64,000 nucleotides of DNA from Candidatus Eiseniibacteriota bacterium (GCA_963707915.1 OY970178.1:1600001-1664000); one strand, 5' to 3'; shown: positions 1-64,000, numbered from the stretch's first letter. Notes: generated from the sequence alone by a model not told the origin. Translations and numbers: made by a program.

Positions 1-239
1 GCTTCCGGCGGGAACGCGCGCAGGATGCGCGCCACGACGTTGCGCGAGCCGCCGTGGTAGTCGTGCGGCGCGACCTCGCGGTGGGTGAGGTTGCAGCGCG
101 TCCCGCCGGACATGAGGATCTTGAGCCCGGCCTGCGGGTGCGCGTTGAGCAGCGTCACCTGCGCGCCGGCCTCGGCCGCGCGCAGGGCGGCGGTGAGACC
201 GGCCGCACCGGCCCCGATCACGGCGACGGTGCGGCTCAC
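1..239 (-). CDS. NAD(P)/FAD-dependent oxidoreductase, HI0933/BaiN family (5' part, runs off the window)
   Basis: Manual translation from GTG at 239: MSRTVAVIGAGAAGLTAALRAAEAGAQVTLLNAHPQAGLKILMSGGTRCNLT. This has the GxGxxG motif and the family KILxSGGxRCN motif. Confidence 0.85.
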   Translation of the reverse strand, partial: MSRTVAVIGAGAAGLTAALRAAEAGAQVTLLNAHPQAGLKILMSGGTRCNLTHREVAPHDYHGGSRNVVARILRAFPPE

Positions 240-321
240 GCCGTGACCGCCCCGGGGCGTCCGGCCGCCGCTCGCGCCCGCGTCGCCCCGCGGAACATGG
301 CCCGCGAGGGACCGGGCCGCC

Positions 322-1819
322 TCATCTCCGCCCCGACCGCCAGCGCTCGCCCTCGCGCACGGCACGGCCCTCGGCCTCGAGCTTGAGCAGGTGCGCGAGC
401 AGGCTCCGCTCACCGTATGCCCACAACTCGGCGGGCGTGTCGGCGTAGACCCGCTCGACCAGCGCGGGCAGTTCCTGCAGCTCGGCGTCGAGCGCGTCGA
501 GCACGAGCCGTTCACGCTTGAGCCGGTGCTGGATCAGCCAGCGGATGCGCTGCGGGCGCGGCGCCCTGCGGCGAGCCATGCGCGGGGAACAGCGTCTCGA
601 CCGGCTCGGCGAGCAGCCGCTCGAGCGAGGCCAGGTAGGGCACCAGCTCGCCGTCGGGCGGGTCGAGGATGACGGTGCCACGGCCACCGGGAATGAGGTC
701 GCCGCAGAACAACGACCGGGTCCGCTCGTGCAGGAACGACAGGTGCCCGCGCGCGTGGCCGGGCGTGTGCAGGACGCGCAGTTCCCAGTCGCCGAGCCCG
801 GGCTCGAGGCCGATGCGCTCGCCCTCGGCGAGCACCCGGTCCACGCCCAGGTGGCGCGCGGTCTCGGGGTGCGCGGCCACCGGCACCCGCCAGCGCTCGC
901 GCAGGGCGGCCACGCCCCCGGCGTGGTCGGCGTGGTGGTGCGTGAGCAGGATGAGCTTGAGCCGGCGGCCCTCGACGCGCAGCACCTCGATCAGGGTGTT
1001 GAGCGACTCCAGCTCGACCGGATCGCCGCTGCCGGGGTCCACCAGCGCCATCTCGCGTTCGCCCACGAGGTAGGCGTTGGTGTGCGTGGCGGGCGGCAGC
1101 GGGCGGGTCTTCATGGGGTGCAGCACGACGCCCCACTTGAACTCCATCCGGCGGACCGGATAGGCGGCGAGTTCCGGCCCCTCGGCCAGGCGCGCCGGCA
1201 GGTCGTCCTCGCCCTCGGCCAGCGCGAGCAGCGTGTGCAGGATGGGCGCGGCGAAGGCCGCCTTCCCCGCGTGGTAGCGGTCCAGGGCCTCGAGCGGCCG
1301 GATCCACCCGCCCGATGCCAGCTCCACGCCGACCACGCTGGGCTCCTGCCCCTCGGGCACGCGCGCCAGGAAGTAGCTCGCGTCGAAGCGCATCGGCACG
1401 AAGGGCGGCGTCTGCCAGCGGCCGGCGAAGGTCAGCGCGTCGGCGCGGAAGCGCCAGCCGCACTCCCAGGCGAGTTCGGGGAAGGCGACCAGGCCGGCCA
1501 GCAGCCGCTCGCGCGCCTGGAGCAGTCTCCCGGGCGGGCAGTTCGTCGGCCCGGCCAGCCCGATCAGCACGCCGGTCTCCTCGAAGGCCTCGCGGATGGC
1601 GCAGGCCCGCAGCGCGCGCTCGGCCTCGTCGGTGACCCCTTCGATCGGGAGCCCGCCGTCGGACGGCTCGATGGTGCCGCCGGGGAACGCGTCGAAGCCG
1701 GGCATGATGCTCACGGCATCGCTGCGCCGCACCCACCAGGTCTCCAGGTCGAGTCCGCGGCCGCGCAGGAGCACGACCACGGCCGAGCCGCGGAAGCGGT
1801 GCCTTTCGGAGGCGCTCAT
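322..1819 (-). CDS. NUDIX hydrolase / metallo-beta-lactamase-fold (LACTB2-like) fusion, one frameshift near 555
   Basis: FPGG...AIREAFEETG Nudix box; THHHADHAGG, HTPGHARGH, GD and PAHG MBL motifs. The C-terminal winged-helix tail (HRLKRERLVL...SLLAHLLKL) continues in the frame of ORF 322..687. Confidence 0.85.
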
Positions 1820-2017
1820 CGGCGACACACTACCACCGGATGCGTGCGGCGGGTACGGGCGCCGCGCGGACCGGCCGCGCGGGGCGGCCGGGAATCGCCC
1901 GCGCCGCGGCCGGTGCGCCCGGACCGGCGCGGTTTCGCGCCAAAGCGAACCGCCACCGGCCGTCCCCTATCGCGAAGGGCACCGGTGGCGGGTTCACGGG
2001 GTGCGGCCCCCGCTTCG

Positions 2018-3373
2018 CTACGACTTCTTCGAGACGGCCTCGACCGACTTCTTCAGGATGCCGAGCGCCTCGTCGATCTCCGCCGCCGTGGTGTCGAGCG
2101 GCGGGCGGAAGCGCAGGCTCTGCGGCCCGCAGGCGAGGATCATCATTCCCAGCTCGTAGGCCTTGTCCTGCACGGCGTCGCGCAGCGGGCCTTCCGAGAA
2201 CTCGATCGCGCACATCATGCCGCGGCCGCGGGCGTTCGACAGCGCGTCGGGGCGCCAGGCGGCCAGCGCCTGAAGGCCCTTGAGCAGGTGCTCGCCGACC
2301 GTCGCCGCGTTCTCGACCAGGCGCTCCTCCTCGATGATCTCGAGGTAGCGCTGGGCGCGCACCATGTCCACCAGGTTCCCGCCCCAGGTCGAGTTGAGCC
2401 GGCTCGAGACCTTGAACACGTTCTCCGGCTCCTCGTCGATCCGCGGCCCGGCCATCATGCCGCAGACCTGCATCTTCTTGCCGAAGGCGAGCAGGTCGGG
2501 CTCGAGCGCGAAATGCTGGTGCGCCCACATGCGGCCGGTGAGGCCCACACCGCTCTGCACCTCGTCCACCGCGAAGAGCGCGTCGTTCTCGCGGGCGAGG
2601 TCGCGCAGCGCGCGCAGGAACTCGCCGCGGAAGTGGTTGTCGCCGCCCTCGGCCTGGACCGGCTCGATGAGCACGCAGGCGATGTCGTCGCGGCGCTCGC
2701 GGAACGCGGCCTTGGCCTGCTCGAGCACGGCGGCCTCGACCTGCTGGACGCGGGCCGTCTCGGCGGCGTCCACCGGGAAGCGCAGCTTCGGGTTGTCCAG
2801 CCGCGGCCAGTCGAACTTGGGGAAGTACTGGTACTTGCGCGGGTCCGCGGTGTTGGTGAGCGAGAGCGTGTAGCCCGAGCGGCCGTGGAACGCCTCGCGG
2901 AAGTGCAGGACCTGGTGCCCCTTCTCCTCGCGAATGCCCCTGCGGAAGTTGCGGCGCACCTTCCAGTCGAAGGCGGCCTTGAGCGCGTTCTCGACGCCGA
3001 GCGTGCCGCCGGCGACGAAGAAGGCGTGCGGCAGGTAGGCCGGCTGCACCACGCGGCCGAAGGTATCGACGAACTCGGCGAACTCGACGGTGTAGATGTC
3101 GGAGTTGGCGGGGTTGGCGAGCGCGGCACGGGTGAGCCGGGCGAGGAACTCGGGATCCTTCAGCCGCGGGTGGTTGAGCCCCACCGGCAGCGTGGCGAAG
3201 AACGAGAACATGTCGAGGATCCAGCGGCCGCTGCGGGCGTCCCACAGCCGGCGCCCCTGGCTCTTCTCGAGGTCGAGCACCATGTCGTAGCCGTCGGCGA
3301 GCATGTGCCGCGCCAGAGTGGCGTGCACGTCCGGCGGAGCGATGCGGCTGGCGGGAGTGGTCGTCGGGTTCAT
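2018..3373 (-). CDS. lat: L-lysine 6-transaminase (class III PLP aminotransferase)
   Basis: HMLADGYDMVLDL, ENALKAAFDWK, EAFHGRSGYTLSLTNT, DEVQSG, FGKKMQVCG and STWGG are typical of Lat. Confidence 0.9.
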   Translation of the reverse strand: MNPTTTPASRIAPPDVHATLARHMLADGYDMVLDLEKSQGRRLWDARSGRWILDMFSFFATLPVGLNHPRLKDPEFLARLTRAALANPANSDIYTVEFAEFVDTFGRVVQPAYLPHAFFVAGGTLGVENALKAAFDWKVRRNFRRGIREEKGHQVLHFREAFHGRSGYTLSLTNTADPRKYQYFPKFDWPRLDNPKLRFPVDAAETARVQQVEAAVLEQAKAAFRERRDDIACVLIEPVQAEGGDNHFRGEFLRALRDLARENDALFAVDEVQSGVGLTGRMWAHQHFALEPDLLAFGKKMQVCGMMAGPRIDEEPENVFKVSSRLNSTWGGNLVDMVRAQRYLEIIEEERLVENAATVGEHLLKGLQALAAWRPDALSNARGRGMMCAIEFSEGPLRDAVQDKAYELGMMILACGPQSLRFRPPLDTTAAEIDEALGILKKSVEAVSKKS

Positions 3374-3867
3374 CTCTTCTCTCCTGTCGCACCGGTCGCG
3401 AGGTAGCACTCTTCCTTGACCGTCGAGAGCACCATGACGGTCCGGGTCTGGCGCACGCCTTCGGCACCGTTGAGCTGGCTGATGACCAACCGCTGGAGCG
3501 ACTCCATGTCGCGCACGCGGACCTTGAGGAGCACGGAGAACTCCCCGGTGATGTGATGGCACTCCTGCACCTCGTCCAACTCGAGGATCCGCTTGATGAA
3601 CGGCTCCTCGTAGCGCGGGTGCTCGATGAAGACCTCGATGAACGCGGTGACCTGGATGCCCACGGCCTTGGGGTCCACCAGCGCGGTGAAGCGGCGGATG
3701 ACCCCGGACTGTTCGAGCTTCTTCAGGCGCTCGTTGACGGCCGCGGTGGACAGTCCGACGTTCTGGGCGATGAGTGCCTGGCTCATCTTCCCGTCGCGCT
3801 GGACCAACGCCAGGATGTGGCGGTCCTTGGCGTCCGGACTCTGGTCTACGTTCGTTCTAGCTGGCAT
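3370..3867 (-). CDS. Lrp/AsnC family transcriptional regulator
   Basis: HTH (VGLSTAAVNERLKKLEQSGVI) plus RAM domain (ECHHITGEF). Its stop overlaps the lat start (ATGA). Confidence 0.92.
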   Translation of the reverse strand: MPARTNVDQSPDAKDRHILALVQRDGKMSQALIAQNVGLSTAAVNERLKKLEQSGVIRRFTALVDPKAVGIQVTAFIEVFIEHPRYEEPFIKRILELDEVQECHHITGEFSVLLKVRVRDMESLQRLVISQLNGAEGVRQTRTVMVLSTVKEECYLATGATGEKR

Positions 3868-4010
3868 GCACAGAGTATACATTCGGCAGGAAGGCGATGC
3901 AACCGAATGACATTCGGAGGACTCGGCCTGGCGGCAGACGGGACTTGAGCGGGTGATGAGGCTGAGCCCGCTTCCCGCGGATCCCCCCGGCCCGGCGCGG
4001 GCCGGCGCGG

Positions 4011-5570
4011 CTACCTCAGGACGACGAGGCGGCCGGTCAGGACCCGCTCCCCGGCGTGCGCGCGGTAGAACACCACGCCGGCCGGAGCGAGGTTCCCCGC
4101 CGCGTCGAGCCCGTCCCAGCGGATCTCGCCCGCCCCGGCCGGGCGGACGTCGCCGCCGAGCGCGCGCAGCCGGCGGCCGGTCAGGTCGAAGAGCTCGAGG
4201 CGCACTTCGGCCGGGGCGGGCAGCGCGAACCGCAGCACCGCACCGCGCGGGGTCGGGTTCGGGCCCAGCGTGACGGAGGCCGGCGGCGACGGTGGCGGCT
4301 CGACGCCGGCGGTCCCGGCGGGCCCCGCCAGGGTCGCGACCGTCCCGATGGCGGCCTTCGCGAAACGGGTGAAGTAGTCCTGGTCGAGGGTGGCGACGCG
4401 GTCCTGCGCCGTGTGGTACCAGGGCGTGAAGTCACTGAGGTCCTCGATGGCGAGGATCGCCGGGTAGCCCCGCCCCCAGAACGACGCGTGATCGCTGGCG
4501 TTGGTGGACCCGCTGGTGATCTTCTCCGGCGCGAAGCCGAGCCCATAGGTCGTGTTCACCGCCATGAACTCGTCCGCGATGGCCCCCGAGGCCGGCAGCG
4601 TCCCGGCGTGGAGCTCCATGACGTCCACGCCATTCGACTCGTACGCGATCATGTCGAGGTTCACCACCGCGTCGATGGTGTCCCCGCGCGTCGCGGCGGC
4701 CAGGGCATAGGCGTAGCTCCCCAGGAGTCCCTGCTCCTCCCCGGTGAAGCAGACGAAGCGGACCGTCTTCTCGAACTGCAGCGCGGCCATGATCTGCGCC
4801 GCGCGCAGGACGGTGACCGACCCGCTGCCGTTGTCGTCGGCCCCCGGGGCGATCGTCGCCGTGCCCCCGGGCATGTCGTCGAGATGCGCCGTCACGAGGA
4901 CCTGCCGGCCCGGGCGCGACACACCGGCGTGCGTGGCGACGACGTTGCGCCAGCCGTTCGAGCCATACGCCTGGTACTCGACCGGCAGCCCCGCGGCCTG
5001 CATCGTCTCGAAGACGTACTGCTCGGCCAGGCGGCACTCGGCCTTGTAGGAGTTGCGGGTGGCGATGACCAGCCCGGTGCCGCCGATGGTGACGGAGGTC
5101 TGTCCCGAAAGGCCGTTGAGCAGCTCCACGAGGCCGGGCTGCGCGACCTGGTCCATGAGCCACTGGATGCGCGGGTCGTATCCGGCTGCGGCCCGCGATT
5201 CGGCCACCGGCACCGGCGGCAGGGGCACCCGCTCCTGCAGGAGTCGCACCTCGTAGCCGAGGGCGGCGAGGGAGTCGATGTCCATCCCGCTCCCGGCGAC
5301 GATCACCGCACCGTCCCGCTCGGCGAGCACCTTCAGCCCGGGGAAGCGGGCCGCCAGCGCTCGCGGGTAGGCCTCGATGACGTAGACCGCTCCGCCGCCT
5401 TCCTCGATGACCGGCGACCGGATGCCTTCCTGCGTTCCCGCGGGCCCGCCGGGAGGCTCGGCGGCGAGCGCGGGGGAGGCGAGCGCGATCAGCGCGATCG
5501 CGAGGAACGCCGGCACGGTGCTCCACCAGGGCTGCGGGTCCGGCATGCGGCGGATGCGGGATGGGTCCAC
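4011..5570 (-). CDS. Secreted M28 family peptidase with FlgD-Ig/T9SS-like CTD
   Basis: Signal peptide; AHLDD, PGADDNGSG, GEEQGLLGS, NLDMI, SDHASF, YHT motifs; C-terminal PNP...FDLTGRRLR...WDG...GVVFYR. Confidence 0.88.
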   Translation of the reverse strand: MDPSRIRRMPDPQPWWSTVPAFLAIALIALASPALAAEPPGGPAGTQEGIRSPVIEEGGGAVYVIEAYPRALAARFPGLKVLAERDGAVIVAGSGMDIDSLAALGYEVRLLQERVPLPPVPVAESRAAAGYDPRIQWLMDQVAQPGLVELLNGLSGQTSVTIGGTGLVIATRNSYKAECRLAEQYVFETMQAAGLPVEYQAYGSNGWRNVVATHAGVSRPGRQVLVTAHLDDMPGGTATIAPGADDNGSGSVTVLRAAQIMAALQFEKTVRFVCFTGEEQGLLGSYAYALAAATRGDTIDAVVNLDMIAYESNGVDVMELHAGTLPASGAIADEFMAVNTTYGLGFAPEKITSGSTNASDHASFWGRGYPAILAIEDLSDFTPWYHTAQDRVATLDQDYFTRFAKAAIGTVATLAGPAGTAGVEPPPSPPASVTLGPNPTPRGAVLRFALPAPAEVRLELFDLTGRRLRALGGDVRPAGAGEIRWDGLDAAGNLAPAGVVFYRAHAGERVLTGRLVVLR

Positions 5571-5699
5571 TGGATGTCCCTCGAGCTCGTCGAAGCGTGC
5601 GGTCGTGGCCGATGGTGACGACAGGCCGACGGATACGCGGGAAATGTTCTCACAGTCGGACCGCCCGGGCGAGCCGGTCCGCGTTCGGGCACGGACCGC

Positions 5700-6401
5700 C
5701 TATTCCCCGCCCGCGATCGCTCCCGCCCAGCGCACGATCGCGTCCGCTTCCTGCAGGTCGTCGAGCAGCAGGTCGGGTCCGGCGGCCGCCAGCGCGCCGA
5801 TGTCGGTCCCGCCGGTCGCCACGGCGATGACCCGGGCTCCCGCCGCGCGGGCGCAGGCGACGTCGTGCTCGGTGTCCCCCACCACGATGCAGCGCCGGGC
5901 CGGCACGCCGTGTTCGCGCCGGACGCGCCGCACCAGCGCGCGGGCCAGGGCGTCGCGGTCCGGGGCCATCTCGCCGAAGCCGCCGAAAGCGAAGCGCCCC
6001 TCGATCCCGAAGTGGTCGAGCTTGATGCGCGCCATCTGGGTCATGTTGCCGGTGAGCAGCCCCATCACCCAGCCCGGCTCCGCCGCGATGCGGTCGAGCA
6101 GCCCGGGGATGCCGGGCATGAGCCGGCCGCGGCCGGGGCGGAGCAGGCGGCGCATGTGTCCGAATACCGAGTCCCAGAACCGGGCTTCCGCGGCGGGATC
6201 CATGGAACGCCCGTGCTTGCGGAGGATGTCGCGCAGGATGAGGGGCTCGATCCGGCCGGCGAAGCCGATGTCGTGCAGGTCGTCCCCCACCCCGAGGTGG
6301 TCGCGCACGGCGCAGGCGAAGGCCTCGCGGGCCGCCCCGTCGGTGAGGAGCAGCGTGCCGTCCACGTCGAAGAGCCAGGCGAGGCGTGTGCTCGAGGCCA
6401 T
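5700..6401 (-). CDS. HAD family hydrolase (phosphoglycolate phosphatase-like)
   Basis: FDVDGTLL motif I, LLTGN motif II, VGDTEHDV motif IV. Confidence 0.88.
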   Translation of the reverse strand: MASSTRLAWLFDVDGTLLLTDGAAREAFACAVRDHLGVGDDLHDIGFAGRIEPLILRDILRKHGRSMDPAAEARFWDSVFGHMRRLLRPGRGRLMPGIPGLLDRIAAEPGWVMGLLTGNMTQMARIKLDHFGIEGRFAFGGFGEMAPDRDALARALVRRVRREHGVPARRCIVVGDTEHDVACARAAGARVIAVATGGTDIGALAAAGPDLLLDDLQEADAIVRWAGAIAGGE

Positions 6402-6740
6402 CGGGTCCTGCGGGATCGGGTCGCGCCGCGCGGTGGCCGGGCCGCCCCGCGGCGCCCAAGAGAAGAGGCGTGAGGACCGCGCGATGCTAGCACAGGGTGG
6501 CGGGCGACCCCGGGGACGCCGGGGGCATGGCCGGGCGGGCCGGGGCGCCACCTCCCCATCCTCCGGTCCAGGGCAGGCAAGTCGTTGGGAAGCAACGTCA
6601 TGCGCCTGCAATGGCGGACTCACGAATACCGCCCGGCTGCCGACACTAGACAACAGTGGCTCAGTCCGCTTAACGGGGGGGAGCTGTTTCCCCCCTCCCA
6701 CCGTATTTCGGCCGCTTCAAGCTGCGATGGAGATTTCGTC

Positions 6741-8291
6741 ATGCCGCTCAAGTCCCTGAAGATCAGCACCAAGATCGTCGCCCTGACGCAGGTCGCCCTC
6801 ACGGTCGCACTCGCGGTCGTGGTGTCGCTCTGCCTGGTGAACTTCGACAAGGAGCTCAGGCGCATCGCCACCGAGAACCAGCAGGTCCGACTGAAGGTCT
6901 TCTGGGCGCTGCTCGAGGCGAAGGGCGGCGAGTACCGGATCACGGACGAGAAGCTGATGGCCGGCGACTACGTGCTCAACGGCAACTACGAGCTCCCGGA
7001 CAAGGTGAAGGAACTCTGCGGCGGCACTGCCACCTTCTTCATGCGGGACGAGCGCGTCAGCACCAACGTGATGAAGGCGGACGGGACGCGCGCCGTCGGC
7101 ACCCGGCTCACCGGCCCCGCCTACGAGGCCATCTTCAAGGACAAGCGACCCTACCGGGGCGAGACCAAGATCCTGGGTGTGCCCTATTTCACCGCCTACG
7201 ACCCCATCAAGAACGCGCAGGGTGAGATCATCGGCGTGCTCTACGCGGGAGTGAAGAAGAGCGAGTTCTTCGCCTTCTACGACAAGCTGAGGCTGGACAT
7301 CCTGCTGATCTCGCTCTGCTTCGGCACGCTCATGGGAGTGGGCCTCTACCTGATGATCCGCCGGGTCTTCACGCGGCCGATCGAGCTGTTCGGCCGCAGA
7401 CTGCAGGACATCATCCGCGAGGGCGAGGTGGATCTGACGCGGCGGATGGACTTCGACCATGACGACGAGATCGGGCATTTGGCCAAGGTGTTCGACGGCT
7501 TCCTCGGGAGCCTGGAGAAGATCATCGCCCGGGTGAAGACCACCGCGGTGCACGTGGACGGAACCCTGGGCGAGGTCGCGACCATCTCGAACGCGACGCA
7601 GGAGCAGGCCTCGATGGTGGAGGAAGTGGCGGCGACCCTGGGACAGATGTCGCAGACCATCAGGGAGAACGCCGCCCAAACGGACCGGGGCAAGGAGATG
7701 GCCCGGACCTCGGCGGCCATGGCCAACGCCAGCGGTGAGGCCTCGCAGGAGCTCAGCGAGGCGATGAGCGAGATCTCCGAGTCGGCGAGGAAGATCGGCG
7801 ACATCATCGTCACCGTGAACGAGGTCGCCTTCCAGACGAACCTCCTCGCGCTCAACGCCGCCGTCGAGGCGGCGCGTGCCGGCGAGCACGGCCGGGGCTT
7901 CGCGGTCGTGGCCACGGAGGTGCGGACGCTGGCCCTGCGTTCCGCGGAGGCGGCCCGCGAGATCAAGCAGATCGTCGAGGAGACCACGAGCAAGGTCCAC
8001 ACCGGTGAGGGCATCGTGCGGAACTCGGTGGAGGGCTTGCGGCAGATGGTCATCCACATCAATGGTCTCTCTCAGACCATCGAAGGCATCGCCAGTGCGT
8101 CGGCCGAGCAGGCCGGAGCGGTGGACGAGGTGACCAGGACGATCACTCAGATCGACCAGGCCACGCAGCAGAACGCGGCCGCGATCGCGGAGCTCTCCGG
8201 CACGGCCGAGACCATGAAGGCCGAGGCGCGCACCCTCGCCCGGACGGCGAGCCTGTTCAGGGTCTCGGAGGGCGAGCGACTGGCCGCATAA
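6741..8291 (+). CDS. Methyl-accepting chemotaxis protein with Cache sensor and HAMP domain
   Basis: TM, Cache domain ([12 protein letters not shown]...[13 protein letters not shown]), TM, HAMP (DEIGHL), then [29 protein letters not shown]. Confidence 0.95.
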
Positions 8292-8399
8292 CGGAGATCG
8301 GCAGCACCAGGCTCCCGGACCTCAGACGCCTGCCGGGCGGTCCCCCCACGGGCCGCCCGGCAGTGTCTTCAACCCGGCATCGGGCCGCGGCCCGCCCGG

Positions 8400-9890
8400 T
8401 CACCCGCCGGGTCGGTACAGCCGGTTCGGCCGGCCCTCGGCCCACGGCCGGTAGCTCTGCGCGAAGCGCACGCGCTCCATCAGCGGCGCGTGGTCGTACT
8501 CGAAGATCTCCACGAACGGCGGGGGCTCGGGGTCCGAGCGGTTCTGCGCGCCGAGTTTCATGAAGGCGCTCGCGGCCGCGTCGTTCGCGTGCGTCAGCTC
8601 GAGCCCGAAGGTGTCGGCGTCGCGCTCGAGTCGGCGGGAGAAGGCGTTCGATCCGGGCTGGGCCAGGAACGAGAACAGCGTCAGCGCCACGACGAAGAGC
8701 GGCAGGGAGGCGATGTCGTGCAGCTCCTTGAATCCCCAGCGACCGCCCCAGCGCGCCACCGCCAGGCGCATCGACACCGCGCACAGCCAGAAGATCACGA
8801 AGCTCGCGCCGGTGACGAACAGGATTCCCCACCAGATGTGGTGCAGCCGGTAGTGCGCGGCCTCGTGGCCGACCACGAACAGGATCTCGTCGGCCGTCAT
8901 GCCCGCGAGGATGGTGTCCCACAGTACGATCCGCTGCGACGGCCCGAATCCGCTCACGTAGGCGCTGTACTTGCGGGTCTGCCGGCTCTTGTCCACCTGC
9001 AGGACGTGCCGGGCGGGCACGCCGGCCCGCTGCGCCACCTCGAGGATGCGGGCTTCCAGCTGCTTGTCCCGGAGCGGCGTGAAGCGGTTGGTGAGCGGCT
9101 CCACCAGCAGCGGCTGGATGAAGGTCCCGGCCACGACGACGGGCAGCGTGCCCAGCCCCAGCACCAGCCACCAGTGCCGCGGGAAGCGCCGAATCGGCGC
9201 GTAGGCGAGCTTGACCAGCGGCACCACGCCGAGCACGACCAGGGAGACGAGCACCGGCACGAGCTGCTCGAGGAACCACGGGCCGAAGCCCTGGTTCAGC
9301 AGCCCGTAGCGGCGCTCCAGCGCGAAGCCCTGGTAGAAGGCCAGCGGGAAGCCGAGCACGGAGGCCAGCGCGAGGTAGAGAGCGAGGTAGGCGAGCACCT
9401 GGACGTAGGCGTGGCGGCTCAGCCTGCGCGCCACGTCACGCATCCACGCCGAGAGCCCCGAGAAGAGGATGAAGAGCCCCACGAGGATCCCGTAGAGGGG
9501 CTCGATGAAACCGAGCGTGGCACGGGCGGTGGCGTAGGCGCGGTTCTGCGGCGTGAAGTTGGCGCGCACCTCGGCCACCAAGTCGCGCGGCGGCGGCGGT
9601 GTCACCACGGTCTTCGCCAGGCTGTCGGCCCGCGCCAGGCTGTCGGCCCGGGCCAGGCTGTCCACCAGCGCGCGTGTGCGCAGGTGCTGCAGCCAGGCCC
9701 GGTAGGCGCGGCGGGCGCTGTCGCGCGCGGCCGGCGGCCGCCGCTCGATCACGGAGCGGGCGGCGGGCACGACGCCGGCGGAGTCCGGCCGGGCGGATGA
9801 CGCGGACGGGACGAGAGCGGACCCCAGCAGCAGGCACAACGCGATCGGGACGAGGAGCGGAGCGGGGCGCGACGGTTGCTGCCGGAGCAT
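8400..9890 (-). CDS. M48 family (Ste24-like) membrane metallopeptidase
   Basis: Multiple TM helices; AYVSGFG..RIVLWDT, GHEAAH (HExxH), SRRLERDAD, DHAPLMERV. Confidence 0.9.
   Translation of the reverse strand: MLRQQPSRPAPLLVPIALCLLLGSALVPSASSARPDSAGVVPAARSVIERRPPAARDSARRAYRAWLQHLRTRALVDSLARADSLARADSLAKTVVTPPPPRDLVAEVRANFTPQNRAYATARATLGFIEPLYGILVGLFILFSGLSAWMRDVARRLSRHAYVQVLAYLALYLALASVLGFPLAFYQGFALERRYGLLNQGFGPWFLEQLVPVLVSLVVLGVVPLVKLAYAPIRRFPRHWWLVLGLGTLPVVVAGTFIQPLLVEPLTNRFTPLRDKQLEARILEVAQRAGVPARHVLQVDKSRQTRKYSAYVSGFGPSQRIVLWDTILAGMTADEILFVVGHEAAHYRLHHIWWGILFVTGASFVIFWLCAVSMRLAVARWGGRWGFKELHDIASLPLFVVALTLFSFLAQPGSNAFSRRLERDADTFGLELTHANDAAASAFMKLGAQNRSDPEPPPFVEIFEYDHAPLMERVRFAQSYRPWAEGRPNRLYRPGG
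9613..9665 (-). repeat. Three 18-nt in-frame tandem repeats encoding (A/V)DSLAR/K
   Basis: gccaggctgtcggcccg-like unit repeated three times in the M48 N-terminal region. Confidence 0.6.
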
Positions 9891-9974
9891 GGCGGCCTCC
9901 CTGGGGATCCTGAACCCCCTCACTCTATCCGGCCGCGCGCGTCCTCCGCAATCCTCGCGGGGGCGATGGAACGG

Positions 9975-10916
9975 CTACCGGGCCAGGGCGACCCTGCGGA
10001 CGAAGACCGCGTCGCCGAGCCGGGCGCGGACCAGGTAGATGCCGCGCGGCAGCGGAACGCCCTGGCGGTCGCGCAGGTCCCAGGCCACGCCGCCCGGCCC
10101 CGCCTCGGCGGTGCCCTCGAGCAGCACCCGCACGCGCCGTCCGGAAAGGTCGAAGACCTCCACGCTCAGCTTCGCCGCGGCCGGCAGCACCCAGGCGAAG
10201 TTCGCGGCCCCGCGCGCCGGGTTGGGCCACGGCGCCGAGAACGACAGCCCCGAGGAGGGCGCGGCCACGGTCCGGAAGCTCCGCACGCTCGACCACGCGG
10301 CCGTCCCGCCGGCGCCGCTCGCCTGGACCCGCCAGTAGTAGGTCGAGTCGTTCGCCAGCCCGCCGACCGCGCACGAGGTCCCCGCGATCCCGCCCCGGTC
10401 CACCACCGGGACGACGAAGTCGGGCAGCGGCGCCACCTGCAGCCGGTAGCCGGTCGCGCCGGCCGCGACCTGCCAGGCCATCGTCGGCGCCGTCGCCACC
10501 TGCGTCGCCCCGTCCTCGGGCGACAACAGGGTCGCCGCCGCCGGGCCCAGGCTCACGCTCTGCGGCATGCGCGCGATCACGTTCGACATCGCCGACCAGT
10601 TGCCGGCCTGGTCCGCGGTCTTGATGGCGAGATAGCAGGTCACGCCTGCGGGGAGCCCATCGAGGACGTAGGTCTCCCGGCTGCCCGGACCGGCCGGCAC
10701 GGGCATGTTCGGGGCCGCGGTCGCCAGCAGGAAGTTCTCGGTGGTGATCATCTGCGCCGAGTAGCGCAGGTCGTAGCGGGCCGCCTGCCCGAAGAGGCTA
10801 TCGCGCCCCGGGGCGGTCCAGGTGAGGCTCACGAAGTCGGCCCTGGAGGAGTCGACCCACGTGAAGCTCGTGATCGTGATGGTGGCCAGGATGACCAGGA
10901 TGCGGTGCAAGGACAA
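9975..10916 (-). CDS. Secreted Fn3-domain protein with FlgD-Ig/T9SS-like CTD
   Basis: Signal peptide; LTWTAPG...YDLRYS...DQAGNWSAMSN Fn3-like module; second Fn3 (YYWRVQA); CTD WPNPARG...GIYLVR. Confidence 0.8.
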   Translation of the reverse strand: MSLHRILVILATITITSFTWVDSSRADFVSLTWTAPGRDSLFGQAARYDLRYSAQMITTENFLLATAAPNMPVPAGPGSRETYVLDGLPAGVTCYLAIKTADQAGNWSAMSNVIARMPQSVSLGPAAATLLSPEDGATQVATAPTMAWQVAAGATGYRLQVAPLPDFVVPVVDRGGIAGTSCAVGGLANDSTYYWRVQASGAGGTAAWSSVRSFRTVAAPSSGLSFSAPWPNPARGAANFAWVLPAAAKLSVEVFDLSGRRVRVLLEGTAEAGPGGVAWDLRDRQGVPLPRGIYLVRARLGDAVFVRRVALAR

Positions 10917-11138
10917 CGAATCTCCGTTCCTTGGAAATCAGCGAGGCAGCCGTGCCCCGCGGCCATGGGGACCGATTCGCTTTCGTGTGGCCCGAAACGC
11001 CCTGACGCAGAACCGCGGATCGCACTTGCCGAGGCGCTTCCCGGTCGGAGCGCGCTCGTCGATCGTCGGTCTCGGTTACGACTCGCAGGTCCGGAACACC
11101 AGAGAGGCTGTTCCGGGGACCGACACGAAAGGTCTTCC

Positions 11139-11153
11139 GCAATTGATAACCCA
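11139..11153 (-). promoter_or_regulatory. Possible sigma-54 (-24/-12) promoter upstream of the 9975..10916 gene
   Basis: Minus strand TGGGTTATCAATTGC has GG-N10-GC spacing and TTGC, but lacks the consensus CAC. Confidence 0.25.
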
Positions 11154-11352
11154 TGCGGGGGGTGGAGTTCCAGCGGAATATCGGCCCGTCGGCAGATCCC
11201 GCGATAGTTGTCGTGAGGACCGACAGTCGACGGTTCCTGCCACCGGCCCGGCCTGCCACGGCCGGCAAGCGAGCTCGGCCGCTCCGTGGGACGAAGCTTC
11301 CGTCCCCATCGCCTCGAGGAAGGAGAGCCCCGGCAAGCCCGGACGAGGCCGG

Positions 11353-12819
11353 TCACCGCGCCGACAGGGCGCCGGCGCGGGTGCCCGGCAGGACCACCAG
11401 GCGGCGGGTGGCGCTCGCCCGAGCTGTCGAAACGCGAACAAGATAGACGCCGGCGGGCACCCGCCCTCCGGCACCGTCCACGAGGTGCCAGTCGAGCGAC
11501 GTGGCCCCCGCGGCGAACCGCTCGTCCGCCAGGGAACGCACCCGCCGCCCCGCCAGGTCGAAGACCTCGACGCGGACCGGGCCCGCCTCGGCGACCGTGA
11601 TCTCCAGGTGGGCGACGTCCCGCGCCGGGTTGGGGGCCGGGCGCCCCAGTGCGACCACGGCGCCGCCGGAGGCGGGAGGAGCCTCCTGACCCTCCGGGTC
11701 GAAGACGACCTGGACCGGCGGCAGTCCGGTCGCGAGCGGCCCGGCGAGGCACGTGTCGCTGCCGGCCTCGAACACGACGAGCCCCGGGGTGGTGTAGCTG
11801 CTGTTGCACACGTAGAGGTCGCCCCGCCCGTCGAGCGCCGCATCCGAAAGACTGTAGCCGCCCGGCGCGTAGAGGGTGGCGAGCCGGCTGCCGGTCTCGG
11901 CGTCCCAGGAGACCAGGCTCGTGTTGCCGGCGGCATCGCTCACGATCGCGTACGGGTGTCCCCTGCCGTCCGCGACCACGGCCAGCACGTCCCCGCCCAG
12001 CGCTTGCTCGCTGATCGCCTGCCGCGCGCTGCGGATGGCGCCGGGCGGCCCGTCCGCTGCCGGGACCACGATGTCGTCGACTCCGCCGTCCCACGCGCCC
12101 CAGCGCCCCGAACAACCGATGTAGAGGTGCGATTCCTGCTGCGGGCCCGCGCCGGGGAGCACGGCGAATTCGGTGCCCGGGTTCAGGCCGCGCAACTTCA
12201 CCACCTGCGTGCCGGGGGTGAACGGGTCCGCGTCGTAGACGGTGTCCGCCAGCATGTCCACCACCACGACCAGCCCGGTGTCGGCCGCGACGAAGTTCGC
12301 GAGCCGCCCGAGCGCGACGAAGAGCAGGTCCCCCACCACGGCCAGGTGAGCGGCCTCGGGGTTGCCGTCCGCGTCGGCCCACGCGGCGAGCGGGACGACA
12401 CCGAGCGCCTGGCCGGTGGAGGGATCCACGATCAGCAGGTCCGGCGACCCGAGCCGCGATACGTAGGCCTTCGAGGGCGAGGCGAAGGCGATGTCCTGCG
12501 GGTTCGTGCCGTTGCCCACGGAGAACTGCCGCACGGTGGCATAGTCCTGCGACGGGTCGATGACCTGGACGTTGTCGTAGCCGTAGCGATTCACGACGTA
12601 GATCAACCCGCGGTAGCAGCGCGCCATCGGGTCGGCCGAGACGACGGCCACGTCGCGGGTGATCGCGCGGGTCGCGAGATCCACCACGCCCAGCGTGCCG
12701 CTGGTGTAGTCGGTCGAGAGGACGTAGCCCCGGGTCGCCACGGCGTGGGCCGGCGAGGCCAGCGCGATCAGCACGGGAAGCAGGGCGAGGCACGACAGAT
12801 CGGCTCGGGACATGTTCAT
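11353..12819 (-). CDS. Secreted YncE/BtuG-like beta-propeller protein with FlgD-Ig/T9SS-like CTD
   Basis: Start overlaps the TBDT stop; signal peptide ending AHA; IYVVNRYGYDNVQVID...NPQDIAFASPSKAYVS propeller blades; CTD PAPNPAR...GVYLVR. Confidence 0.75.
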   Translation of the reverse strand: MNMSRADLSCLALLPVLIALASPAHAVATRGYVLSTDYTSGTLGVVDLATRAITRDVAVVSADPMARCYRGLIYVVNRYGYDNVQVIDPSQDYATVRQFSVGNGTNPQDIAFASPSKAYVSRLGSPDLLIVDPSTGQALGVVPLAAWADADGNPEAAHLAVVGDLLFVALGRLANFVAADTGLVVVVDMLADTVYDADPFTPGTQVVKLRGLNPGTEFAVLPGAGPQQESHLYIGCSGRWGAWDGGVDDIVVPAADGPPGAIRSARQAISEQALGGDVLAVVADGRGHPYAIVSDAAGNTSLVSWDAETGSRLATLYAPGGYSLSDAALDGRGDLYVCNSSYTTPGLVVFEAGSDTCLAGPLATGLPPVQVVFDPEGQEAPPASGGAVVALGRPAPNPARDVAHLEITVAEAGPVRVEVFDLAGRRVRSLADERFAAGATSLDWHLVDGAGGRVPAGVYLVRVSTARASATRRLVVLPGTRAGALSAR

Positions 12820-14930
12820 GGCTCCGTGGGATGGCCTGCGCCAGCGGCCAGCCGCCAGGTGCAGCCGAGGAAGACGCTCCGGCCGGGCAGCGGGAAGCCG
12901 CCCACGTCCACGGCACGGTCGTCCAGGAGGTTCTTGCCTTCGAGGGTCAGCCGCAGGGCGGACCGGAAGGGCGCGAACGAAAGCGACGCGCCGGCCAGCC
13001 GGCGCTCGGCCACGCGTTGGAGATTGTAGGGATCGAGCAGGTTGTCGCCGATCAGCTCCAACTCGGCGCCCGCCCTCAGTCCCGCACGGCCCGGCGCGCG
13101 CCACTCGAGCCGGGCGCGGCCCTGGTGCGACGGCCGGCCGGGCAGGCGCTTGCCCACCCAGAACTCGGGCAGCGGACCCAGGTTGATCGCCGACTGCCAT
13201 GACCACGCCGCCGCCAGCGACAGTCCCCGGGGCAGCTCGAGCCGCATGCTCCATTCCTCGCCGCGGATGCGTGCGCGGCCGAAGTTCTGCGCCTTCATGC
13301 TGCTCGCCGAGCTCCTCACGAAGGCCACGAGGTCGCGAGCGTCGGAGCGGAAGCGCGCCCACTCGAGGGCGCCCTCGACCCGACCGACGCGGCCGCGCCA
13401 GGCCGCGCCCGCGTCGCGGTTCTCCGCGAACTCGGGACGCAGCCCCGGGTTGCCGGTCACGCCGCCCTGGTCGCCGAAGAGCTCGACGAAGCCGGGCGCG
13501 CGGCTCGCCCGGGCCCAGTTGGCGCGGACCTCGAGCCCGCGGCCCAGGTCGAGGCGGGCGCCGAGCTGCGGGGAATCGAGGACCCGCACGACGTCGGTGC
13601 TCGCGAGCGCGCCGGCAAGAGCGAGCGAGCGCAGGTGGTCCTCGATACGGTCCCAGCGCCGCGCGGCGTGCAGCACGAGCCGCCCGTCGGGCGTGCGCAG
13701 CTGGAGGCCCGTCATGGCGCCGCGGGCGAGTCGCCGGCTCGGCGGGGGATCGGGCAGTCCGTCGGCCGCGTCGCCGAGGTTCGCGCGCTCGCGCCCCAGC
13801 GAGCCGGCGCACTCGAGCGCCAGCCAGGGGACGGGACGGGCCCAGGCCAACGAGAGCGCGAGCCGCCCGGCCCCGGTGCGCTCGTCGGTGTCGTGCCGGC
13901 CCGTCCCGAGCTCCCCGCGGTCGGCGAGCCGCGTGTCGCGAAAGCGCGAGCGCTCGCGATCCGACGAGAACCGCAGGGTGGCGCGCGGGATGGGCCCGGC
14001 GCCGGCGCGCTCGACCTCAAGGAGACCCAGGGCCCGCAGGAAGGCGAGCCGCGCCCCGAGCGCCGGGTCGGCGCCGAGTCCGGGGAGGCCTTGCGCCTTG
14101 CGGAAGAGCTCACCGCGCGCGCGCACCCGCAGCTCGCGGCGCGGATGCCAGCCCAGGCTCCCGAGCGCGCTCCACGAGTCGAAGCGGTTGTTGCGCCGGG
14201 TCTTGATGCTGTCGTCGGCGGCGTTGTAGCCGGTGGCATCGTCGTCGAGGTAGCGATAGTCGCCGGCCGAGCCCTGGTAGCCCGCGTGCAGGAGCAGGTC
14301 GAACGGGCCGCGCTCGAACCCGGCGCTCCCGCGGCCCTCCCAGGTCGCGAACGAGCCGCGGGCCACGTGGAACTCGCGCAGGCCGGGCGAGGAGGCGGTG
14401 ACCAGGTTGATGGCCCCGCCCGGAGACGCGACCCCCAGGCCCAGTGGCCCGAGACCGCGGAAGACCTCGACCCGCTCGATGGCGGTCCCGGGCAGGTCAC
14501 CCAGGCTCACCACGCCGTGGGCCGCGGAGGTAAGCGGCACCCCGTCGAGGTAGATCGTGACCTGCCCGGGCGCGGCGCCGCGCAGCGACACGGTGCTGAA
14601 GGAGCCGAGGCCGCCGTACTGCGTGACGTGCACGCCCACGGCCTGCGAGAGCAGTTCCGAGACGCTCTCGAGCGCGCGGGTCGAGGCGTTGGCGCGCAGT
14701 TCGGTGACGAACGCGGTGGGCAGCAGCCGGCGCGCCTCCGAGAGCGCGCGCTCGCGCTCGACCCGCACCTCGGGGAGCACGGTGACGGTGTCCGCGACCG
14801 TCGCCCGGCGCGCGGGGGCGGACCGGGGCGAGAGCACGCCCCCCGGCCGCAGGTCGCTGCGGATCGCGCGGGCGGGACGCGAATCGCCCCCGGCGAGCAG
14901 GAAGAGGACGGCCAGGCCCTGGACGATCAC
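12816..14930 (-). CDS. btuB: TonB-dependent receptor, BtuB-like (cobalamin)
   Basis: Plug motifs GGLGSFSTVSLRG...IYLDGVPL and IERVEVFRG; C-terminal KNLLD...GFPLPGRS; lies directly downstream of a cobalamin riboswitch. Confidence 0.85.
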   Translation of the reverse strand: MIVQGLAVLFLLAGGDSRPARAIRSDLRPGGVLSPRSAPARRATVADTVTVLPEVRVERERALSEARRLLPTAFVTELRANASTRALESVSELLSQAVGVHVTQYGGLGSFSTVSLRGAAPGQVTIYLDGVPLTSAAHGVVSLGDLPGTAIERVEVFRGLGPLGLGVASPGGAINLVTASSPGLREFHVARGSFATWEGRGSAGFERGPFDLLLHAGYQGSAGDYRYLDDDATGYNAADDSIKTRRNNRFDSWSALGSLGWHPRRELRVRARGELFRKAQGLPGLGADPALGARLAFLRALGLLEVERAGAGPIPRATLRFSSDRERSRFRDTRLADRGELGTGRHDTDERTGAGRLALSLAWARPVPWLALECAGSLGRERANLGDAADGLPDPPPSRRLARGAMTGLQLRTPDGRLVLHAARRWDRIEDHLRSLALAGALASTDVVRVLDSPQLGARLDLGRGLEVRANWARASRAPGFVELFGDQGGVTGNPGLRPEFAENRDAGAAWRGRVGRVEGALEWARFRSDARDLVAFVRSSASSMKAQNFGRARIRGEEWSMRLELPRGLSLAAAWSWQSAINLGPLPEFWVGKRLPGRPSHQGRARLEWRAPGRAGLRAGAELELIGDNLLDPYNLQRVAERRLAGASLSFAPFRSALRLTLEGKNLLDDRAVDVGGFPLPGRSVFLGCTWRLAAGAGHPTEP

Positions 14931-15094
14931 GGCGTCACCCGCGCCCCAATCGAACAGCCCCGCCCCGGGAGGACTCCACCGGAAACGGGGCCGCGCGGAC
15001 GCCGTTCCCCGCGGATGCTCTCCGACGAAGCATCACGGGCTGCACCCGCCCTCTTCCGGTGCGCGTCGGGCGCGCCGGTCGATGCGGGTCGTTG

Positions 15095-15254
15095 CCTCCG
15101 GGCAGGTTTCCTGACTCAGGGCTGCTGCAGGGCCTCGCCTTCCCAGCCCGCAGGCCAGTGGCATTCGAGACCCGGTGTGCCCATCACAGTGGCGGGACCG
15201 TGGGGGCTTCTCACCCCCCTTCCCTCTTAGCCGCGCGCTGCGGCACCCGGAAGA
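15095..15254 (-). ncRNA. Cobalamin riboswitch
   Basis: Minus strand reads GGTGC...TAAGAGGGAAGGGGGTGAGAAGCCCCCACGGTCCCGCCACTGTGA...GCCACTGG...CTGGGAAGGCG...GAGTCAGGAAACCTGCC, the canonical conserved elements including the B12 box. Confidence 0.93.
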
Positions 15255-15442
15255 CTGCGTGCGGACACTGCCCCGCGCCACGGCGGCTGTCAAGCGCGGC
15301 GAACGGTCTCTTGGACTGCACGACTGACAGTGGGCCTGCTGCACCCACTGGCCGCGGCACTCCGATTCCGAGCGTATGAGGCGAGGAGGCCCGCAACACC
15401 CTGACGGGCTGAGACCTCCCCCTGGAGATCAGCGAGCGGCCC

Positions 15443-16354
15443 TCACCGCGTCACGATGAACCGCCGCACCGCCGACTGTCGGCCGAAGCGGAGTTCGGCG
15501 ATGTAGAACCCGGGTGGCAACCGCGCGCCCGAGCGGCTGCGCATCTCCCAGTCCACGCTGCCAGGACCTGGCGGGCGCGGCCCCTTGAGTGGCTCTGCCA
15601 GAAGTCGACCTGCCACATCGTAGACACGGAGCTCGACCTGGCCAGCCGAGGGCAGGTCGAAGGCGAAGAGCGCCCGATTATGCGCCGGATTGGGGGCGAT
15701 CGAGGAGAAGCGCACGCGGTCGCCGGATCCGGGCGACATCGGGACTCCGACCACCGTGCCGTCGACCAGCAGGGTATCCGGCGCGACGAAGGTGAGCGGG
15801 TAGAACGTGAACAACTCGCCCCCCGGGACGCCCGTCACGTCGAGCGACGCGATGGTGTTGGTGCCGAGCGGATCCTCCGTGGGCACGCGAGGGTCTTCAT
15901 TCTCGTTGAGGTAGTAGAGGGCAAACTCTGTCGGGGCGGCATCCCCTTGAGCGGCCTGCTCGCTCAGGTCGAGGTCACAGTCAAACTGGGTGATGGTCTC
16001 GAGCAGTAGGTTGAGTTCGGAGTAGAACGCGCCACCGACCAGGACGGTCGTGTCCGCGGGGTTGGCTCCGCTGAGCAGCTTCCCCATCGGTGGGCCGCCG
16101 ACCGTGCTCGTCACCTTACCCGTGCCATCGTGCGTGGCATTCAGGATCGTGAGCGTGTTCGCAGAGTCCGAGCAAGTGAGGGCGAACACGAGCCGCTGGG
16201 AGATTTCGGGCACCGCCCGCACGCGAAGGTGGTAGCGCGTCGTTGCCACTGCAGACGACCCGCCCAGCGAGAGAATGGCCATGGAAACCATGAAGAGCCG
16301 GGCCAGGAGCCAAGTCCCGGCCGAACCCCGTACGGTCTCTTGAATCCGGCTCAT
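15443..16354 (-). CDS. Secreted protein with a domain resembling NF038129-type PEP-CTERM proteins, ending in a FlgD-Ig/T9SS-like CTD
   Basis: Signal peptide; FYSELNL...DLDLSE...PTEFALYYL...PTEDPLGTNTIASLDVTG; CTD IAPNPAH...YDVAGRL...GFYIAE. Confidence 0.6.
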   Translation of the reverse strand: MSRIQETVRGSAGTWLLARLFMVSMAILSLGGSSAVATTRYHLRVRAVPEISQRLVFALTCSDSANTLTILNATHDGTGKVTSTVGGPPMGKLLSGANPADTTVLVGGAFYSELNLLLETITQFDCDLDLSEQAAQGDAAPTEFALYYLNENEDPRVPTEDPLGTNTIASLDVTGVPGGELFTFYPLTFVAPDTLLVDGTVVGVPMSPGSGDRVRFSSIAPNPAHNRALFAFDLPSAGQVELRVYDVAGRLLAEPLKGPRPPGPGSVDWEMRSRSGARLPPGFYIAELRFGRQSAVRRFIVTR

Positions 16355-17244
16355 CTCGTTCCAGGCCCTGCGAACACCTGGGGCTGAACCCGGACCCGGT
16401 CCATGGAGGGGTTCTTGATGTGCAGCGTGACGTCCACGTGAGCGCCAGGTGCCAGGCCCCCACTGCCGGTCGGCAGGGTCAGATAGGCCTCACCACCCGG
16501 TTCGATGGCACAAGTCCAGCCTTCCTCGCCGACCAGTTCGACATTCTCACCGATGATACCCGGGAGCAGCGTGACAGGTGCTTGGAGAGTGACGCCGGAG
16601 GTGTTTGTCACCCGTACGCGGGCTGCGTACTGGTCCGACTTTCGAACCTGGCGGAACCCGCCGCATTTCACAGAAACGCCCTGGGTCACCTCTGCCGGAG
16701 GGTTATCGTAGAGGAGGCTCATTCTGCAGCCGCATTCCGTGGTCAATCGCAACGCATTCGCGTCGTCCGAGAATGCTGATTGCATCTTTGCGATCAACAG
16801 TCGGCCATTCGTTTCGTCAACGATGGACTCGAACACCCGGGTGCCACCGAACGTCTTGAGCATCGCGAAGGACACGTAGCCGCTGGAGTCTACCCCGCCA
16901 TCAGTGACCCCGGCGAGCGTCCCCACGCTGTCAATCATCGCGTTAAGCAGATCTGGTGCGACCCGGAATGTTGTCGAGGCGAAATCGTAATACGGGCTGA
17001 ACTCGGTCCGCCGGAACGGCCTGAATACGTACGGATCCACGACGTTCGGTGCACAGGAGAAAGCGAGGCTTCCCACCGGGGAGTCACTGGGTCCCAAGTA
17101 CGTGATCTTCACCTGTACCGTCGCCAGCTCAGTCGGAGACAGGGCCTGGAATTCCGAAAAGAGCGCAAACGTCTGAGCTACTGCGGTGGTCGACAGAATC
17201 CCCGCGAGCGACAGCGACAGGACCGTTCGAATCAACGTGGACAT
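16351..17244 (-). CDS. Secreted hypothetical protein with C-terminal Ig-like domain
   Basis: Signal peptide (MSTLIRTVLSLSLAGILSTTAVA); C-terminal VTQGVSV...VRVTNTSG..LQAPV...GLAPGAHVDVTLHIKNPS; stop overlaps the next start. Confidence 0.7.
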   Translation of the reverse strand: MSTLIRTVLSLSLAGILSTTAVAQTFALFSEFQALSPTELATVQVKITYLGPSDSPVGSLAFSCAPNVVDPYVFRPFRRTEFSPYYDFASTTFRVAPDLLNAMIDSVGTLAGVTDGGVDSSGYVSFAMLKTFGGTRVFESIVDETNGRLLIAKMQSAFSDDANALRLTTECGCRMSLLYDNPPAEVTQGVSVKCGGFRQVRKSDQYAARVRVTNTSGVTLQAPVTLLPGIIGENVELVGEEGWTCAIEPGGEAYLTLPTGSGGLAPGAHVDVTLHIKNPSMDRVRVQPQVFAGPGTR

Positions 17245-18323
17245 GGTTGACCTCCCACGAGCGGATATCGGGCTACCGGCAGCTTGAACTTCGGGTGGCG
17301 CGACTTCCACAACTCCAACGCTTCGCCATATTCCTGGCTGGGGCCGCTCTGCGATCCACCGATCAGCGTATGAGTGACCGTCATGTCCCGGGACATCTCC
17401 CAGTGCCAGAGGTATCGGCCGAGTTGTGCCCCCTTGCCATCCCCCTGCGAGCACACTGCGCAGACCTCGAAGTCAAGGTGGACGGTGTCGATTCCCGTAG
17501 GGAAATGCCTCGGATTGCGCCTGGGGGAATCGACCAGATACGCAGTTGTCCGCGTGTCCCCGGAACGCCCCGGCCGCCCTGTCACCGTAGCACTCGGCTG
17601 GGTGTAGAAGGGGTTATTGACCCGTGCTGGCACATCAACACGCCAGCCAGCAGCGGTGCGCTCCGAATCCTTCTTGGCGCCATCGGAGAAGCCCTGCTCC
17701 GCGTACGACAGGTTCCTGGCGTTCCCTGCCGAGTCCCGCCCCGTGGCGTGAATCACCTGGACCAAGTCGATTCGATCGCAGCGAGGAATGCCACAAACCC
17801 CACTGGGATCGAACTTGACGATCACGGAGTCGAAGCCCCCCCCCGACGCGATCAGGATGCTGTCCCGCCATGGGTTCGCACCCCCCCCGGTCGATACCTC
17901 GATGCGAGCCACCACGCATCCGGTGATATCCCACCACGGCCAAGGCGGCGGGTGGAATTCCCACTGCTCGATCCCGATCGAGTGCCAGCCCGGTGTGGCA
18001 TTCAAGGGCACTGTGATTGTGTCTGACCGCTGGACCGTGTAGGGCGAGAACACCGCGTAGAAGTAGTACCCGGGATTGGTGGGCCAATCCCACCACATGT
18101 CGTATTGTACTCGGTCGTGCTTCTCCCACGGCCAGAAGTTGGTCTCGACCAGTACTTGCGAGCCGGGTGCTGCGCACGAAGGCGTGACCCGCACCACGGG
18201 TCCGGTTGCACGGTACTCCCGGGCGCCCACCTGGCACACGCAGACGCTGAGAAGAACGAGCACGAGGATGACCTGATGCAGGGGACGCGATCGGACTTTC
18301 CAACGCGTCGATCCCAACCGCAT
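17232..18323 (-). CDS. Secreted hypothetical protein, Trp/Cys-rich (start uncertain)
   Basis: Long ORF in lower-GC DNA; hydrophobic signal-like segment VILVLVLLSVCVCQVGA; overlaps the downstream gene start. Confidence 0.6.
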   Translation of the reverse strand: MRLGSTRWKVRSRPLHQVILVLVLLSVCVCQVGAREYRATGPVVRVTPSCAAPGSQVLVETNFWPWEKHDRVQYDMWWDWPTNPGYYFYAVFSPYTVQRSDTITVPLNATPGWHSIGIEQWEFHPPPWPWWDITGCVVARIEVSTGGGANPWRDSILIASGGGFDSVIVKFDPSGVCGIPRCDRIDLVQVIHATGRDSAGNARNLSYAEQGFSDGAKKDSERTAAGWRVDVPARVNNPFYTQPSATVTGRPGRSGDTRTTAYLVDSPRRNPRHFPTGIDTVHLDFEVCAVCSQGDGKGAQLGRYLWHWEMSRDMTVTHTLIGGSQSGPSQEYGEALELWKSRHPKFKLPVARYPLVGGQPCPR

Positions 18324-18662
18324 TCTCAGGATCGGCGCTCGCACCGCCAAGCACGGGGAGCCGGGTCGCAAGGCGCGATCCGAGCCAGCGGACGCGGCGG
18401 CCACTTCCCGCGTCACTCGATGCAGCACGCCTGCGAGTGCGGTTCGGGCGAGATGGGACATGGGCGCGGCCTCCCAAGAGACGTCCTCGACCTCTCAAGC
18501 ATCGAACGAGGCGCCGACTTCACCGGAGCGGCCGAACCTGCAGCCGCGCCAGACGCGGGCGTCCCCGGGCTCGGAATCGAGGGCCTCACGACAAGTAACA
18601 CCTACCCTCCCCCCCGGATGCAAGGCTAGACCTCACATCGTCGCCGGGAATACGACGTGGCG

Positions 18663-18681
18663 TGTGTGACCCATTTGTGAC
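18663..18681. repeat. TGTGACC direct repeat, resembling integrase arm-binding sites
   Basis: gtgtgacccatttgtgacc lies about 150 bp from the tRNA fragment. Confidence 0.35.
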
Positions 18682-18737
18682 CCCCTCAGAGTCCTCTCCT
18701 GACCACTCGGGACAACTCAAGGCCACGAAGACGAAAC

Positions 18738-18766
18738 GGCCCCAGCTCACGCAACTCGCTGGGGCC
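18738..18766. terminator. Strong hairpin (ggccccagc...gctggggcc) downstream of the tRNA fragment
   Basis: Perfect 9-bp inverted repeat with aaa on both sides. Confidence 0.45.
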
Positions 18767-18785
18767 AAAGCTATCTAAGTGCTGC

Positions 18786-18867
18786 TGGCGGACTTCCGGT
18801 TCGGGAGGTCAGTTGTTGTGGCAGCGGCTTTCGAGACCGTCCGGTTCAACCGCTCCAGCACCTCTCC
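18786..18867 (-). pseudogene. Broken tRNA-Ser(CGA): intact 5' half (18829-18867), non-tRNA 3' half, terminal TCCGCCA
   Basis: Minus strand GGAGAGGTGCTGGAGCGGTTGAACCGGACGGTCTCGAAA matches the tRNA-Ser(CGA) acceptor 5' strand, D arm and anticodon loop. No TTCG T-loop follows. Confidence 0.7.
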
Positions 18868-18976
18868 GGGGCGAGTTACTGACGGCTCACGGAGGACTCC
18901 TCAGGTCGCGATCCCTGAGCAGAAGGCGCCAGCGGAAGCAACGGCGCCATGGACGCGAGGCAGTCACACCGACGCG

Positions 18977-19687
18977 TCAGCGCTCGAGGAGCCGTCGCAC
19001 GCTGCCGAAAACCGCGTGCCACATCGCCCGCGTCAGGCGTCGCGTGTTCGTGTTCTGCCGGCTCGGGTGGTAGGAGGCGACGAGGATACGGCCGTCCGGC
19101 AGGACGGCCTCGGCCCCGTGGGCGAAGCGGGGCCGCTGCGCGACCGGCAGCTGCTCCCACCAGCCCGCCGCCCGCAGCCACGCCTCGTGCGCCACGCCGC
19201 CCAGCGCGAGCACCACGCGCACGCGCGTGAGCAGGGCGTTCTCCGCCTCGAGGTACGGGCGGCAGTTGGCGAGTTCCTCGCGCGTGGGCCGGTTCCCGGG
19301 CGGAGCGCAGCGCGCCGCGGCGGTCACCCACGCGTCCGCGAGGCGCAGGCCGTCGTCGCGGCTCACCGAGCGTGGCTGGTTCGCAAAGCCCGCGCCGTGA
19401 AGGGCCTCGTGCAGCCAGTCCCCGCTCGAGTCCCCGGTGAACATGCGCCCGGTCCGGTTGGCGCCGTGCGCCGCGGGCGCCAGGCCCACCACCAGCAGGC
19501 GCGCCCCGGGGTCGCCGAAGCCCGGCACCGGCCGGCCCCAGTAGGGCTCGTCGCGGAACTCGCGCTTGCGCACTTCGGCCACCAGGCTGCAGTGCGCGCG
19601 CAGTCGCGGACACCGCTCGCAGGCCACCACCGCGCGGCTCACGGCGTCGAGGGAGCGGAACGTGGGGCGGCGATCAGGCAGGTCCAT
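18977..19687 (-). CDS. Uracil-DNA glycosylase family 5 (UdgB-like)
   Basis: CxxCPRL, YWGRPVPGFGD, GLAPAAHGANRTGRMFTGD, YHPSRQNTNT. Confidence 0.93.
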   Translation of the reverse strand: MDLPDRRPTFRSLDAVSRAVVACERCPRLRAHCSLVAEVRKREFRDEPYWGRPVPGFGDPGARLLVVGLAPAAHGANRTGRMFTGDSSGDWLHEALHGAGFANQPRSVSRDDGLRLADAWVTAAARCAPPGNRPTREELANCRPYLEAENALLTRVRVVLALGGVAHEAWLRAAGWWEQLPVAQRPRFAHGAEAVLPDGRILVASYHPSRQNTNTRRLTRAMWHAVFGSVRRLLER

Positions 19688-19739
19688 GGGCTGGCATCCC
19701 CCCCTTGATTCGGCCGGTTCGAGTCCCTATGTTCCCCGC

Positions 19740-21719
19740 GTGCTTGCCCGATTGAAGGGGCTCCTGCTCGGCGGCCCCAAGAACCTCCTCGACCCGCGCA
19801 TCCATCACAACCTCGCCCTGGTGGCCATGCTGGCCTGGATCGGGCTGGGCGCCGACGGGCTCTCGTCCTCCTCGTACGGCCCCGAGGAGGCGTTCCTCAA
19901 CCTCGGCGGGCACACCCATCTCGCCCTGTACCTGATGGTGGCGACGGTGGTCACCGTCTTCCTGATCTCCGCCTCCTACAGCCAGATCATCGAGCTGTTC
20001 CCCACCGGCGGCGGCGGCTACCTGGTGGGCACCAAGCTGCTGGGGCCCACCGCCGGCATCGTCTCGGGCAGCGCGCTGGTCATCGACTACGTCCTGACCA
20101 TCGCCATCTCGACCGCCGCGGGCGTCGAGGCCATCTTCTCCTTCCTGCCGCCCGAGCTGCAACCCCTGAAGCTGCCGACCGAGCTCCTGGTGGTGACCCT
20201 GCTGACGGGGCTGAACCTGCGCGGGGTCAAGGAATCGATCCTGGTGCTCACCCCGATCTTCCTGACGTTCATGCTGACCCACATCCCGCTCATCCTCTAC
20301 GGCGTGCTGCGCCACTCGAACGCACTGCCCACGCTGATGGCCGACACCGTGACCGACACCCACCAGGCCGTCGCGGAGCTGGGCGCGCTGGGCGTCGCCG
20401 CGGTCTTCCTGCGGGCCTTCTCGATGGGCGGCGGCACCTACACCGGCATCGAGGCCGTCAGCAACAGCACCGACATCCTGCGCGAGCCGCGGGTCGCGAC
20501 CGGCAAGCGCACCATGCTCTACATGGCCACCTCGCTCTCGTTCACCGCCGGCGGCATCCTGCTCTGCTACCTGCTGAACGGCGTGCAGCGCCAGCCCGGC
20601 CGGACCCTGAACGCCTCGCTCTGGGACATCCTCACCGGCGGCTGGAACCTGGGCGGGTTCCCGATCGGCCCGCTGGTGGTCGCGATCACGCTGGTCTCGG
20701 AGGGCGCGCTGCTGTTCGTGGCGGTGCAGACCGGGTTCACCGCGGGACCGCGCACGCTCGCGGCCATGGCGGTGGACGAGTGGGTCCCCAAGCGCATGGC
20801 CCACCTCTCCGAGCGGCTGGTGACCCAGAACGGGGTCATCGCCATGGGGCTCGCCGCGGTCGCGGTGCTGGTCTACACGCTCGGCGCGGTCAAGATCCTG
20901 ATCGTCATGTACTCGATCAACGTGTTCATGACCTTCACCCTCAGCCAGCTGGGCATGGTGCGCCACTGGTGGCAGATGCGCGGCGAGGGCGGGCACTGGC
21001 GGCGCCGCATGATCGTGGCGATGACCGGCACGTCCGTGACCGCGACCGTGCTGGTCGTGACGTCGGTGATCAAGTTCCGCGAGGGCGGCTGGGTGACGCT
21101 GATCGCCACCGGGGGGCTGATCGCCTTCTGCTACCTGGTGCGGTCGCACTACCACCGGGTGCGCAGCATGCTGCGCTCGCTCGACGAGGTGCTGGGGAAC
21201 CTGCCCCTGAGCGAGCACGGCGCCCCGGCGGAGCTGGCCACCGAGGGCCCCACCGCCATCGTGCTGGTCGAGTCCTTCAGCGGCCTGGGCATCCACACGC
21301 TGCTCTCGGTCGTGCGGATGTTCCCGCGCCACTACAAGAACTTCGTCTTCTGCGCCGTGGGCCTGGTGGACTCGGGGCAGTTCAAGGGGGCGAAGGACGT
21401 CGAGGCGCTCGAGGCCAAGGTGCGCGCCGACCTCGAGAAGTACGTGGCGCTGGCGCAGCGCATGGGCGCCTACGCCGAGTATCGCTACACCCTCGGCACC
21501 GACCTGATCTCCGAGCTCGAGGCGATGAGCCTCGACGTCACCCGCGAGTTCCGGCGCTGCGTGGTGTTCGCCGGGCAACTGGTGTTCCAGAAGGAGAACC
21601 TCTTCACCCGCTCGCTCCACCACGAGACCGCCTTCTCGGTCCAGCGCCGGCTGCAATTCCGCGGCGTGCAGGTCGTGATCCTGCCGATCCGCGTCTGGGA
21701 CCACATCCAGGTCGCCTGA
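19740..21719 (+). CDS. APC family permease (KimA/YdaO-like)
   Basis: GADGLSSSSYGPEE, GGGGY, DYVLT, TGIEAVSN; about 12 TMs plus a cytoplasmic C-terminal domain. Confidence 0.88.
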   Translation: MLARLKGLLLGGPKNLLDPRIHHNLALVAMLAWIGLGADGLSSSSYGPEEAFLNLGGHTHLALYLMVATVVTVFLISASYSQIIELFPTGGGGYLVGTKLLGPTAGIVSGSALVIDYVLTIAISTAAGVEAIFSFLPPELQPLKLPTELLVVTLLTGLNLRGVKESILVLTPIFLTFMLTHIPLILYGVLRHSNALPTLMADTVTDTHQAVAELGALGVAAVFLRAFSMGGGTYTGIEAVSNSTDILREPRVATGKRTMLYMATSLSFTAGGILLCYLLNGVQRQPGRTLNASLWDILTGGWNLGGFPIGPLVVAITLVSEGALLFVAVQTGFTAGPRTLAAMAVDEWVPKRMAHLSERLVTQNGVIAMGLAAVAVLVYTLGAVKILIVMYSINVFMTFTLSQLGMVRHWWQMRGEGGHWRRRMIVAMTGTSVTATVLVVTSVIKFREGGWVTLIATGGLIAFCYLVRSHYHRVRSMLRSLDEVLGNLPLSEHGAPAELATEGPTAIVLVESFSGLGIHTLLSVVRMFPRHYKNFVFCAVGLVDSGQFKGAKDVEALEAKVRADLEKYVALAQRMGAYAEYRYTLGTDLISELEAMSLDVTREFRRCVVFAGQLVFQKENLFTRSLHHETAFSVQRRLQFRGVQVVILPIRVWDHIQVA

Positions 21720-21741
21720 GTCCGCCGGCCAGGAGGGAATC

Positions 21742-22518
21742 ATGATCGCCATCGACCTGAGCGGCAGGCATGCCCTCGTCATGGGCGTGGCCAACCACCG
21801 CAGTCTTTCGTGGGCCATCGCGCAGCAGCTGCACCGGGCGGGCGCCCGGCTGTGCCTCACCTACGCCGGCGAGCGGTTGCGGGCCGACGTCGAGCAGCTG
21901 GCCTCGCGCCTGCCCGGCACGATGACCCTCTCCTGCGACGTGACCGAGGACCGCAGCATCACCGCCGTCGCGCGGCGGCTGCAGCGCGAATGGGGCTCGG
22001 TCGAGTGCCTGGTCCACGGCATCGCCTACGCGCGCCGGCAGGATCTCGAGGGCCGGTTCGTCGCGACCTCGCGCGAGGGCTTCCAGATCGCGCTCGAGGT
22101 CAGCGCCTACTCGCTGCTCAACGTCACCCACCACGTGCTCCCGTTGCTCGAGCGTCACGGGGCGAGCATCCTCACGCTCTCCTACCTTGCCGCCGAGCGA
22201 GCGGTGCCCAACTACAACGTCATGGGCAGCGCCAAGGCGGTGCTCGAGCAGAGCGTGCGCCAGCTGGCCTGGGAGCTGGGCCCGAAGGAGATCCGCGTGA
22301 ACGCCATCTCGGCCGGTCCGGTGAGCACCCTGGCCGCGCGCGGCGTCCACGGCTTCGTCGGCATGCTGCGGCATCACGCCGAGCGCGCGCCCCTGCGGCG
22401 CAACATCACGCGCGAAGAGGTCGGCTCGGCGGGGCTCTTCATGCTCTCGGACCTGTCGAGCGGCATCACCGGCGAGACCCTCTACGTGGACGCCGGGTAC
22501 CACGTGATGGGGCTGTAG
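21742..22518 (+). CDS. fabI: Enoyl-ACP reductase
   Basis: GVANHRSLSWAIA, SAYSL, PNYNVMGSAKA, NAISAGPV, ITGETLYVDAG; RBS GGAGG. Confidence 0.93.
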   Translation: MIAIDLSGRHALVMGVANHRSLSWAIAQQLHRAGARLCLTYAGERLRADVEQLASRLPGTMTLSCDVTEDRSITAVARRLQREWGSVECLVHGIAYARRQDLEGRFVATSREGFQIALEVSAYSLLNVTHHVLPLLERHGASILTLSYLAAERAVPNYNVMGSAKAVLEQSVRQLAWELGPKEIRVNAISAGPVSTLAARGVHGFVGMLRHHAERAPLRRNITREEVGSAGLFMLSDLSSGITGETLYVDAGYHVMGL

Positions 22519-22684
22519 CGCCGGACCCGGCCGGGCCGCCCCGGAACCGGCATGCTGCGGCACGCCGCACGCGTGCCGCGGCGTTGCAGGGCGGCTGGTG
22601 AAATGCGATGATCGCCACTTCTCGGGCCTCGGCGTCCCCCCGTGCACGGGTCGGGCCGATCGCCCCGGCAACCGGAGGCTTCCC

Positions 22685-23227
22685 ATGTCCGTCAAGCGTC
22701 CTGCCTGCATCGCGGTCGCGCTGCTCGTGCTCGCGTCCGTCGCTCTCACCGCGCCCGGCCGGGCGAACGCCGGCACCTGCATCCCGGCGAACTCCGCCGG
22801 GATCTCCGCCACCGTCGCCGGCGCGCTCCCGGCGATCCCCCGCTCGTTCCGGGCCGGTGGGTTCCTCGCCACGGAGCTCCCCGCGGCCGGCGGGAACCTC
22901 GGCGCAGCGCCGCTGGTGACGCTGCTCGCCGCCCCCTCGATCCTGGTCGTCGAGACCCGCGCGATGGCCGGCGCGCCGAGCGTGCTGGCCGCCGGTGCGC
23001 GACCGTCCTCGTCGCGCCCCGCCGGCGGGAGGTCCTTCGTGCAGGTCGCCGCGACCGTGGGAGCCTGCGTGGGGGCCGTCTTCTGCCTCTCCACCAGCTT
23101 CTCGAAGAGCAGCGACGGGAAGCGGGTCGCCGGCATGAATCGCTATGCCGTGCCGGTGGTGTCGATCGGCGCGGGCGCGGCGGCTGGGGCGCTCATCGGC
23201 ACGACCTTCGAGAAGTTCTCACGCTAG
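22685..23227 (+). CDS. Hypothetical exported/membrane protein
   Basis: GGAGG RBS, signal-like N-terminus, two glycine-zipper-like hydrophobic helices at the C-terminus. Confidence 0.5.
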   Translation: MSVKRPACIAVALLVLASVALTAPGRANAGTCIPANSAGISATVAGALPAIPRSFRAGGFLATELPAAGGNLGAAPLVTLLAAPSILVVETRAMAGAPSVLAAGARPSSSRPAGGRSFVQVAATVGACVGAVFCLSTSFSKSSDGKRVAGMNRYAVPVVSIGAGAAAGALIGTTFEKFSR

Positions 23228-24120
23228 CCGAACCGGCGGACCTGGCGCTGGACGCGCGAGTACGCGAGCTGGCGCGCACCGCCCGCTGGACGCCGCGCGC
23301 GCGGACCTGGACGCTCCTGGCCGATGGCCGCTTCTACAAGATCGACCGCCAGGGCGACGACCCGGCCGCCGACCTCGTCCACCCCGGGGCGTGCGCGCGG
23401 GCGGAGGTCGAGTACGCGCTGACCGGCCGGCTGGCGGCGCTGGACGGGGCCATCGCCCGCCCGCTCGCCCGCGTGGACGCGTGCATCGTGGCCCACGCGC
23501 TGGCGGGCGACGACCTCTCCGCCCTGCTGCGGCGGCGTGACCCTTCGGGCCCGAGCGCGCTCGAGGCGGCCATGGCGCTGGCGGGCCGGCTGCACCGGGC
23601 CGGTGGCGCCGCGCTCGCCGGGCTGCCCGTCCACGACTACGCGGGCGATCCCTACCGGCCGGCTCCCCCGGCGATCGTGGCGCGCCTGCGCGCCCGGCCG
23701 CGGACCCTGGTGGTGCGCGGCTTCGAGGTGCGCAACCTCATGACGGACCGTCCCGGCGGGGCGCTGCGCTTCTTCGACCCGCACGAGATCGTGCTCGGCG
23801 CGCCCGAGGAGGACGTCACGCGGTTCCTGCTCTCGCTGCTCATGCTGAACTGGGGCCGCCACGCGAAGGCGCTCGCGTGGAAGCGATTCGACGCCGCGCG
23901 GCTGATCGGGGTCTACGAGGCGGCGAGCGGGGTGCCGCTCGACCGCGAGTTGCTCGCCTACACGTTCGCACTCAACGCCGCGATGCGCCGGGCGCATGGC
24001 CGCCGCGCGGCCGCGGAGCTGGGCGGGTGGCAGGCGTGGGCGGCCGCGCTCTACGGCCGCGCGTACTTCTGGCAGATCGGGAACTGGGGACGACGACATG
24101 GCATTCGACTACGAGGCTGA
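23224..24120 (+). CDS. APH/protein-kinase-like fold protein with degenerate catalytic loop (start unclear)
   Basis: FYKIDR, RAEVEY, LAGRLH, VRGFEVRNLM, FFDPHE and PEEDVTRFL occur in phosphotransferase motif order. There is no obvious ATG. Confidence 0.5.
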   Translation, partial: LAEPADLALDARVRELARTARWTPRARTWTLLADGRFYKIDRQGDDPAADLVHPGACARAEVEYALTGRLAALDGAIARPLARVDACIVAHALAGDDLSALLRRRDPSGPSALEAAMALAGRLHRAGGAALAGLPVHDYAGDPYRPAPPAIVARLRARPRTLVVRGFEVRNLMTDRPGGALRFFDPHEIVLGAPEEDVTRFLLSLLMLNWGRHAKALAWKRFDAARLIGVYEAASGVPLDRELLAYTFALNAAMRRAHGRRAAAELGGWQAWAAALYGRAYFWQIGNWGRRHGIRLRG

Positions 24121-24772
24121 GACCCGCAAGCACTACCAGGATGACGCCGCGGCCGCCGACTACCACGAGGCCTTCGCGCGGCGGCGCGGCTGGCGGGCCT
24201 GGCGCTTCCGGGTCGTGGCCGGGCGCGAACGCGCCTCGGTCGGGGCCCTGCTCGCCCGCGTGCCGCACGGGACCATCCTCGACCTGCCCACCGGGAGCGG
24301 CAAGCTCGCTCCGCTGCTGGCGCCCACGGGGGCGCGCGTCACCGCCTGCGACCTCTCGCCCAACATGCTGGCGATCGCCCGCCGGGAATACGCCGCCGCG
24401 GGGATGGCGGACGCGCGTTTCGAGGTCTGCGACGCCGAGCGCATCGGCTCGACGCTGGGCGGGCGTTTCGACGTGGCGGTGTGCCTGCGCCTCATGCACC
24501 GCGTGCCCGCCCCGGTGCGGCGCGGTATCCTGCGGGAGCTGGCCGCGGTGGCGGGGCACACCATCGTCTCGTTCGGGGTCGAGACGGCGTGGCATGCGCT
24601 GCGCCGACGGATCCGGCAGGCCCTGTTCGGCGGCGGCGCCGACCCGCTCTGCTACGCGCCGATCGCCGCGATCCGCGCCGAACTGGCCGAGCACTTCGAG
24701 GTGGTCGAGGCCCGCAGGATCCTGCCGCTGGTCTCGCAGGAGTGGGTGTTCCTGGTGAGACCCCGGGCCTAG
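24098..24772 (+). CDS. Class I SAM-dependent methyltransferase
   Basis: ILDLPTGSGK, ACDLSPNML, CDAE, FDVAVCLRLMH. Confidence 0.88.
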   Translation: MAFDYEAETRKHYQDDAAAADYHEAFARRRGWRAWRFRVVAGRERASVGALLARVPHGTILDLPTGSGKLAPLLAPTGARVTACDLSPNMLAIARREYAAAGMADARFEVCDAERIGSTLGGRFDVAVCLRLMHRVPAPVRRGILRELAAVAGHTIVSFGVETAWHALRRRIRQALFGGGADPLCYAPIAAIRAELAEHFEVVEARRILPLVSQEWVFLVRPRA

Positions 24773-26432
24773 AGCCTGAACAACACCGTCACCAGCACCT
24801 GCGCCAGCAGGATCTTGGCGATCATCGAGGCCGGGTAGACGCTCGCGTACCACTCGTTCGGCATGTCGTTGCCGCTGTGCTGCGTGGCGAAGGCCAGGCA
24901 CGCCGGCTGGGTGTGCATCGCCGGAGACCATGCCCATCACCGCGGACATGGGCAGCCGGAGAAAGCGGTAGCCGACCAGGACGCCGCCCACCGCCACCAC
25001 CGCGGTGATGGCCGCGCCGACCGCGATGGCGAGGCCGCCGCCCTCGCGCGAAGGTCCCGGCGAAACCCTGGCCCGCGCGCGTGCCGACGCCGGCCAGGAA
25101 GAAGACGAGCCCGAGCTGGCGCAGCACCAGGTTCGCCTCGAAGGGCAGTCCCCAGGTGACCGGCCCGGTGCGCTCCAGCCGGCCCAGGATCAGCGCCATG
25201 ATGAGCGGCCCGCCGGCGAAGCCCAGCCGGAAGGTCATGCCGTTGGGCAGCGGCAGCGGGATCATCCCCAGCAGCACGCCGAGCACGATCCCCAGCGACA
25301 GCGAGAGGAAGTCGGTCTCGGAGAGCGCGCGGATGGAGTCGCCGAAGTACTTCGAGACGCGCTCCAGGTCCTCGGCGGGGGCGACCACGCGGACGCGGTC
25401 CCCCAGCTCCAGCACCGTGTCGGACGAGGGCACGAAGTCGGCGTCGCCGCGGCGCAGCCGGGTGATGGTGGCGTTGAAGCGCTCGAGCTGGACCTGGGCC
25501 ACGGTGCGGCCCACGACCTCGTGGCTCGAGACGAAGATGCGCCGGTAGGTGATGCCCGCCGCCTGCGGGACCGGCAGGTGCTCGTTGCACTCCTCGCCGA
25601 GCAGCACGCGGGCGCGCACCAGCGACTCCGCGGTGCCCACCGCCACCACCTGGTCACCGGCGGAGAGCCGCGTGTCCGGCAGGGCCACCACCAGCCGGTC
25701 GCCCTGGCGCACCCGGCTCAGGACGAAGCCCGGGTCCGCCATCAGCGCCAGGGTCTCCTTCACCGTGAGCCCGAACAGGCCCGGGTTGGTCACGCGGTAG
25801 GTGCGCGACTCGATCGCGCCGCCGCCGGCGGTCTTGCGTCGCTCGGCCTCCTCGCGCGCGAAGTCGATGCGGAACAGCCGCGAGAACCCCCAGAAGGCCA
25901 GCAGCACGCCCAGCACGCCGAAGGGGTAGGCCAGGCCGAACGCCACCACCGGCCGCGCCAGCAGCGCGCCGACCTCGGCCGCCGGTTGCCCGGCGCTGAG
26001 CTGCTTCAGGGTCTCCACCGTCGCCGCCAGCGCCGGCGTGTTGGTGAGGGCCCCGCAGAACAGGCCGGCGATCTCCGCGCCCGGCAGCCGCGCCAGGCGC
26101 CCGACCAGCAGCGCGGTCACCGCGCCCGCCACCAGGAGGCCGACCGCCACGAGGTTGAGCTTCATGCCGCGCTTGCCGAACGAAGCGAAGAAGCCCGGCC
26201 CCGACTGCAGCCCCACGGCATACACGAACAGCACCAGTCCGATGACGTAGACGTACTCGGGCAGGGCCAGCGCCGGGTCCAGCGCCCCGATCGCCAGCCC
26301 GACGAAGAGCACGGCGCTCACCCCCAGGCTGAAGCCGAACACCCGGGCGCTGCCCACGAGGTAACCCAGGCCGATCACGCTGAACAGCAGCAGCAGCGGG
26401 TTGGAGGCGAGCAACTGGATGATCTGCGGCAT
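24769..26432 (-). CDS. AspT/YidE/YbjL antiporter with two TrkA-C domains, frameshifts near 25045 and 24920
   Basis: LGVSAVLFVGL, GLQSGPGFF, GALTNTPALA, GGPLIMAL; C-terminus MHTQPACLAFA...YASVYP continues in other frames. Confidence 0.88.
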
Positions 26433-26583
26433 GCGTCCTCGGTTCCTGCGGATCGGGTTCGGCGCCGGCCACCGGGCCTGCGGAGGGTCGAATCGGCCCG
26501 CGCAGTCTAGCAGGCCGCGGACCCCGGGGCACGACAGGCCACGGCCCGCGGCGGGCCGCGACGGACCGGATCACGATCCGCGA

Positions 26584-27660
26584 TCACCGCTCCGCGACCG
26601 GCAGGTAGGGCGCCAGCTCGTGACGGAGCAACGGCACCAGGCGCTCCTCGTCGACCCGCTCCCACAACACCGCGAGCGCCCGCTCCCGGTCCCGCACATC
26701 CGTGCCGAGGAACTCCGCGTGCGCGAGCGATACACGGCCGATGGCTCGGCCTCCATCGCACGCGATCAACTCGCCGGACAGCGCGAGGCGGCACAGTGGT
26801 CCGAACGGTCCGGCCTCCCACTTGATCTCGGGGGTCAGCCGCAACTGGTAGCCGCCCTCGGGGCAATCGCGCGGCATGGCGCCGAGCCCGAGGCGGGCCA
26901 GCGCGCCGCCCACGCTGGCGGCCAGCCGCGGGCCGACGTCCGGGCCGCCGCCGACCTCGAGCCCGAGCCGCACGACCGAGAGCCGTTTCGCCCGCGCCAG
27001 CTCCACCCGCTCGTAGAGCGCGGCGTCGGCCACGTAGGGCGGGTGCTCGCGGCGCGTGACGGCGCGCACGCCGAAGGCCGCCTGCGTGAGCCGCGCGAAG
27101 CCCGCCTCGGCACGTCGCAGCGTGGCCGACCAGGCCGGCACGTCGGCGCCCGGCCGGGCGAGGTCCGCCACCGCGGCGCGGAAGTCGAGCGCGGCGAGCT
27201 GGTAGTCAGCTGCCAGGGCGTCCGCGGCCTCGGCGCGCGACAGCCGCGCGACCGCGTGATAGAGGCCCCGCTCGAAGCGCCGCGCCGCGGGGTCGGTGCG
27301 GATCATCTCGGCGTGGGCGAAGGACGTCCGGGTGGCGGTCTCCGAGAGCAGGCGCTGGGAATCCTCGATCACGCCGTCGCGCGAGGTGGAGCTCATGACC
27401 GTGGTGAGCACGGCGCTCATCTCCGACTGCACCTGCGCGGCGACCTGGGCGCGCGCCTGCGACTCCGCCTGCTCGAAGCCGGTGTCGCTCACGCCCTCCG
27501 CCACGATGTACTGCGAGGCGGAGTAGCGCTGCGCTCCTCCGCGCGCGGCCGGCACGCCCGGCGACGTGCCCGCGCACGAGCCCAGGACCGCGGCCAGCCC
27601 CAGGGCGCCCGCAGCACGCAGCAGGCACGCCCGGAACCGCGACCGCCTCGCCGCCCGCAT
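26584..27660 (-). CDS. LPP20-like lipoprotein
   Basis: Lipobox VLGSC; YIVAEGVS...AESQARAQVAAQV LPP20-type segment. Confidence 0.65.
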   Translation of the reverse strand: MRAARRSRFRACLLRAAGALGLAAVLGSCAGTSPGVPAARGGAQRYSASQYIVAEGVSDTGFEQAESQARAQVAAQVQSEMSAVLTTVMSSTSRDGVIEDSQRLLSETATRTSFAHAEMIRTDPAARRFERGLYHAVARLSRAEAADALAADYQLAALDFRAAVADLARPGADVPAWSATLRRAEAGFARLTQAAFGVRAVTRREHPPYVADAALYERVELARAKRLSVVRLGLEVGGGPDVGPRLAASVGGALARLGLGAMPRDCPEGGYQLRLTPEIKWEAGPFGPLCRLALSGELIACDGGRAIGRVSLAHAEFLGTDVRDRERALAVLWERVDEERLVPLLRHELAPYLPVAER

Positions 27661-27706
27661 CACCGTCCTCCCTGCCTCCGGCACCGATGTCCCCGCTCGA
27701 AGGCGC

Positions 27707-29716
27707 TCACTCGAGCGCGTGGTCCGCGTGGCCCGCCGGCATCCGGAACAGGTCGTCCGCCAGCGGAGGGTTCAGCTTCACGCTCGTGACCCTGGCGTCC
27801 ATGACGGTCCGGCCGTCCAGCAAGGTCTGCTCCCGGCGCGGGTAGCGGATGCGGCCGACCGGCTTCCAGTCGGCGTAGATCTCGGTGGCCCGCGCCGGCC
27901 CGCCGTCCGCGCCCTCTCCCTGGTATTCCATGCGCGCGAGCGCGCCGTCGGGCGCGAAGTAGAGCCGCCAGTCGCGCGTGGTCTCGCTCCGGACGCGCGC
28001 GGCGCGCAGGACGACTCCGTCCACGGTCCGGGGTTCGTCCAGCGCCTCGACCTGGAACGCGCCGGGCTCGCTGAACAGCCGCAGGATCGAGCGCTCGTAC
28101 TGTCTCCTCAGCTCCTCGCCCGCCCGGGGCTCGTCCCGCACCCGGCCGCGATCGGAGTCCCAGCCGCGGGTGCCGTCGAAGCCGCGCGCGAACGCGCCCA
28201 GCTCGAAGCGGCGCGTGGCCCGGTAGTGGTCCGGGACCCGCCAGTGGATCGTGCTGGCGATGGTCCGGGCCCGTCCCTGGATGCTGGCGGTCTCCACGCG
28301 CGTGACACTGATGCTGCGGATCGCCGCCCACGCCGCGCTCCCGCCGGCCAGGCCGACCGCCTTCGCCAGCAGCGCATGCCCCCGGGCCGCCGGCGTGGCC
28401 GGGCCACCGGGGCCGACGGCGGGCGCCACTGCGACCGGCCTGCGCAGCGTGGCCTCGACCCTGACGAGCTGCCGCTCGACGACGCCCACCGAGTCCGTCC
28501 ACTGCGCTCCGTCGAGCCGCACGGCGACCGAGTGCCGTCCGACCAGCGCCTTGACCGTGCACGGCGTCGTGCCCACCTCCACTCCGTCGAGCAGCACGCG
28601 GGCCGCGGCGGCATCGCCGCCCGCGCCCCGCGCCGACACGCGGAGGGCCCCTTCGCGCGGGGCCGGCGCGAGGACGACCGTCCGCCGCTCGCCGCGCGCC
28701 AGCACAATCCGTTCGCCGCGCTCGTCGTAGCGCGGATCGCCGGCCCGCACCTCGTGCGTGCCGGGTGGCAGCTCGCGCAGCACGACCGGGGTCGCGCCCG
28801 CCGGTCTCCCGTCGATGGTCACCGCCAGCCCCGGCGGCGTGCTCGTCACCGTCAACCAGCCGAAGTCCGGGTCCAGCGCCCAGCTCAGTCTCGGCGGGGT
28901 GCCGCGCCGCGCGACCTCCACGACCTCCCGCCGCGGGAGGTAGCGCTCCTTCTGCATCGTGACCACCACGGCCCCCACCGGGAGCTCCCGGCTGCACGGT
29001 GTCGCCTGGCAGACCACCCGGCCGTCGACCATCACGACGGCGCCGGCGGGATCCGACGCGAAGGCCACCACCGCGGCGGAGTCGCCCGGAGGAGACCAGG
29101 CGCCGCGGGCCTCCGCGTCGAGACGCCCCTCCACGGCCCCGCCGGCGCCCGCGTCGCCGCGGACCTTCGCAAACAGCCGCCCGCAGGCCCCCGCCACCCC
29201 GTTCTCGATGTCGACCGGCCTCGCTCCCGCGGCCGTCTCGCTGCCGAGGAACGCGCCCGAGACGCAGTGGTGCGCCTTGAGGTTCATCCGCAGCTCGTCC
29301 CCGAACTTCAGGATCTCCCCGGTCACGATGTAGTCGGCGCCGATCCTGCGGCCCACCTCGACCTCGCACGCGCTCGAGAGGCAGTCCACCAGCCTCACGC
29401 CGGGGGGCAGCAACTGCTGGATGCTCTCGCGCGTCATCACCAGGAACGGGCCCGGAGGCAGGGCCTGGCTGGCTTCGCCGCGCACCCGGTCGGTGAGGTA
29501 GGCGGTCTCGGCGACGCTCAGGCCGGCGTCGTTGCGCAGCTCCAGCACCGCGAGCTTCACGGCGCCGGCGCGGGCGGTCGGGGCCCACGACGCCGCGAGG
29601 ACGAGCAGCGCGGCGACGGCCAGTCCCCTCCCGGGAGGCGGCGCCCGCCGCGCTCCGGTGCCTGGGCTTCTCTTCTTCGACGGGTCGAGCGGCCTACTTG
29701 CCGTCAGCCTGGCCAT
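27707..29716 (-). CDS. PEGA-repeat protein with N-terminal CsgG/TolB-N-like domain and C-terminal LolA-like domain
   Basis: LAVLELRN...CEVEVGRRIGADYIVTG; PEGA repeats (SDPAGAVVMVDG, STPPGLAVTIDG..GATP); C-terminal AVGLAGG..AW..I...GFDG. Confidence 0.7.
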   Translation of the reverse strand: MARLTASRPLDPSKKRSPGTGARRAPPPGRGLAVAALLVLAASWAPTARAGAVKLAVLELRNDAGLSVAETAYLTDRVRGEASQALPPGPFLVMTRESIQQLLPPGVRLVDCLSSACEVEVGRRIGADYIVTGEILKFGDELRMNLKAHHCVSGAFLGSETAAGARPVDIENGVAGACGRLFAKVRGDAGAGGAVEGRLDAEARGAWSPPGDSAAVVAFASDPAGAVVMVDGRVVCQATPCSRELPVGAVVVTMQKERYLPRREVVEVARRGTPPRLSWALDPDFGWLTVTSTPPGLAVTIDGRPAGATPVVLRELPPGTHEVRAGDPRYDERGERIVLARGERRTVVLAPAPREGALRVSARGAGGDAAAARVLLDGVEVGTTPCTVKALVGRHSVAVRLDGAQWTDSVGVVERQLVRVEATLRRPVAVAPAVGPGGPATPAARGHALLAKAVGLAGGSAAWAAIRSISVTRVETASIQGRARTIASTIHWRVPDHYRATRRFELGAFARGFDGTRGWDSDRGRVRDEPRAGEELRRQYERSILRLFSEPGAFQVEALDEPRTVDGVVLRAARVRSETTRDWRLYFAPDGALARMEYQGEGADGGPARATEIYADWKPVGRIRYPRREQTLLDGRTVMDARVTSVKLNPPLADDLFRMPAGHADHALE

Positions 29717-30311
29717 TGGTGGCGCGGTCGAGCTCTTCGAACGCCTTGTCGGCACGTTCCACGACCGCCTGGCGGACGGACTCGCTCAGGGCCGTCATGC
29801 GACGGACGGTGTCCTTGAACCCGTCGACATTCAGCCGGCAGAGCGCGTAGTAGGTCCCCGAATCGCTGGTCCAGGAGTCCACGATCTCGGTGCCGGAGAC
29901 CGTCATGTCGGTGATCTGCTTCGACACGTCGACGATGTGCTGCTCGTCGGCGGCGGACGTGCCGAATTCCACGCCCCCGGTCGTCGTGGCCTGGTAGTCC
30001 TTCAGCATCGAGGCCACGCGGACCGCCAGCGAGCGGGCGATCTCGGTGCGTGCCCGGCCCATCGCCGCCTCGCGGGCGAGCCCGACGTTGCGCGTCCCTC
30101 CGACGGAACCCACCCCGCAAACGAACTTGGCGCGCTCGGCCTCCTTGAAGTAGCAGCCGCCGCCCCGGGTCACCCAGCAGGGCGCGCCGGCGAGTTCCTC
30201 GCGCATGACGGTGGCCGGCGGCTTCGGCCGGCTCGCGGCGCAGCCCGAACCGATGAACGCCGAGACCGCCACGGCGAAGAGCGCGCACGTACGAAGGGAT
30301 CGTGCTTCCAT
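29694..30311 (-). CDS. LPP20 family lipoprotein
   Basis: Lipobox IGSGC; APCWV, GVGS...AREAAMGRARTEIARSL, YALCRL. Confidence 0.8.
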   Translation of the reverse strand: MEARSLRTCALFAVAVSAFIGSGCAASRPKPPATVMREELAGAPCWVTRGGGCYFKEAERAKFVCGVGSVGGTRNVGLAREAAMGRARTEIARSLAVRVASMLKDYQATTTGGVEFGTSAADEQHIVDVSKQITDMTVSGTEIVDSWTSDSGTYYALCRLNVDGFKDTVRRMTALSESVRQAVVERADKAFEELDRATNGQADGK

Positions 30312-30575
30312 GAAGTCCTCCCAGGTTGCGGTTTGCACCACCCGACCAGCACCCCGACATGGTACCAGAAGGTGGCGTGGACCGGGACCGGGACCGCGCC
30401 CGGAACGCGACGGTCGTCCCGGAGCCTTTGACAGGTCCGGCCCCGTGGTGGACCCTGAGGGCCGACTGCAGACGGAAGCGCGCCGGGCGCACCGGGGCGC
30501 GGGCATCCGGCCCGACCGGGCCGGATGGCCATCGATCCGTCCGGACCGACACGACACAGGCAACGAGAGGTCGAG

Positions 30576-31055
30576 ATGGCTGACGACAAGCTGGTCGCGA
30601 TGCTCAAGTACTCGGTGACAGCGTGGAACAAATCGCGGGCCAGCCGGTTCAGCAGCATGGGTGAGACCGACCTGTCGGGGGCCGACCTCAAGTGGGCCGA
30701 CCTGCGGCACGCCAACCTGAGGGGCGTGGACCTCTCGGGGGCCGACCTCACCGGGGCCAACCTCGCGGAGGCCAATCTCACCGAGGCCGACCTCTCGGGG
30801 GCCGACCTCTCGGGGGCCGATCTCCGGGGGACCAACCTCACCGAGGCCAACCTCACCCAGGCCGACCTCTCGGGGGCGGACCTCCGGCAGGCCGAACTCT
30901 CGCAGGCCGAACTCTCGCAGGCCGTCCTCGCGAAGGCCGACCTGATGGGGGCCAACCTCACGGGGGCCCGCCTGATGGGGGCTGACCTCGCCGGCGCCAT
31001 CTTCTCGAGCGCCGACCTGGTGAAGGCCCGCGGGGTGAAGCCGAAGCCCGAGTAG
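30576..31055 (+). CDS. Pentapeptide repeat protein
   Basis: About 22 A(D/N)Lxx repeats; 15-nt DNA repeats such as gccgacctctcgggg; GAGG RBS. Confidence 0.92.
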   Translation: MADDKLVAMLKYSVTAWNKSRASRFSSMGETDLSGADLKWADLRHANLRGVDLSGADLTGANLAEANLTEADLSGADLSGADLRGTNLTEANLTQADLSGADLRQAELSQAELSQAVLAKADLMGANLTGARLMGADLAGAIFSSADLVKARGVKPKPE

Positions 31056-31514
31056 TTTGGGCGGGGACGGGGCGGGGGGCTTGGGGCGGACGGGCGCCGG
31101 GGAAGATGCGAGCGCGGGCTTCGGAGACGAACCGTTGTCTGAACGGCGCCGGGGCTTGCGTGTGATTGCCGGGCGAATGCGCGATCACGACGCAGGAGGA
31201 ACGGACAATCCTCCTGGAGCGCGCCAATCGGCACTCGGCCCCAGCGATTCCCCCAACGCAACATTGCGCCGCGGCGTTGTGGCCGTCATCCATCCCGAAA
31301 TGGTCGCTGATCACTGCTTCGCAACCCCTTGCGGGACAGGGACCGGAATCCGCGCGCCATGTCCTCAGCGTGTAGCTGGCTGCGCGGGCGAATGCTGACT
31401 TCTGATCACGTCAGACGCAGACGGCTCACTGGTCTCCTGGATCTCTTCCTAGTGCCTCAGTTGGGGCCCGTGCCCGACCACCTCGCCCTCGGCAGCACGG
31501 GCGCCCCCCTCGCC

Positions 31515-33500
31515 CTACTCCAGCACCGCCACGCGTGTCATTCGCACGTTGGTGCCCTGCCGCAGACACACCAGGTAGAGTCCGGGTGCAAGCCGACGAC
31601 CCTCGCCGAGGTCGAGCGAGTGCTGCCCCGCGCCCAGCGAGCCGACCTCGCGCCGGGCGATGCGGCGCCCCGCCACGTCGAGCAGCTCGAGCGAAGCCGC
31701 GGTCCCGCCCGGCAGCGTGAAGCGCACCGTCAGCGCGCCGCCCCGCGAGGGATTCGGGCGCACCTCGCATCGGGCAGCTTCGAGCGCGGGCAGATCGACC
31801 CAGGCCTCGCCGTAGAAGCCCTCGACTCCTGCCTCGACGATCCCGAGCCTGTATCCCACGCGCGTGGCCGTCGCGTCGTCGCGGTCCGTGTACCGCAGGT
31901 AGCCCGTGCCATCCGCGGCGACCTCGCCGATCCGCGTCCACGGGTCGCTCACGGTCGATCGGTAGACCGTAGCCGCGGCGTTCATGCTCCCGCCCGCGAA
32001 CCAGGTGAGCGTGGTGCCGTCCGCGGCCACGTCAACGCTGACGAACGAGAGCAGCACGGGAATGGGGACCAGCAGCCCTAGAGCGCCGTCATGGTTGATG
32101 TTCTGCGCGTAGATGTCGTAGTCGCCGTTGCGCCCGTCCTCCCAGGTGACGATGGCGTCGTTCCCCGAGCGCGACCCGATGTCCGAGGTGAGCCTGGGGG
32201 CGTACTGATCTCCGGCGGCGGTGCAGAGGGCCACGCCGTTGGGCGTCCAATCGACCGAGCCAGAGGGGGAGACCCGCTGGGCGTAGATGTCCCAGATGCC
32301 GCTGCGCCTGTCCTGCCAGGTGACGACGGCCCCGGCCGCGCCCAGACCACATAACTCGTCGGGTACCGGGGCGATGGTGGGGTATGACTGATCACCCATG
32401 GCCCTGCAGAGGGCCACCCCGTTGGCGGTCCACTGGACGGTGCCGTCGGACCAGATCTGCTGGGCGTAGATGTCCCAGTTGCCGGCACGGCGGTCCTCCC
32501 AGGCGACGATCGCATAGCCGCCGAAGTCCGAGACGATGACGGGGCGTTGCTGAGCGCCGGTGGCGCTGCAGAGGGCGACGCCGTCGGGCGGCCACACGGG
32601 CCAACCATCGGCAGAGATCCGCTGGGCGTAGATGTCACCGAAGCCGCCGTTGCGAACTTCTTCCCATGCGACGATGGCCCCATCCGCAGCGTCCCAGGCG
32701 ATCGTGGGTGCGTGCCGACTGCCGAACGCGTAGCAGACGGCCATGCCGTCGGGCTCCCACTGGGGCGCACCGTCGGCAGAGAGCCGTTGGACGTAGATGT
32801 CCCAGTAGCCGTTGCGCCAGTCCTGCCAGGCGACGATGACCCCGCCTGGTCCTACCGAGACGATGCTGGGAGCGCTCTGTTCTTCCACGGCGCTGCAGAG
32901 GGCCACGCCGTCGGCCGTCCACTGAGGCGTACCGGCGGCGGAGATCCGCTGGGCGTAGATGTCCGAGTTGCCGTTGCGCCAGTCCTGCCAGGCGACGGTG
33001 GCCCCGGACGGACTGGCCGGAATGATGGTGAGGTAGGACTGATCCCCGACGGCAGTGCAGAGGGGCACACCGTTGGCCGCCCATTGGACCGTGCCGTCCG
33101 CCGAGATCCGCTGGGCATAGATGTCCGCATTGCCGCTGCGGCTGTCGGACCAGACGACGATGGCCCCGCCCGCGCCGTCCAAGATGATGGCGGGGTACTG
33201 CTGAGCACCGGCGGCGTCGCAGAGGACCACACCATCGGCGGCCCACAGGACCGTGCCGGCGGCGGAGATCCGCTGGGCGTAGATGTCACTGTTGCCGCTG
33301 CGGTCGTCCCGCCAGGTGACGATGGCCCCGCCCGCGCCGTCCGAGGTGATGGTGGGGCCCCGCTGATCGCCGGCGGGAATGGACACCGGAACGTTCACGC
33401 TCGAATCGGACGACCACGCCCCGGCGGCAGGGCGCGGAAGCAGGAGCGCAGGGCCGAGCGCCCCCGCGCAGACGAAGAAGAACGCTGCAGCCTTGTGCAT
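31515..33500 (-). CDS. Secreted 8-repeat (probable beta-propeller) protein with FlgD-Ig/T9SS-like CTD
   Basis: Signal peptide; eight ~58-aa repeats (GAIVxWxDxRxGxxDIYAQRISxxGxxxWxxxGVALC); CTD RPNPSRG...LDVAGRR...GLYLV. Confidence 0.85.
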   Translation of the reverse strand: MHKAAAFFFVCAGALGPALLLPRPAAGAWSSDSSVNVPVSIPAGDQRGPTITSDGAGGAIVTWRDDRSGNSDIYAQRISAAGTVLWAADGVVLCDAAGAQQYPAIILDGAGGAIVVWSDSRSGNADIYAQRISADGTVQWAANGVPLCTAVGDQSYLTIIPASPSGATVAWQDWRNGNSDIYAQRISAAGTPQWTADGVALCSAVEEQSAPSIVSVGPGGVIVAWQDWRNGYWDIYVQRLSADGAPQWEPDGMAVCYAFGSRHAPTIAWDAADGAIVAWEEVRNGGFGDIYAQRISADGWPVWPPDGVALCSATGAQQRPVIVSDFGGYAIVAWEDRRAGNWDIYAQQIWSDGTVQWTANGVALCRAMGDQSYPTIAPVPDELCGLGAAGAVVTWQDRRSGIWDIYAQRVSPSGSVDWTPNGVALCTAAGDQYAPRLTSDIGSRSGNDAIVTWEDGRNGDYDIYAQNINHDGALGLLVPIPVLLSFVSVDVAADGTTLTWFAGGSMNAAATVYRSTVSDPWTRIGEVAADGTGYLRYTDRDDATATRVGYRLGIVEAGVEGFYGEAWVDLPALEAARCEVRPNPSRGGALTVRFTLPGGTAASLELLDVAGRRIARREVGSLGAGQHSLDLGEGRRLAPGLYLVCLRQGTNVRMTRVAVLE

Positions 33501-33637
33501 GACGCGGCCTCCGGGATCAGGGGAATCCATGGGGCGCCATTCTAGCCCACCGGCTCTCCGGAGGACCCGGAGCGGTTCAGGGCGCGGCGACCAATTCAGC
33601 CGCCGCCCCACACGACCGTGCTTCTGCTCGAGCGCGC

Positions 33638-36100
33638 CTACTCCAACCGCACCACACGTGTCGTCCGTGTCACGCTTCCGCGGCTGACCCGAACGAGAAA
33701 GACCCCTGCTCCCGCCCCGCGCCCCCCTTCATCCCGCCCGTCCCATTGCAGCTCCAACGCCGCCGCACCGCCCTCCCCGCTCCACAGCCGCCGCACGCGC
33801 CGACCCGCCACGTCGAAGATCTCCACCGTCCCCCTGCCAACCCCGGCCATCCAGATCCTGAGGCCGACCGTTCCGCGCGTCGGATTCGGATAGATGCCCA
33901 CTTCGAGCCTACTCACAGCGGTCCGAACTCCCTCCACCGTCGTCACCGCCGGCGTCTCCACGCTCGCCGGCAGGTCATACCCGGCCGAGTCCACCGGGAT
34001 CACCACGTAGGCATACGTCAGCGACGTGTCCGCCTCAACGTACACGTACGACGTGTCCGTGATGCCTTCCGCAACCACGATGCCGCCGCCCATCCCACCG
34101 CCTCCGAACGCTCGCTTCAGGAGCGTGTAGCTCGACGCGGCGGCATTCTTCGTCCAACGCACCGACATCATCACCCCGTCAACAAGTACCTCTCCAGCGA
34201 CATACAACACCTTCACCGCGGCATTGCAGGTCTCCTCCGGCTCACTCTTCACGTTTCTCTCGGCGAACGCGGCGTCGACCTCGCCGGAGTACTGGCCATG
34301 GCCGGGTATCGTCTTGTCCCGAAGAATGCCCCTGTAGGCATCGAACGTCCGTCCGCCCGGGGGTACCCGCCCCAGATCGGCAATGGCATCGTACATCCAC
34401 GCATCGATCGCACCCGGCTCCACGTCGTACGGGGGGTTCTGCAACAGGTTTCGAAGAGACCACAGCGCGCCGCTGAACGTCTCACAGGACGTATAGGCGT
34501 TCTCCGCGTCGTACGCCCCGTTGCAGTATTGGCGTCGTGCCTTTGGACTGGCAACGGTGCGCTTCTTGAAGCCGTAGCTCGCCGGAATCTGATCACCGAT
34601 CCACACGTCACCCGTCGCGGCCGCGGTGAAGTAGTCCGCAAAGCCTTCGTCCATTGCCATCCATTCCGTATATTCGGACCGATCGCCTTCCGAGATCAGC
34701 CGCCCTTCCAGTAGCTGGATCACCATCGCATGCCCGAACTCGTGATACACGGTCTCCTGATCGCCGGCAATGCCCGGCATGAGGCAGATCATTGCTCCGC
34801 CGCTACCGTCGGTGTACGGACCCGCCGTCGCGTGCTTGTTCGTCACGTTCTTCGTCGAATTGTTCACTTCCAGCAGCATGAGGCGTAGATGCGGCCGCTC
34901 CAGGCTGCCACTCCAAAACTCATCGTCCATCTTGCGCGCCCAATACAGGGCGTACACAGGCTCGGAGCCGCTCCAAGCAAGTTCATGCGTCTGGCCTGTC
35001 GGAAGCCGTTCCATCCCCTGGCACAGCGATCCCTGACTCTCGCACTCCGGGCCAAGGGGGCGACTGGCATAATCCCGCACCTTGTATTCATCGTTACCGA
35101 GGAAGCTGACGACGCGATCGCCTGCGCACAACGGCGTCGCAAGCGAGAAGCTGCCGTCCGGAAGGGTGCGCGTTGCGTCATGAAACCGACCTGCGCAGGA
35201 GCTGGCCGTCACGTCGAGATCGCCAAGGGATTCGCGTGCGCCGGCCGGCGGCGTGGCACCCATCACGGAGCCCGTGATCGCCTCCGGGTGTGGGGTGCAT
35301 GTGGCCTGCACACGCAGCCGCTTTACGGTGCCATAGCACGGATCGCCAAAGCTGGCGGTGTTCGCGGAAACGGAGCAGCCCGGCTGCCCCAGGCAGGCCG
35401 CTTCGACCACGGAGCGGGACGAGGCGGCGTTACACGATCCGTACGTAAAGCTCCCACAGGTGCTCTCGGGAGTGCCGAAGCTCGCAAAGTCAATACTGGT
35501 GATTGCGTATCCTTCCGGGGCGGTGAGAGTCGCCGTTCCACCCTCGTTCACCTGGGCGCAGATTCGTCGAGTGTGAGGCGGGACAACGTCGACGCGAAGG
35601 TCGATGAATGACGCCACGCCGTTGTCGATTGCGCGAACGGCGAGGACATTGTCGCCCGCCGTGATGATCCCATCCGGCACCTGGGCTTTGAATTCATCCA
35701 GTGCTGGACACTCCGAGTGGGTTGCGCTCATGACCAGTACGCCGTTGACCCACACTTGGGCATCGTTGTCGATGGCCAGGTAGAGCGTGACCGGTGCCTC
35801 CGGGTCACTTGGATCGACTCGAAAGACGCGCCGCAGGAGCACTTCCGTATTGGGGGCCCAGGCGGTGTGAATCGTTGGATCCAGTGGACACCCGGTGGTT
35901 CCCTGGCCGAACGCGGCGACGCCCGTGGCCCAGTTCGAGTCATCGAAGCCTGCCGCATGGAAGCTACCGGCGAGGGGGTCGTTTCGTGGGACCTGTCTGT
36001 AGCGCCACCCTGAGGAGCCGTAGGCGACGACATCCGCCGCCCGGGCAGGCAAACCGCTGCAGACCAGCAATCCCAGCACGAACGCTGTAATCAAGCGCAT
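33638..36100 (-). CDS. Secreted multidomain metalloprotease: galactose-binding-like domain, SUEL lectin, M4/M36-like gluzincin, Fn3-like domain, CTD
   Basis: FDDSNWATG...IDNDAQVWVNG; FASFGTP..CGSF..GSC...CLG...FGDPC.GTVKRL; YHEFGH...MDEGFADYF; IYPNPTRG...WDGRD. Confidence 0.8.
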   Translation of the reverse strand: MRLITAFVLGLLVCSGLPARAADVVAYGSSGWRYRQVPRNDPLAGSFHAAGFDDSNWATGVAAFGQGTTGCPLDPTIHTAWAPNTEVLLRRVFRVDPSDPEAPVTLYLAIDNDAQVWVNGVLVMSATHSECPALDEFKAQVPDGIITAGDNVLAVRAIDNGVASFIDLRVDVVPPHTRRICAQVNEGGTATLTAPEGYAITSIDFASFGTPESTCGSFTYGSCNAASSRSVVEAACLGQPGCSVSANTASFGDPCYGTVKRLRVQATCTPHPEAITGSVMGATPPAGARESLGDLDVTASSCAGRFHDATRTLPDGSFSLATPLCAGDRVVSFLGNDEYKVRDYASRPLGPECESQGSLCQGMERLPTGQTHELAWSGSEPVYALYWARKMDDEFWSGSLERPHLRLMLLEVNNSTKNVTNKHATAGPYTDGSGGAMICLMPGIAGDQETVYHEFGHAMVIQLLEGRLISEGDRSEYTEWMAMDEGFADYFTAAATGDVWIGDQIPASYGFKKRTVASPKARRQYCNGAYDAENAYTSCETFSGALWSLRNLLQNPPYDVEPGAIDAWMYDAIADLGRVPPGGRTFDAYRGILRDKTIPGHGQYSGEVDAAFAERNVKSEPEETCNAAVKVLYVAGEVLVDGVMMSVRWTKNAAASSYTLLKRAFGGGGMGGGIVVAEGITDTSYVYVEADTSLTYAYVVIPVDSAGYDLPASVETPAVTTVEGVRTAVSRLEVGIYPNPTRGTVGLRIWMAGVGRGTVEIFDVAGRRVRRLWSGEGGAAALELQWDGRDEGGRGAGAGVFLVRVSRGSVTRTTRVVRLE

Positions 36101-36272
36101 GGGCAGGATGCTACAGGCTGCTTGGGACATTTCCATTGCGACCCCCGGCGGGCGGTGTGTGAAGCTGCCTTGAGGTTTCAGTATGATCCATACCATGCAG
36201 CGTGCCGTGCGGGTGGGCAGGGGACTGGATCCTCCACCTGCATCAACACTCGGTGGTCAGGTCACTCGCTTG

Positions 36273-39200
36273 TCACCTCACCAGGACGATCCGCTTCGAG
36301 AACCTGTGGCCGCCAACCTCCAGGATGCAGAAGTACACGCCACCGGACACCTTGGCGCCGTGCGTGTCGGTTCCGTCCCACGTCACGGTGGTCACGCCCC
36401 TTGGCATCCAGCCGCGAGCGAGTGCTCGAACGGATCTCCCGGCCACATCGTAGATCGCGAGCATCGCCGAACCATCTTGGGCGAGGGAGTACTGCACGCT
36501 CATAGTTCCGCGGCAGGGGTTGGGCCCAGCCGCGATCAGGCGGGTGGTCACCACTTCGGCCGGTTCTACATCGACCAGCGTGGGACCGGTCAGCCACGGC
36601 CGATAGGTCACGTAGTCCGATACCGGCTGTCCCGTCCCGGCCGGGTTGTAGTCGGGGCTACCCGTGGAGGCATCGAGCGGTCCGGTTCCACTGCCCCACC
36701 AGCAATTCTTCGCCGTGATGAGCCTGTCCGTTGACGCGTTGTACACGGCAACGGCGTTTCCGGAGAAGTCGCAGCGGTAGAGCACCGGAGTGGACGCGAA
36801 CGCGTACACGCCGTACCCGGAAGAGTTGGTCACCACACAGTACGAGAGAGTGGGAGCGTTCGTGCTGTGGAAGGTGATGTTGGCGCCCACGCCGTCGTAG
36901 TTTGTCGCGCCTGCATTCTCGACGACGCAGTACTCCATCTCCGTGCCGGCGTTGAAGTCGCTGCGGTCCCCAAAGTAGATGCCCCTCCAACCGCCCGGCG
37001 AGCCGCTCAACGAGGTGAACCGGATCACGTCCTGCGGGTCCCCCAGCGCGCTGAGTTGGCCGGCATTCGGCCCGCAGCATCCCTCGTTGTAGTTCGCGAT
37101 GACGAGAGCCCCGTACCGGTCGCCCTTCACCAGCACGCCAGGACCGATCGTCAGGGTGGCGTCGTTGAACACAACGGCGGCCCCCTCCAGGACGTAGGCC
37201 ATGGGTACCGGCAGCGCGTACCACACCCGGTCCGCCGTGATGCCGCCATCCACCAGCACGATGCCCGTGCTGTAACCGCTCATCGATTGGATGGAGATGT
37301 CGGAGTTGGGCGATGTCCTGAGCGCGACAGCTCCGTTCCCGACGAAGCTGCAGCCCGCGATCGTGGGCTGCGAGTTACCGTTCAACACGTCCACACCGAG
37401 ATGGCTCCCCGTGTTGAAGGTGCACAAGCTCAGATTCGGTGACGACCCGTTGCAGTACACGTCCGTGGACGCATTGCCCGAGAACGTGACCGCGCTCAGC
37501 GAGGGTGAGGATGCGCTGAGGTACAGCCCATGGCCGGAGCTGTTCCTGACCGTGCATTGGGTCATCCTCGGAACGTTGGTGGAGCGGCACGTGATGTTCG
37601 CGGCTACGCCGTCGAAGTTGAGCTCGCCGGCGTTCTCGATGACGCAGTAGCTCAGGCTCGTTCCCGCAAAGTAGTCGCTCCGGTCCCCGAAGTAGATGCC
37701 CTTCCAGCCGCCCGGCGCCCCCGAGAGCGAGGTGAACGTGATCAGCGAGTCCGCCTTGCCCGTGGCCTTCAGGATGCCCGCGTTGGGCTCGCAGCATCCC
37801 GCGTTGTAGTTCGCAATCACGAGCGCCCCCGCCGGGGCGAACTTCATCAGTACCCCCGGGCCAAGGGTCAGCGTCGCGTCCCCTTTCACGATGGTCGCGC
37901 CGTCGGAGACGTAGGCCATCCCAGGCGCGAGCGCCGTCCACGTGCGGGACGCCGTGATCGCTCCCTCGATGAGCTTGACTCCCCTGGAATAGCCGGACAG
38001 GCCCAGGTTGGTCATCAGGCTTTGGGGAGCCACTCGAAAGGCGTAGTCCCCGGTGCCGATGAAGCTGCATCGGGTCAGCCCCGGCACAGAGGTGTTGGCC
38101 GCGACGTCCACGCCGACGTGCGCCCCGGTCTCGAAGGTGCAATCGGTGAGCTGAGGCGAACTGGTGACGCAGTACACGTCCGCTGCAGCGTTGCCTGAGA
38201 ACGTGGTCGTGCCGATCGGTGGCGACGAGCCGGTCAAGTAGATCCCGTAGCTGCCCGAGTTCCGAATCGTGCAGTGCGACATGGCGGGAACGTTTGTCGC
38301 ATGGCAGGTGACGTTCGCTCCCACGCCGTCGTAGTTCGTCGCGCCCGCATTCTCGACGATGCAGTAGGTCATCTGCGTACCGCCGAAGTAGTCGCTGCGA
38401 TCCCCAAAGTAGATGCCCAACCACCCATTGGCCTGGCCGTTGAGGGACGTGAACACGATCGGCGCAGCGGCCGTACCGGTCGCAATGAGACGCCCCGCGT
38501 TGGGAATGCAGCAACCGTAGTTGTAGTTCGCTACCACGAGCGATGCGCCCGCGGCGAACTTGATGACGGTGCCTGCCCCGATCGTCAGCGTTGCGTCGTT
38601 CGTGACGATCAACGGGCACGTAACGACATAGGGGCTTGACGCGGCCGTGAACGTCGTGTTGGTCGTGATGTTGGCGCAGAGATACGTGGCGGCCTGCACG
38701 TCGACCAGAACCGTATCGGCCTCGAAGCCCGGCGCCGTTGCCATGACCTGCACAGATCCGGCGATGGTAGTACTGGTCCCGCCAACGACCGCCGTGCCGC
38801 TCGCGTCCGTCTGGCAGGTTGAGCCACCCAGAACCAGGGCCGACGCTCCGGAGATGATCGAGAACGTCACCGCGACTTCCGGCACCGCGAACGCAGCGCC
38901 GCCGGCGTCGATGAGCTTCGCGGTCAGGCTCACGGCGTCGGAGCCATTGTTGACGAGTTGTGGCCGGCTCGCCGTGAGGTCGACCCGGCCCGGTGCCGGC
39001 GGCGCGCTGGGGAGGAGCGGCTTCGAACTGATCAGCGAGAACGCCTGCGGGAACTCAAGAGTCCCTTTGTGCGCAACCGTCAGCCGATAACTCCCGGGGC
39101 TCGGCGCCGCAAGGTGGACCTGCTCCACGTTGTCGCGAGTGTTGTCACCCGTGGTAGCTGGCGCCTCCGGACTCTGTGGCGCCAGGACGTACGGAAAGTA

Positions 39201-40814
39201 CTGCGTTGCATCGGAGACTCGTTCAAGCCGGACATCGAGGTCGTTGACGAGGGCAGGTTGCTCCGGATCCAGCGCCGCAGGGGACACGGGCACTCCTGGA
39301 GGGTCCGTCCAGGCGAGCGTGATCCGAAGCGGACCCACCCCATCGCAGTACAGGAACGACTCGACCGTGGCCCCATCGCTCAACTGTGCCTCTGCGATGT
39401 GGGTACGGGTCGGATCGTCGAGCAGCAGCAACTGCGCTGCCTTGTACGAGTCCAGCAGACCCCACCCATGCCGGTAATCCGGGCCTTCCGCCGCGCCACT
39501 CTCTTCCGCGGTCTGGATCAGGATGCCCTTGACCGTCGACGACAGCGGCGCGGTACCACCACGCCGCGATCGGTAGAGCTCGACCAACAGGCCCGCGGAT
39601 CCCGCTGCCACTGGAGCAGCCATCGACGTCCCGCTCTTGAGCCCATAGGCGGTGGGGCCGGTCGCGAAGCACGACGACACGTCCACGCCATTGGTGACCA
39701 AGTCCGGTTTGATTCGTCCGTCGTCGGTCGGCCCCCAGCTGCTGAAGTCGCTCATCACTACGTCAGATGCCATCCCGTACCCGCCAGGGATATCGTCGAT
39801 CGCCCCGATCGTGAGCACGTTCTTGGCGGTAGCACCCTCGGGCACGGTATCAAAGCCATCCGCCCCCCCATCTGCGTGTCGCGCGTACGTGCTCGGAACC
39901 CAGCTCTCGGTAGCATGGTCATACACCTTGTGAAGGCCCCCCGGCCCGGGACCATGGTCGATCCGGTCGTTGCCCGCTGCGGTGACGATCGTGTAGCGCG
40001 GTGCAAGCAGCGCAAGGCTGTCCCATCCCACCGCCTTTTCACCGTAGTAACCGAACAGGTAGTCCTCGACCTGGCTTACTCGAGTGTCGCCGTTCCAGTA
40101 CCACTCTCCGAGCGCCTTGTTCTCCAACCATCCGCGCGCCTTGCTGTAGGAATGATTCGATATCAGGAGCCCTGAGGCGGCAGCCAGCGCCATCTCCGCG
40201 TTGTCGGATTCCCAGCCATACGCCGCCAATGGCGCCGCAAACGACATTCCCTTGGCTGCGGGATTCGTTCCGGCCGCGACCATCGTCCCGGCGACGTGGG
40301 TCGCGTGGTGGCTCACGGTTGACTCCTCGTCCATTTGCACAACGCGCCCACCGAACTCCTGGTGGGCTGTCAGAACGGCGCCTGAGTCCCAGAGTGCCAT
40401 TTCCCCCAGCAGGCTCGAAGCACCGGTAAGACTCAGCCCGTAGCCCGCCCCAGGCCACAGACGGTCCGTCCTGGACGTCTTGGCAGCATTGAGGTTGCAG
40501 GTGCTGTAGTAGACTGGATGCCCACGATCATCCATATACATGAGCTGCCGCCCGCGGACCCCTGCGCCTTCGCTCCTGAGGAGCCGGTAGTAGGCCGCAG
40601 TGCGCCGTGCTTGGAGCTGATTCGCGAATCCGTCCGCCAGCCGGTCGAGCGCGGCTGTTTCCTCCACTCGAGTTGGCTGAGGCGCGAGCCTTGCCGAAGA
40701 GAGGGAGACGGTAGCTCTGCGCTGTGCAGCCGCGGGCCCTGCGATGATGGCTGAAAGCGCGAGAAGGCAGGGCACCCACGTTGTGAGCCGGGGCAGCGGG
40801 CCTGACAGGGTCAT
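36273..40814 (-). CDS. Secreted S8 subtilisin-like serine peptidase with Ig-like domain, parallel beta-helix repeats and CTD
   Basis: WDSG, HATHVAGT, AAGND, GRIKPDL, SGTSMAAP catalytic motifs; three large internal repeats; NCWWG; CTD GPNP...YDVAGR...WDGTD...GVYF. Confidence 0.92.
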   Translation of the reverse strand: MTLSGPLPRLTTWVPCLLALSAIIAGPAAAQRRATVSLSSARLAPQPTRVEETAALDRLADGFANQLQARRTAAYYRLLRSEGAGVRGRQLMYMDDRGHPVYYSTCNLNAAKTSRTDRLWPGAGYGLSLTGASSLLGEMALWDSGAVLTAHQEFGGRVVQMDEESTVSHHATHVAGTMVAAGTNPAAKGMSFAAPLAAYGWESDNAEMALAAASGLLISNHSYSKARGWLENKALGEWYWNGDTRVSQVEDYLFGYYGEKAVGWDSLALLAPRYTIVTAAGNDRIDHGPGPGGLHKVYDHATESWVPSTYARHADGGADGFDTVPEGATAKNVLTIGAIDDIPGGYGMASDVVMSDFSSWGPTDDGRIKPDLVTNGVDVSSCFATGPTAYGLKSGTSMAAPVAAGSAGLLVELYRSRRGGTAPLSSTVKGILIQTAEESGAAEGPDYRHGWGLLDSYKAAQLLLLDDPTRTHIAEAQLSDGATVESFLYCDGVGPLRITLAWTDPPGVPVSPAALDPEQPALVNDLDVRLERVSDATQYFPYVLAPQSPEAPATTGDNTRDNVEQVHLAAPSPGSYRLTVAHKGTLEFPQAFSLISSKPLLPSAPPAPGRVDLTASRPQLVNNGSDAVSLTAKLIDAGGAAFAVPEVAVTFSIISGASALVLGGSTCQTDASGTAVVGGTSTTIAGSVQVMATAPGFEADTVLVDVQAATYLCANITTNTTFTAASSPYVVTCPLIVTNDATLTIGAGTVIKFAAGASLVVANYNYGCCIPNAGRLIATGTAAAPIVFTSLNGQANGWLGIYFGDRSDYFGGTQMTYCIVENAGATNYDGVGANVTCHATNVPAMSHCTIRNSGSYGIYLTGSSPPIGTTTFSGNAAADVYCVTSSPQLTDCTFETGAHVGVDVAANTSVPGLTRCSFIGTGDYAFRVAPQSLMTNLGLSGYSRGVKLIEGAITASRTWTALAPGMAYVSDGATIVKGDATLTLGPGVLMKFAPAGALVIANYNAGCCEPNAGILKATGKADSLITFTSLSGAPGGWKGIYFGDRSDYFAGTSLSYCVIENAGELNFDGVAANITCRSTNVPRMTQCTVRNSSGHGLYLSASSPSLSAVTFSGNASTDVYCNGSSPNLSLCTFNTGSHLGVDVLNGNSQPTIAGCSFVGNGAVALRTSPNSDISIQSMSGYSTGIVLVDGGITADRVWYALPVPMAYVLEGAAVVFNDATLTIGPGVLVKGDRYGALVIANYNEGCCGPNAGQLSALGDPQDVIRFTSLSGSPGGWRGIYFGDRSDFNAGTEMEYCVVENAGATNYDGVGANITFHSTNAPTLSYCVVTNSSGYGVYAFASTPVLYRCDFSGNAVAVYNASTDRLITAKNCWWGSGTGPLDASTGSPDYNPAGTGQPVSDYVTYRPWLTGPTLVDVEPAEVVTTRLIAAGPNPCRGTMSVQYSLAQDGSAMLAIYDVAGRSVRALARGWMPRGVTTVTWDGTDTHGAKVSGGVYFCILEVGGHRFSKRIVLVR

Positions 40815-40922
40815 GATTGCCTCCGAAGCTGTGTACTCCTGATCGCGGCAAATCATCCTCGCGTCTTGCCCACAGGCCCAGGCTGCCGCTATTCGGGGGG
40901 GGAGGCGCGATTCAGAAACGAG

Positions 40923-40949
40923 TATAGTTGACCCCGTCTCGTGGACACC
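40923..40949. mobile_element. Possible orphan IS3-family terminal inverted repeat
   Basis: TATAGTTGACCCCGTCTCGTGGACACC resembles IS3-family ends, recalled from memory. It sits at the edge of the lower-GC island. No transposase is present. Confidence 0.3.
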
Positions 40950-41045
40950 AGATGGGGGCTCGGCCTATCGCCGGTTCCGTGTGTGGCTCAAGGTACGAAG
41001 AGCCGCATCGTCACCAGCTGGAACCATTCGCCCCCGCCGCCCGCC

Positions 41046-41087
41046 AAAACGCGCGAGGCGGAGTGGCCCCTCGCCACCCCGCCTCGC
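41046..41087 (-). terminator. Rho-independent terminator of the acyl-CoA dehydrogenase gene
   Basis: Minus strand GCGAGGCGGGGTGG-cgagggg-CCACTCCGCCTCGC followed by gcgTTTT, about 20 bp after the stop. Confidence 0.7.
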
Positions 41088-41108
41088 TCCCTGCCCCGCC
41101 CGACCGCG

Positions 41109-42281
41109 CTACCGCGCCAGCTTCGCCGCGTCCCGCACGAGCTGCGAGCCGATCACGTTGCGCTGGATCTGGTTCGTGCCCTCGTAGATCTGCGTGATCT
41201 TGGCGTCGCGCATCATCTTCTCGACCGGGTAGTCGGTCATGTAGCCGTAGCCGCCGAGGATCTGGACGGCGTCGGTGGTGACCTTCATCGCGGTGTCCGA
41301 GGCGAACACCTTGGCCATCGCCGAGAGGTGCCCGATATCCCGGGTGTCGCCCTTGTCGATGCGGTCGGCGAGCCCGTAGATGAGGCCGCGCGCCGCCTCG
41401 ATCTGCATGGCCATGTCGGCCAGCATCCACTGCACGCCCTGGAACGTGACGATGCTCTTGCCGAACTGCTGCCGCTGGTGCGCGTAGCGGAGCGACTCCT
41501 GCAGGGCGCCCTCGGCGATCCCCAGCGCCTGCGCCGCCACGCCCGGGCGGGAGACGTCGAAGGTCTTCATCGCCACGATGAAGCCCTGGCCTTCGCGGCC
41601 CAGCAGGTTCGCGGCCGGCACGCGGGCGTTGTCGAACACCAGCTCCGAGGTGACGCTGGCGCGGATGCCCATCTTCGTCTCCTTCTTGCCGAAGGAGAAC
41701 CCGGGCGTGCCCTTCTCGATGATGAAGCACGACGCGCCGCGCGCGCCCTTCTCGGGCTGGGTCAGCGCGACCGTGGTGTAGATGTCCGCCTCGCCGCCGT
41801 TGGTGATGAAGACCTTCGTCCCGTTCAGGACGTAGTGGTCGCCGTCGCGCCGCGCGGTGGTGCGCAGCGAGCCGGCGTCCGAGCCGGCCATCGCCTCGGT
41901 CAGCCCGAAGGCCGCCAGCTTCTCCCCCGCGGCCATGGGCGGCAGGTACTTCTGCTTCTGCTCCTCCGAGCCGTAGAGCAGGATGGGGAACGCGCCCAGC
42001 GCCGTCCCGGCGAAAGCCAGCGCGATGCCGGCGCAGGCCTTGGAGAGCTCCTCGGTGACGAGGCACATGTTGGTGATGCCCATGCCGTGTTCGACCAGCC
42101 CGTCGTAGGCGGTCGGCACGAACACGCGGAACAGGTCCACCTTCGCCATCGCTCGAACGATGTCCCAGGGGAAGGTCCCCTCTTCGTCGTACTTCGCCCG
42201 GACGGGCTTGACCTTCTCCTCGGCGATCGTCCGCGCCAGGTCGCGGATGGCGCGCTGCTCCTCGCTCAACAGGTGCTCCAT
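41109..42281 (-). CDS. Acyl-CoA dehydrogenase
   Basis: AFGLTEAMAGSD, LNGTKVFITNG, KMGIRAS, QFGK, GGYGY, IYEGTNQIQR. Confidence 0.95.
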   Translation of the reverse strand: MEHLLSEEQRAIRDLARTIAEEKVKPVRAKYDEEGTFPWDIVRAMAKVDLFRVFVPTAYDGLVEHGMGITNMCLVTEELSKACAGIALAFAGTALGAFPILLYGSEEQKQKYLPPMAAGEKLAAFGLTEAMAGSDAGSLRTTARRDGDHYVLNGTKVFITNGGEADIYTTVALTQPEKGARGASCFIIEKGTPGFSFGKKETKMGIRASVTSELVFDNARVPAANLLGREGQGFIVAMKTFDVSRPGVAAQALGIAEGALQESLRYAHQRQQFGKSIVTFQGVQWMLADMAMQIEAARGLIYGLADRIDKGDTRDIGHLSAMAKVFASDTAMKVTTDAVQILGGYGYMTDYPVEKMMRDAKITQIYEGTNQIQRNVIGSQLVRDAAKLAR

Positions 42282-42704
42282 CGACTTCCTCTCCCCTGCC
42301 CTGCATGGGCCGCGTCTTGCCCCGGGTGGCCGGAGTCTTCCGGCGGACGCCACGGCGGGGCGGCTGGTGTGAGACCGGTCCCGGGCGGGACGCCCGTGGC
42401 CGGAGCGAAGTGCCGGGCACTGTACACCGTCCGGGGCCCGGCGTCAGCCCCCGGGGCGATCCCGCGGTCGGGCTCCGGTCAGGATCTCCAGCGCCTCGAC
42501 GATGCGCAGCGAGCCGGTCTCCATCGCGAGGAGTTGGGAGGTCAGCCAGGGCTCGACCGGCCGCTGCATCCGCTTGAGCTTGCCGAAGAGCGGGTTGCTG
42601 GCCGCGGCGAAGACGCGCGCCCCCGGCATCCTCGCGAAGCACCGCGACCACTCCCCGGAGCCCGGTGGAGTGGTCGCGGTGCTTCCGCCCGTGCGCTGCT
42701 CAGC

Positions 42705-45287
42705 TCACTTGAGACGCGCCATCCGCTCGGTGCGGGTGCCCCACGGCGTCACCAGCCGCACGAAGTAGAGCCCGGCGCCCGGCGCCGAGCCGTCCGGGCC
42801 GCGACCGTCCCAGCGCCACGCCTGCGGGCCGGCCGCGAAGTCGCCCTCGTATTCGCCCAGCCGCCGCCCCGAGACGTCCACCACTTCCAGCCGCGCCCGC
42901 CCCGCCGCCGGCAGCGAGAAGCGCAGCAGCGTCGTGCCGCGGCTCGGGTTCGGCATCGGCCGCGCCAGCGCCAGCACCGCCGGCCCGCTGCCCCACACGT
43001 CGGCGGTGGCATCCCCGATCTCGAACGAGCCGGCGCTCACCGCGCTGCCCGCGTTGAGCGCCAGGTCATAGGCCGTCACCCGCACCCGCGCGCTGTCGCT
43101 CATCTGGATGGGCAGGATCCAGGTGTACGAGCCGGTGTTCTCGAGTCCGCGCACGATCGACACCCACGGGCCCCCGGGGCCCGAGAGCGAGTAGTCCACG
43201 TCCACCGAGTCCACCGCGGCGTTGTCGGTCGCCGTCCAGGTGATGGGGTGCGTCGAGCCCTGCACCATGATCTCCCCGCCCACCGGCGAGAGCAGCGTCA
43301 CCACCGGCGCGGCCACGTCCACGAACGTCGCCGTCACCGCCTTGTTCGCGTCCACCGTCAGCGTCACCGGGTCGGCGACCCCGCTGGTGTCCCCGCTCCA
43401 GCCCGCGAACGCCCAGCCCGCCACCGCCGCCGCGTCCAGCACGACGCTGCTGCCGTAGGCGTAGCTCGCCAGGTCCGGGCTCTTCGTCACCGTCCCGCCC
43501 CCCACCGCGCTCACCACCAGCGCGAACTGGTCGGCCGAGAACGTCGCCGCGATGGCGTGGTCCGCCGTCACGTTGCTGAACACGTAGCTGGTGTCCGCCG
43601 CCACCGCCCCGCCGTCCACCGTCAGCCCCAGCACGTGGTAGCCGGTCGCCGGCCGGATCGCGAACCCCTGGCTGGCACCCGCCACCACCGCCACCGCCCC
43701 GCTCGGCGTGATGCTGCCGTTCGCCCCGGCCGAGGCGGTGATGGTGAAGGTGTTCACCCCGAAGCTCGCTGCGATGTTGTGGTTCGCCGTCACGTTCGGG
43801 AAGTTGTAGCTGGTCACGGCCCCCACCGAGCCCCCGTCCACCAGCACGTCCTCGACGTGGTAGCCGCCCGCCGCCGCGATGCTGAAGCCCTGGCTGGCGC
43901 CCTGCACCACCGCCACCGCCCCGCTCGGCGTGATGCTGCCGTTCGCCCCGGCCGAAGCGGTGATGGTCCAGCGGTCGATGGTGAAGTTCGTGGCACTCGA
44001 GTCGCGCCCGGCGTTGCCCGCCGCGTCACGGGCGATGACCCGCACCCGCACCGTGCCGCTCGGCACGTTCGGCACGCTCCACGACCACGAGCCGCTGTTG
44101 GCGATGCCGCTGGCCAGCGCGTTGGGGAAGCTCGCCCCGCCGTCGGTCGAGTAGGCCAGGTCCACGCTGGTCACGCCCACCGCGTCGGTCGCGCTCCAGG
44201 TGATCGCCTGGGTCGAGCCCGCCTTCCAGGTCTCGCCGCCGTTCGGCGCGGTCACCGCCACCACCGGCGCCGTCACGTCGCCGGGGGCGGTGCCCGAGTT
44301 GGTGAAGGTGTCCGCGAAGGGGGTCCCCGTGCCGTTGCTGCGCACGGTGTCCACGCCGCCCCCCTGCCAGGTCGCAGAGATGATGACCTGGCCGTTCGAA
44401 TACTTGTCCCACCCCGCCAGCGGCGTGGCGCCGGTGCCGAGCTCGGTCCAGTAGGTCTTGACGTTCGCGGTGTGCAGACGGCCGACCGCCGCCGCGGTCG
44501 GGTGACCGTAGGAGTTGCCGTTGCCCATGGAGATCACGCCGATCTTGGGCTGGATCGCGGCGAGCCAGGTGGGGTTGCTCGAGGTCGCGGAGCCGTGGTG
44601 GTGCACCTTGTAGGCTTCGACCGGACCGACCTGCGCGCCGACGGTGGTCTCGATATCCTTGTAGCTGCCGCTGTTGTAGCCACTGAGATCGCCGCCGAAC
44701 ACCATGTCGAACTCGCCGTAGCTGACCTTGAGAATCAGGCTCAGGCAGTTCGGCTCGGTCGTCGAGATCCCCGCGCCGTTCAGGTTCACGCACTTGATCG
44801 TGACCGGATGCGCCGAGAGGGAGTCGAGCGTGATGATCTGGTTCCGGACCAGCGTGCGGCGCCGGGCGCCCAGCGTGCTCACGTAGTTCGTGTACGCCGC
44901 GGTCGTGTACGAGCCGCCGCCGTCCCAGCCGTAATCGAGGGATACACCGCCGGCGCCGAAGATCGCGGGGAAGTTGCCGAGGTGGTCGGAGTGATAGTGG
45001 CTGACGAAGTGGTGGTCCACGTGCGTCACGCCCAGCGCCTGGAGCTGCTGCAGGACGGTTTGGCCGATCGCCGTCGTCCCCGACTGCCCTTCGTCGATCA
45101 TCACCACCTGCCCCAGCGGGGAGATGATGACGGCGCCGTCGCCCTGGCCCACGTCGAGGTGGATGATCTGCAGGCGGCCGTTCGGAGTCACCGCGCCCGC
45201 GGGGGTGAACCCCGCGCCGCTGAAGACGAGCGAGAGAGCGAGGGCTACGGCAACGCGCAGATGGTCGCGGAGTCGAGTCGGGGGCAT
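42705..45287 (-). CDS. Secreted ComEC/Rec2-like MBL-fold hydrolase with Ig-like and InlB-B-like repeats and CTD
   Basis: Signal peptide; HLDVGQGDG, SHYHSDH, GGD, KVHHHGS, NSYGHP; duplicated TITASAGANGSITPSG repeats; CTD MPNPSRG...WDGR...GLYFVR. Confidence 0.85.
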   Translation of the reverse strand: MPPTRLRDHLRVAVALALSLVFSGAGFTPAGAVTPNGRLQIIHLDVGQGDGAVIISPLGQVVMIDEGQSGTTAIGQTVLQQLQALGVTHVDHHFVSHYHSDHLGNFPAIFGAGGVSLDYGWDGGGSYTTAAYTNYVSTLGARRRTLVRNQIITLDSLSAHPVTIKCVNLNGAGISTTEPNCLSLILKVSYGEFDMVFGGDLSGYNSGSYKDIETTVGAQVGPVEAYKVHHHGSATSSNPTWLAAIQPKIGVISMGNGNSYGHPTAAAVGRLHTANVKTYWTELGTGATPLAGWDKYSNGQVIISATWQGGGVDTVRSNGTGTPFADTFTNSGTAPGDVTAPVVAVTAPNGGETWKAGSTQAITWSATDAVGVTSVDLAYSTDGGASFPNALASGIANSGSWSWSVPNVPSGTVRVRVIARDAAGNAGRDSSATNFTIDRWTITASAGANGSITPSGAVAVVQGASQGFSIAAAGGYHVEDVLVDGGSVGAVTSYNFPNVTANHNIAASFGVNTFTITASAGANGSITPSGAVAVVAGASQGFAIRPATGYHVLGLTVDGGAVAADTSYVFSNVTADHAIAATFSADQFALVVSAVGGGTVTKSPDLASYAYGSSVVLDAAAVAGWAFAGWSGDTSGVADPVTLTVDANKAVTATFVDVAAPVVTLLSPVGGEIMVQGSTHPITWTATDNAAVDSVDVDYSLSGPGGPWVSIVRGLENTGSYTWILPIQMSDSARVRVTAYDLALNAGSAVSAGSFEIGDATADVWGSGPAVLALARPMPNPSRGTTLLRFSLPAAGRARLEVVDVSGRRLGEYEGDFAAGPQAWRWDGRGPDGSAPGAGLYFVRLVTPWGTRTERMARLK

Positions 45288-45628
45288 CGGTTCTCCATGT
45301 GTCCGGAGTCACCGAGGGGGCGCACCGGGGTGGTATCGGAGTCTACCCGGGGCCGCCAAACGACGCCTCGGGGGCGAGGTCCTTCGCTGTGCTCAATGAT
45401 ATCGGCTGGTCACGCCCGCCGTCCAGCGGTTCCGGCACTGCCGGCCCGTTCCTCTCCCATACCCGTGCGATTCAGCGGACTCAGGTGCGGACCGCCACGC
45501 TGACTGCAATGCCCGTGCAAAGCGCATGGCCGCGGCGCGCTCCCGCCCCGGGAATACGCCCCCGTCCCCGGCGTACCCGGTGCAGCAAGCGCAGCAGCGC
45601 AGCGGGACCCAACCGGAGGAGGAGAGCC

Positions 45629-46585
45629 ATGCAGACCCATCGAGACCTGATCCGCAGCCTCGCGGCGTGCGCCGCACTCGCCCTCGTGCTGAGCGCCGCG
45701 CCCGCCCGCGCCTCGAGCGCTGTTGACGACGGCGGCACCGGCCGCTGGGACCGCACGGCGAGCGGCAGTCTGGTGGACGTCCAGGTGCTGGTCGGCGACC
45801 GGGCCACGCCGCTCTACCTCGCCCCGGGGCGCTGGGACCGCCGCTACTTCCAGGCGCAGCGCGGACGCAACTACGCCCTGCTCGTCCGCAATCGCACCGA
45901 TCGGCGCGTCGGCGTGCTCATCGCGGTGGACGGCCTGAACGTGGTGAACGGCGAGCGCTCGAGCCTGCGCCGCAACGAGGCGATGTACGTGCTCGACCCG
46001 TGGGAGACCGCAACCATCCGCGGCTGGCGCACCTCGCTCGAACAGGTCCGGCAGTTCGTCTTCGTGGACGAGGAGCGTTCCTACGCCGAGCGCACCGGCC
46101 AGGCCAACGGCGACATGGGCTGGATCCGCGTGCTGGCCTTCGAGGAGCGCCGTCCGCTGGCGTGGCTCGGCCGCCCCGAGGCCGGGCGACTGCTCGGCGA
46201 CGCGGGCGGCGGCCGCGCCGACAGCGACCTGCGCGGGCGCGAGTCGCGCGACGCGGAGCCCCCGGCGAACCAGGCGCCGACGCCCGTCACCGAGCGCACG
46301 CGGAACGGCGAGATGAGCGCACCGCTCGCGGCCGAGAAGTCGCTCGCCGGGCAGCGGGCCGCGGCGCCGCAGGCCGACGCCTACCCCGGCACGGGCTGGG
46401 GCGAGCGGCGGCGGGACCCGGTGCGCGAGACCTCGTTCGTGGCCGCCGCGACGGCGGGCGACCACCTGGTCCTCCGCTACGAGTACGCCCCGAGCCTGCG
46501 CGCGCTGGGCATCCGGCTGGACGGCGACCGGTTGCGGGACCGCGAGCGCGGTGAGCTGGGGTTCGCCCGGCCCCCGAAGTGGTGA
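45629..46585 (+). CDS. Secreted conserved hypothetical protein
   Basis: GGAGGAGGAGAG RBS; signal peptide; YALLVRNRT..RVGVLIAVDGLNVV...YVLDPW...GWR...F; GTGWGE. Confidence 0.75.
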   Translation: MQTHRDLIRSLAACAALALVLSAAPARASSAVDDGGTGRWDRTASGSLVDVQVLVGDRATPLYLAPGRWDRRYFQAQRGRNYALLVRNRTDRRVGVLIAVDGLNVVNGERSSLRRNEAMYVLDPWETATIRGWRTSLEQVRQFVFVDEERSYAERTGQANGDMGWIRVLAFEERRPLAWLGRPEAGRLLGDAGGGRADSDLRGRESRDAEPPANQAPTPVTERTRNGEMSAPLAAEKSLAGQRAAAPQADAYPGTGWGERRRDPVRETSFVAAATAGDHLVLRYEYAPSLRALGIRLDGDRLRDRERGELGFARPPKW

Positions 46586-46696
46586 GGCGTCCGCGCCCGA
46601 CGGCGCCGTGCAGGAGCGGCCCGCCTCGTGGGAGGCGGGCCGCTCGCGCGTGCGCCCGGCACGGAAGGCCGCGCGCGGACGCGACCTCGCGACCGG

Positions 46697-47707
46697 CTAC
46701 CTCATGCCGAACGCGTGGGCGACGTACCAGCTGGCGGCCGCGATGACCGCGGCGATGGGCATGGTGAGGACCCAGGCCCAGACGATCCGGCCGGCCACCC
46801 CCCATTTCACGGCGGAGAGCCGCTGGGTCGAGCTCACCCCGACCCCGACGATCGCTCCCGTGATGGTGTGGGTGGTCGAGACCGGGATGCCGGCGGCGCT
46901 GGCCGCGAAGAGCGAGAGGGCGCCCGCGGTCTCGGCGCAGAACCCCCCCACCGGCTGCAGCCGCGTGATGCTCATGCCCATCGTCTTCACGATGCGCCAT
47001 CCGCCCGAGAGCGTCCCCAGCGCGATGGCGCCGTAGCTCGCGACGATGACCCAGAACGGCATGTGGAACGCCCCGGTGAGGTGCCCGGTCGAGTAGAGCA
47101 GCGCCGTGATGATGCCCGCGGTCTTCTGCGCGTCGTTCGAGCCGTGCCCCAGGCTGAAGGCCGCCGCGGAGACGAGCTGCAGGCGCCGGAACAGCCCGTC
47201 CACGCGGTGGGGCGTGGAGCGGTGGAAGAGCCACAGGACCACGAACATGCTGAGGAAGCCGAGCACCAGGCCGAGGACCGGCGAGATCACGATGAAGAGG
47301 GCGATCTTCACCACCCCGCCCACGATGATCGCGCCGGGGCCGTGGGCCACGAGCGCGGCGCCGACGAAGCCGCCGATCAGGGCGTGCGAGGAGGAGGTCG
47401 GCAGCCCCAGCCACCAGGTCACCAGGTTCCACACCACCGCGGCGACCAGCGCGGCCAGCACCAGCGACGGCGTCACCACCGAGGGGTCGACGGTGCCCTT
47501 GGCGATGGTCTTCGCCACGTGGTGCACCGGGAACACGACGAACGCGGCGAAGTTGAAGAACGCCGCCCACACCACCGCCCAGTGCGGCGGCAGCACCCGC
47601 GTGCTGACCACCGTGGCGATGGAGTTGGCGGCGTCGTGGAAGCCGTTGCTGAAGTCGAAGGCCAGCGCGATCAGGATGATCAGGATGACGCCGAGTGGCA
47701 GGTGCAT
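46697..47707 (-). CDS. pit: Inorganic phosphate transporter (PiT family), copy 2
   Basis: NGFHDAANSIAT, GLPTSSSHA, HGSNDAQK, GIPVSTTH. Confidence 0.93.
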   Translation of the reverse strand: MHLPLGVILIILIALAFDFSNGFHDAANSIATVVSTRVLPPHWAVVWAAFFNFAAFVVFPVHHVAKTIAKGTVDPSVVTPSLVLAALVAAVVWNLVTWWLGLPTSSSHALIGGFVGAALVAHGPGAIIVGGVVKIALFIVISPVLGLVLGFLSMFVVLWLFHRSTPHRVDGLFRRLQLVSAAAFSLGHGSNDAQKTAGIITALLYSTGHLTGAFHMPFWVIVASYGAIALGTLSGGWRIVKTMGMSITRLQPVGGFCAETAGALSLFAASAAGIPVSTTHTITGAIVGVGVSSTQRLSAVKWGVAGRIVWAWVLTMPIAAVIAAASWYVAHAFGMR

Positions 47708-47747
47708 CTTCAGCGGCCCCCCGCGCCGAGGGGTTCGATCCCGTCGG

Positions 47748-48755
47748 CTACTTCATGCCCAGCGCGTGCGCGACGAACCAGGACGCGGCCGCGATGATCG
47801 CCGCCGCCGGCATGGTCAGCACCCACGCCCAGACGATGCGACCGGCCACGCCCCACTTCACGGCCGAGAGCCGTCCGGTGGAGCTGACCCCCACGCCGAC
47901 GATCGCGCCGGTGATGGTGTGGGTGGTGGAGACCGGAATGCCCGCCGCGGTCGCGCCGAACAGCGTGAGCGCGCCGGCGGTCTCGGCGCAGAAGCCGCCC
48001 ACCGGCTTCAGCTTGGTGATGTTCATGCCCATGGTCTTGACGATGCGCCAGCCGCCGAACATCGTGCCCAGGGCGATCGCCCCGTGGCTGATGAGCACCA
48101 CCCACAGCGGCACGTGGAACTCGCCGTGGAGGTTCCCGGTCGAGTAGAGCAGGGCGGTGATGATGCCCATGGTCTTCTGGGCGTCGTTGCCGCCGTGGCC
48201 CAGGCTGTAGGCCGCCGCGGAGACGAGCTGCAGGCGCCGGAACAGGCCGTCCACCCGGCTCGGCGTGGTCCGGTGGAACGCCCACATGACGGCGATCATC
48301 GTCACGCACCCCGCCGCCAGCCCGATCAACGGGGCCAGCACGATGAACTGGACGATCTTCGCCAGGCCGCCGAGCATCACGGCCTGCGGCCCGACCGCGA
48401 CCACCGCCGCCCCGGCCAGCCCGCCGATGAGCGCGTGGGACGAGGACGTCGGCAGGCCCACCCACCAGGTGATCAGGTTCCAGATGAGCGCCCCCAGCAC
48501 CGCGGCGAGGATGATCGGCGGGGTCACGACCGCGGGGTCCACCACGCCCTTGCCGATGGTCTTCGCGACGTGGACGCCGAACACCAGGAACGCGGCGAAG
48601 TTGAAGAACGCCGCCCACGCCACCGCCGCGCGCGGCGACAGCACCCGCGTGCTCACCACCGTGGCGATGGAATTGGCGGCGTCGTGGAAGCCGTTGCTGA
48701 AATCGAAGGCCAGCGCGATCAGGATGATCGCGAGAACGTTCAGCGGCAGGTCCAT
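47748..48755 (-). CDS. pit: Inorganic phosphate transporter (PiT family), copy 1
   Basis: NGFHDAANSIAT, GLPTSSSHA, HGGNDAQK, GIPVSTTH. Confidence 0.93.
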   Translation of the reverse strand: MDLPLNVLAIILIALAFDFSNGFHDAANSIATVVSTRVLSPRAAVAWAAFFNFAAFLVFGVHVAKTIGKGVVDPAVVTPPIILAAVLGALIWNLITWWVGLPTSSSHALIGGLAGAAVVAVGPQAVMLGGLAKIVQFIVLAPLIGLAAGCVTMIAVMWAFHRTTPSRVDGLFRRLQLVSAAAYSLGHGGNDAQKTMGIITALLYSTGNLHGEFHVPLWVVLISHGAIALGTMFGGWRIVKTMGMNITKLKPVGGFCAETAGALTLFGATAAGIPVSTTHTITGAIVGVGVSSTGRLSAVKWGVAGRIVWAWVLTMPAAAIIAAASWFVAHALGMK

Positions 48756-48757
48756 GC

Positions 48758-49372
48758 TCAGCGGCTCTTGAGGACGATCGACTCGATCACGTTGGCCACG
48801 TCCTCGCACTGGTCCGTGGCGTTCTCGAGCCGGCCGTAGATCTCCTTCCAGCGGATCACGTCGAGGAAGTCGTGCGACCCGTCGAACAGGTCCGCGACCG
48901 CCTGGCGCGAGAGGGCGTCGGCCTCGTTCTCCAGCCGGTTGATCTCGATGGTGAACGGCATCAGGCCCTTGAAGTCCTTCAGGTGTCCGACCGCCTGCTC
49001 GATCTGCACCCCGCACTCGGTCACGATGCGTGCGAGCTGTTTCGCCTGGGGCGTGGCCGCCGGGATCTTGAACAGGACGATGCGGCTGGAGATCCCCTCG
49101 ATCGCGTCGAGCACGTCGTCGAGCCCGCTGGCGAGGCCGTGGACGTCCTCGCGGTCGAGCGGCGTGATGAAGGTCCGGTTCAGGCGCTCGAACAGCTCGT
49201 GCGCCACCAGGTCACCCTGGTGCTCGACGTCCTTGAGGGCCCTGGCGCGGTCCTCGAGGTGGTCGAACTCCTGCACCATCTGGTTGAGCAGGTCGCCGCC
49301 CTGGCGCACCAGCACCGCCTGGCGCCGGAACAACTCGAAGAAGTTCTCGTCCTTGGGGAAGAGGGAAAACAT
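48758..49372 (-). CDS. DUF47 / PhoU-like phosphate transport regulator
   Basis: EHQGD...LNRTFITPLDREDV...LDDVLD, ENEAD, WKEIYGRLENATD; adjacent to pit. Confidence 0.92.
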   Translation of the reverse strand: MFSLFPKDENFFELFRRQAVLVRQGGDLLNQMVQEFDHLEDRARALKDVEHQGDLVAHELFERLNRTFITPLDREDVHGLASGLDDVLDAIEGISSRIVLFKIPAATPQAKQLARIVTECGVQIEQAVGHLKDFKGLMPFTIEINRLENEADALSRQAVADLFDGSHDFLDVIRWKEIYGRLENATDQCEDVANVIESIVLKSR

Positions 49373-49533
49373 CGATGTCCTCGCGTGCGGGGAGTGGGTC
49401 CGTACCTACGGTGCCGCCGACACACCGCGGAACGGATATCACGGCCGGAGGGTTCCGGCAACCGGCCGGCGGTGCTACCCTGCGCGTCGTTCCGCGACGT
49501 GCGACCTGAGGATGGACCCTGGGGGAAACCGCC

Positions 49534-49968
49534 ATGAAATCGGGCTTGAACGATCTCGCGCTGCTGCTGCTCCGGCTGGGGCTGGGGGCCGTCATGTGGG
49601 CCCACGGGGCGCAGAAGCTCCTGGGCCTGTTCGGCGGCCACGGGCCGCAGGGGTTCGTCCGACTGGTCGGGACCCTCGGACTGCCGGCGTCGCTGGCCTG
49701 GCTGGTCATCGCCGTCGAGTTCTTCGGCGGCATCGCCATCGTCTTCGGGGTGCTCAGCCGCCTCGCCGCGCTCGGCTTCGCCGTCGAGATGGTGGTCGCC
49801 ATCGTCAAGGTGCACTGGGCGAACGGGTTCTTCATGGACGGCGGCGCCGCGGGCCACGGCGGAGGGTACGAGTACCCGTTGCTGCTGGCGGTCGTCGCCT
49901 TCGTCCTGCTGCTCACCGGCCCCGGCCGCTACGCCCTCTTCGGCAAGACGCAGAAGCTGCTGGCTTGA
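49534..49968 (+). CDS. DoxX family membrane protein
   Basis: LLRLGLG...HGAQKL...EFFGG...GGYEY...GPGRYAL. Confidence 0.9.
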   Translation: MKSGLNDLALLLLRLGLGAVMWAHGAQKLLGLFGGHGPQGFVRLVGTLGLPASLAWLVIAVEFFGGIAIVFGVLSRLAALGFAVEMVVAIVKVHWANGFFMDGGAAGHGGGYEYPLLLAVVAFVLLLTGPGRYALFGKTQKLLA

Positions 49969-50002
49969 GGAGCGTCGGACCCGCGAGGGGCGCGGGCGGG
50001 AG

Positions 50003-51565
50003 CTAGGCCCGCCCCGCGCCCCCGGGCCCCGGCGCGGCGTCCGCGCGACGCCACTCGCCGCTGGGGTCGTCGAGGGTATAGCGGTCGTAGAACTCGCGCC
50101 CGCGCTTCGCGACGAAGTCCACGCCCTCGAGCAGCGCCTGGAACTCCTCCTCCCCCGTCACCGGGGAGAAGCAGATGCGCACCCAGCCGGGCTTCACGCC
50201 GATGTGCCCCTCCTCGAGCTGGTGCTTGATCGCGAGCGAGACCCGCGGATCGATGTGCAGCAGCTCGTGGCCGTACGGCCCGGCGCACATGCACCCGCCC
50301 CGGACCTGGATGCCGAAGAAGTCGTTGAGCAGGGCCGAGGCCAGGTTGTGGTGCAGTCCCTTGAAGATGAGCGAGACCACGCCGAGGCGCTCGGGCTCGA
50401 GGTTGCCCAGCACCTCGAGCCCGGGGTTCCTGGTCCACTCGGCCAGCGCGCGCCGCAGGTAGTCCTGCTCGATCCGCCGCATGCGCTCCGCGCCGATCGC
50501 GTGCTTGAGGTCGAAGGCGAGCCCGGCCTGGATGCTGCCCACGATGGGCGGGGTGCCGCCGGTCTCGCGGCGGAAGAAGTCGTGCAGGTAGATGTGCTCG
50601 GTCGGGGAGGTGTAGAGCACCGTGCCGCCGCCGGGCTCCGAGGGCACGCGGTTGGTGAAGAGCCGGCGGTTCGCGACCAGCAGGCCCGGCGTCCGGGGCC
50701 CGCCCAGGAACTTGTGGACCGAGAAGAACGCTGCGTCCTTCGCCGCCGCCTCGTCGGGCCGGCCGGTCGCGTCCACCGGGTGCAGGTCGATGTCCACGTA
50801 CGGCCCCGAGGCGGCGTAGTCGAAGAAGGCCAGCGCCCCGTGCGCGTGCAGCACCCGCGCGATCGCGGCCGTGTCGTTGAGGATGCCCGTGACGTTCGAG
50901 GCGGCCGAGAAGGTCCCGATCCTGAGCGCGCGGCCGGCGTGGGCCGCGAGCACCCGGTCGAGGTGCTCGAGGCTGACGCGCCCCTGCGCGTCGAAATCCA
51001 CGTAGACGTTCTCGGCGATGGTCTCGCGCCAGGTGATGTCGTTGCTGTGGTGCTCCATGTGGCTCCGGAACACCACCGGGCGCTCGTCCTCGGGGACGTG
51101 ACCGGAGAGCCGGTAACGGTCCTCGAGCTGGCAGGGGATGCGCAGCCCCAGGATGGCGATGAGCCGGTTGACCGCGCCGGTCGAGCCCGCACCCACCGGG
51201 ATGAGCACGTCGTCCGGCCCCGCGTGGAGGTAGCGCGCGATGCGGCGGAACGCGCCCTCGTAGTAGCGCGTCATGAGCCGTCCGGTGTGCGAGGACTCGG
51301 TGTGGGTGTTGGCCATGAAGGGCAGCACGCGCGCGGCCAGCTCGTCCTCGACGGCGCGGTGGAAGCGGCCCGAGGCGATGTAGTCGAAGTAGCGGAGCGG
51401 CTTCTCCCCCTCCGGTGTGGGGAACGTCGCGTCCACGCCGACCACGCCGCGGCGCAGATGCTCGAGGAAGGCGCGTTCCTCGGCCGCGTCGCGCGTCTCG
51501 ATCGCGCGCCGCGGCGTGTCGTCCTCGAGATCCACCAGCGGCGGGAAGGTGTGCTCGGCGGCCAT
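50003..51565 (-). CDS. Class V PLP-dependent enzyme (cysteine desulfurase-like)
   Basis: YFDYIASGR, ANTHTE, EHHSN, SNVTG, FDYAA, SVHKFLGG, RGGCMCAGPYG, KPGWVR. Confidence 0.88.
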   Translation of the reverse strand: MAAEHTFPPLVDLEDDTPRRAIETRDAAEERAFLEHLRRGVVGVDATFPTPEGEKPLRYFDYIASGRFHRAVEDELAARVLPFMANTHTESSHTGRLMTRYYEGAFRRIARYLHAGPDDVLIPVGAGSTGAVNRLIAILGLRIPCQLEDRYRLSGHVPEDERPVVFRSHMEHHSNDITWRETIAENVYVDFDAQGRVSLEHLDRVLAAHAGRALRIGTFSAASNVTGILNDTAAIARVLHAHGALAFFDYAASGPYVDIDLHPVDATGRPDEAAAKDAAFFSVHKFLGGPRTPGLLVANRRLFTNRVPSEPGGGTVLYTSPTEHIYLHDFFRRETGGTPPIVGSIQAGLAFDLKHAIGAERMRRIEQDYLRRALAEWTRNPGLEVLGNLEPERLGVVSLIFKGLHHNLASALLNDFFGIQVRGGCMCAGPYGHELLHIDPRVSLAIKHQLEEGHIGVKPGWVRICFSPVTGEEEFQALLEGVDFVAKRGREFYDRYTLDDPSGEWRRADAAPGPGGAGRA

Positions 51566-51652
51566 GGTCACCTCACGGGTCGGCGTCGGGTCCGCGGTCA
51601 TGCTAGCCTGCCGTCGCCGGAGCGGCAACGCGACGCGAAGGAGGACCCGACG

Positions 51653-52827
51653 ATGACCGCAGCCACGGAAGCCAGGACCATCGCCTTCTGCCAGGAGCTG
51701 GTGAGGATCGAGAGCCTCTCGGGCGGGGAACAGGCCGCGGCCGCGGCGGTCGAGCGCGAGATGCGCTCCCTCGGCTACGACGAGGTGCGCCGCGACGAGC
51801 TCGGCGGCGTGGTCGGCAAGCTGCGCGGGGCACGCGCCGCCGGCCCCGGCGCGGCGCCCGGCGCCCTGCTGTTCGACGCCCACCTGGACGTGGTCCCGGC
51901 CACCGAGCCGGGCAGCTGGCGCTTCCCGCCGTTCTCGGGCGAGCTGGCGGAGGGCCGCGTCTGGGGCCGGGGCGCGACCGACGTCAAGGGCTCGCTCGCG
52001 GCGCTGGTCCTGGGGCTGGGCACCCTGCCCCGCGCGGACTTCGCGGGCACCCTGCTGGTCTCGGCGAGCGTCGGCGAGGAGCGCATCGAGGGCCTGGCCC
52101 TGGGCCACGTGCTCGCCGCGCATCCCGCGCGCGCGGCGGTGATCTGCGAGCCGACCGGGCTGCGGCTGGGGCTCGGCCACCGCGGGCGCGCGAGCCTGGT
52201 GGTCGAGGCCACGGGCCGGGCCGCGCACACCTCGCGCGCCGAGAACGGCATCAACGCGGTCTACCGGCTGACCGAGGCCATCACCCGGGTCCGCGCCATG
52301 GCGCCCCGCGCCGACGAGCTGCTCGGGCGCGGCCACGCCGAGCTGGTCGAGGTCTCCTCGCTCCCCTACCCGGGCTCCGCGATGGTGCCCTACCACGCGA
52401 CTGCGCGCTTCGACCGGCGGCTGGTGCGCGGCGAGACCCGCGAGAGCGTGCTGGGCGAGATGGAGGCCGCGCTCGCCGGGCTCGAGGGCGTGAGCGTGCG
52501 CCTGCACCAGGGCACGCTCGGTGCTTCACCGGGCGCTCGTTCACGGTGGAGGCGTTCCATCCCGGCTGGGCGGTGGCGGCCGATGCGCCCCACGTGCGGC
52601 GGGCGCGCGAGGCGCTCGCCGGGGCCGGGCTGGCAGACGAGGTCTTCTACGCTCCGTACTCCACGAACGGGACCGCGACCGCGGGCCGCGCGGGTCTCCC
52701 CACGCTCATCTACGGCGCGGGCGACATCTCCGCCGCGCACGCGGTGGACGAGAGCATCGCCACCGACGAGCTGCTCGCCGCGTCCCGCGGCTACCAGGCG
52801 CTCGCGCGGGGCCTGGCCGCGGGCTGA
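51653..52827 (+). CDS. M20/ArgE family amidohydrolase (YgeY-like), frameshift near 52520
   Basis: ELVRIESLSG, DAHLDVV, GRGATDVKG, GEE, CEPT, GRAAH; C-terminus YSTNG...GAGD..AAHAVDE in the second frame. Confidence 0.85.
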
Positions 52828-52984
52828 GCGGTCCGACGGCGGGACGCCTCCGGCGCGTGCCCGGCTCGAGTTCGACCCCGGGGGGCCCGTCGCCCGGGGC
52901 GGGCAGGGACGCGACCCGGCATGCGTGAGCGGGGCGTCCGCTCGGACGCCCCGCTCGTGCTCGTTGCTCCGCGATCTACTGCGG

Positions 52985-53941
52985 TTACTCGGCGCGCCCC
53001 AGCACCAGCGCGATCAGCGCCATGCGCAGCACGACGCCGTTGGCGGCCTCGATCCAGTAGCGGGCGTGACGCGTGCTGTCCACGTCGGCGGGCAGCTCGT
53101 CCATGCGCGGCAGCGAGTGCAGGACGATCGAGCCCGGCTTGGCCTTCTCGCGCATCATCGTGCGGGTGACCTGGTACTCGGGCGGCGTGAGGCCCTTCTT
53201 CGCGTCGGCCGCGTCGACGCGCGACTTGGTGTAGTCGGCCTGCACCACCGGCTCGATGTAGATCACGTCGGCCTTGTCGATGCACTCCGACGTGCTCTTC
53301 CACTCGTGGTAGCGCACGTTGCGGTCGGCCAGCTCCTGCTTGAACTCGGCCGTCGGCGCCATGTCCGGCGGGTAGACCACGTCGAGCTCCATGTCGAACG
53401 CCGTGGCGGCGTAGCCGATCGAGTGCATGGTGCGCATGCGGTGGTCGCCGACGCACAGCCAGCGCAGGCCGTCGAGCGTGCCCTTCTCGCGCCAGATCGT
53501 GTACAGGTCGGTGAGCACCTGCGTCGGGTGCTCGCCCCAGCCGTCGCCGCAGTTGATGATGGGCACCGAGGAGTGCTTCGCCGCCTCGGCCGGCGCGCCG
53601 AGCTGGAAGTGCCGCATCGCGATCACGTCGCCGTAGTACTCCAGCATGCGCACGGTGTCCTTGATCGACTCCTGGTAGAAGTCGCCGGCGCGCGTCATCT
53701 TGGCGTCGGAGAAGCCCAGGACGTGGCCGCCGAGGCGGTGCATCGCGGCCTCGGTGGACAGGCGGGTGCGGGTGCTGGGCTGGTAGAACGCGGTCAGCAG
53801 CGTCTTGTCGGCGCACAGGTCGGTGTTGCGGCGGTTGTGGGCGTGCGGCGCGAGCTTCTCGCACACCTCGAAGATGCGGGTGTAGTCGTCGCGCTCGAAA
53901 TCCTTGAGCGACAGGATGTCACGTCCGATGAAGCTCCTCAT
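52985..53941 (-). CDS. ATCase-like carbamoyltransferase (pseudo-ATCase) of uncertain specificity
   Basis: FYQPSTRTRLS, HPTQ and HSLPR are present, but the ATCase RxQxER motif is replaced by EPVVQADY. GGAGAGG RBS. Confidence 0.85.
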   Translation of the reverse strand: MRSFIGRDILSLKDFERDDYTRIFEVCEKLAPHAHNRRNTDLCADKTLLTAFYQPSTRTRLSTEAAMHRLGGHVLGFSDAKMTRAGDFYQESIKDTVRMLEYYGDVIAMRHFQLGAPAEAAKHSSVPIINCGDGWGEHPTQVLTDLYTIWREKGTLDGLRWLCVGDHRMRTMHSIGYAATAFDMELDVVYPPDMAPTAEFKQELADRNVRYHEWKSTSECIDKADVIYIEPVVQADYTKSRVDAADAKKGLTPPEYQVTRTMMREKAKPGSIVLHSLPRMDELPADVDSTRHARYWIEAANGVVLRMALIALVLGRAE

Positions 53942-54012
53942 GGCACCTCTCCCAGGATGGTGGGTCTGATGACGGCCGGATCCAACGCCGGCCGTGGTTC
54001 CTGCTTCCTTCG

Positions 54013-55256
54013 CTACCCCTCGGGGAACAACGTGTCGAGCACGCCGGCGTCCGGCGGGATGAGCCGCGGCTCGCCGGCCGTCTTCATGGCCGAGGCCACG
54101 TCCTTGAGCCCGTTGCCGGTGATGAGCGCCACGACGCGCCAGGCCGGGTCCACCAGGCCCTGGCGCACGGCCTCCTTCAGCCCGGCCCAGCGCGGCGGCC
54201 GCCGCGGGCTCGGCGAACACGCCGGCGCCGCGCGCCACCTCGCCGATCGCGGCCAGGATCGCGGCGTCGCTCACCGTGACGCCGAAGCCGCCCGACTCGC
54301 GGATCGCCTTCACGGCCGCGTCGCCGTCGCGCGGCAGGCTCACCGAGATCGAGTCCGCCACGGTGTCGCCGGACACCGGCCGGATCACGCCGTCGCCGGC
54401 CGCGGCCTTGACGATCGCCGCGCTGCCCTCGGCCTGCACCGCCAGCAGCCGGGGCGTGCGCTCGATGAAGCCCAGGCGCTGGAACTCGACGAAGCCCTTC
54501 CAGACGCCCGAGAGGATGTTGCCGTCGCCGACCGGCACGACGACCAGGTCCGGCACCTGCCAGTCCAGCTGCTCGCAGAGCTCGAAGGAGACGGTCTTCT
54601 TGCCCTCGCGCGTGTACGGGTTGAATCCGGTGTTGCGGTTGTACCAGCCGAAACGGCGCGTGGCCTCGAGACAGAGATCGAAGGCCTGGTCGTAGGTGCC
54701 GTCCACCGCCAGCACCTCGGCACCGAAGGTCAGCAGCTGCGCGATCTTCGCGCGCGGCGCGGTCTTCGGCACGAAGATGCGCGTGCGGATGCCCGGCGCG
54801 GCGGCGAGCACCGCGGTCGCCGAGGCGGCGTTGCCGGTCGAGGCCCCGGTCACCAGCGTGCACCCGAGCTCCTGCGCGCGCTTGAGCGCGACCGAGCTGG
54901 CGCGACACTTGAACGAGGCGCTGGGATTGCGGCCGTCGTCCTTGAGCAGCAGCGGCCGGGCGAGCCCGAGCTCCCGCGCGAGCCGCGGCGCCTCGACCAG
55001 CGGCGTCCAGCCCACCGGCGGCCCGTCGAGCCGGGCGCTCACCGGCAGGAGCGGCAGGTAGCGCCAGATCGTGCGGTCGCCGCTCTTCGCGAGCGATTCG
55101 CGCGACCAGCTCTTCCTCACGACGTCGAGGTCGTACTCGACCAGCGTGTTCGCGCCGCAGTCCGGGCAGACGTAGCGGTCGTCGGCGACCGGCGCGAGCC
55201 GGCCGCAGGCGACGCAGCGCAGGCCGACCGCGTTGCCCCGGCCGCGGCCCGCTCAC
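54013..55256 (-). CDS. Threonine synthase-like fold-type-II PLP enzyme, frameshifts near 55240 and 54190
   Basis: N-terminal CxxC...CPxC; IWRYLPLLP, GWTPL, NPSASFKCR, ASTGNAA, EGKKT, PVGDG, EPA, TGNGLKD. Confidence 0.85.
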
Positions 55257-56204
55257 GCCACGATCCAGGTGCCCGACTTGCCTTCCAGCGCGGGCACGAG
55301 GTGCTGCGGGTCGGTGATCAGCGCCTGCTTGCCGCCCGACTCGAGGAACTCGATGATCGCCTCGATCTTGGGCTTCATGCTGCCCGGCGCGAAGTGGCCC
55401 TCGGCCAGGTACTTCTTCGCCTCGGCCAGGGTCATGCGGTCGATGTCCTTCTGGTCGGGCTTGCGGAAGTTGAGGCAGACCTTCTCGATCGCGGTCGAGA
55501 TGATGAGCAGGTCGGCCTTCAGGTCGCGCGCCAGCAGGCTGGTCGCGAGGTCCTTGTCGATCACGGCCGCCGCGCCCTTCAGGTGCCCCTTCTCGTCCTC
55601 GACCACCGGGATGCCGCCGCCGCCCACCGCGACCACCACGATGTCGTTCTCGAGCAGCCGGCGGATGGCCTCGAGCTCGATGATCGGCATCGGCTTCGGC
55701 GAGGCCACGACGCGGCGGAACCCGCGCCCGGCGTCCTCGACGATGTCCCACTTGTCCTTCTGCCGGTGCTCGTTCGCGGTCTTCTCGTCCATGAAGGAGC
55801 CGATCGGCTTCGACGGCTTCTTGAAGGACGGATCGTTGCGGTCCACCAGCACCTGCGTCACCACGGTGGCGACCACCGGGGGCCTGCGGCCAGTCCTTCA
55901 TCTCGTTGTACATCGCGCGCTGCACCTGGTAGCCGATCGCCCCCTGGGTGTCGGCACCGCACGAGTCGAGCGGCACCTGGTGCAGCTCGTGGGCCGCCAG
56001 CTCGCTGCGCCGCAGGATGAAGCCGACCTGCGGGCCGTTGCCGTGGGTCACGACGACGCGGTAGCCCGACTTGACCAGCCCCGCGATGTGCCGGCAGGTC
56101 TCCTCGACCGCGGCGTACTGGTCCTCCACCGACTTGTGCGACTCGTCCAGGATCAGCGAATTCCCGCCCACCGCGAGGATGGCGAGCTTCTTCTCGGTCG
56201 TCAT
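55253..56204 (-). CDS. arcC: Carbamate kinase, frameshift near 55880
   Basis: AVGGNSL, THGNGPQVG, TQGAIGY, KPIG, RRVVASP, GGGGIPV, AVIDKD, GSMKPK. Confidence 0.93.
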
Positions 56205-56301
56205 GTTCCCCACTCCATCCGCGCCCGAGCGGGCGCGATCGTTCGTTGGTCAGGGACCGGGAGCCGCCCGCAGGCGGCTCCCGTCCACGGTCCGCCGGGC
56301 C

Positions 56302-57785
56302 CTAGAGGGTCTTGAGCACGCCCGTGCGCTCGTTGAACTGCTGGATGAGCCGGTCCCACTCCGCGACCTGGGCCCAGGTCTCGGTCCAGAAGTCGGGCTC
56401 CCACAGGGCGGCCAGCTCCTCGGAGGTCTTGCCCTGCTGCTCCACCCAGGTGAAGTACTTGAGGTTGTGGAGCCGCTTGCGGTCGTGGTAGCCGAGCTCC
56501 TGCAGGTAGTCGGTCCCGGCGCCCTCGAGGTAGCGGGCGAAGTCCTGGGCCGCGCGCTCGCGGGTGTACGGGCCCCGCTCGTCGCGCAGCTCCTGCGTGC
56601 GCGAGCGCGTACAGCGTCCATCGAGTCGGTGAGCGGGGTCGACCATGACGTCGCGCCCGTCCAGCTCGTAGTATCTTCGCCACCTTGATCGCCGCGATCA
56701 GGTTGCAGATGCCGGAGATCCCGACCAGCGGCAGGAGCTTGAGGAAGTCCTCCTTCAGGCCGCTGCGCGGCGAGGAACTTGATCGCCCTCCTCCTCGTTG
56801 AACAGCCGCAGGAGGCTCATGGCACTGCTCGTCGTCGATGGCCGCGACCATGTCGGTGTTGCGCACGTTGTGCACCCAGGGCACGTGCTTGTCGCCGATC
56901 CCCTCGATGCGGTGCGCGCCGAAGCCGTTCGAGAGCAGCGTCGGGCACTGCAGCGCCTCGGTCGCCACGACCTTCACGTGCGGGAACCGGGTGCGCAGGT
57001 AGTCGCCGGCCGCGATGGTGCCGGCCGAGCCCGTGGCCGAGATGTAGGCGGCCAGCCGGCTGTCCGGCTTGCGGATCTGGCCGAAGACCTCCTCGACGAT
57101 CGAGCCGGTCATGGTGTAGTGCCAGGCCGCGTTCCCGAACTCCTCGAACTGGTTGAAGATGGAGATCTTGTCGCCGCGCGTCTTCCGCAGCTCCCAGCAC
57201 TTGTCGTAGATCTCCTTGACGTTCGACTCGGTGCCCGGCGTCGCGATGATCTCGTCCGTGCCGATGGCGCGCAGCCACTCGAAGCGCTCCTTCGACATGC
57301 CCTCGGGCAGGATGGCGATGGCCTTGCAGCCGAGCAGCGCGCTGTCGAAGGCGCCGCCGCGGCAGTAGTTCCCGGTCGAGGGCCAGACCGCCTTGTGCAG
57401 CTCGGGGTCGAACTCGCCCGTGACCAGGCGCGGCACCAGGCAGCCGAAGGCGGCGCCGACCTTGTGGGCGCCGATCGGGAAGTGCTTGCCGACCAGCCCG
57501 ACGATGCGGGCCTTCACGCCGGTCAACTCGGACGGGAACTCGATCCAGTTGCCGCGGTTGAACAGGCCGCCCTTCTCCTTCGGCTCGTTCTTCCAGGTGA
57601 TGCGGAAGAGGTTGAGCGGGTCGACATCCTGCATGCCCGACCCCGGCCAGCCGCTTCTTGATCGGCTCCGGGACCCGGCTCGGGTCCTTCTGCTCGGCGA
57701 AGGTGGGGATGACGATCTTGCGCTCGCGGCAGCGCGCCACGGTCTTGGCGATGACGGCTTCGTCGATCTTCGGAGAGACCCGCAT
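56302..57785 (-). CDS. Fold-type-II PLP enzyme (cysteine synthase/DPAL-like superfamily), several frameshifts
   Basis: NLFRITWKNE, FPIGAHKVGA, WPSTGNYCRGG, GSAGT, HRIEGIGDKH, GISG, HNLKYFTWVEQQG. Confidence 0.8.
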
Positions 57786-58119
57786 CCAATGGCTCCTTTT
57801 CGGCGGAGTTTTCGGGTTTCGGAGGGACCAAGGACAATAGCCGAGGCCGCTGCCGCAGGGCAAACGCGGGGACCGCACAAGTCCTTGACGTCGCATGGCC
57901 GAGGGGCGCGGGCCCGTCCCCCCGCGCGGAGGTCGGGGACGCCGGTTTGAACGCGGACCCGCGCAACGGGTACGATGCGCGGCCGACTTCCTGACGGTGG
58001 CCGTCAGCGGCTTGTTTCTCCCTCGAGCGCGGCGGCCACGACGATGCCATCCGCCATTCCGAGGCGCCGGCCGGGACCTTCGAGGGGTCCGCCGGCTCCC
58101 GCACCCAGAAGGAGCCTGC

Positions 58120-59265
58120 ATGAGCCCCGTGACCTCCCTCCCGCCGGTCCCCGACCGCGCCGCGCTCGACGCCCTCTTCGGCCGCAGCATGCTGCTGACG
58201 CGCGACTGGACCACGCCCGAGCTCGAGACCCTGATGGCGGTGATCGGTCGTTTCGCCGGGCTCGACTACGCCGGCAAGTCCACCGCGCTGTTCAAGGACG
58301 AGCTGGGCTGGGCCCTGTTCTTCGACCAGTCCACCCGCACCAAGTCGGCCTGGGCCGGCGCCTGCGCACGCCTCGGCCTGGACCCGGTCATCGTCGACGG
58401 CAGCAGCACGCAGGTCTCGCACGGCGAGACCGCGGTCGAGACCGGCGCGATGCTGGGGATGAACGCCCACGCCCTGGGCGTGCGGCACGATCTCATCATC
58501 GGCGAGGGCAACCGCTTCATGCGCGACGTCAAGCAGGGCATCGACGACTACCTCGCCGCGATCCGGGACCCGCGCCGGGTGCCGGTCGTGAACCTGCAGT
58601 GCGACATCGACCACCCCACGCAGACGATGGCCGACCTGATGTGGATGCGCGAGTGCAACCCCGGCGGCCTCAAGGGCAAGAAGATCGCCATCTCCTGGGC
58701 CTACTCGCCCTCGTACGCGAAGCCGCTCTCGGTGGCGCAGGGCTGCTCCATGCTCTTCACCCGCTTCGGCGCGGAGGTCGTCCTCGCCCATCCCCAGGGC
58801 TACCACCTGATGCCCGACACCATGGAATTCGCCGCGGCCAGCGCGAAGGCCTCGGGCGGCTCGTTCAAGGTGGTGAACTCGATGGACGAGGCCTTCCAGG
58901 GCGCCGACATCGTCTATCCCAAGTCGTGGGGCCCCTACGACCTCATGCTGGAGCGCGTCGCGGCCAACAAGGCGAAGGACAAGGCGCGGCTGGGCGAGAT
59001 CGAGAAGGCGGCGCTGGCGGGCAACGCGAAGCACAAGGACTGGATCTGCGACGAGCGGCGCATGGGACTCACCCGCGGCGGGAACGCGCTCTACATGCAC
59101 CCGCTGCCCGCGGACATCGGCGACGAGGTCTCGCACGGCGTGATGAAGCAGCACACCGTCAACGTCGCGCGCCAGGCCCAGTACAAGATGTACGCGATCA
59201 TGGCGCTGCTCTCGGTGGCGAAGGTCCCGAACCTCGCGCAGCGGCTGGAAGCCCTCGGGAAGTAG
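58120..59265 (+). CDS. ygeW: Knotted carbamoyltransferase, YgeW-like
   Basis: DQSTRT, QVSHGET, VNLQCDIDHPTQ, WAYSPSYAKPLSVAQG, VYPKSW, YMHPLPAD. Confidence 0.85.
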   Translation: MSPVTSLPPVPDRAALDALFGRSMLLTRDWTTPELETLMAVIGRFAGLDYAGKSTALFKDELGWALFFDQSTRTKSAWAGACARLGLDPVIVDGSSTQVSHGETAVETGAMLGMNAHALGVRHDLIIGEGNRFMRDVKQGIDDYLAAIRDPRRVPVVNLQCDIDHPTQTMADLMWMRECNPGGLKGKKIAISWAYSPSYAKPLSVAQGCSMLFTRFGAEVVLAHPQGYHLMPDTMEFAAASAKASGGSFKVVNSMDEAFQGADIVYPKSWGPYDLMLERVAANKAKDKARLGEIEKAALAGNAKHKDWICDERRMGLTRGGNALYMHPLPADIGDEVSHGVMKQHTVNVARQAQYKMYAIMALLSVAKVPNLAQRLEALGK

Positions 59266-59269
59266 TCCC

Positions 59270-60838
59270 GTGAGCGAAGGCGACACGCGCGGCACGCTCG
59301 ACGCGAGCATCGCGTCGGCGGCCGCGCGTGACCTGCCGCTCGCCGCCGCCATCCTGCGGGAGGCCATCCGCATCCCCGCCGACCACGTGGACCGCCCACC
59401 CGGGGCACCCACCGAAGGTGGGTCCGGCGGCGACCCGCTGTGCGGCACCAGCAACCACGAGGGCCCGCGCCTCGACTACCTGCGGCGCGCCGTCCTCGAG
59501 TCCGGCGCGGTCGCGAGCGCGGACGACGTCGGATTCGACGCCTTCGGCAACCTCAACTGGGTGGTGGAGGACCGCGACGACGGCGTGCCCCACCGCGAGA
59601 AGCGCGTCATCTACCTCGACGGCCACGCCGACACGGTCCGGCCGATGCGCGCCCAGTGGCACGAGCGGACCGGCGGGCTCGACCCGTTCCTCGGGCTCAC
59701 GGACCCCGCGCGGCTCGACCGCGGCCGGCTGCGCCGGGAGCTCGGCTGGCTGCCGCCGGACGACGAGTGGGGGCACCTGGTCTTCGGCCGCGGCGCCGCG
59801 GACCAGCTCGGCGGCGTGGTGGCGCAGATCGTCGCCTCGCGCATCCTGCTCGAATTGAAGCCCGCCGGCGCGCTGCGGGGCGTGATCGTGCGCAGCTACG
59901 TCACGCCGGCGGAGGAGGACAACGAGGGTGGCGGGCCGCTCTTCCTGACGCGGCGCGTGTTCCCCGGCGCCCCGCCCGCCATGCTCCCGGACGTCGTCGT
60001 GCTCACCGAGATGACCGGCGACACGACCCGCGGCGCGCTCGTCGTCCGGCGCGGCCAGCGCGGCCGCATGGCGATCGAGGTCCGGGTCACCGGGCGTTCG
60101 TGCCACGGCTCGATCCCGCGCGAGGGCCTGAACCCGCTCGAGCACGGCGGCGCGATCCTCGCCGAGGCCGCCGCGCGGCACGCGAGCGGCGAGGGCTTCC
60201 TGCGCGATCCGCTGCTCGGAGCCGGCTCGCGCACCGCCACGTGGGCGGAGCTCGAGACGCCGAGCGACTGCTCCGTGCCCGAGCGCTTCCGCTTCCGGCT
60301 CGACCGACGCCTCACCACCGGCGAGTCCCCCGAGCAGGCGCTGCGGGACGTCGAGGGCCTCGAGAGCGTGGCGCGCGCGCGCGCCGCGGGACTCGCCGTC
60401 GAGGTCGCGGTGCCGGTCTACGACCAGCCCACCTGGCGCGGCTACGTGCCCGGGAACGCGCAGGTCTACGCCGCCTGGCAGACCCCCGAGGAGCACCCCG
60501 CCATCCAGGCGGCGCTGGCGACCTACCGTGCCGTGGTGACGCCGCATGTGGCCGCGGACGGCGAGGGCGGCGCGCTGCGCCGCGAGCCCCGGGTCGACCG
60601 CTGGGTGTTCTCGACCGACGGCGTGGGCTGGCCCGTGCCCGAGAGCGAGCGGGCCCTGGTCGTGCCGGACTCGAAGCGGTGGGTCTCCGCGGGCGGGCAG
60701 CGCCACCCGGGCATGTTCGGCATCGGTCCCGGGATCATGCAGAATGCGCACCAGGTCGGCGAGGTGCTGGACCTGCGCGAGTTGCAGCAGGCGATCGCGT
60801 TCCTGGCGCGCTACCCGAGCGTGTTCGCGACGCGGTAG
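59270..60838 (+). CDS. M20 family amidohydrolase (YgeY-like, with insertions)
   Basis: DAFGN, LDGHADTV, GRGAADQLGG, AEEDNEG, RGQRGR, GRSCHGS, WVFSTDG, AHQVGE. Confidence 0.85.
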   Translation: MSEGDTRGTLDASIASAAARDLPLAAAILREAIRIPADHVDRPPGAPTEGGSGGDPLCGTSNHEGPRLDYLRRAVLESGAVASADDVGFDAFGNLNWVVEDRDDGVPHREKRVIYLDGHADTVRPMRAQWHERTGGLDPFLGLTDPARLDRGRLRRELGWLPPDDEWGHLVFGRGAADQLGGVVAQIVASRILLELKPAGALRGVIVRSYVTPAEEDNEGGGPLFLTRRVFPGAPPAMLPDVVVLTEMTGDTTRGALVVRRGQRGRMAIEVRVTGRSCHGSIPREGLNPLEHGGAILAEAAARHASGEGFLRDPLLGAGSRTATWAELETPSDCSVPERFRFRLDRRLTTGESPEQALRDVEGLESVARARAAGLAVEVAVPVYDQPTWRGYVPGNAQVYAAWQTPEEHPAIQAALATYRAVVTPHVAADGEGGALRREPRVDRWVFSTDGVGWPVPESERALVVPDSKRWVSAGGQRHPGMFGIGPGIMQNAHQVGEVLDLRELQQAIAFLARYPSVFATR

Positions 60839-60989
60839 TCTGGCAGGGCGGGACCGGCGGGGCCGCGGCTCAAGCGCGCGCCGCGGCCGCCGACACTGGA
60901 AGGTGGACGAGTACGGCCGGGCCGGTGGCGAACCGGGCGGCCGTCCCGTCCGGCGGCCGCTGCGCCGCCATCGTCACGGGGGGCACGAC

Positions 60990-62548
<1,559 letters not shown>

Positions 62549-62550
62549 GG

Positions 62551-64000
62551 TCAGGCCGCCTCGTCGAAGAGCACGAAGGAGTCGAGCGCCGGGGTGACGA
62601 GCTGCTTGCGGATCTCGAGGTCGAAGTGCGTCTCCTCGCGCGCCAGGTCGTCGGCCGCACTGCCGCCGACCGCGCGGACGAGCGCGCGCCCGGTGGTGGC
62701 GTGGAACAGCACCTCGACCGGCGAGCTGCCGCCCAGCCGGCTGCTCACCAGCGGGATGTTCTCCTTCTCGAGGAAGTCCCGGATGAACTGGGCGTTCTTG
62801 CGGGGCACTTCCGGGCTCAGCCCGACGCGCGCCAGCACGTGGGCGGCCCCGAAGGCCTTCGCCTCGAGGCGCCGGCGGTCCCCGCCCAGCTTGGCGATGT
62901 CGTTGATCAGCATCTCCATGGCGTTCACTCCGTAGCGGGTGGGCAGCTCGGCGTCGGCCAGTCCGTCGGGCAGCATGAAGTGGTTGATGCCCCCGATGCG
63001 CGCCACCGGATCGAAGAGGCAGGCGCAGACGCAGGAGCCCAGCACGGTGCGCAGCTCGACCGGCTCGGCGCTCGCCCGCACCCCGCCGATCGTGACGTGG
63101 ATGCGCGCGGACCGCGGCCCGGCCGCCACAGCGGCCGCGGCCCGCGCCGGTCCGACCCGCCGGCCGCTCGCCTCGGCCAGGGCGCGGCGCGTCCCGGGCG
63201 GCAGGTGGATGCGGCCCGCCCGCCCGGCGGGAGCGGGCACGGCGTCCGTCCCGGCCGCGCCGGCGCACTCCGCAGCGGTCGCGGGCGCGGGCCCGGCGGC
63301 CACGGCCGGGCCGCCCGCCGCGACCCGTCCGGTGCGCTCGGCCGCGCCGCGCAACCGGTAGATGGTGCCCCGCAGCGGCTCGAACACGTGCATGTGGGAC
63401 TGCAGGCTCTCCGAGTGCCCGAGGAACAGGTACCCGCCCTCCGCCAGCCGCTCGGCGAACGACTCGACGATCGTCTTCACCGTCTCCCGGTCGAAGTAGA
63501 TCAGGACGTTGCGGCAGAAGATGAGGTCGAACGGGCCGGGCACCCGCCACGGCTTCTCGATCAGGTTGAAGCGGCGGAAGGTGACCAGGTCGCGCAGCTC
63601 GCTCTTGACCCGCGCCATGCCGCCGTTCGCGCCCGAGCCGCGCTGGAAGAACCGCTTGCGCAACTCGGCCGGCACCGGCTGGAGGAGATCGATCGGGGTA
63701 GACCCCCTGCTGGGCACGCGCCAGCACCTGCGTGTCGAGATCGGTCGCGAGGATCTCGAAGCTCCACCCGGCCGGGTTCTCGAACCCCGAGAGCAGGGTC
63801 ATCGCCAGCGTGTAGGGCTCCTCGCCCGACGAGCAACCGGCGCTCCAGATGCGCAGTCGCCTCGGCCCGCCCCTCAGGCTGCGCTCGCGGAGCTCGGGGA
63901 AGACCCGGGTCCTCATGAAGTCGAAGTGGTGGGACTCGCGGAAGAAGTCGGTCTTGTTCGTGGTGATGCAGTTGAGCATCTCCCGCAGCTCGCTGCCGTC
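62551..64000 (-). CDS. cheR: CheR methyltransferase fused to CheD deamidase (5' end outside the window), frameshift near 63695
   Basis: TTNKTDFFRE, WSAGCSSGEEPY, IFCRNVLIYFD, LGHSESL; Ala-rich linker; then TVLGSCV..CLFD...NHFMLP...YG..AME, all in one frame. Confidence 0.88.

Follow-up and report, generated by a model that had tools for sequence, protein, structure and literature searches.

Why should a locus that encodes a single carbamate kinase carry two different carbamoyltransferases and two M20 hydrolases? The question is raised by positions 51653 to 60838 of a 64,000-nt stretch of DNA from an uncultured, sediment-type Candidatus Eiseniibacteriota bacterium (the window), in which an earlier note had described seven coding units, all of which we found on the strands given there. 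A YgeW-like gene (58120 to 59265, + strand) and the M20 gene behind it (M20-B, 59270 to 60838, +) are divergent from a minus-strand series encoding a CysK-fold PLP enzyme of ~490 aa (57785 to 56302), the carbamate kinase ArcC (56204 to 55253), a ThrC-like fold-type II PLP enzyme (~55256 to 54013), and an ATCase-like protein (pseudo-ATCase, 53941 to 52985), on which a second M20 gene (M20-A, 51653 to 52827, +) converges. As the note had stated, no xdh, ssnA, hyuA, or ygfK gene was called in the window. A class-V PLP gene (SufS/cysteine desulfurase-like, Aminotran_5; 50003 to 51565, −), outside the span that the note had considered, accompanies the cluster in the host's family; it is present in 30 of 206 genomes of the phylum, is linked to ygeW (one contig, 15 kb at most) in 19 of the 24 genomes with both, and might supply S or Se to the Mo cofactor. 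Scans for regulatory signals gave no sigma-70-like promoter sites, four terminators (2.5 expected), and 17 matches to a sigma-54 pattern (19.5 expected), none of them in the divergent gap.

The pseudo-ATCase (318 aa, intact frame) is 37% identical to E. coli PyrB, and its predicted structure (pLDDT 74, with active-site loops below 50) matches the ATCase fold at a TM of ~0.82 to 0.84; the model confirms this fold assignment only. The CP-binding residues S52, T53, R54, T55, R105, H134, Q137, and L267, together with R167, are kept in 207 of 207 family sequences, across which an HSLP motif is also invariant. The residues that serve aspartate in ATCase are replaced (R229 by P [P231], Q231 by V [V233], and K84 by Y [Y89]), and the RxQxxER motif is missing, with EPVVQ (E230-P-V-V-Q234) in its stead. 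The invariant E230 aligns with OTCase D231, which binds the free amine, and with YgeW K270. Both of these are second-substrate residues (PMC4581275, Table 1). Against the TIGR00670 cut-off of 236.95, the window protein scored 224.7 inside a longer read; pseudo-ATCases of relatives exceed the cut-off (245.2 and 238.5), which explains their misannotation as ATCase. Since true pyrB-pyrI and argF-like genes lie elsewhere in the genome and the aspartate residues are lost, a housekeeping ATCase or OTCase was rejected, in agreement with the note's view of both transferases.

The second transferase (381 aa, YTCase-type, intact) is 48% identical to E. coli YgeW; its best structure match is 3Q98 (E = 5e-101), and its clade is the sister of E. 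coli YgeW (SH-aLRT 100 in a tree of hand-picked loci), with scores below the curated cut-offs (TIGR03316, 360.7 versus 500; PRK07200, 380.5 versus 453). It keeps S71-T74, Q98, R122, D124, Q160, H165, Q168, S200, K203, K270, L331, D334, and E344; K363 of the YTCase table is W363 in the window translation, with the next Lys kept, and C330 (HCLP) is not kept, the window having HPLP and the clade Cys in 9 and Pro in 6 of 15 sequences. The proline-rich loop WAYSPSYAKP and a long insertion in the 240s loop, where YgeW has two extra helices, align to E. coli YgeW at the level of sequence. Both M20 proteins are YgeY-like and keep the metal ligands (HxD, D, EE, E, H) and the RGxRGR, DRRL, and STxG-like motifs. 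M20-B (522 aa, with insertions; 29% identical to E. coli YgeY; PRK13004, 168 bits against a cut-off of 321) lies directly downstream of ygeW in most genomes of the family and is the native partner of this ygeW clade. M20-A, for which PRK13004 is the top NCBIfam model (219.7 bits for its N-terminal part; 292.5 for the intact copy of the relative G137), belongs to a divergent clade of YgeY-family metallo-amidohydrolases and is accessory, being absent from the close congener G139. The only YgeY-type M20 above the cut-off (394.8) is a third copy elsewhere in the genome (G000, 759.6 kb).

The note had named YgeX (DpaL) as a member of the known urate/purine cluster; the PLP enzymes of the window are not YgeX/DpaL homologues. 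The DpaL model TIGR01747 (cut-off 274) reached at best 28.3 bits in this genome, and none of the 206 phylum genomes has a DpaL match at E ≤ 1e-40. The CysK-fold enzyme (lysine in AHKV) occurs in 70 of 72 ygeW-positive phylum genomes, and its uncharacterised family is a candidate replacement of YgeX; the structure predicted for the G137 copy (pLDDT 93.5) matched CysK/OASS-type folds only, and an Atlas search with this enzyme returned generic PALP names. In the ThrC-like protein the PLP lysine lies in SFKCR.

A search of the rest of the genome for the upper-pathway genes, which the note had proposed, recovered xdh-, ssnA-, and hyuA-type genes for the most part; YgfK and YgeX were not found in the genome. 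It encodes ygfM-xdhD (50% to E. coli, in pieces), mocA, yqeB, yqeC, selD, and tRNA-Sec, an SsnA-like protein (256.5 against a cut-off of 455.5), and, ~8 kb from ssnA, an 831-aa PreT-PreA fusion that lies within the cluster in two relatives (G097 and G057). The only HyuA-like gene, for a dihydropyrimidinase 47.5% identical to HyuA, sits in a pyd (pyrimidine) operon, and AllFGH are also encoded. SsnA is found in 68 of the 72 ygeW-positive phylum genomes, and in relatives G090, G098, and G081 the ygeW-M20-B pair lies directly by xdh, ssnA, and ygfK.

The block is probably the lower, ATP-yielding half of the reductive urate (2,8-dioxopurine) pathway, with two transferases that cleave both ureido groups. 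This supports the note's placement of the cluster in the anaerobic urate route, with the upper genes mostly elsewhere in the genome, and its scheme of two steps that each release carbamoyl phosphate for a single carbamate kinase is the best reading. XdhD-YgfM, the PreT-PreA fusion (for YgfK), SsnA, and the dihydropyrimidinase would lead to 2,3-diureidopropanoate; YgeW would release one ureido group as carbamoyl phosphate by phosphorolysis, and the pseudo-ATCase would act likewise on the other (most probably the alpha-ureido group of 3-amino-2-ureidopropanoate), leaving 2,3-diaminopropanoate and a second carbamoyl phosphate. ArcC would turn both carbamoyl phosphates into ATP (two, not one), and diaminopropanoate would pass to pyruvate and ammonia through the CysK-like enzyme, alone or together with the ThrC-like one. 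The YgeY-like M20s would catalyse the hydrolytic version of the pseudo-ATCase step and be redundant here; since a YgeY-type M20 is retained in all 11 pseudo-ATCase carriers of the host's order, with three copies in this genome, the replacement would be incomplete. Several observations count against the pathway as drawn: the upper genes do not lie together, the SsnA-like protein falls short of its cut-off, XdhD is fragmented, the search recovered no YgfK, and the sole HyuA-like gene belongs to a pyrimidine operon. ATCase binds an L-amino acid. Set against this, the (R) configuration that Liu et al. (bioRxiv 10.1101/2025.04.24.650524) assign to the intermediates also counts against the proposed scheme.

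The order of the two cleavages could be the reverse, YgeW removing the 2-ureido group to leave albizziin and the pseudo-ATCase phosphorolysing the 3-ureido group while E230 holds the free alpha-amine; the yield would still be two ATP. Li et al. (PMC12507026) obtained albizziin from HyuA plus YgeW and pyruvate from albizziin with YgeY plus YgeX, and have YgeY act on albizziin, an order under which the pseudo-ATCase would act on the 3-ureido group; the position of E230 at OTCase D231 is compatible with an alpha-amine. We nevertheless regard this order as rather unlikely: the pseudo-ATCase is of the ATCase branch, with R167 retained; the DAP carbamoyltransferase known to use the side chain (DPTCase) is an OTCase-branch enzyme with HDLP rather than HSLP; and YgeW is akin to AOTCase/SOTCase, whose site of action is the side chain of N-acyl substrates.

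The co-occurrence that the note had anticipated is wide. The pseudo-ATCase is present in 21 of the 206 phylum genomes, and all 21 have YgeW-type and SsnA-type enzymes, so that the combination is not due to chance. Among 80 pseudo-ATCase loci from GTDB, a second transferase is encoded in 58, xdh in 54, arcC in 51, ssnA in 43, and a hyuA-like gene in 16; a UacY-like hydrolase is added in 6, which fits no simple one-for-one scheme. Outside the host's order, a YgeY-type M20 is found in 1 of 10 pseudo-ATCase genomes versus 21 of 22 others (Fisher p = 3e-6, a value overstated because kin are not independent, with only about three sister contrasts [f4, f6, and f13]); G002 has both proteins. At one locus (L047), a true DAP ammonia-lyase (387.8 bits > 276) lies directly upstream of pseudo-ATCase, ygeW-type, and arcC genes, with no M20 in view.

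These distributions bear on two further readings. The transferases might divide stereoisomers between them or run a parallel first step on (R)- and (S)-diureidopropanoate, with M20-A and M20-B taking the second step and the PLP enzymes handling the two diaminopropanoate enantiomers, whereby every gene of the window would be needed. The intact metal ligands of both M20s, the retention of an M20 in 11 of 11 carriers of the order, and the tracking of the pseudo-ATCase by M20-A in one genus (g1) and at 8 of 25 M20-A loci from metagenomes agree with this; however, 9 of the 10 carriers outside the order have SsnA and the CysK-like enzyme but no YgeY-type M20, G139 has no M20-A, and the acidic E230 fits a free-amine substrate rather than a di-ureide, which makes the reading improbable. 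Slightly less credence still goes to the note's own alternative of a different ureide, namely, that the pseudo-ATCase acts on allantoate/ureidoglycine or a pyrimidine-derived N-carbamoyl acid and shares just ArcC with the urate route. The sole characterised pseudo-ATCase (Rxyl_2847) is an allantoate-cleaving UGTCase, whose H(T/S)LP is matched by HSLP, and the genome has AllFGH and a pyd operon. Against it stand the UGTCase residues K106 and S258/K261 in place of Y89 and E230-P-V-V-Q, and the recurrent neighbours ssnA, xdh, F420-type reductase, and YgeW-type genes; the anti-correlation with YgeY would also be left unexplained. Such a substrate is possible and less likely than the urate route. 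For the preferred urate route, we tentatively advance, at rather less than even confidence, a fuller version: the pseudo-ATCase may be a previously undescribed catabolic carbamoyltransferase acting on (D)-3-amino-2-ureidopropanoate, taking the place of YgeY and doubling the substrate-level ATP per urate, the CysK-fold protein may be a nonhomologous, phylum-wide diaminopropanoate ammonia-lyase, and the genus may keep the ATP-conserving and the irreversible hydrolytic options as a working branch point rather than as a relic.

Two transferases and two M20s as one conserved module, as the note had them, do not survive the gene-neighbourhood surveys, on which a conserved seven-gene module was rejected: YgeY-type M20 genes occur in only 7 of the 80 pseudo-ATCase loci, and G139 lacks M20-A. 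By sequence and genomics, the locus is a mosaic of a native arcC-ygeW-M20-B operon and an inverted insert of CysK-like, arcC, ThrC-like, and pseudo-ATCase genes, in which the native arcC was lost save for a 97-nt stub and M20-A was acquired as well. The stub (58018 to 58114, +), corresponding to the last ~32 codons, gives an ungapped match to the arcC of relatives G096 and G097 (score 69; shuffle maximum, 31 to 36) and none to the window's own arcC (score 23), and its end contains the AAGGAG ribosome-binding site of ygeW; in most relatives of the family, the native arcC precedes ygeW. Conservation upstream of ygeW had suggested an RNA leader, a reading that was rejected, the sequence being the arcC remnant; Rfam gave no match at E ≤ 0.5 in 50000 to 62000, and the fold z-score of the region was 0.31. 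In trees of arcC and the CysK-like genes (a hand-picked subset of loci, the latter a quick tree), inserted copies stand apart from the native copies of the family. One relative (G147) carries both CysK-like types and has a ~4-kb block separating ygeW from M20-B, and two genomes of one genus carry ygeW-M20-B (G048) versus pseudo-ATCase-ygeW-arcC (G049) inside identical flanks. With the arcC stub, the G147 split, and the G048/G049 swap, the locus is a clear record of cassette replacement.

Four of the seven genes, namely, M20-A, ThrC-like, arcC, and CysK-like, are frame-broken in the window, a point absent from the earlier note. The breaks in the ThrC-like (near 54191 and 55250), arcC (near 55884), and CysK-like genes (~8 single-base breaks; ~8 indels in ~1.05 kb, compared with a background of ~0.3 per kb) consist for the most part of single extra bases, found at about the same places against each of three relatives; that of M20-A (near 52520) did not register in this comparison, and M20-A is an uninterrupted single frame in G135 and G137. 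Decay of the inserted block in this strain, leaving only ygeW and M20-B functional, would account for the four broken genes and for an indel density of 0.7 to 1.4 per kb in the cluster versus ~0.3 per kb in controls, in a genome whose rpoB is intact and whose window shares just 0.22 of its words with the best sequencing run. It is, however, very unlikely. The intact rpoB lends no support as an error control, so a wider set of genes was used, in which 23 of 101 and 7 of 33 are likewise broken, some with 5 to 6 clustered indels. The extra bases are missing from all three relatives compared, the substitutions are mainly at third positions, the CysK-like, arcC, pseudo-ATCase, and ygeW genes, when checked for new stop codons, showed none, and no carbamate kinase other than the ArcC of the window was found in the genome. 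The contigs compared, from 4 of 24 sequencing runs, represent relatives, some without the extra base near 55883.

If the urate reading is true, environmental bacteria of many phyla gain two carbamoyl-phosphate-derived ATP per purine in the urate pathway described in 2025, and functions would follow for two large misannotated families ("aspartate carbamoyltransferase" and "PLP-dependent protein beta subunit"). In surveys at the Pfam level (Li et al., PMC12507026), these genes would pass for YgeW and YgeX and the exchange would go unnoticed. A dispute stated to be open (PMC12990295) concerns the ureido group that each of YgeW and YgeY cleaves, and the pseudo-ATCase offers an independent test of it; an ATP-conserving substitute for YgeY would also be relevant to the engineering of urate-degrading strains.

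The pathway itself is known, the pairing of a pseudo-ATCase with ygeW was noted in 2013, and the window holds a variant. With the E. coli ygeW-ygeX-ygeY-hyuA-yqeA system (Liu et al., bioRxiv 10.1101/2025.04.24.650524; Li et al., PMC12507026) it shares YgeW-type, YgeY-family, and carbamate kinase proteins (YgeW 48% and M20s 29% identical, below curated cut-offs), and the genome adds XdhD-YgfM, YqeB/YqeC/MocA, SelD, and SsnA-like genes; it differs in the extra ATCase-branch transferase, in two other PLP enzymes for YgeX/DpaL, in a PreT-PreA fusion where YgfK was not found, and in its dispersed genes and mosaic origin. Those PLP enzymes are of fold-type II and would occupy the same pathway position as YgeX/DpaL, whereas among solved folds they come nearest to CysK/OASS and threonine synthase. 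With PyrB, the pseudo-ATCase shares the fold, the CP-binding residues, and Arg167, and lacks Arg229, Gln231, Lys84, RxQxxER, and a pyrI/pyrC context. Barba et al. 2013 (PMC4016543) place a Nocardioides sp. JS614 pseudo-ATCase (subgroup 2 of the text) beside a ygeW homologue, xdh, and hyuA, in that single organism and with no substrate proposed there. That protein is likewise an ATCase paralogue adjoining a ygeW homologue, with STRT, HPTQ, and HSLP in common, and L053 (a Nocardioides sp. locus, 75% identical pseudo-ATCase) has the JS614-type gene order; in contrast to one organism, the present family has at least 575 candidate matches in GTDB, from many phyla. The motif HSLP/VxP corresponds to the row that their Table 1 labels subgroup 3 and the gene context to subgroup 2 of the text, and thus, on this comparison by motif, the labels of the table appear to be permuted. 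Finally, the UGTCase of Rubrobacter xylanophilus (Rxyl_2847) is, like the pseudo-ATCase, an ATCase-branch catabolic transferase of purine breakdown whose gene lies beside that of a carbamate kinase. It keeps the Lys84 equivalent (K106) and S258/K261 where the pseudo-ATCase has Y89 and E230-P-V-V-Q234 (UGTCase residues from PMC4581275, Table 1) and serves the oxidative (uricase/allantoinase) route, unlike the reductive one proposed here, and it provides a precedent for phosphorolysis replacing a ureido hydrolase.

ORF calling, frame plots, and family scans bore out the seven genes, with their orientations, that the earlier note had described in the window. The forward strand carries M20-A (51653 to 52827), one of two YgeY-like hydrolases. 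On the reverse strand are the pseudo-ATCase, an ATCase-branch carbamoyltransferase paralog (53941 to 52985), a ThrC-like fold-type II PLP enzyme (55256 to 54013), arcC (56204 to 55253), and a CysK-like fold-type II PLP enzyme (57785 to 56302). The forward strand then encodes a YgeW-like second carbamoyltransferase (58120 to 59265) and the second hydrolase, M20-B (59270 to 60838). The host genome is a single contig of 3.62 Mb (94.8% complete), and the closest named pseudo-ATCase loci among the matches listed are in Ca. Eisenbacteria MAGs (96 to 99% protein identity). Frame breaks affect four of the seven genes (M20-A and the ThrC-like, arcC, and CysK-like genes); in comparisons with three relatives (G135, G139, and G141), those in the ThrC-like, arcC, and CysK-like genes are mostly single extra bases in about the same places. 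Control genes are broken likewise (23 of 101 and 7 of 33, some with clusters of 5 to 6), and the four cluster genes checked against relatives (CysK-like, arcC, pseudo-ATCase, and ygeW) show no new stop codons and mostly third-position substitutions. We read the breaks as assembly errors rather than as decay of an inserted block in this strain, although the indel density of the cluster (0.7 to 1.4 per kb versus a background of ~0.3) and an intact rpoB count toward decay. As for the flanks, the chemotaxis genes cheR, cheD, and cheB adjoining M20-B (60974 to 64000) are also frame-broken, and a SufS-like class V PLP gene (50003 to 51565) is kept beside ygeW in 19 of the 24 family genomes with both. 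A DUF47 gene followed by two near-identical tandem PHO4-family phosphate transporter genes (46697 to 49372) lies 2 kb from the cluster; these transporters could conceivably supply phosphate for phosphorolysis.

The cluster quite likely belongs to the reductive urate pathway. According to recent reports, ATP is made from diureidopropanoate by YgeW together with YqeA, the remaining ureido group is then hydrolyzed by YgeY, and pyruvate is formed by YgeX (PMC12990295; PMC12507026; bioRxiv 10.1101/2025.04.24.650524). The earlier note had envisaged two carbamoyl-releasing steps feeding one ArcC, and separate pyrB-pyrI and argF-like genes in the host genome speak against the cluster transferases being the standard ATCase and OTCase. 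The pseudo-ATCase has the ATCase fold, and across 207 family sequences the carbamoyl phosphate-binding residues and R167 are invariant; relative to ATCase, it carries R229 to P, Q231 to V, K84 to Y, S80 to R, and T228 to E changes. Its E230 aligns with D231 of OTCase and the K270 position of YgeW. Judged from sequence, this hybrid pocket would fit an amino acid that bears its carbamoyl group beside the carboxylate and a free amine at another position, namely, a mono-ureido-diaminopropanoate, although it does not fix regio- or stereochemistry; less probably, the two transferases might split stereoisomers, or the pseudo-ATCase might act on another ureide. The YgeW-like protein is a sister of Escherichia coli YgeW and, C330P apart, has retained the listed residues of the substrate site; most of these also recur in the second transferases encoded at other loci, which are short. 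Both M20 proteins retain their metal ligands and both PLP enzymes the PLP lysine, the nearest solved relatives of the latter being CysK/OASS and threonine synthase. We propose that the pseudo-ATCase would take over the step of YgeY, using phosphorolysis and so bringing the yield to two ATP, with the M20 proteins as redundant hydrolytic alternatives, and that the YgeX step would fall to the CysK-like enzyme, perhaps aided by the ThrC-like enzyme.

The locus is very probably a mosaic. The other genomes of its family (f1) that we mapped have a native arcC followed by ygeW-M20-B, often beside xdh, ssnA, and ygfK, and a different CysK-like/ThrC-like pair without the pseudo-ATCase. Phylogenetic trees place the arcC and CysK-like genes found in congeners of the window with those of G002, Phycisphaerae, and a myxococcal locus, at a long distance from the native genes. 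One genome (G147) has both CysK-like types, and in it a ~4-kb CysK-like-arcC-pseudo-ATCase block sits between ygeW and M20-B. Furthermore, 97 nt of the window (58018 to 58114) align without gaps to native arcC at its 3' end (score, 69 versus a shuffle maximum of 31 to 36); scores with three other native arcC genes were 37 to 62, the inserted arcC gave no match, and a remnant scored above shuffles in four of eight other loci tested. The split in G147, the tree placement, and this stub together indicate that the locus took in this block and no longer keeps its native kinase. M20-A, present in five of seven congeners and absent from G139 and most of the family, is accessory.

Of the xdh, ssnA, hyuA, and ygfK genes that the earlier note reported as not visible in the window, a search of the rest of the genome supplied candidates for the first three and found neither YgfK nor YgeX. 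Upper-pathway candidates include a ygfM-xdhD-amidohydrolase-mocA-yqeB-yqeC run at ~146 to 153 kb (XdhD, 50% to E. coli), a selD gene that contains an in-frame TGA, and a tRNA-Sec gene; an SsnA-like gene at 1764 kb scored under the cut-off. About 8 kb from it is an 831-aa PreT-PreA fusion (L002:3527-6019; 1,753.5 to 1,756.0 kb), which lies within the cluster in G097, G057, and G064 and is a candidate YgfK/UacX substitute. A dihydropyrimidinase 47.5% identical to HyuA belongs to a complete reductive pyrimidine operon (MMSDH, dihydropyrimidinase, nitrilase-family amidase, class III aminotransferase, preT, and preA; L001:5824-13909; ~736 to 744 kb); since this operon abuts arcC-ygeW-M20-B in G097, its hydantoinase may serve both routes. 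A third, stand-alone YgeY-family gene (759.6 kb; L230:9605-10822), over the PRK13004 cut-off, falls in a clade common to G002, G137, G140, and G141. No carbamate kinase other than the window arcC turned up in the genome. A separate operon (L006; ~2,181,000 to 2,192,000) encodes Thiolase-like/DUF35, xanthine dehydrogenase-like, AllF-AllG, cyclase, and AllH (oxamate carbamoyltransferase-type) proteins; if it yields carbamoyl phosphate, it would depend on that arcC.

Among 206 genomes of the phylum, we counted pseudo-ATCase in 21, YgeW-type in 72, SsnA-type in 72, CysK-like in 74, and DpaL in none; YgeW-type genes co-occur with SsnA-type in 68 and with CysK-like in 70. Each of the 21 genomes with the pseudo-ATCase also carries YgeW- and SsnA-type genes. 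This wide co-occurrence supports the earlier note, as does the neighborhood survey. To score YgeY-type M20 genes, we searched all 206 genomes with two protein queries and scanned 52 chosen genomes with the PRK13004 model. Within the window's order, they occur in 11 of 11 pseudo-ATCase carriers and 29 of 29 noncarriers; outside it (32 ygeW-positive genomes), they occur in 1 of 10 with pseudo-ATCase versus 21 of 22 without, a contrast that rests on about three sister contrasts because kin are nonindependent and several genomes are incomplete. In the cleanest of these, from genus g69, homologous flanks near ygfK enclose ygeW-M20-B in G048 and pseudo-ATCase-ygeW-arcC in G049.

Matches to the pseudo-ATCase in GTDB number at least 575, and the best 80 of them (70 to 99% identity) extend past the phylum to Actinomycetota, Planctomycetota, Spirochaetota, Chloroflexota, Thermotogota, and others. 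Their loci encode a second transferase (58), ThrC-like (60), CysK-like (59), xdh (54), arcC (51), ssnA (43), F420-type reductase (38), hyuA-like (16), YgeY-type M20 (7, four being close relatives), UacY-like (6), and DpaL (1) genes; with flanks of ≤10 kb, a gene missing at a locus may still be present elsewhere in that genome. The sole DpaL locus among these 80, ordered reductase-DpaL-pseudo-ATCase-ygeW-type-arcC-xdh, points to diaminopropanoate as the product. Six actinobacterial loci (L060, L068, L077, L079, L081, and L103) have a UacY/D-aminoacylase-like gene directly upstream of pseudo-ATCase-ygeW-arcC on the opposite strand, a further case of a hydrolase with two transferases. The pseudo-ATCase family is tight, with two full-length 50%-cluster representatives at >600 bits and the next full-length sisters at ~350 bits. 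Many more ATCase-branch paralogs (P0128 to P0270) lack RxQ, share a "TRAGD"-like 80s loop, and fall in separate 50% clusters.

Taken as a whole, the statement combining the pathway, pseudo-ATCase phosphorolysis, and the mosaic is somewhat favored. Our literature search, which lacked most subscription papers, found none assigning the pseudo-ATCase to the urate pathway. PMC4016543 reports a UGTCase assay and describes a pseudo-ATCase that neighbors ygeW, xdh, and hyuA in a single Nocardioides, for which it proposes no substrate. The motif rows for pseudo-ATCase subgroups in its Table 1 appear permuted relative to its text, since PMC4581275 gives H[ST]LP to UGTCase and the row for the one-organism subgroup 2 shows alternatives. 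On which ureido group leaves first, Liu et al. (bioRxiv 10.1101/2025.04.24.650524) and Li et al. (PMC12507026) disagree, and removal in the opposite order is a less likely rival to our scheme; the candidate enzymes offer a testable link to this dispute. The cluster is genuine, with predicted enzyme roles, and is a variant of an already known pathway rather than a categorically new one.
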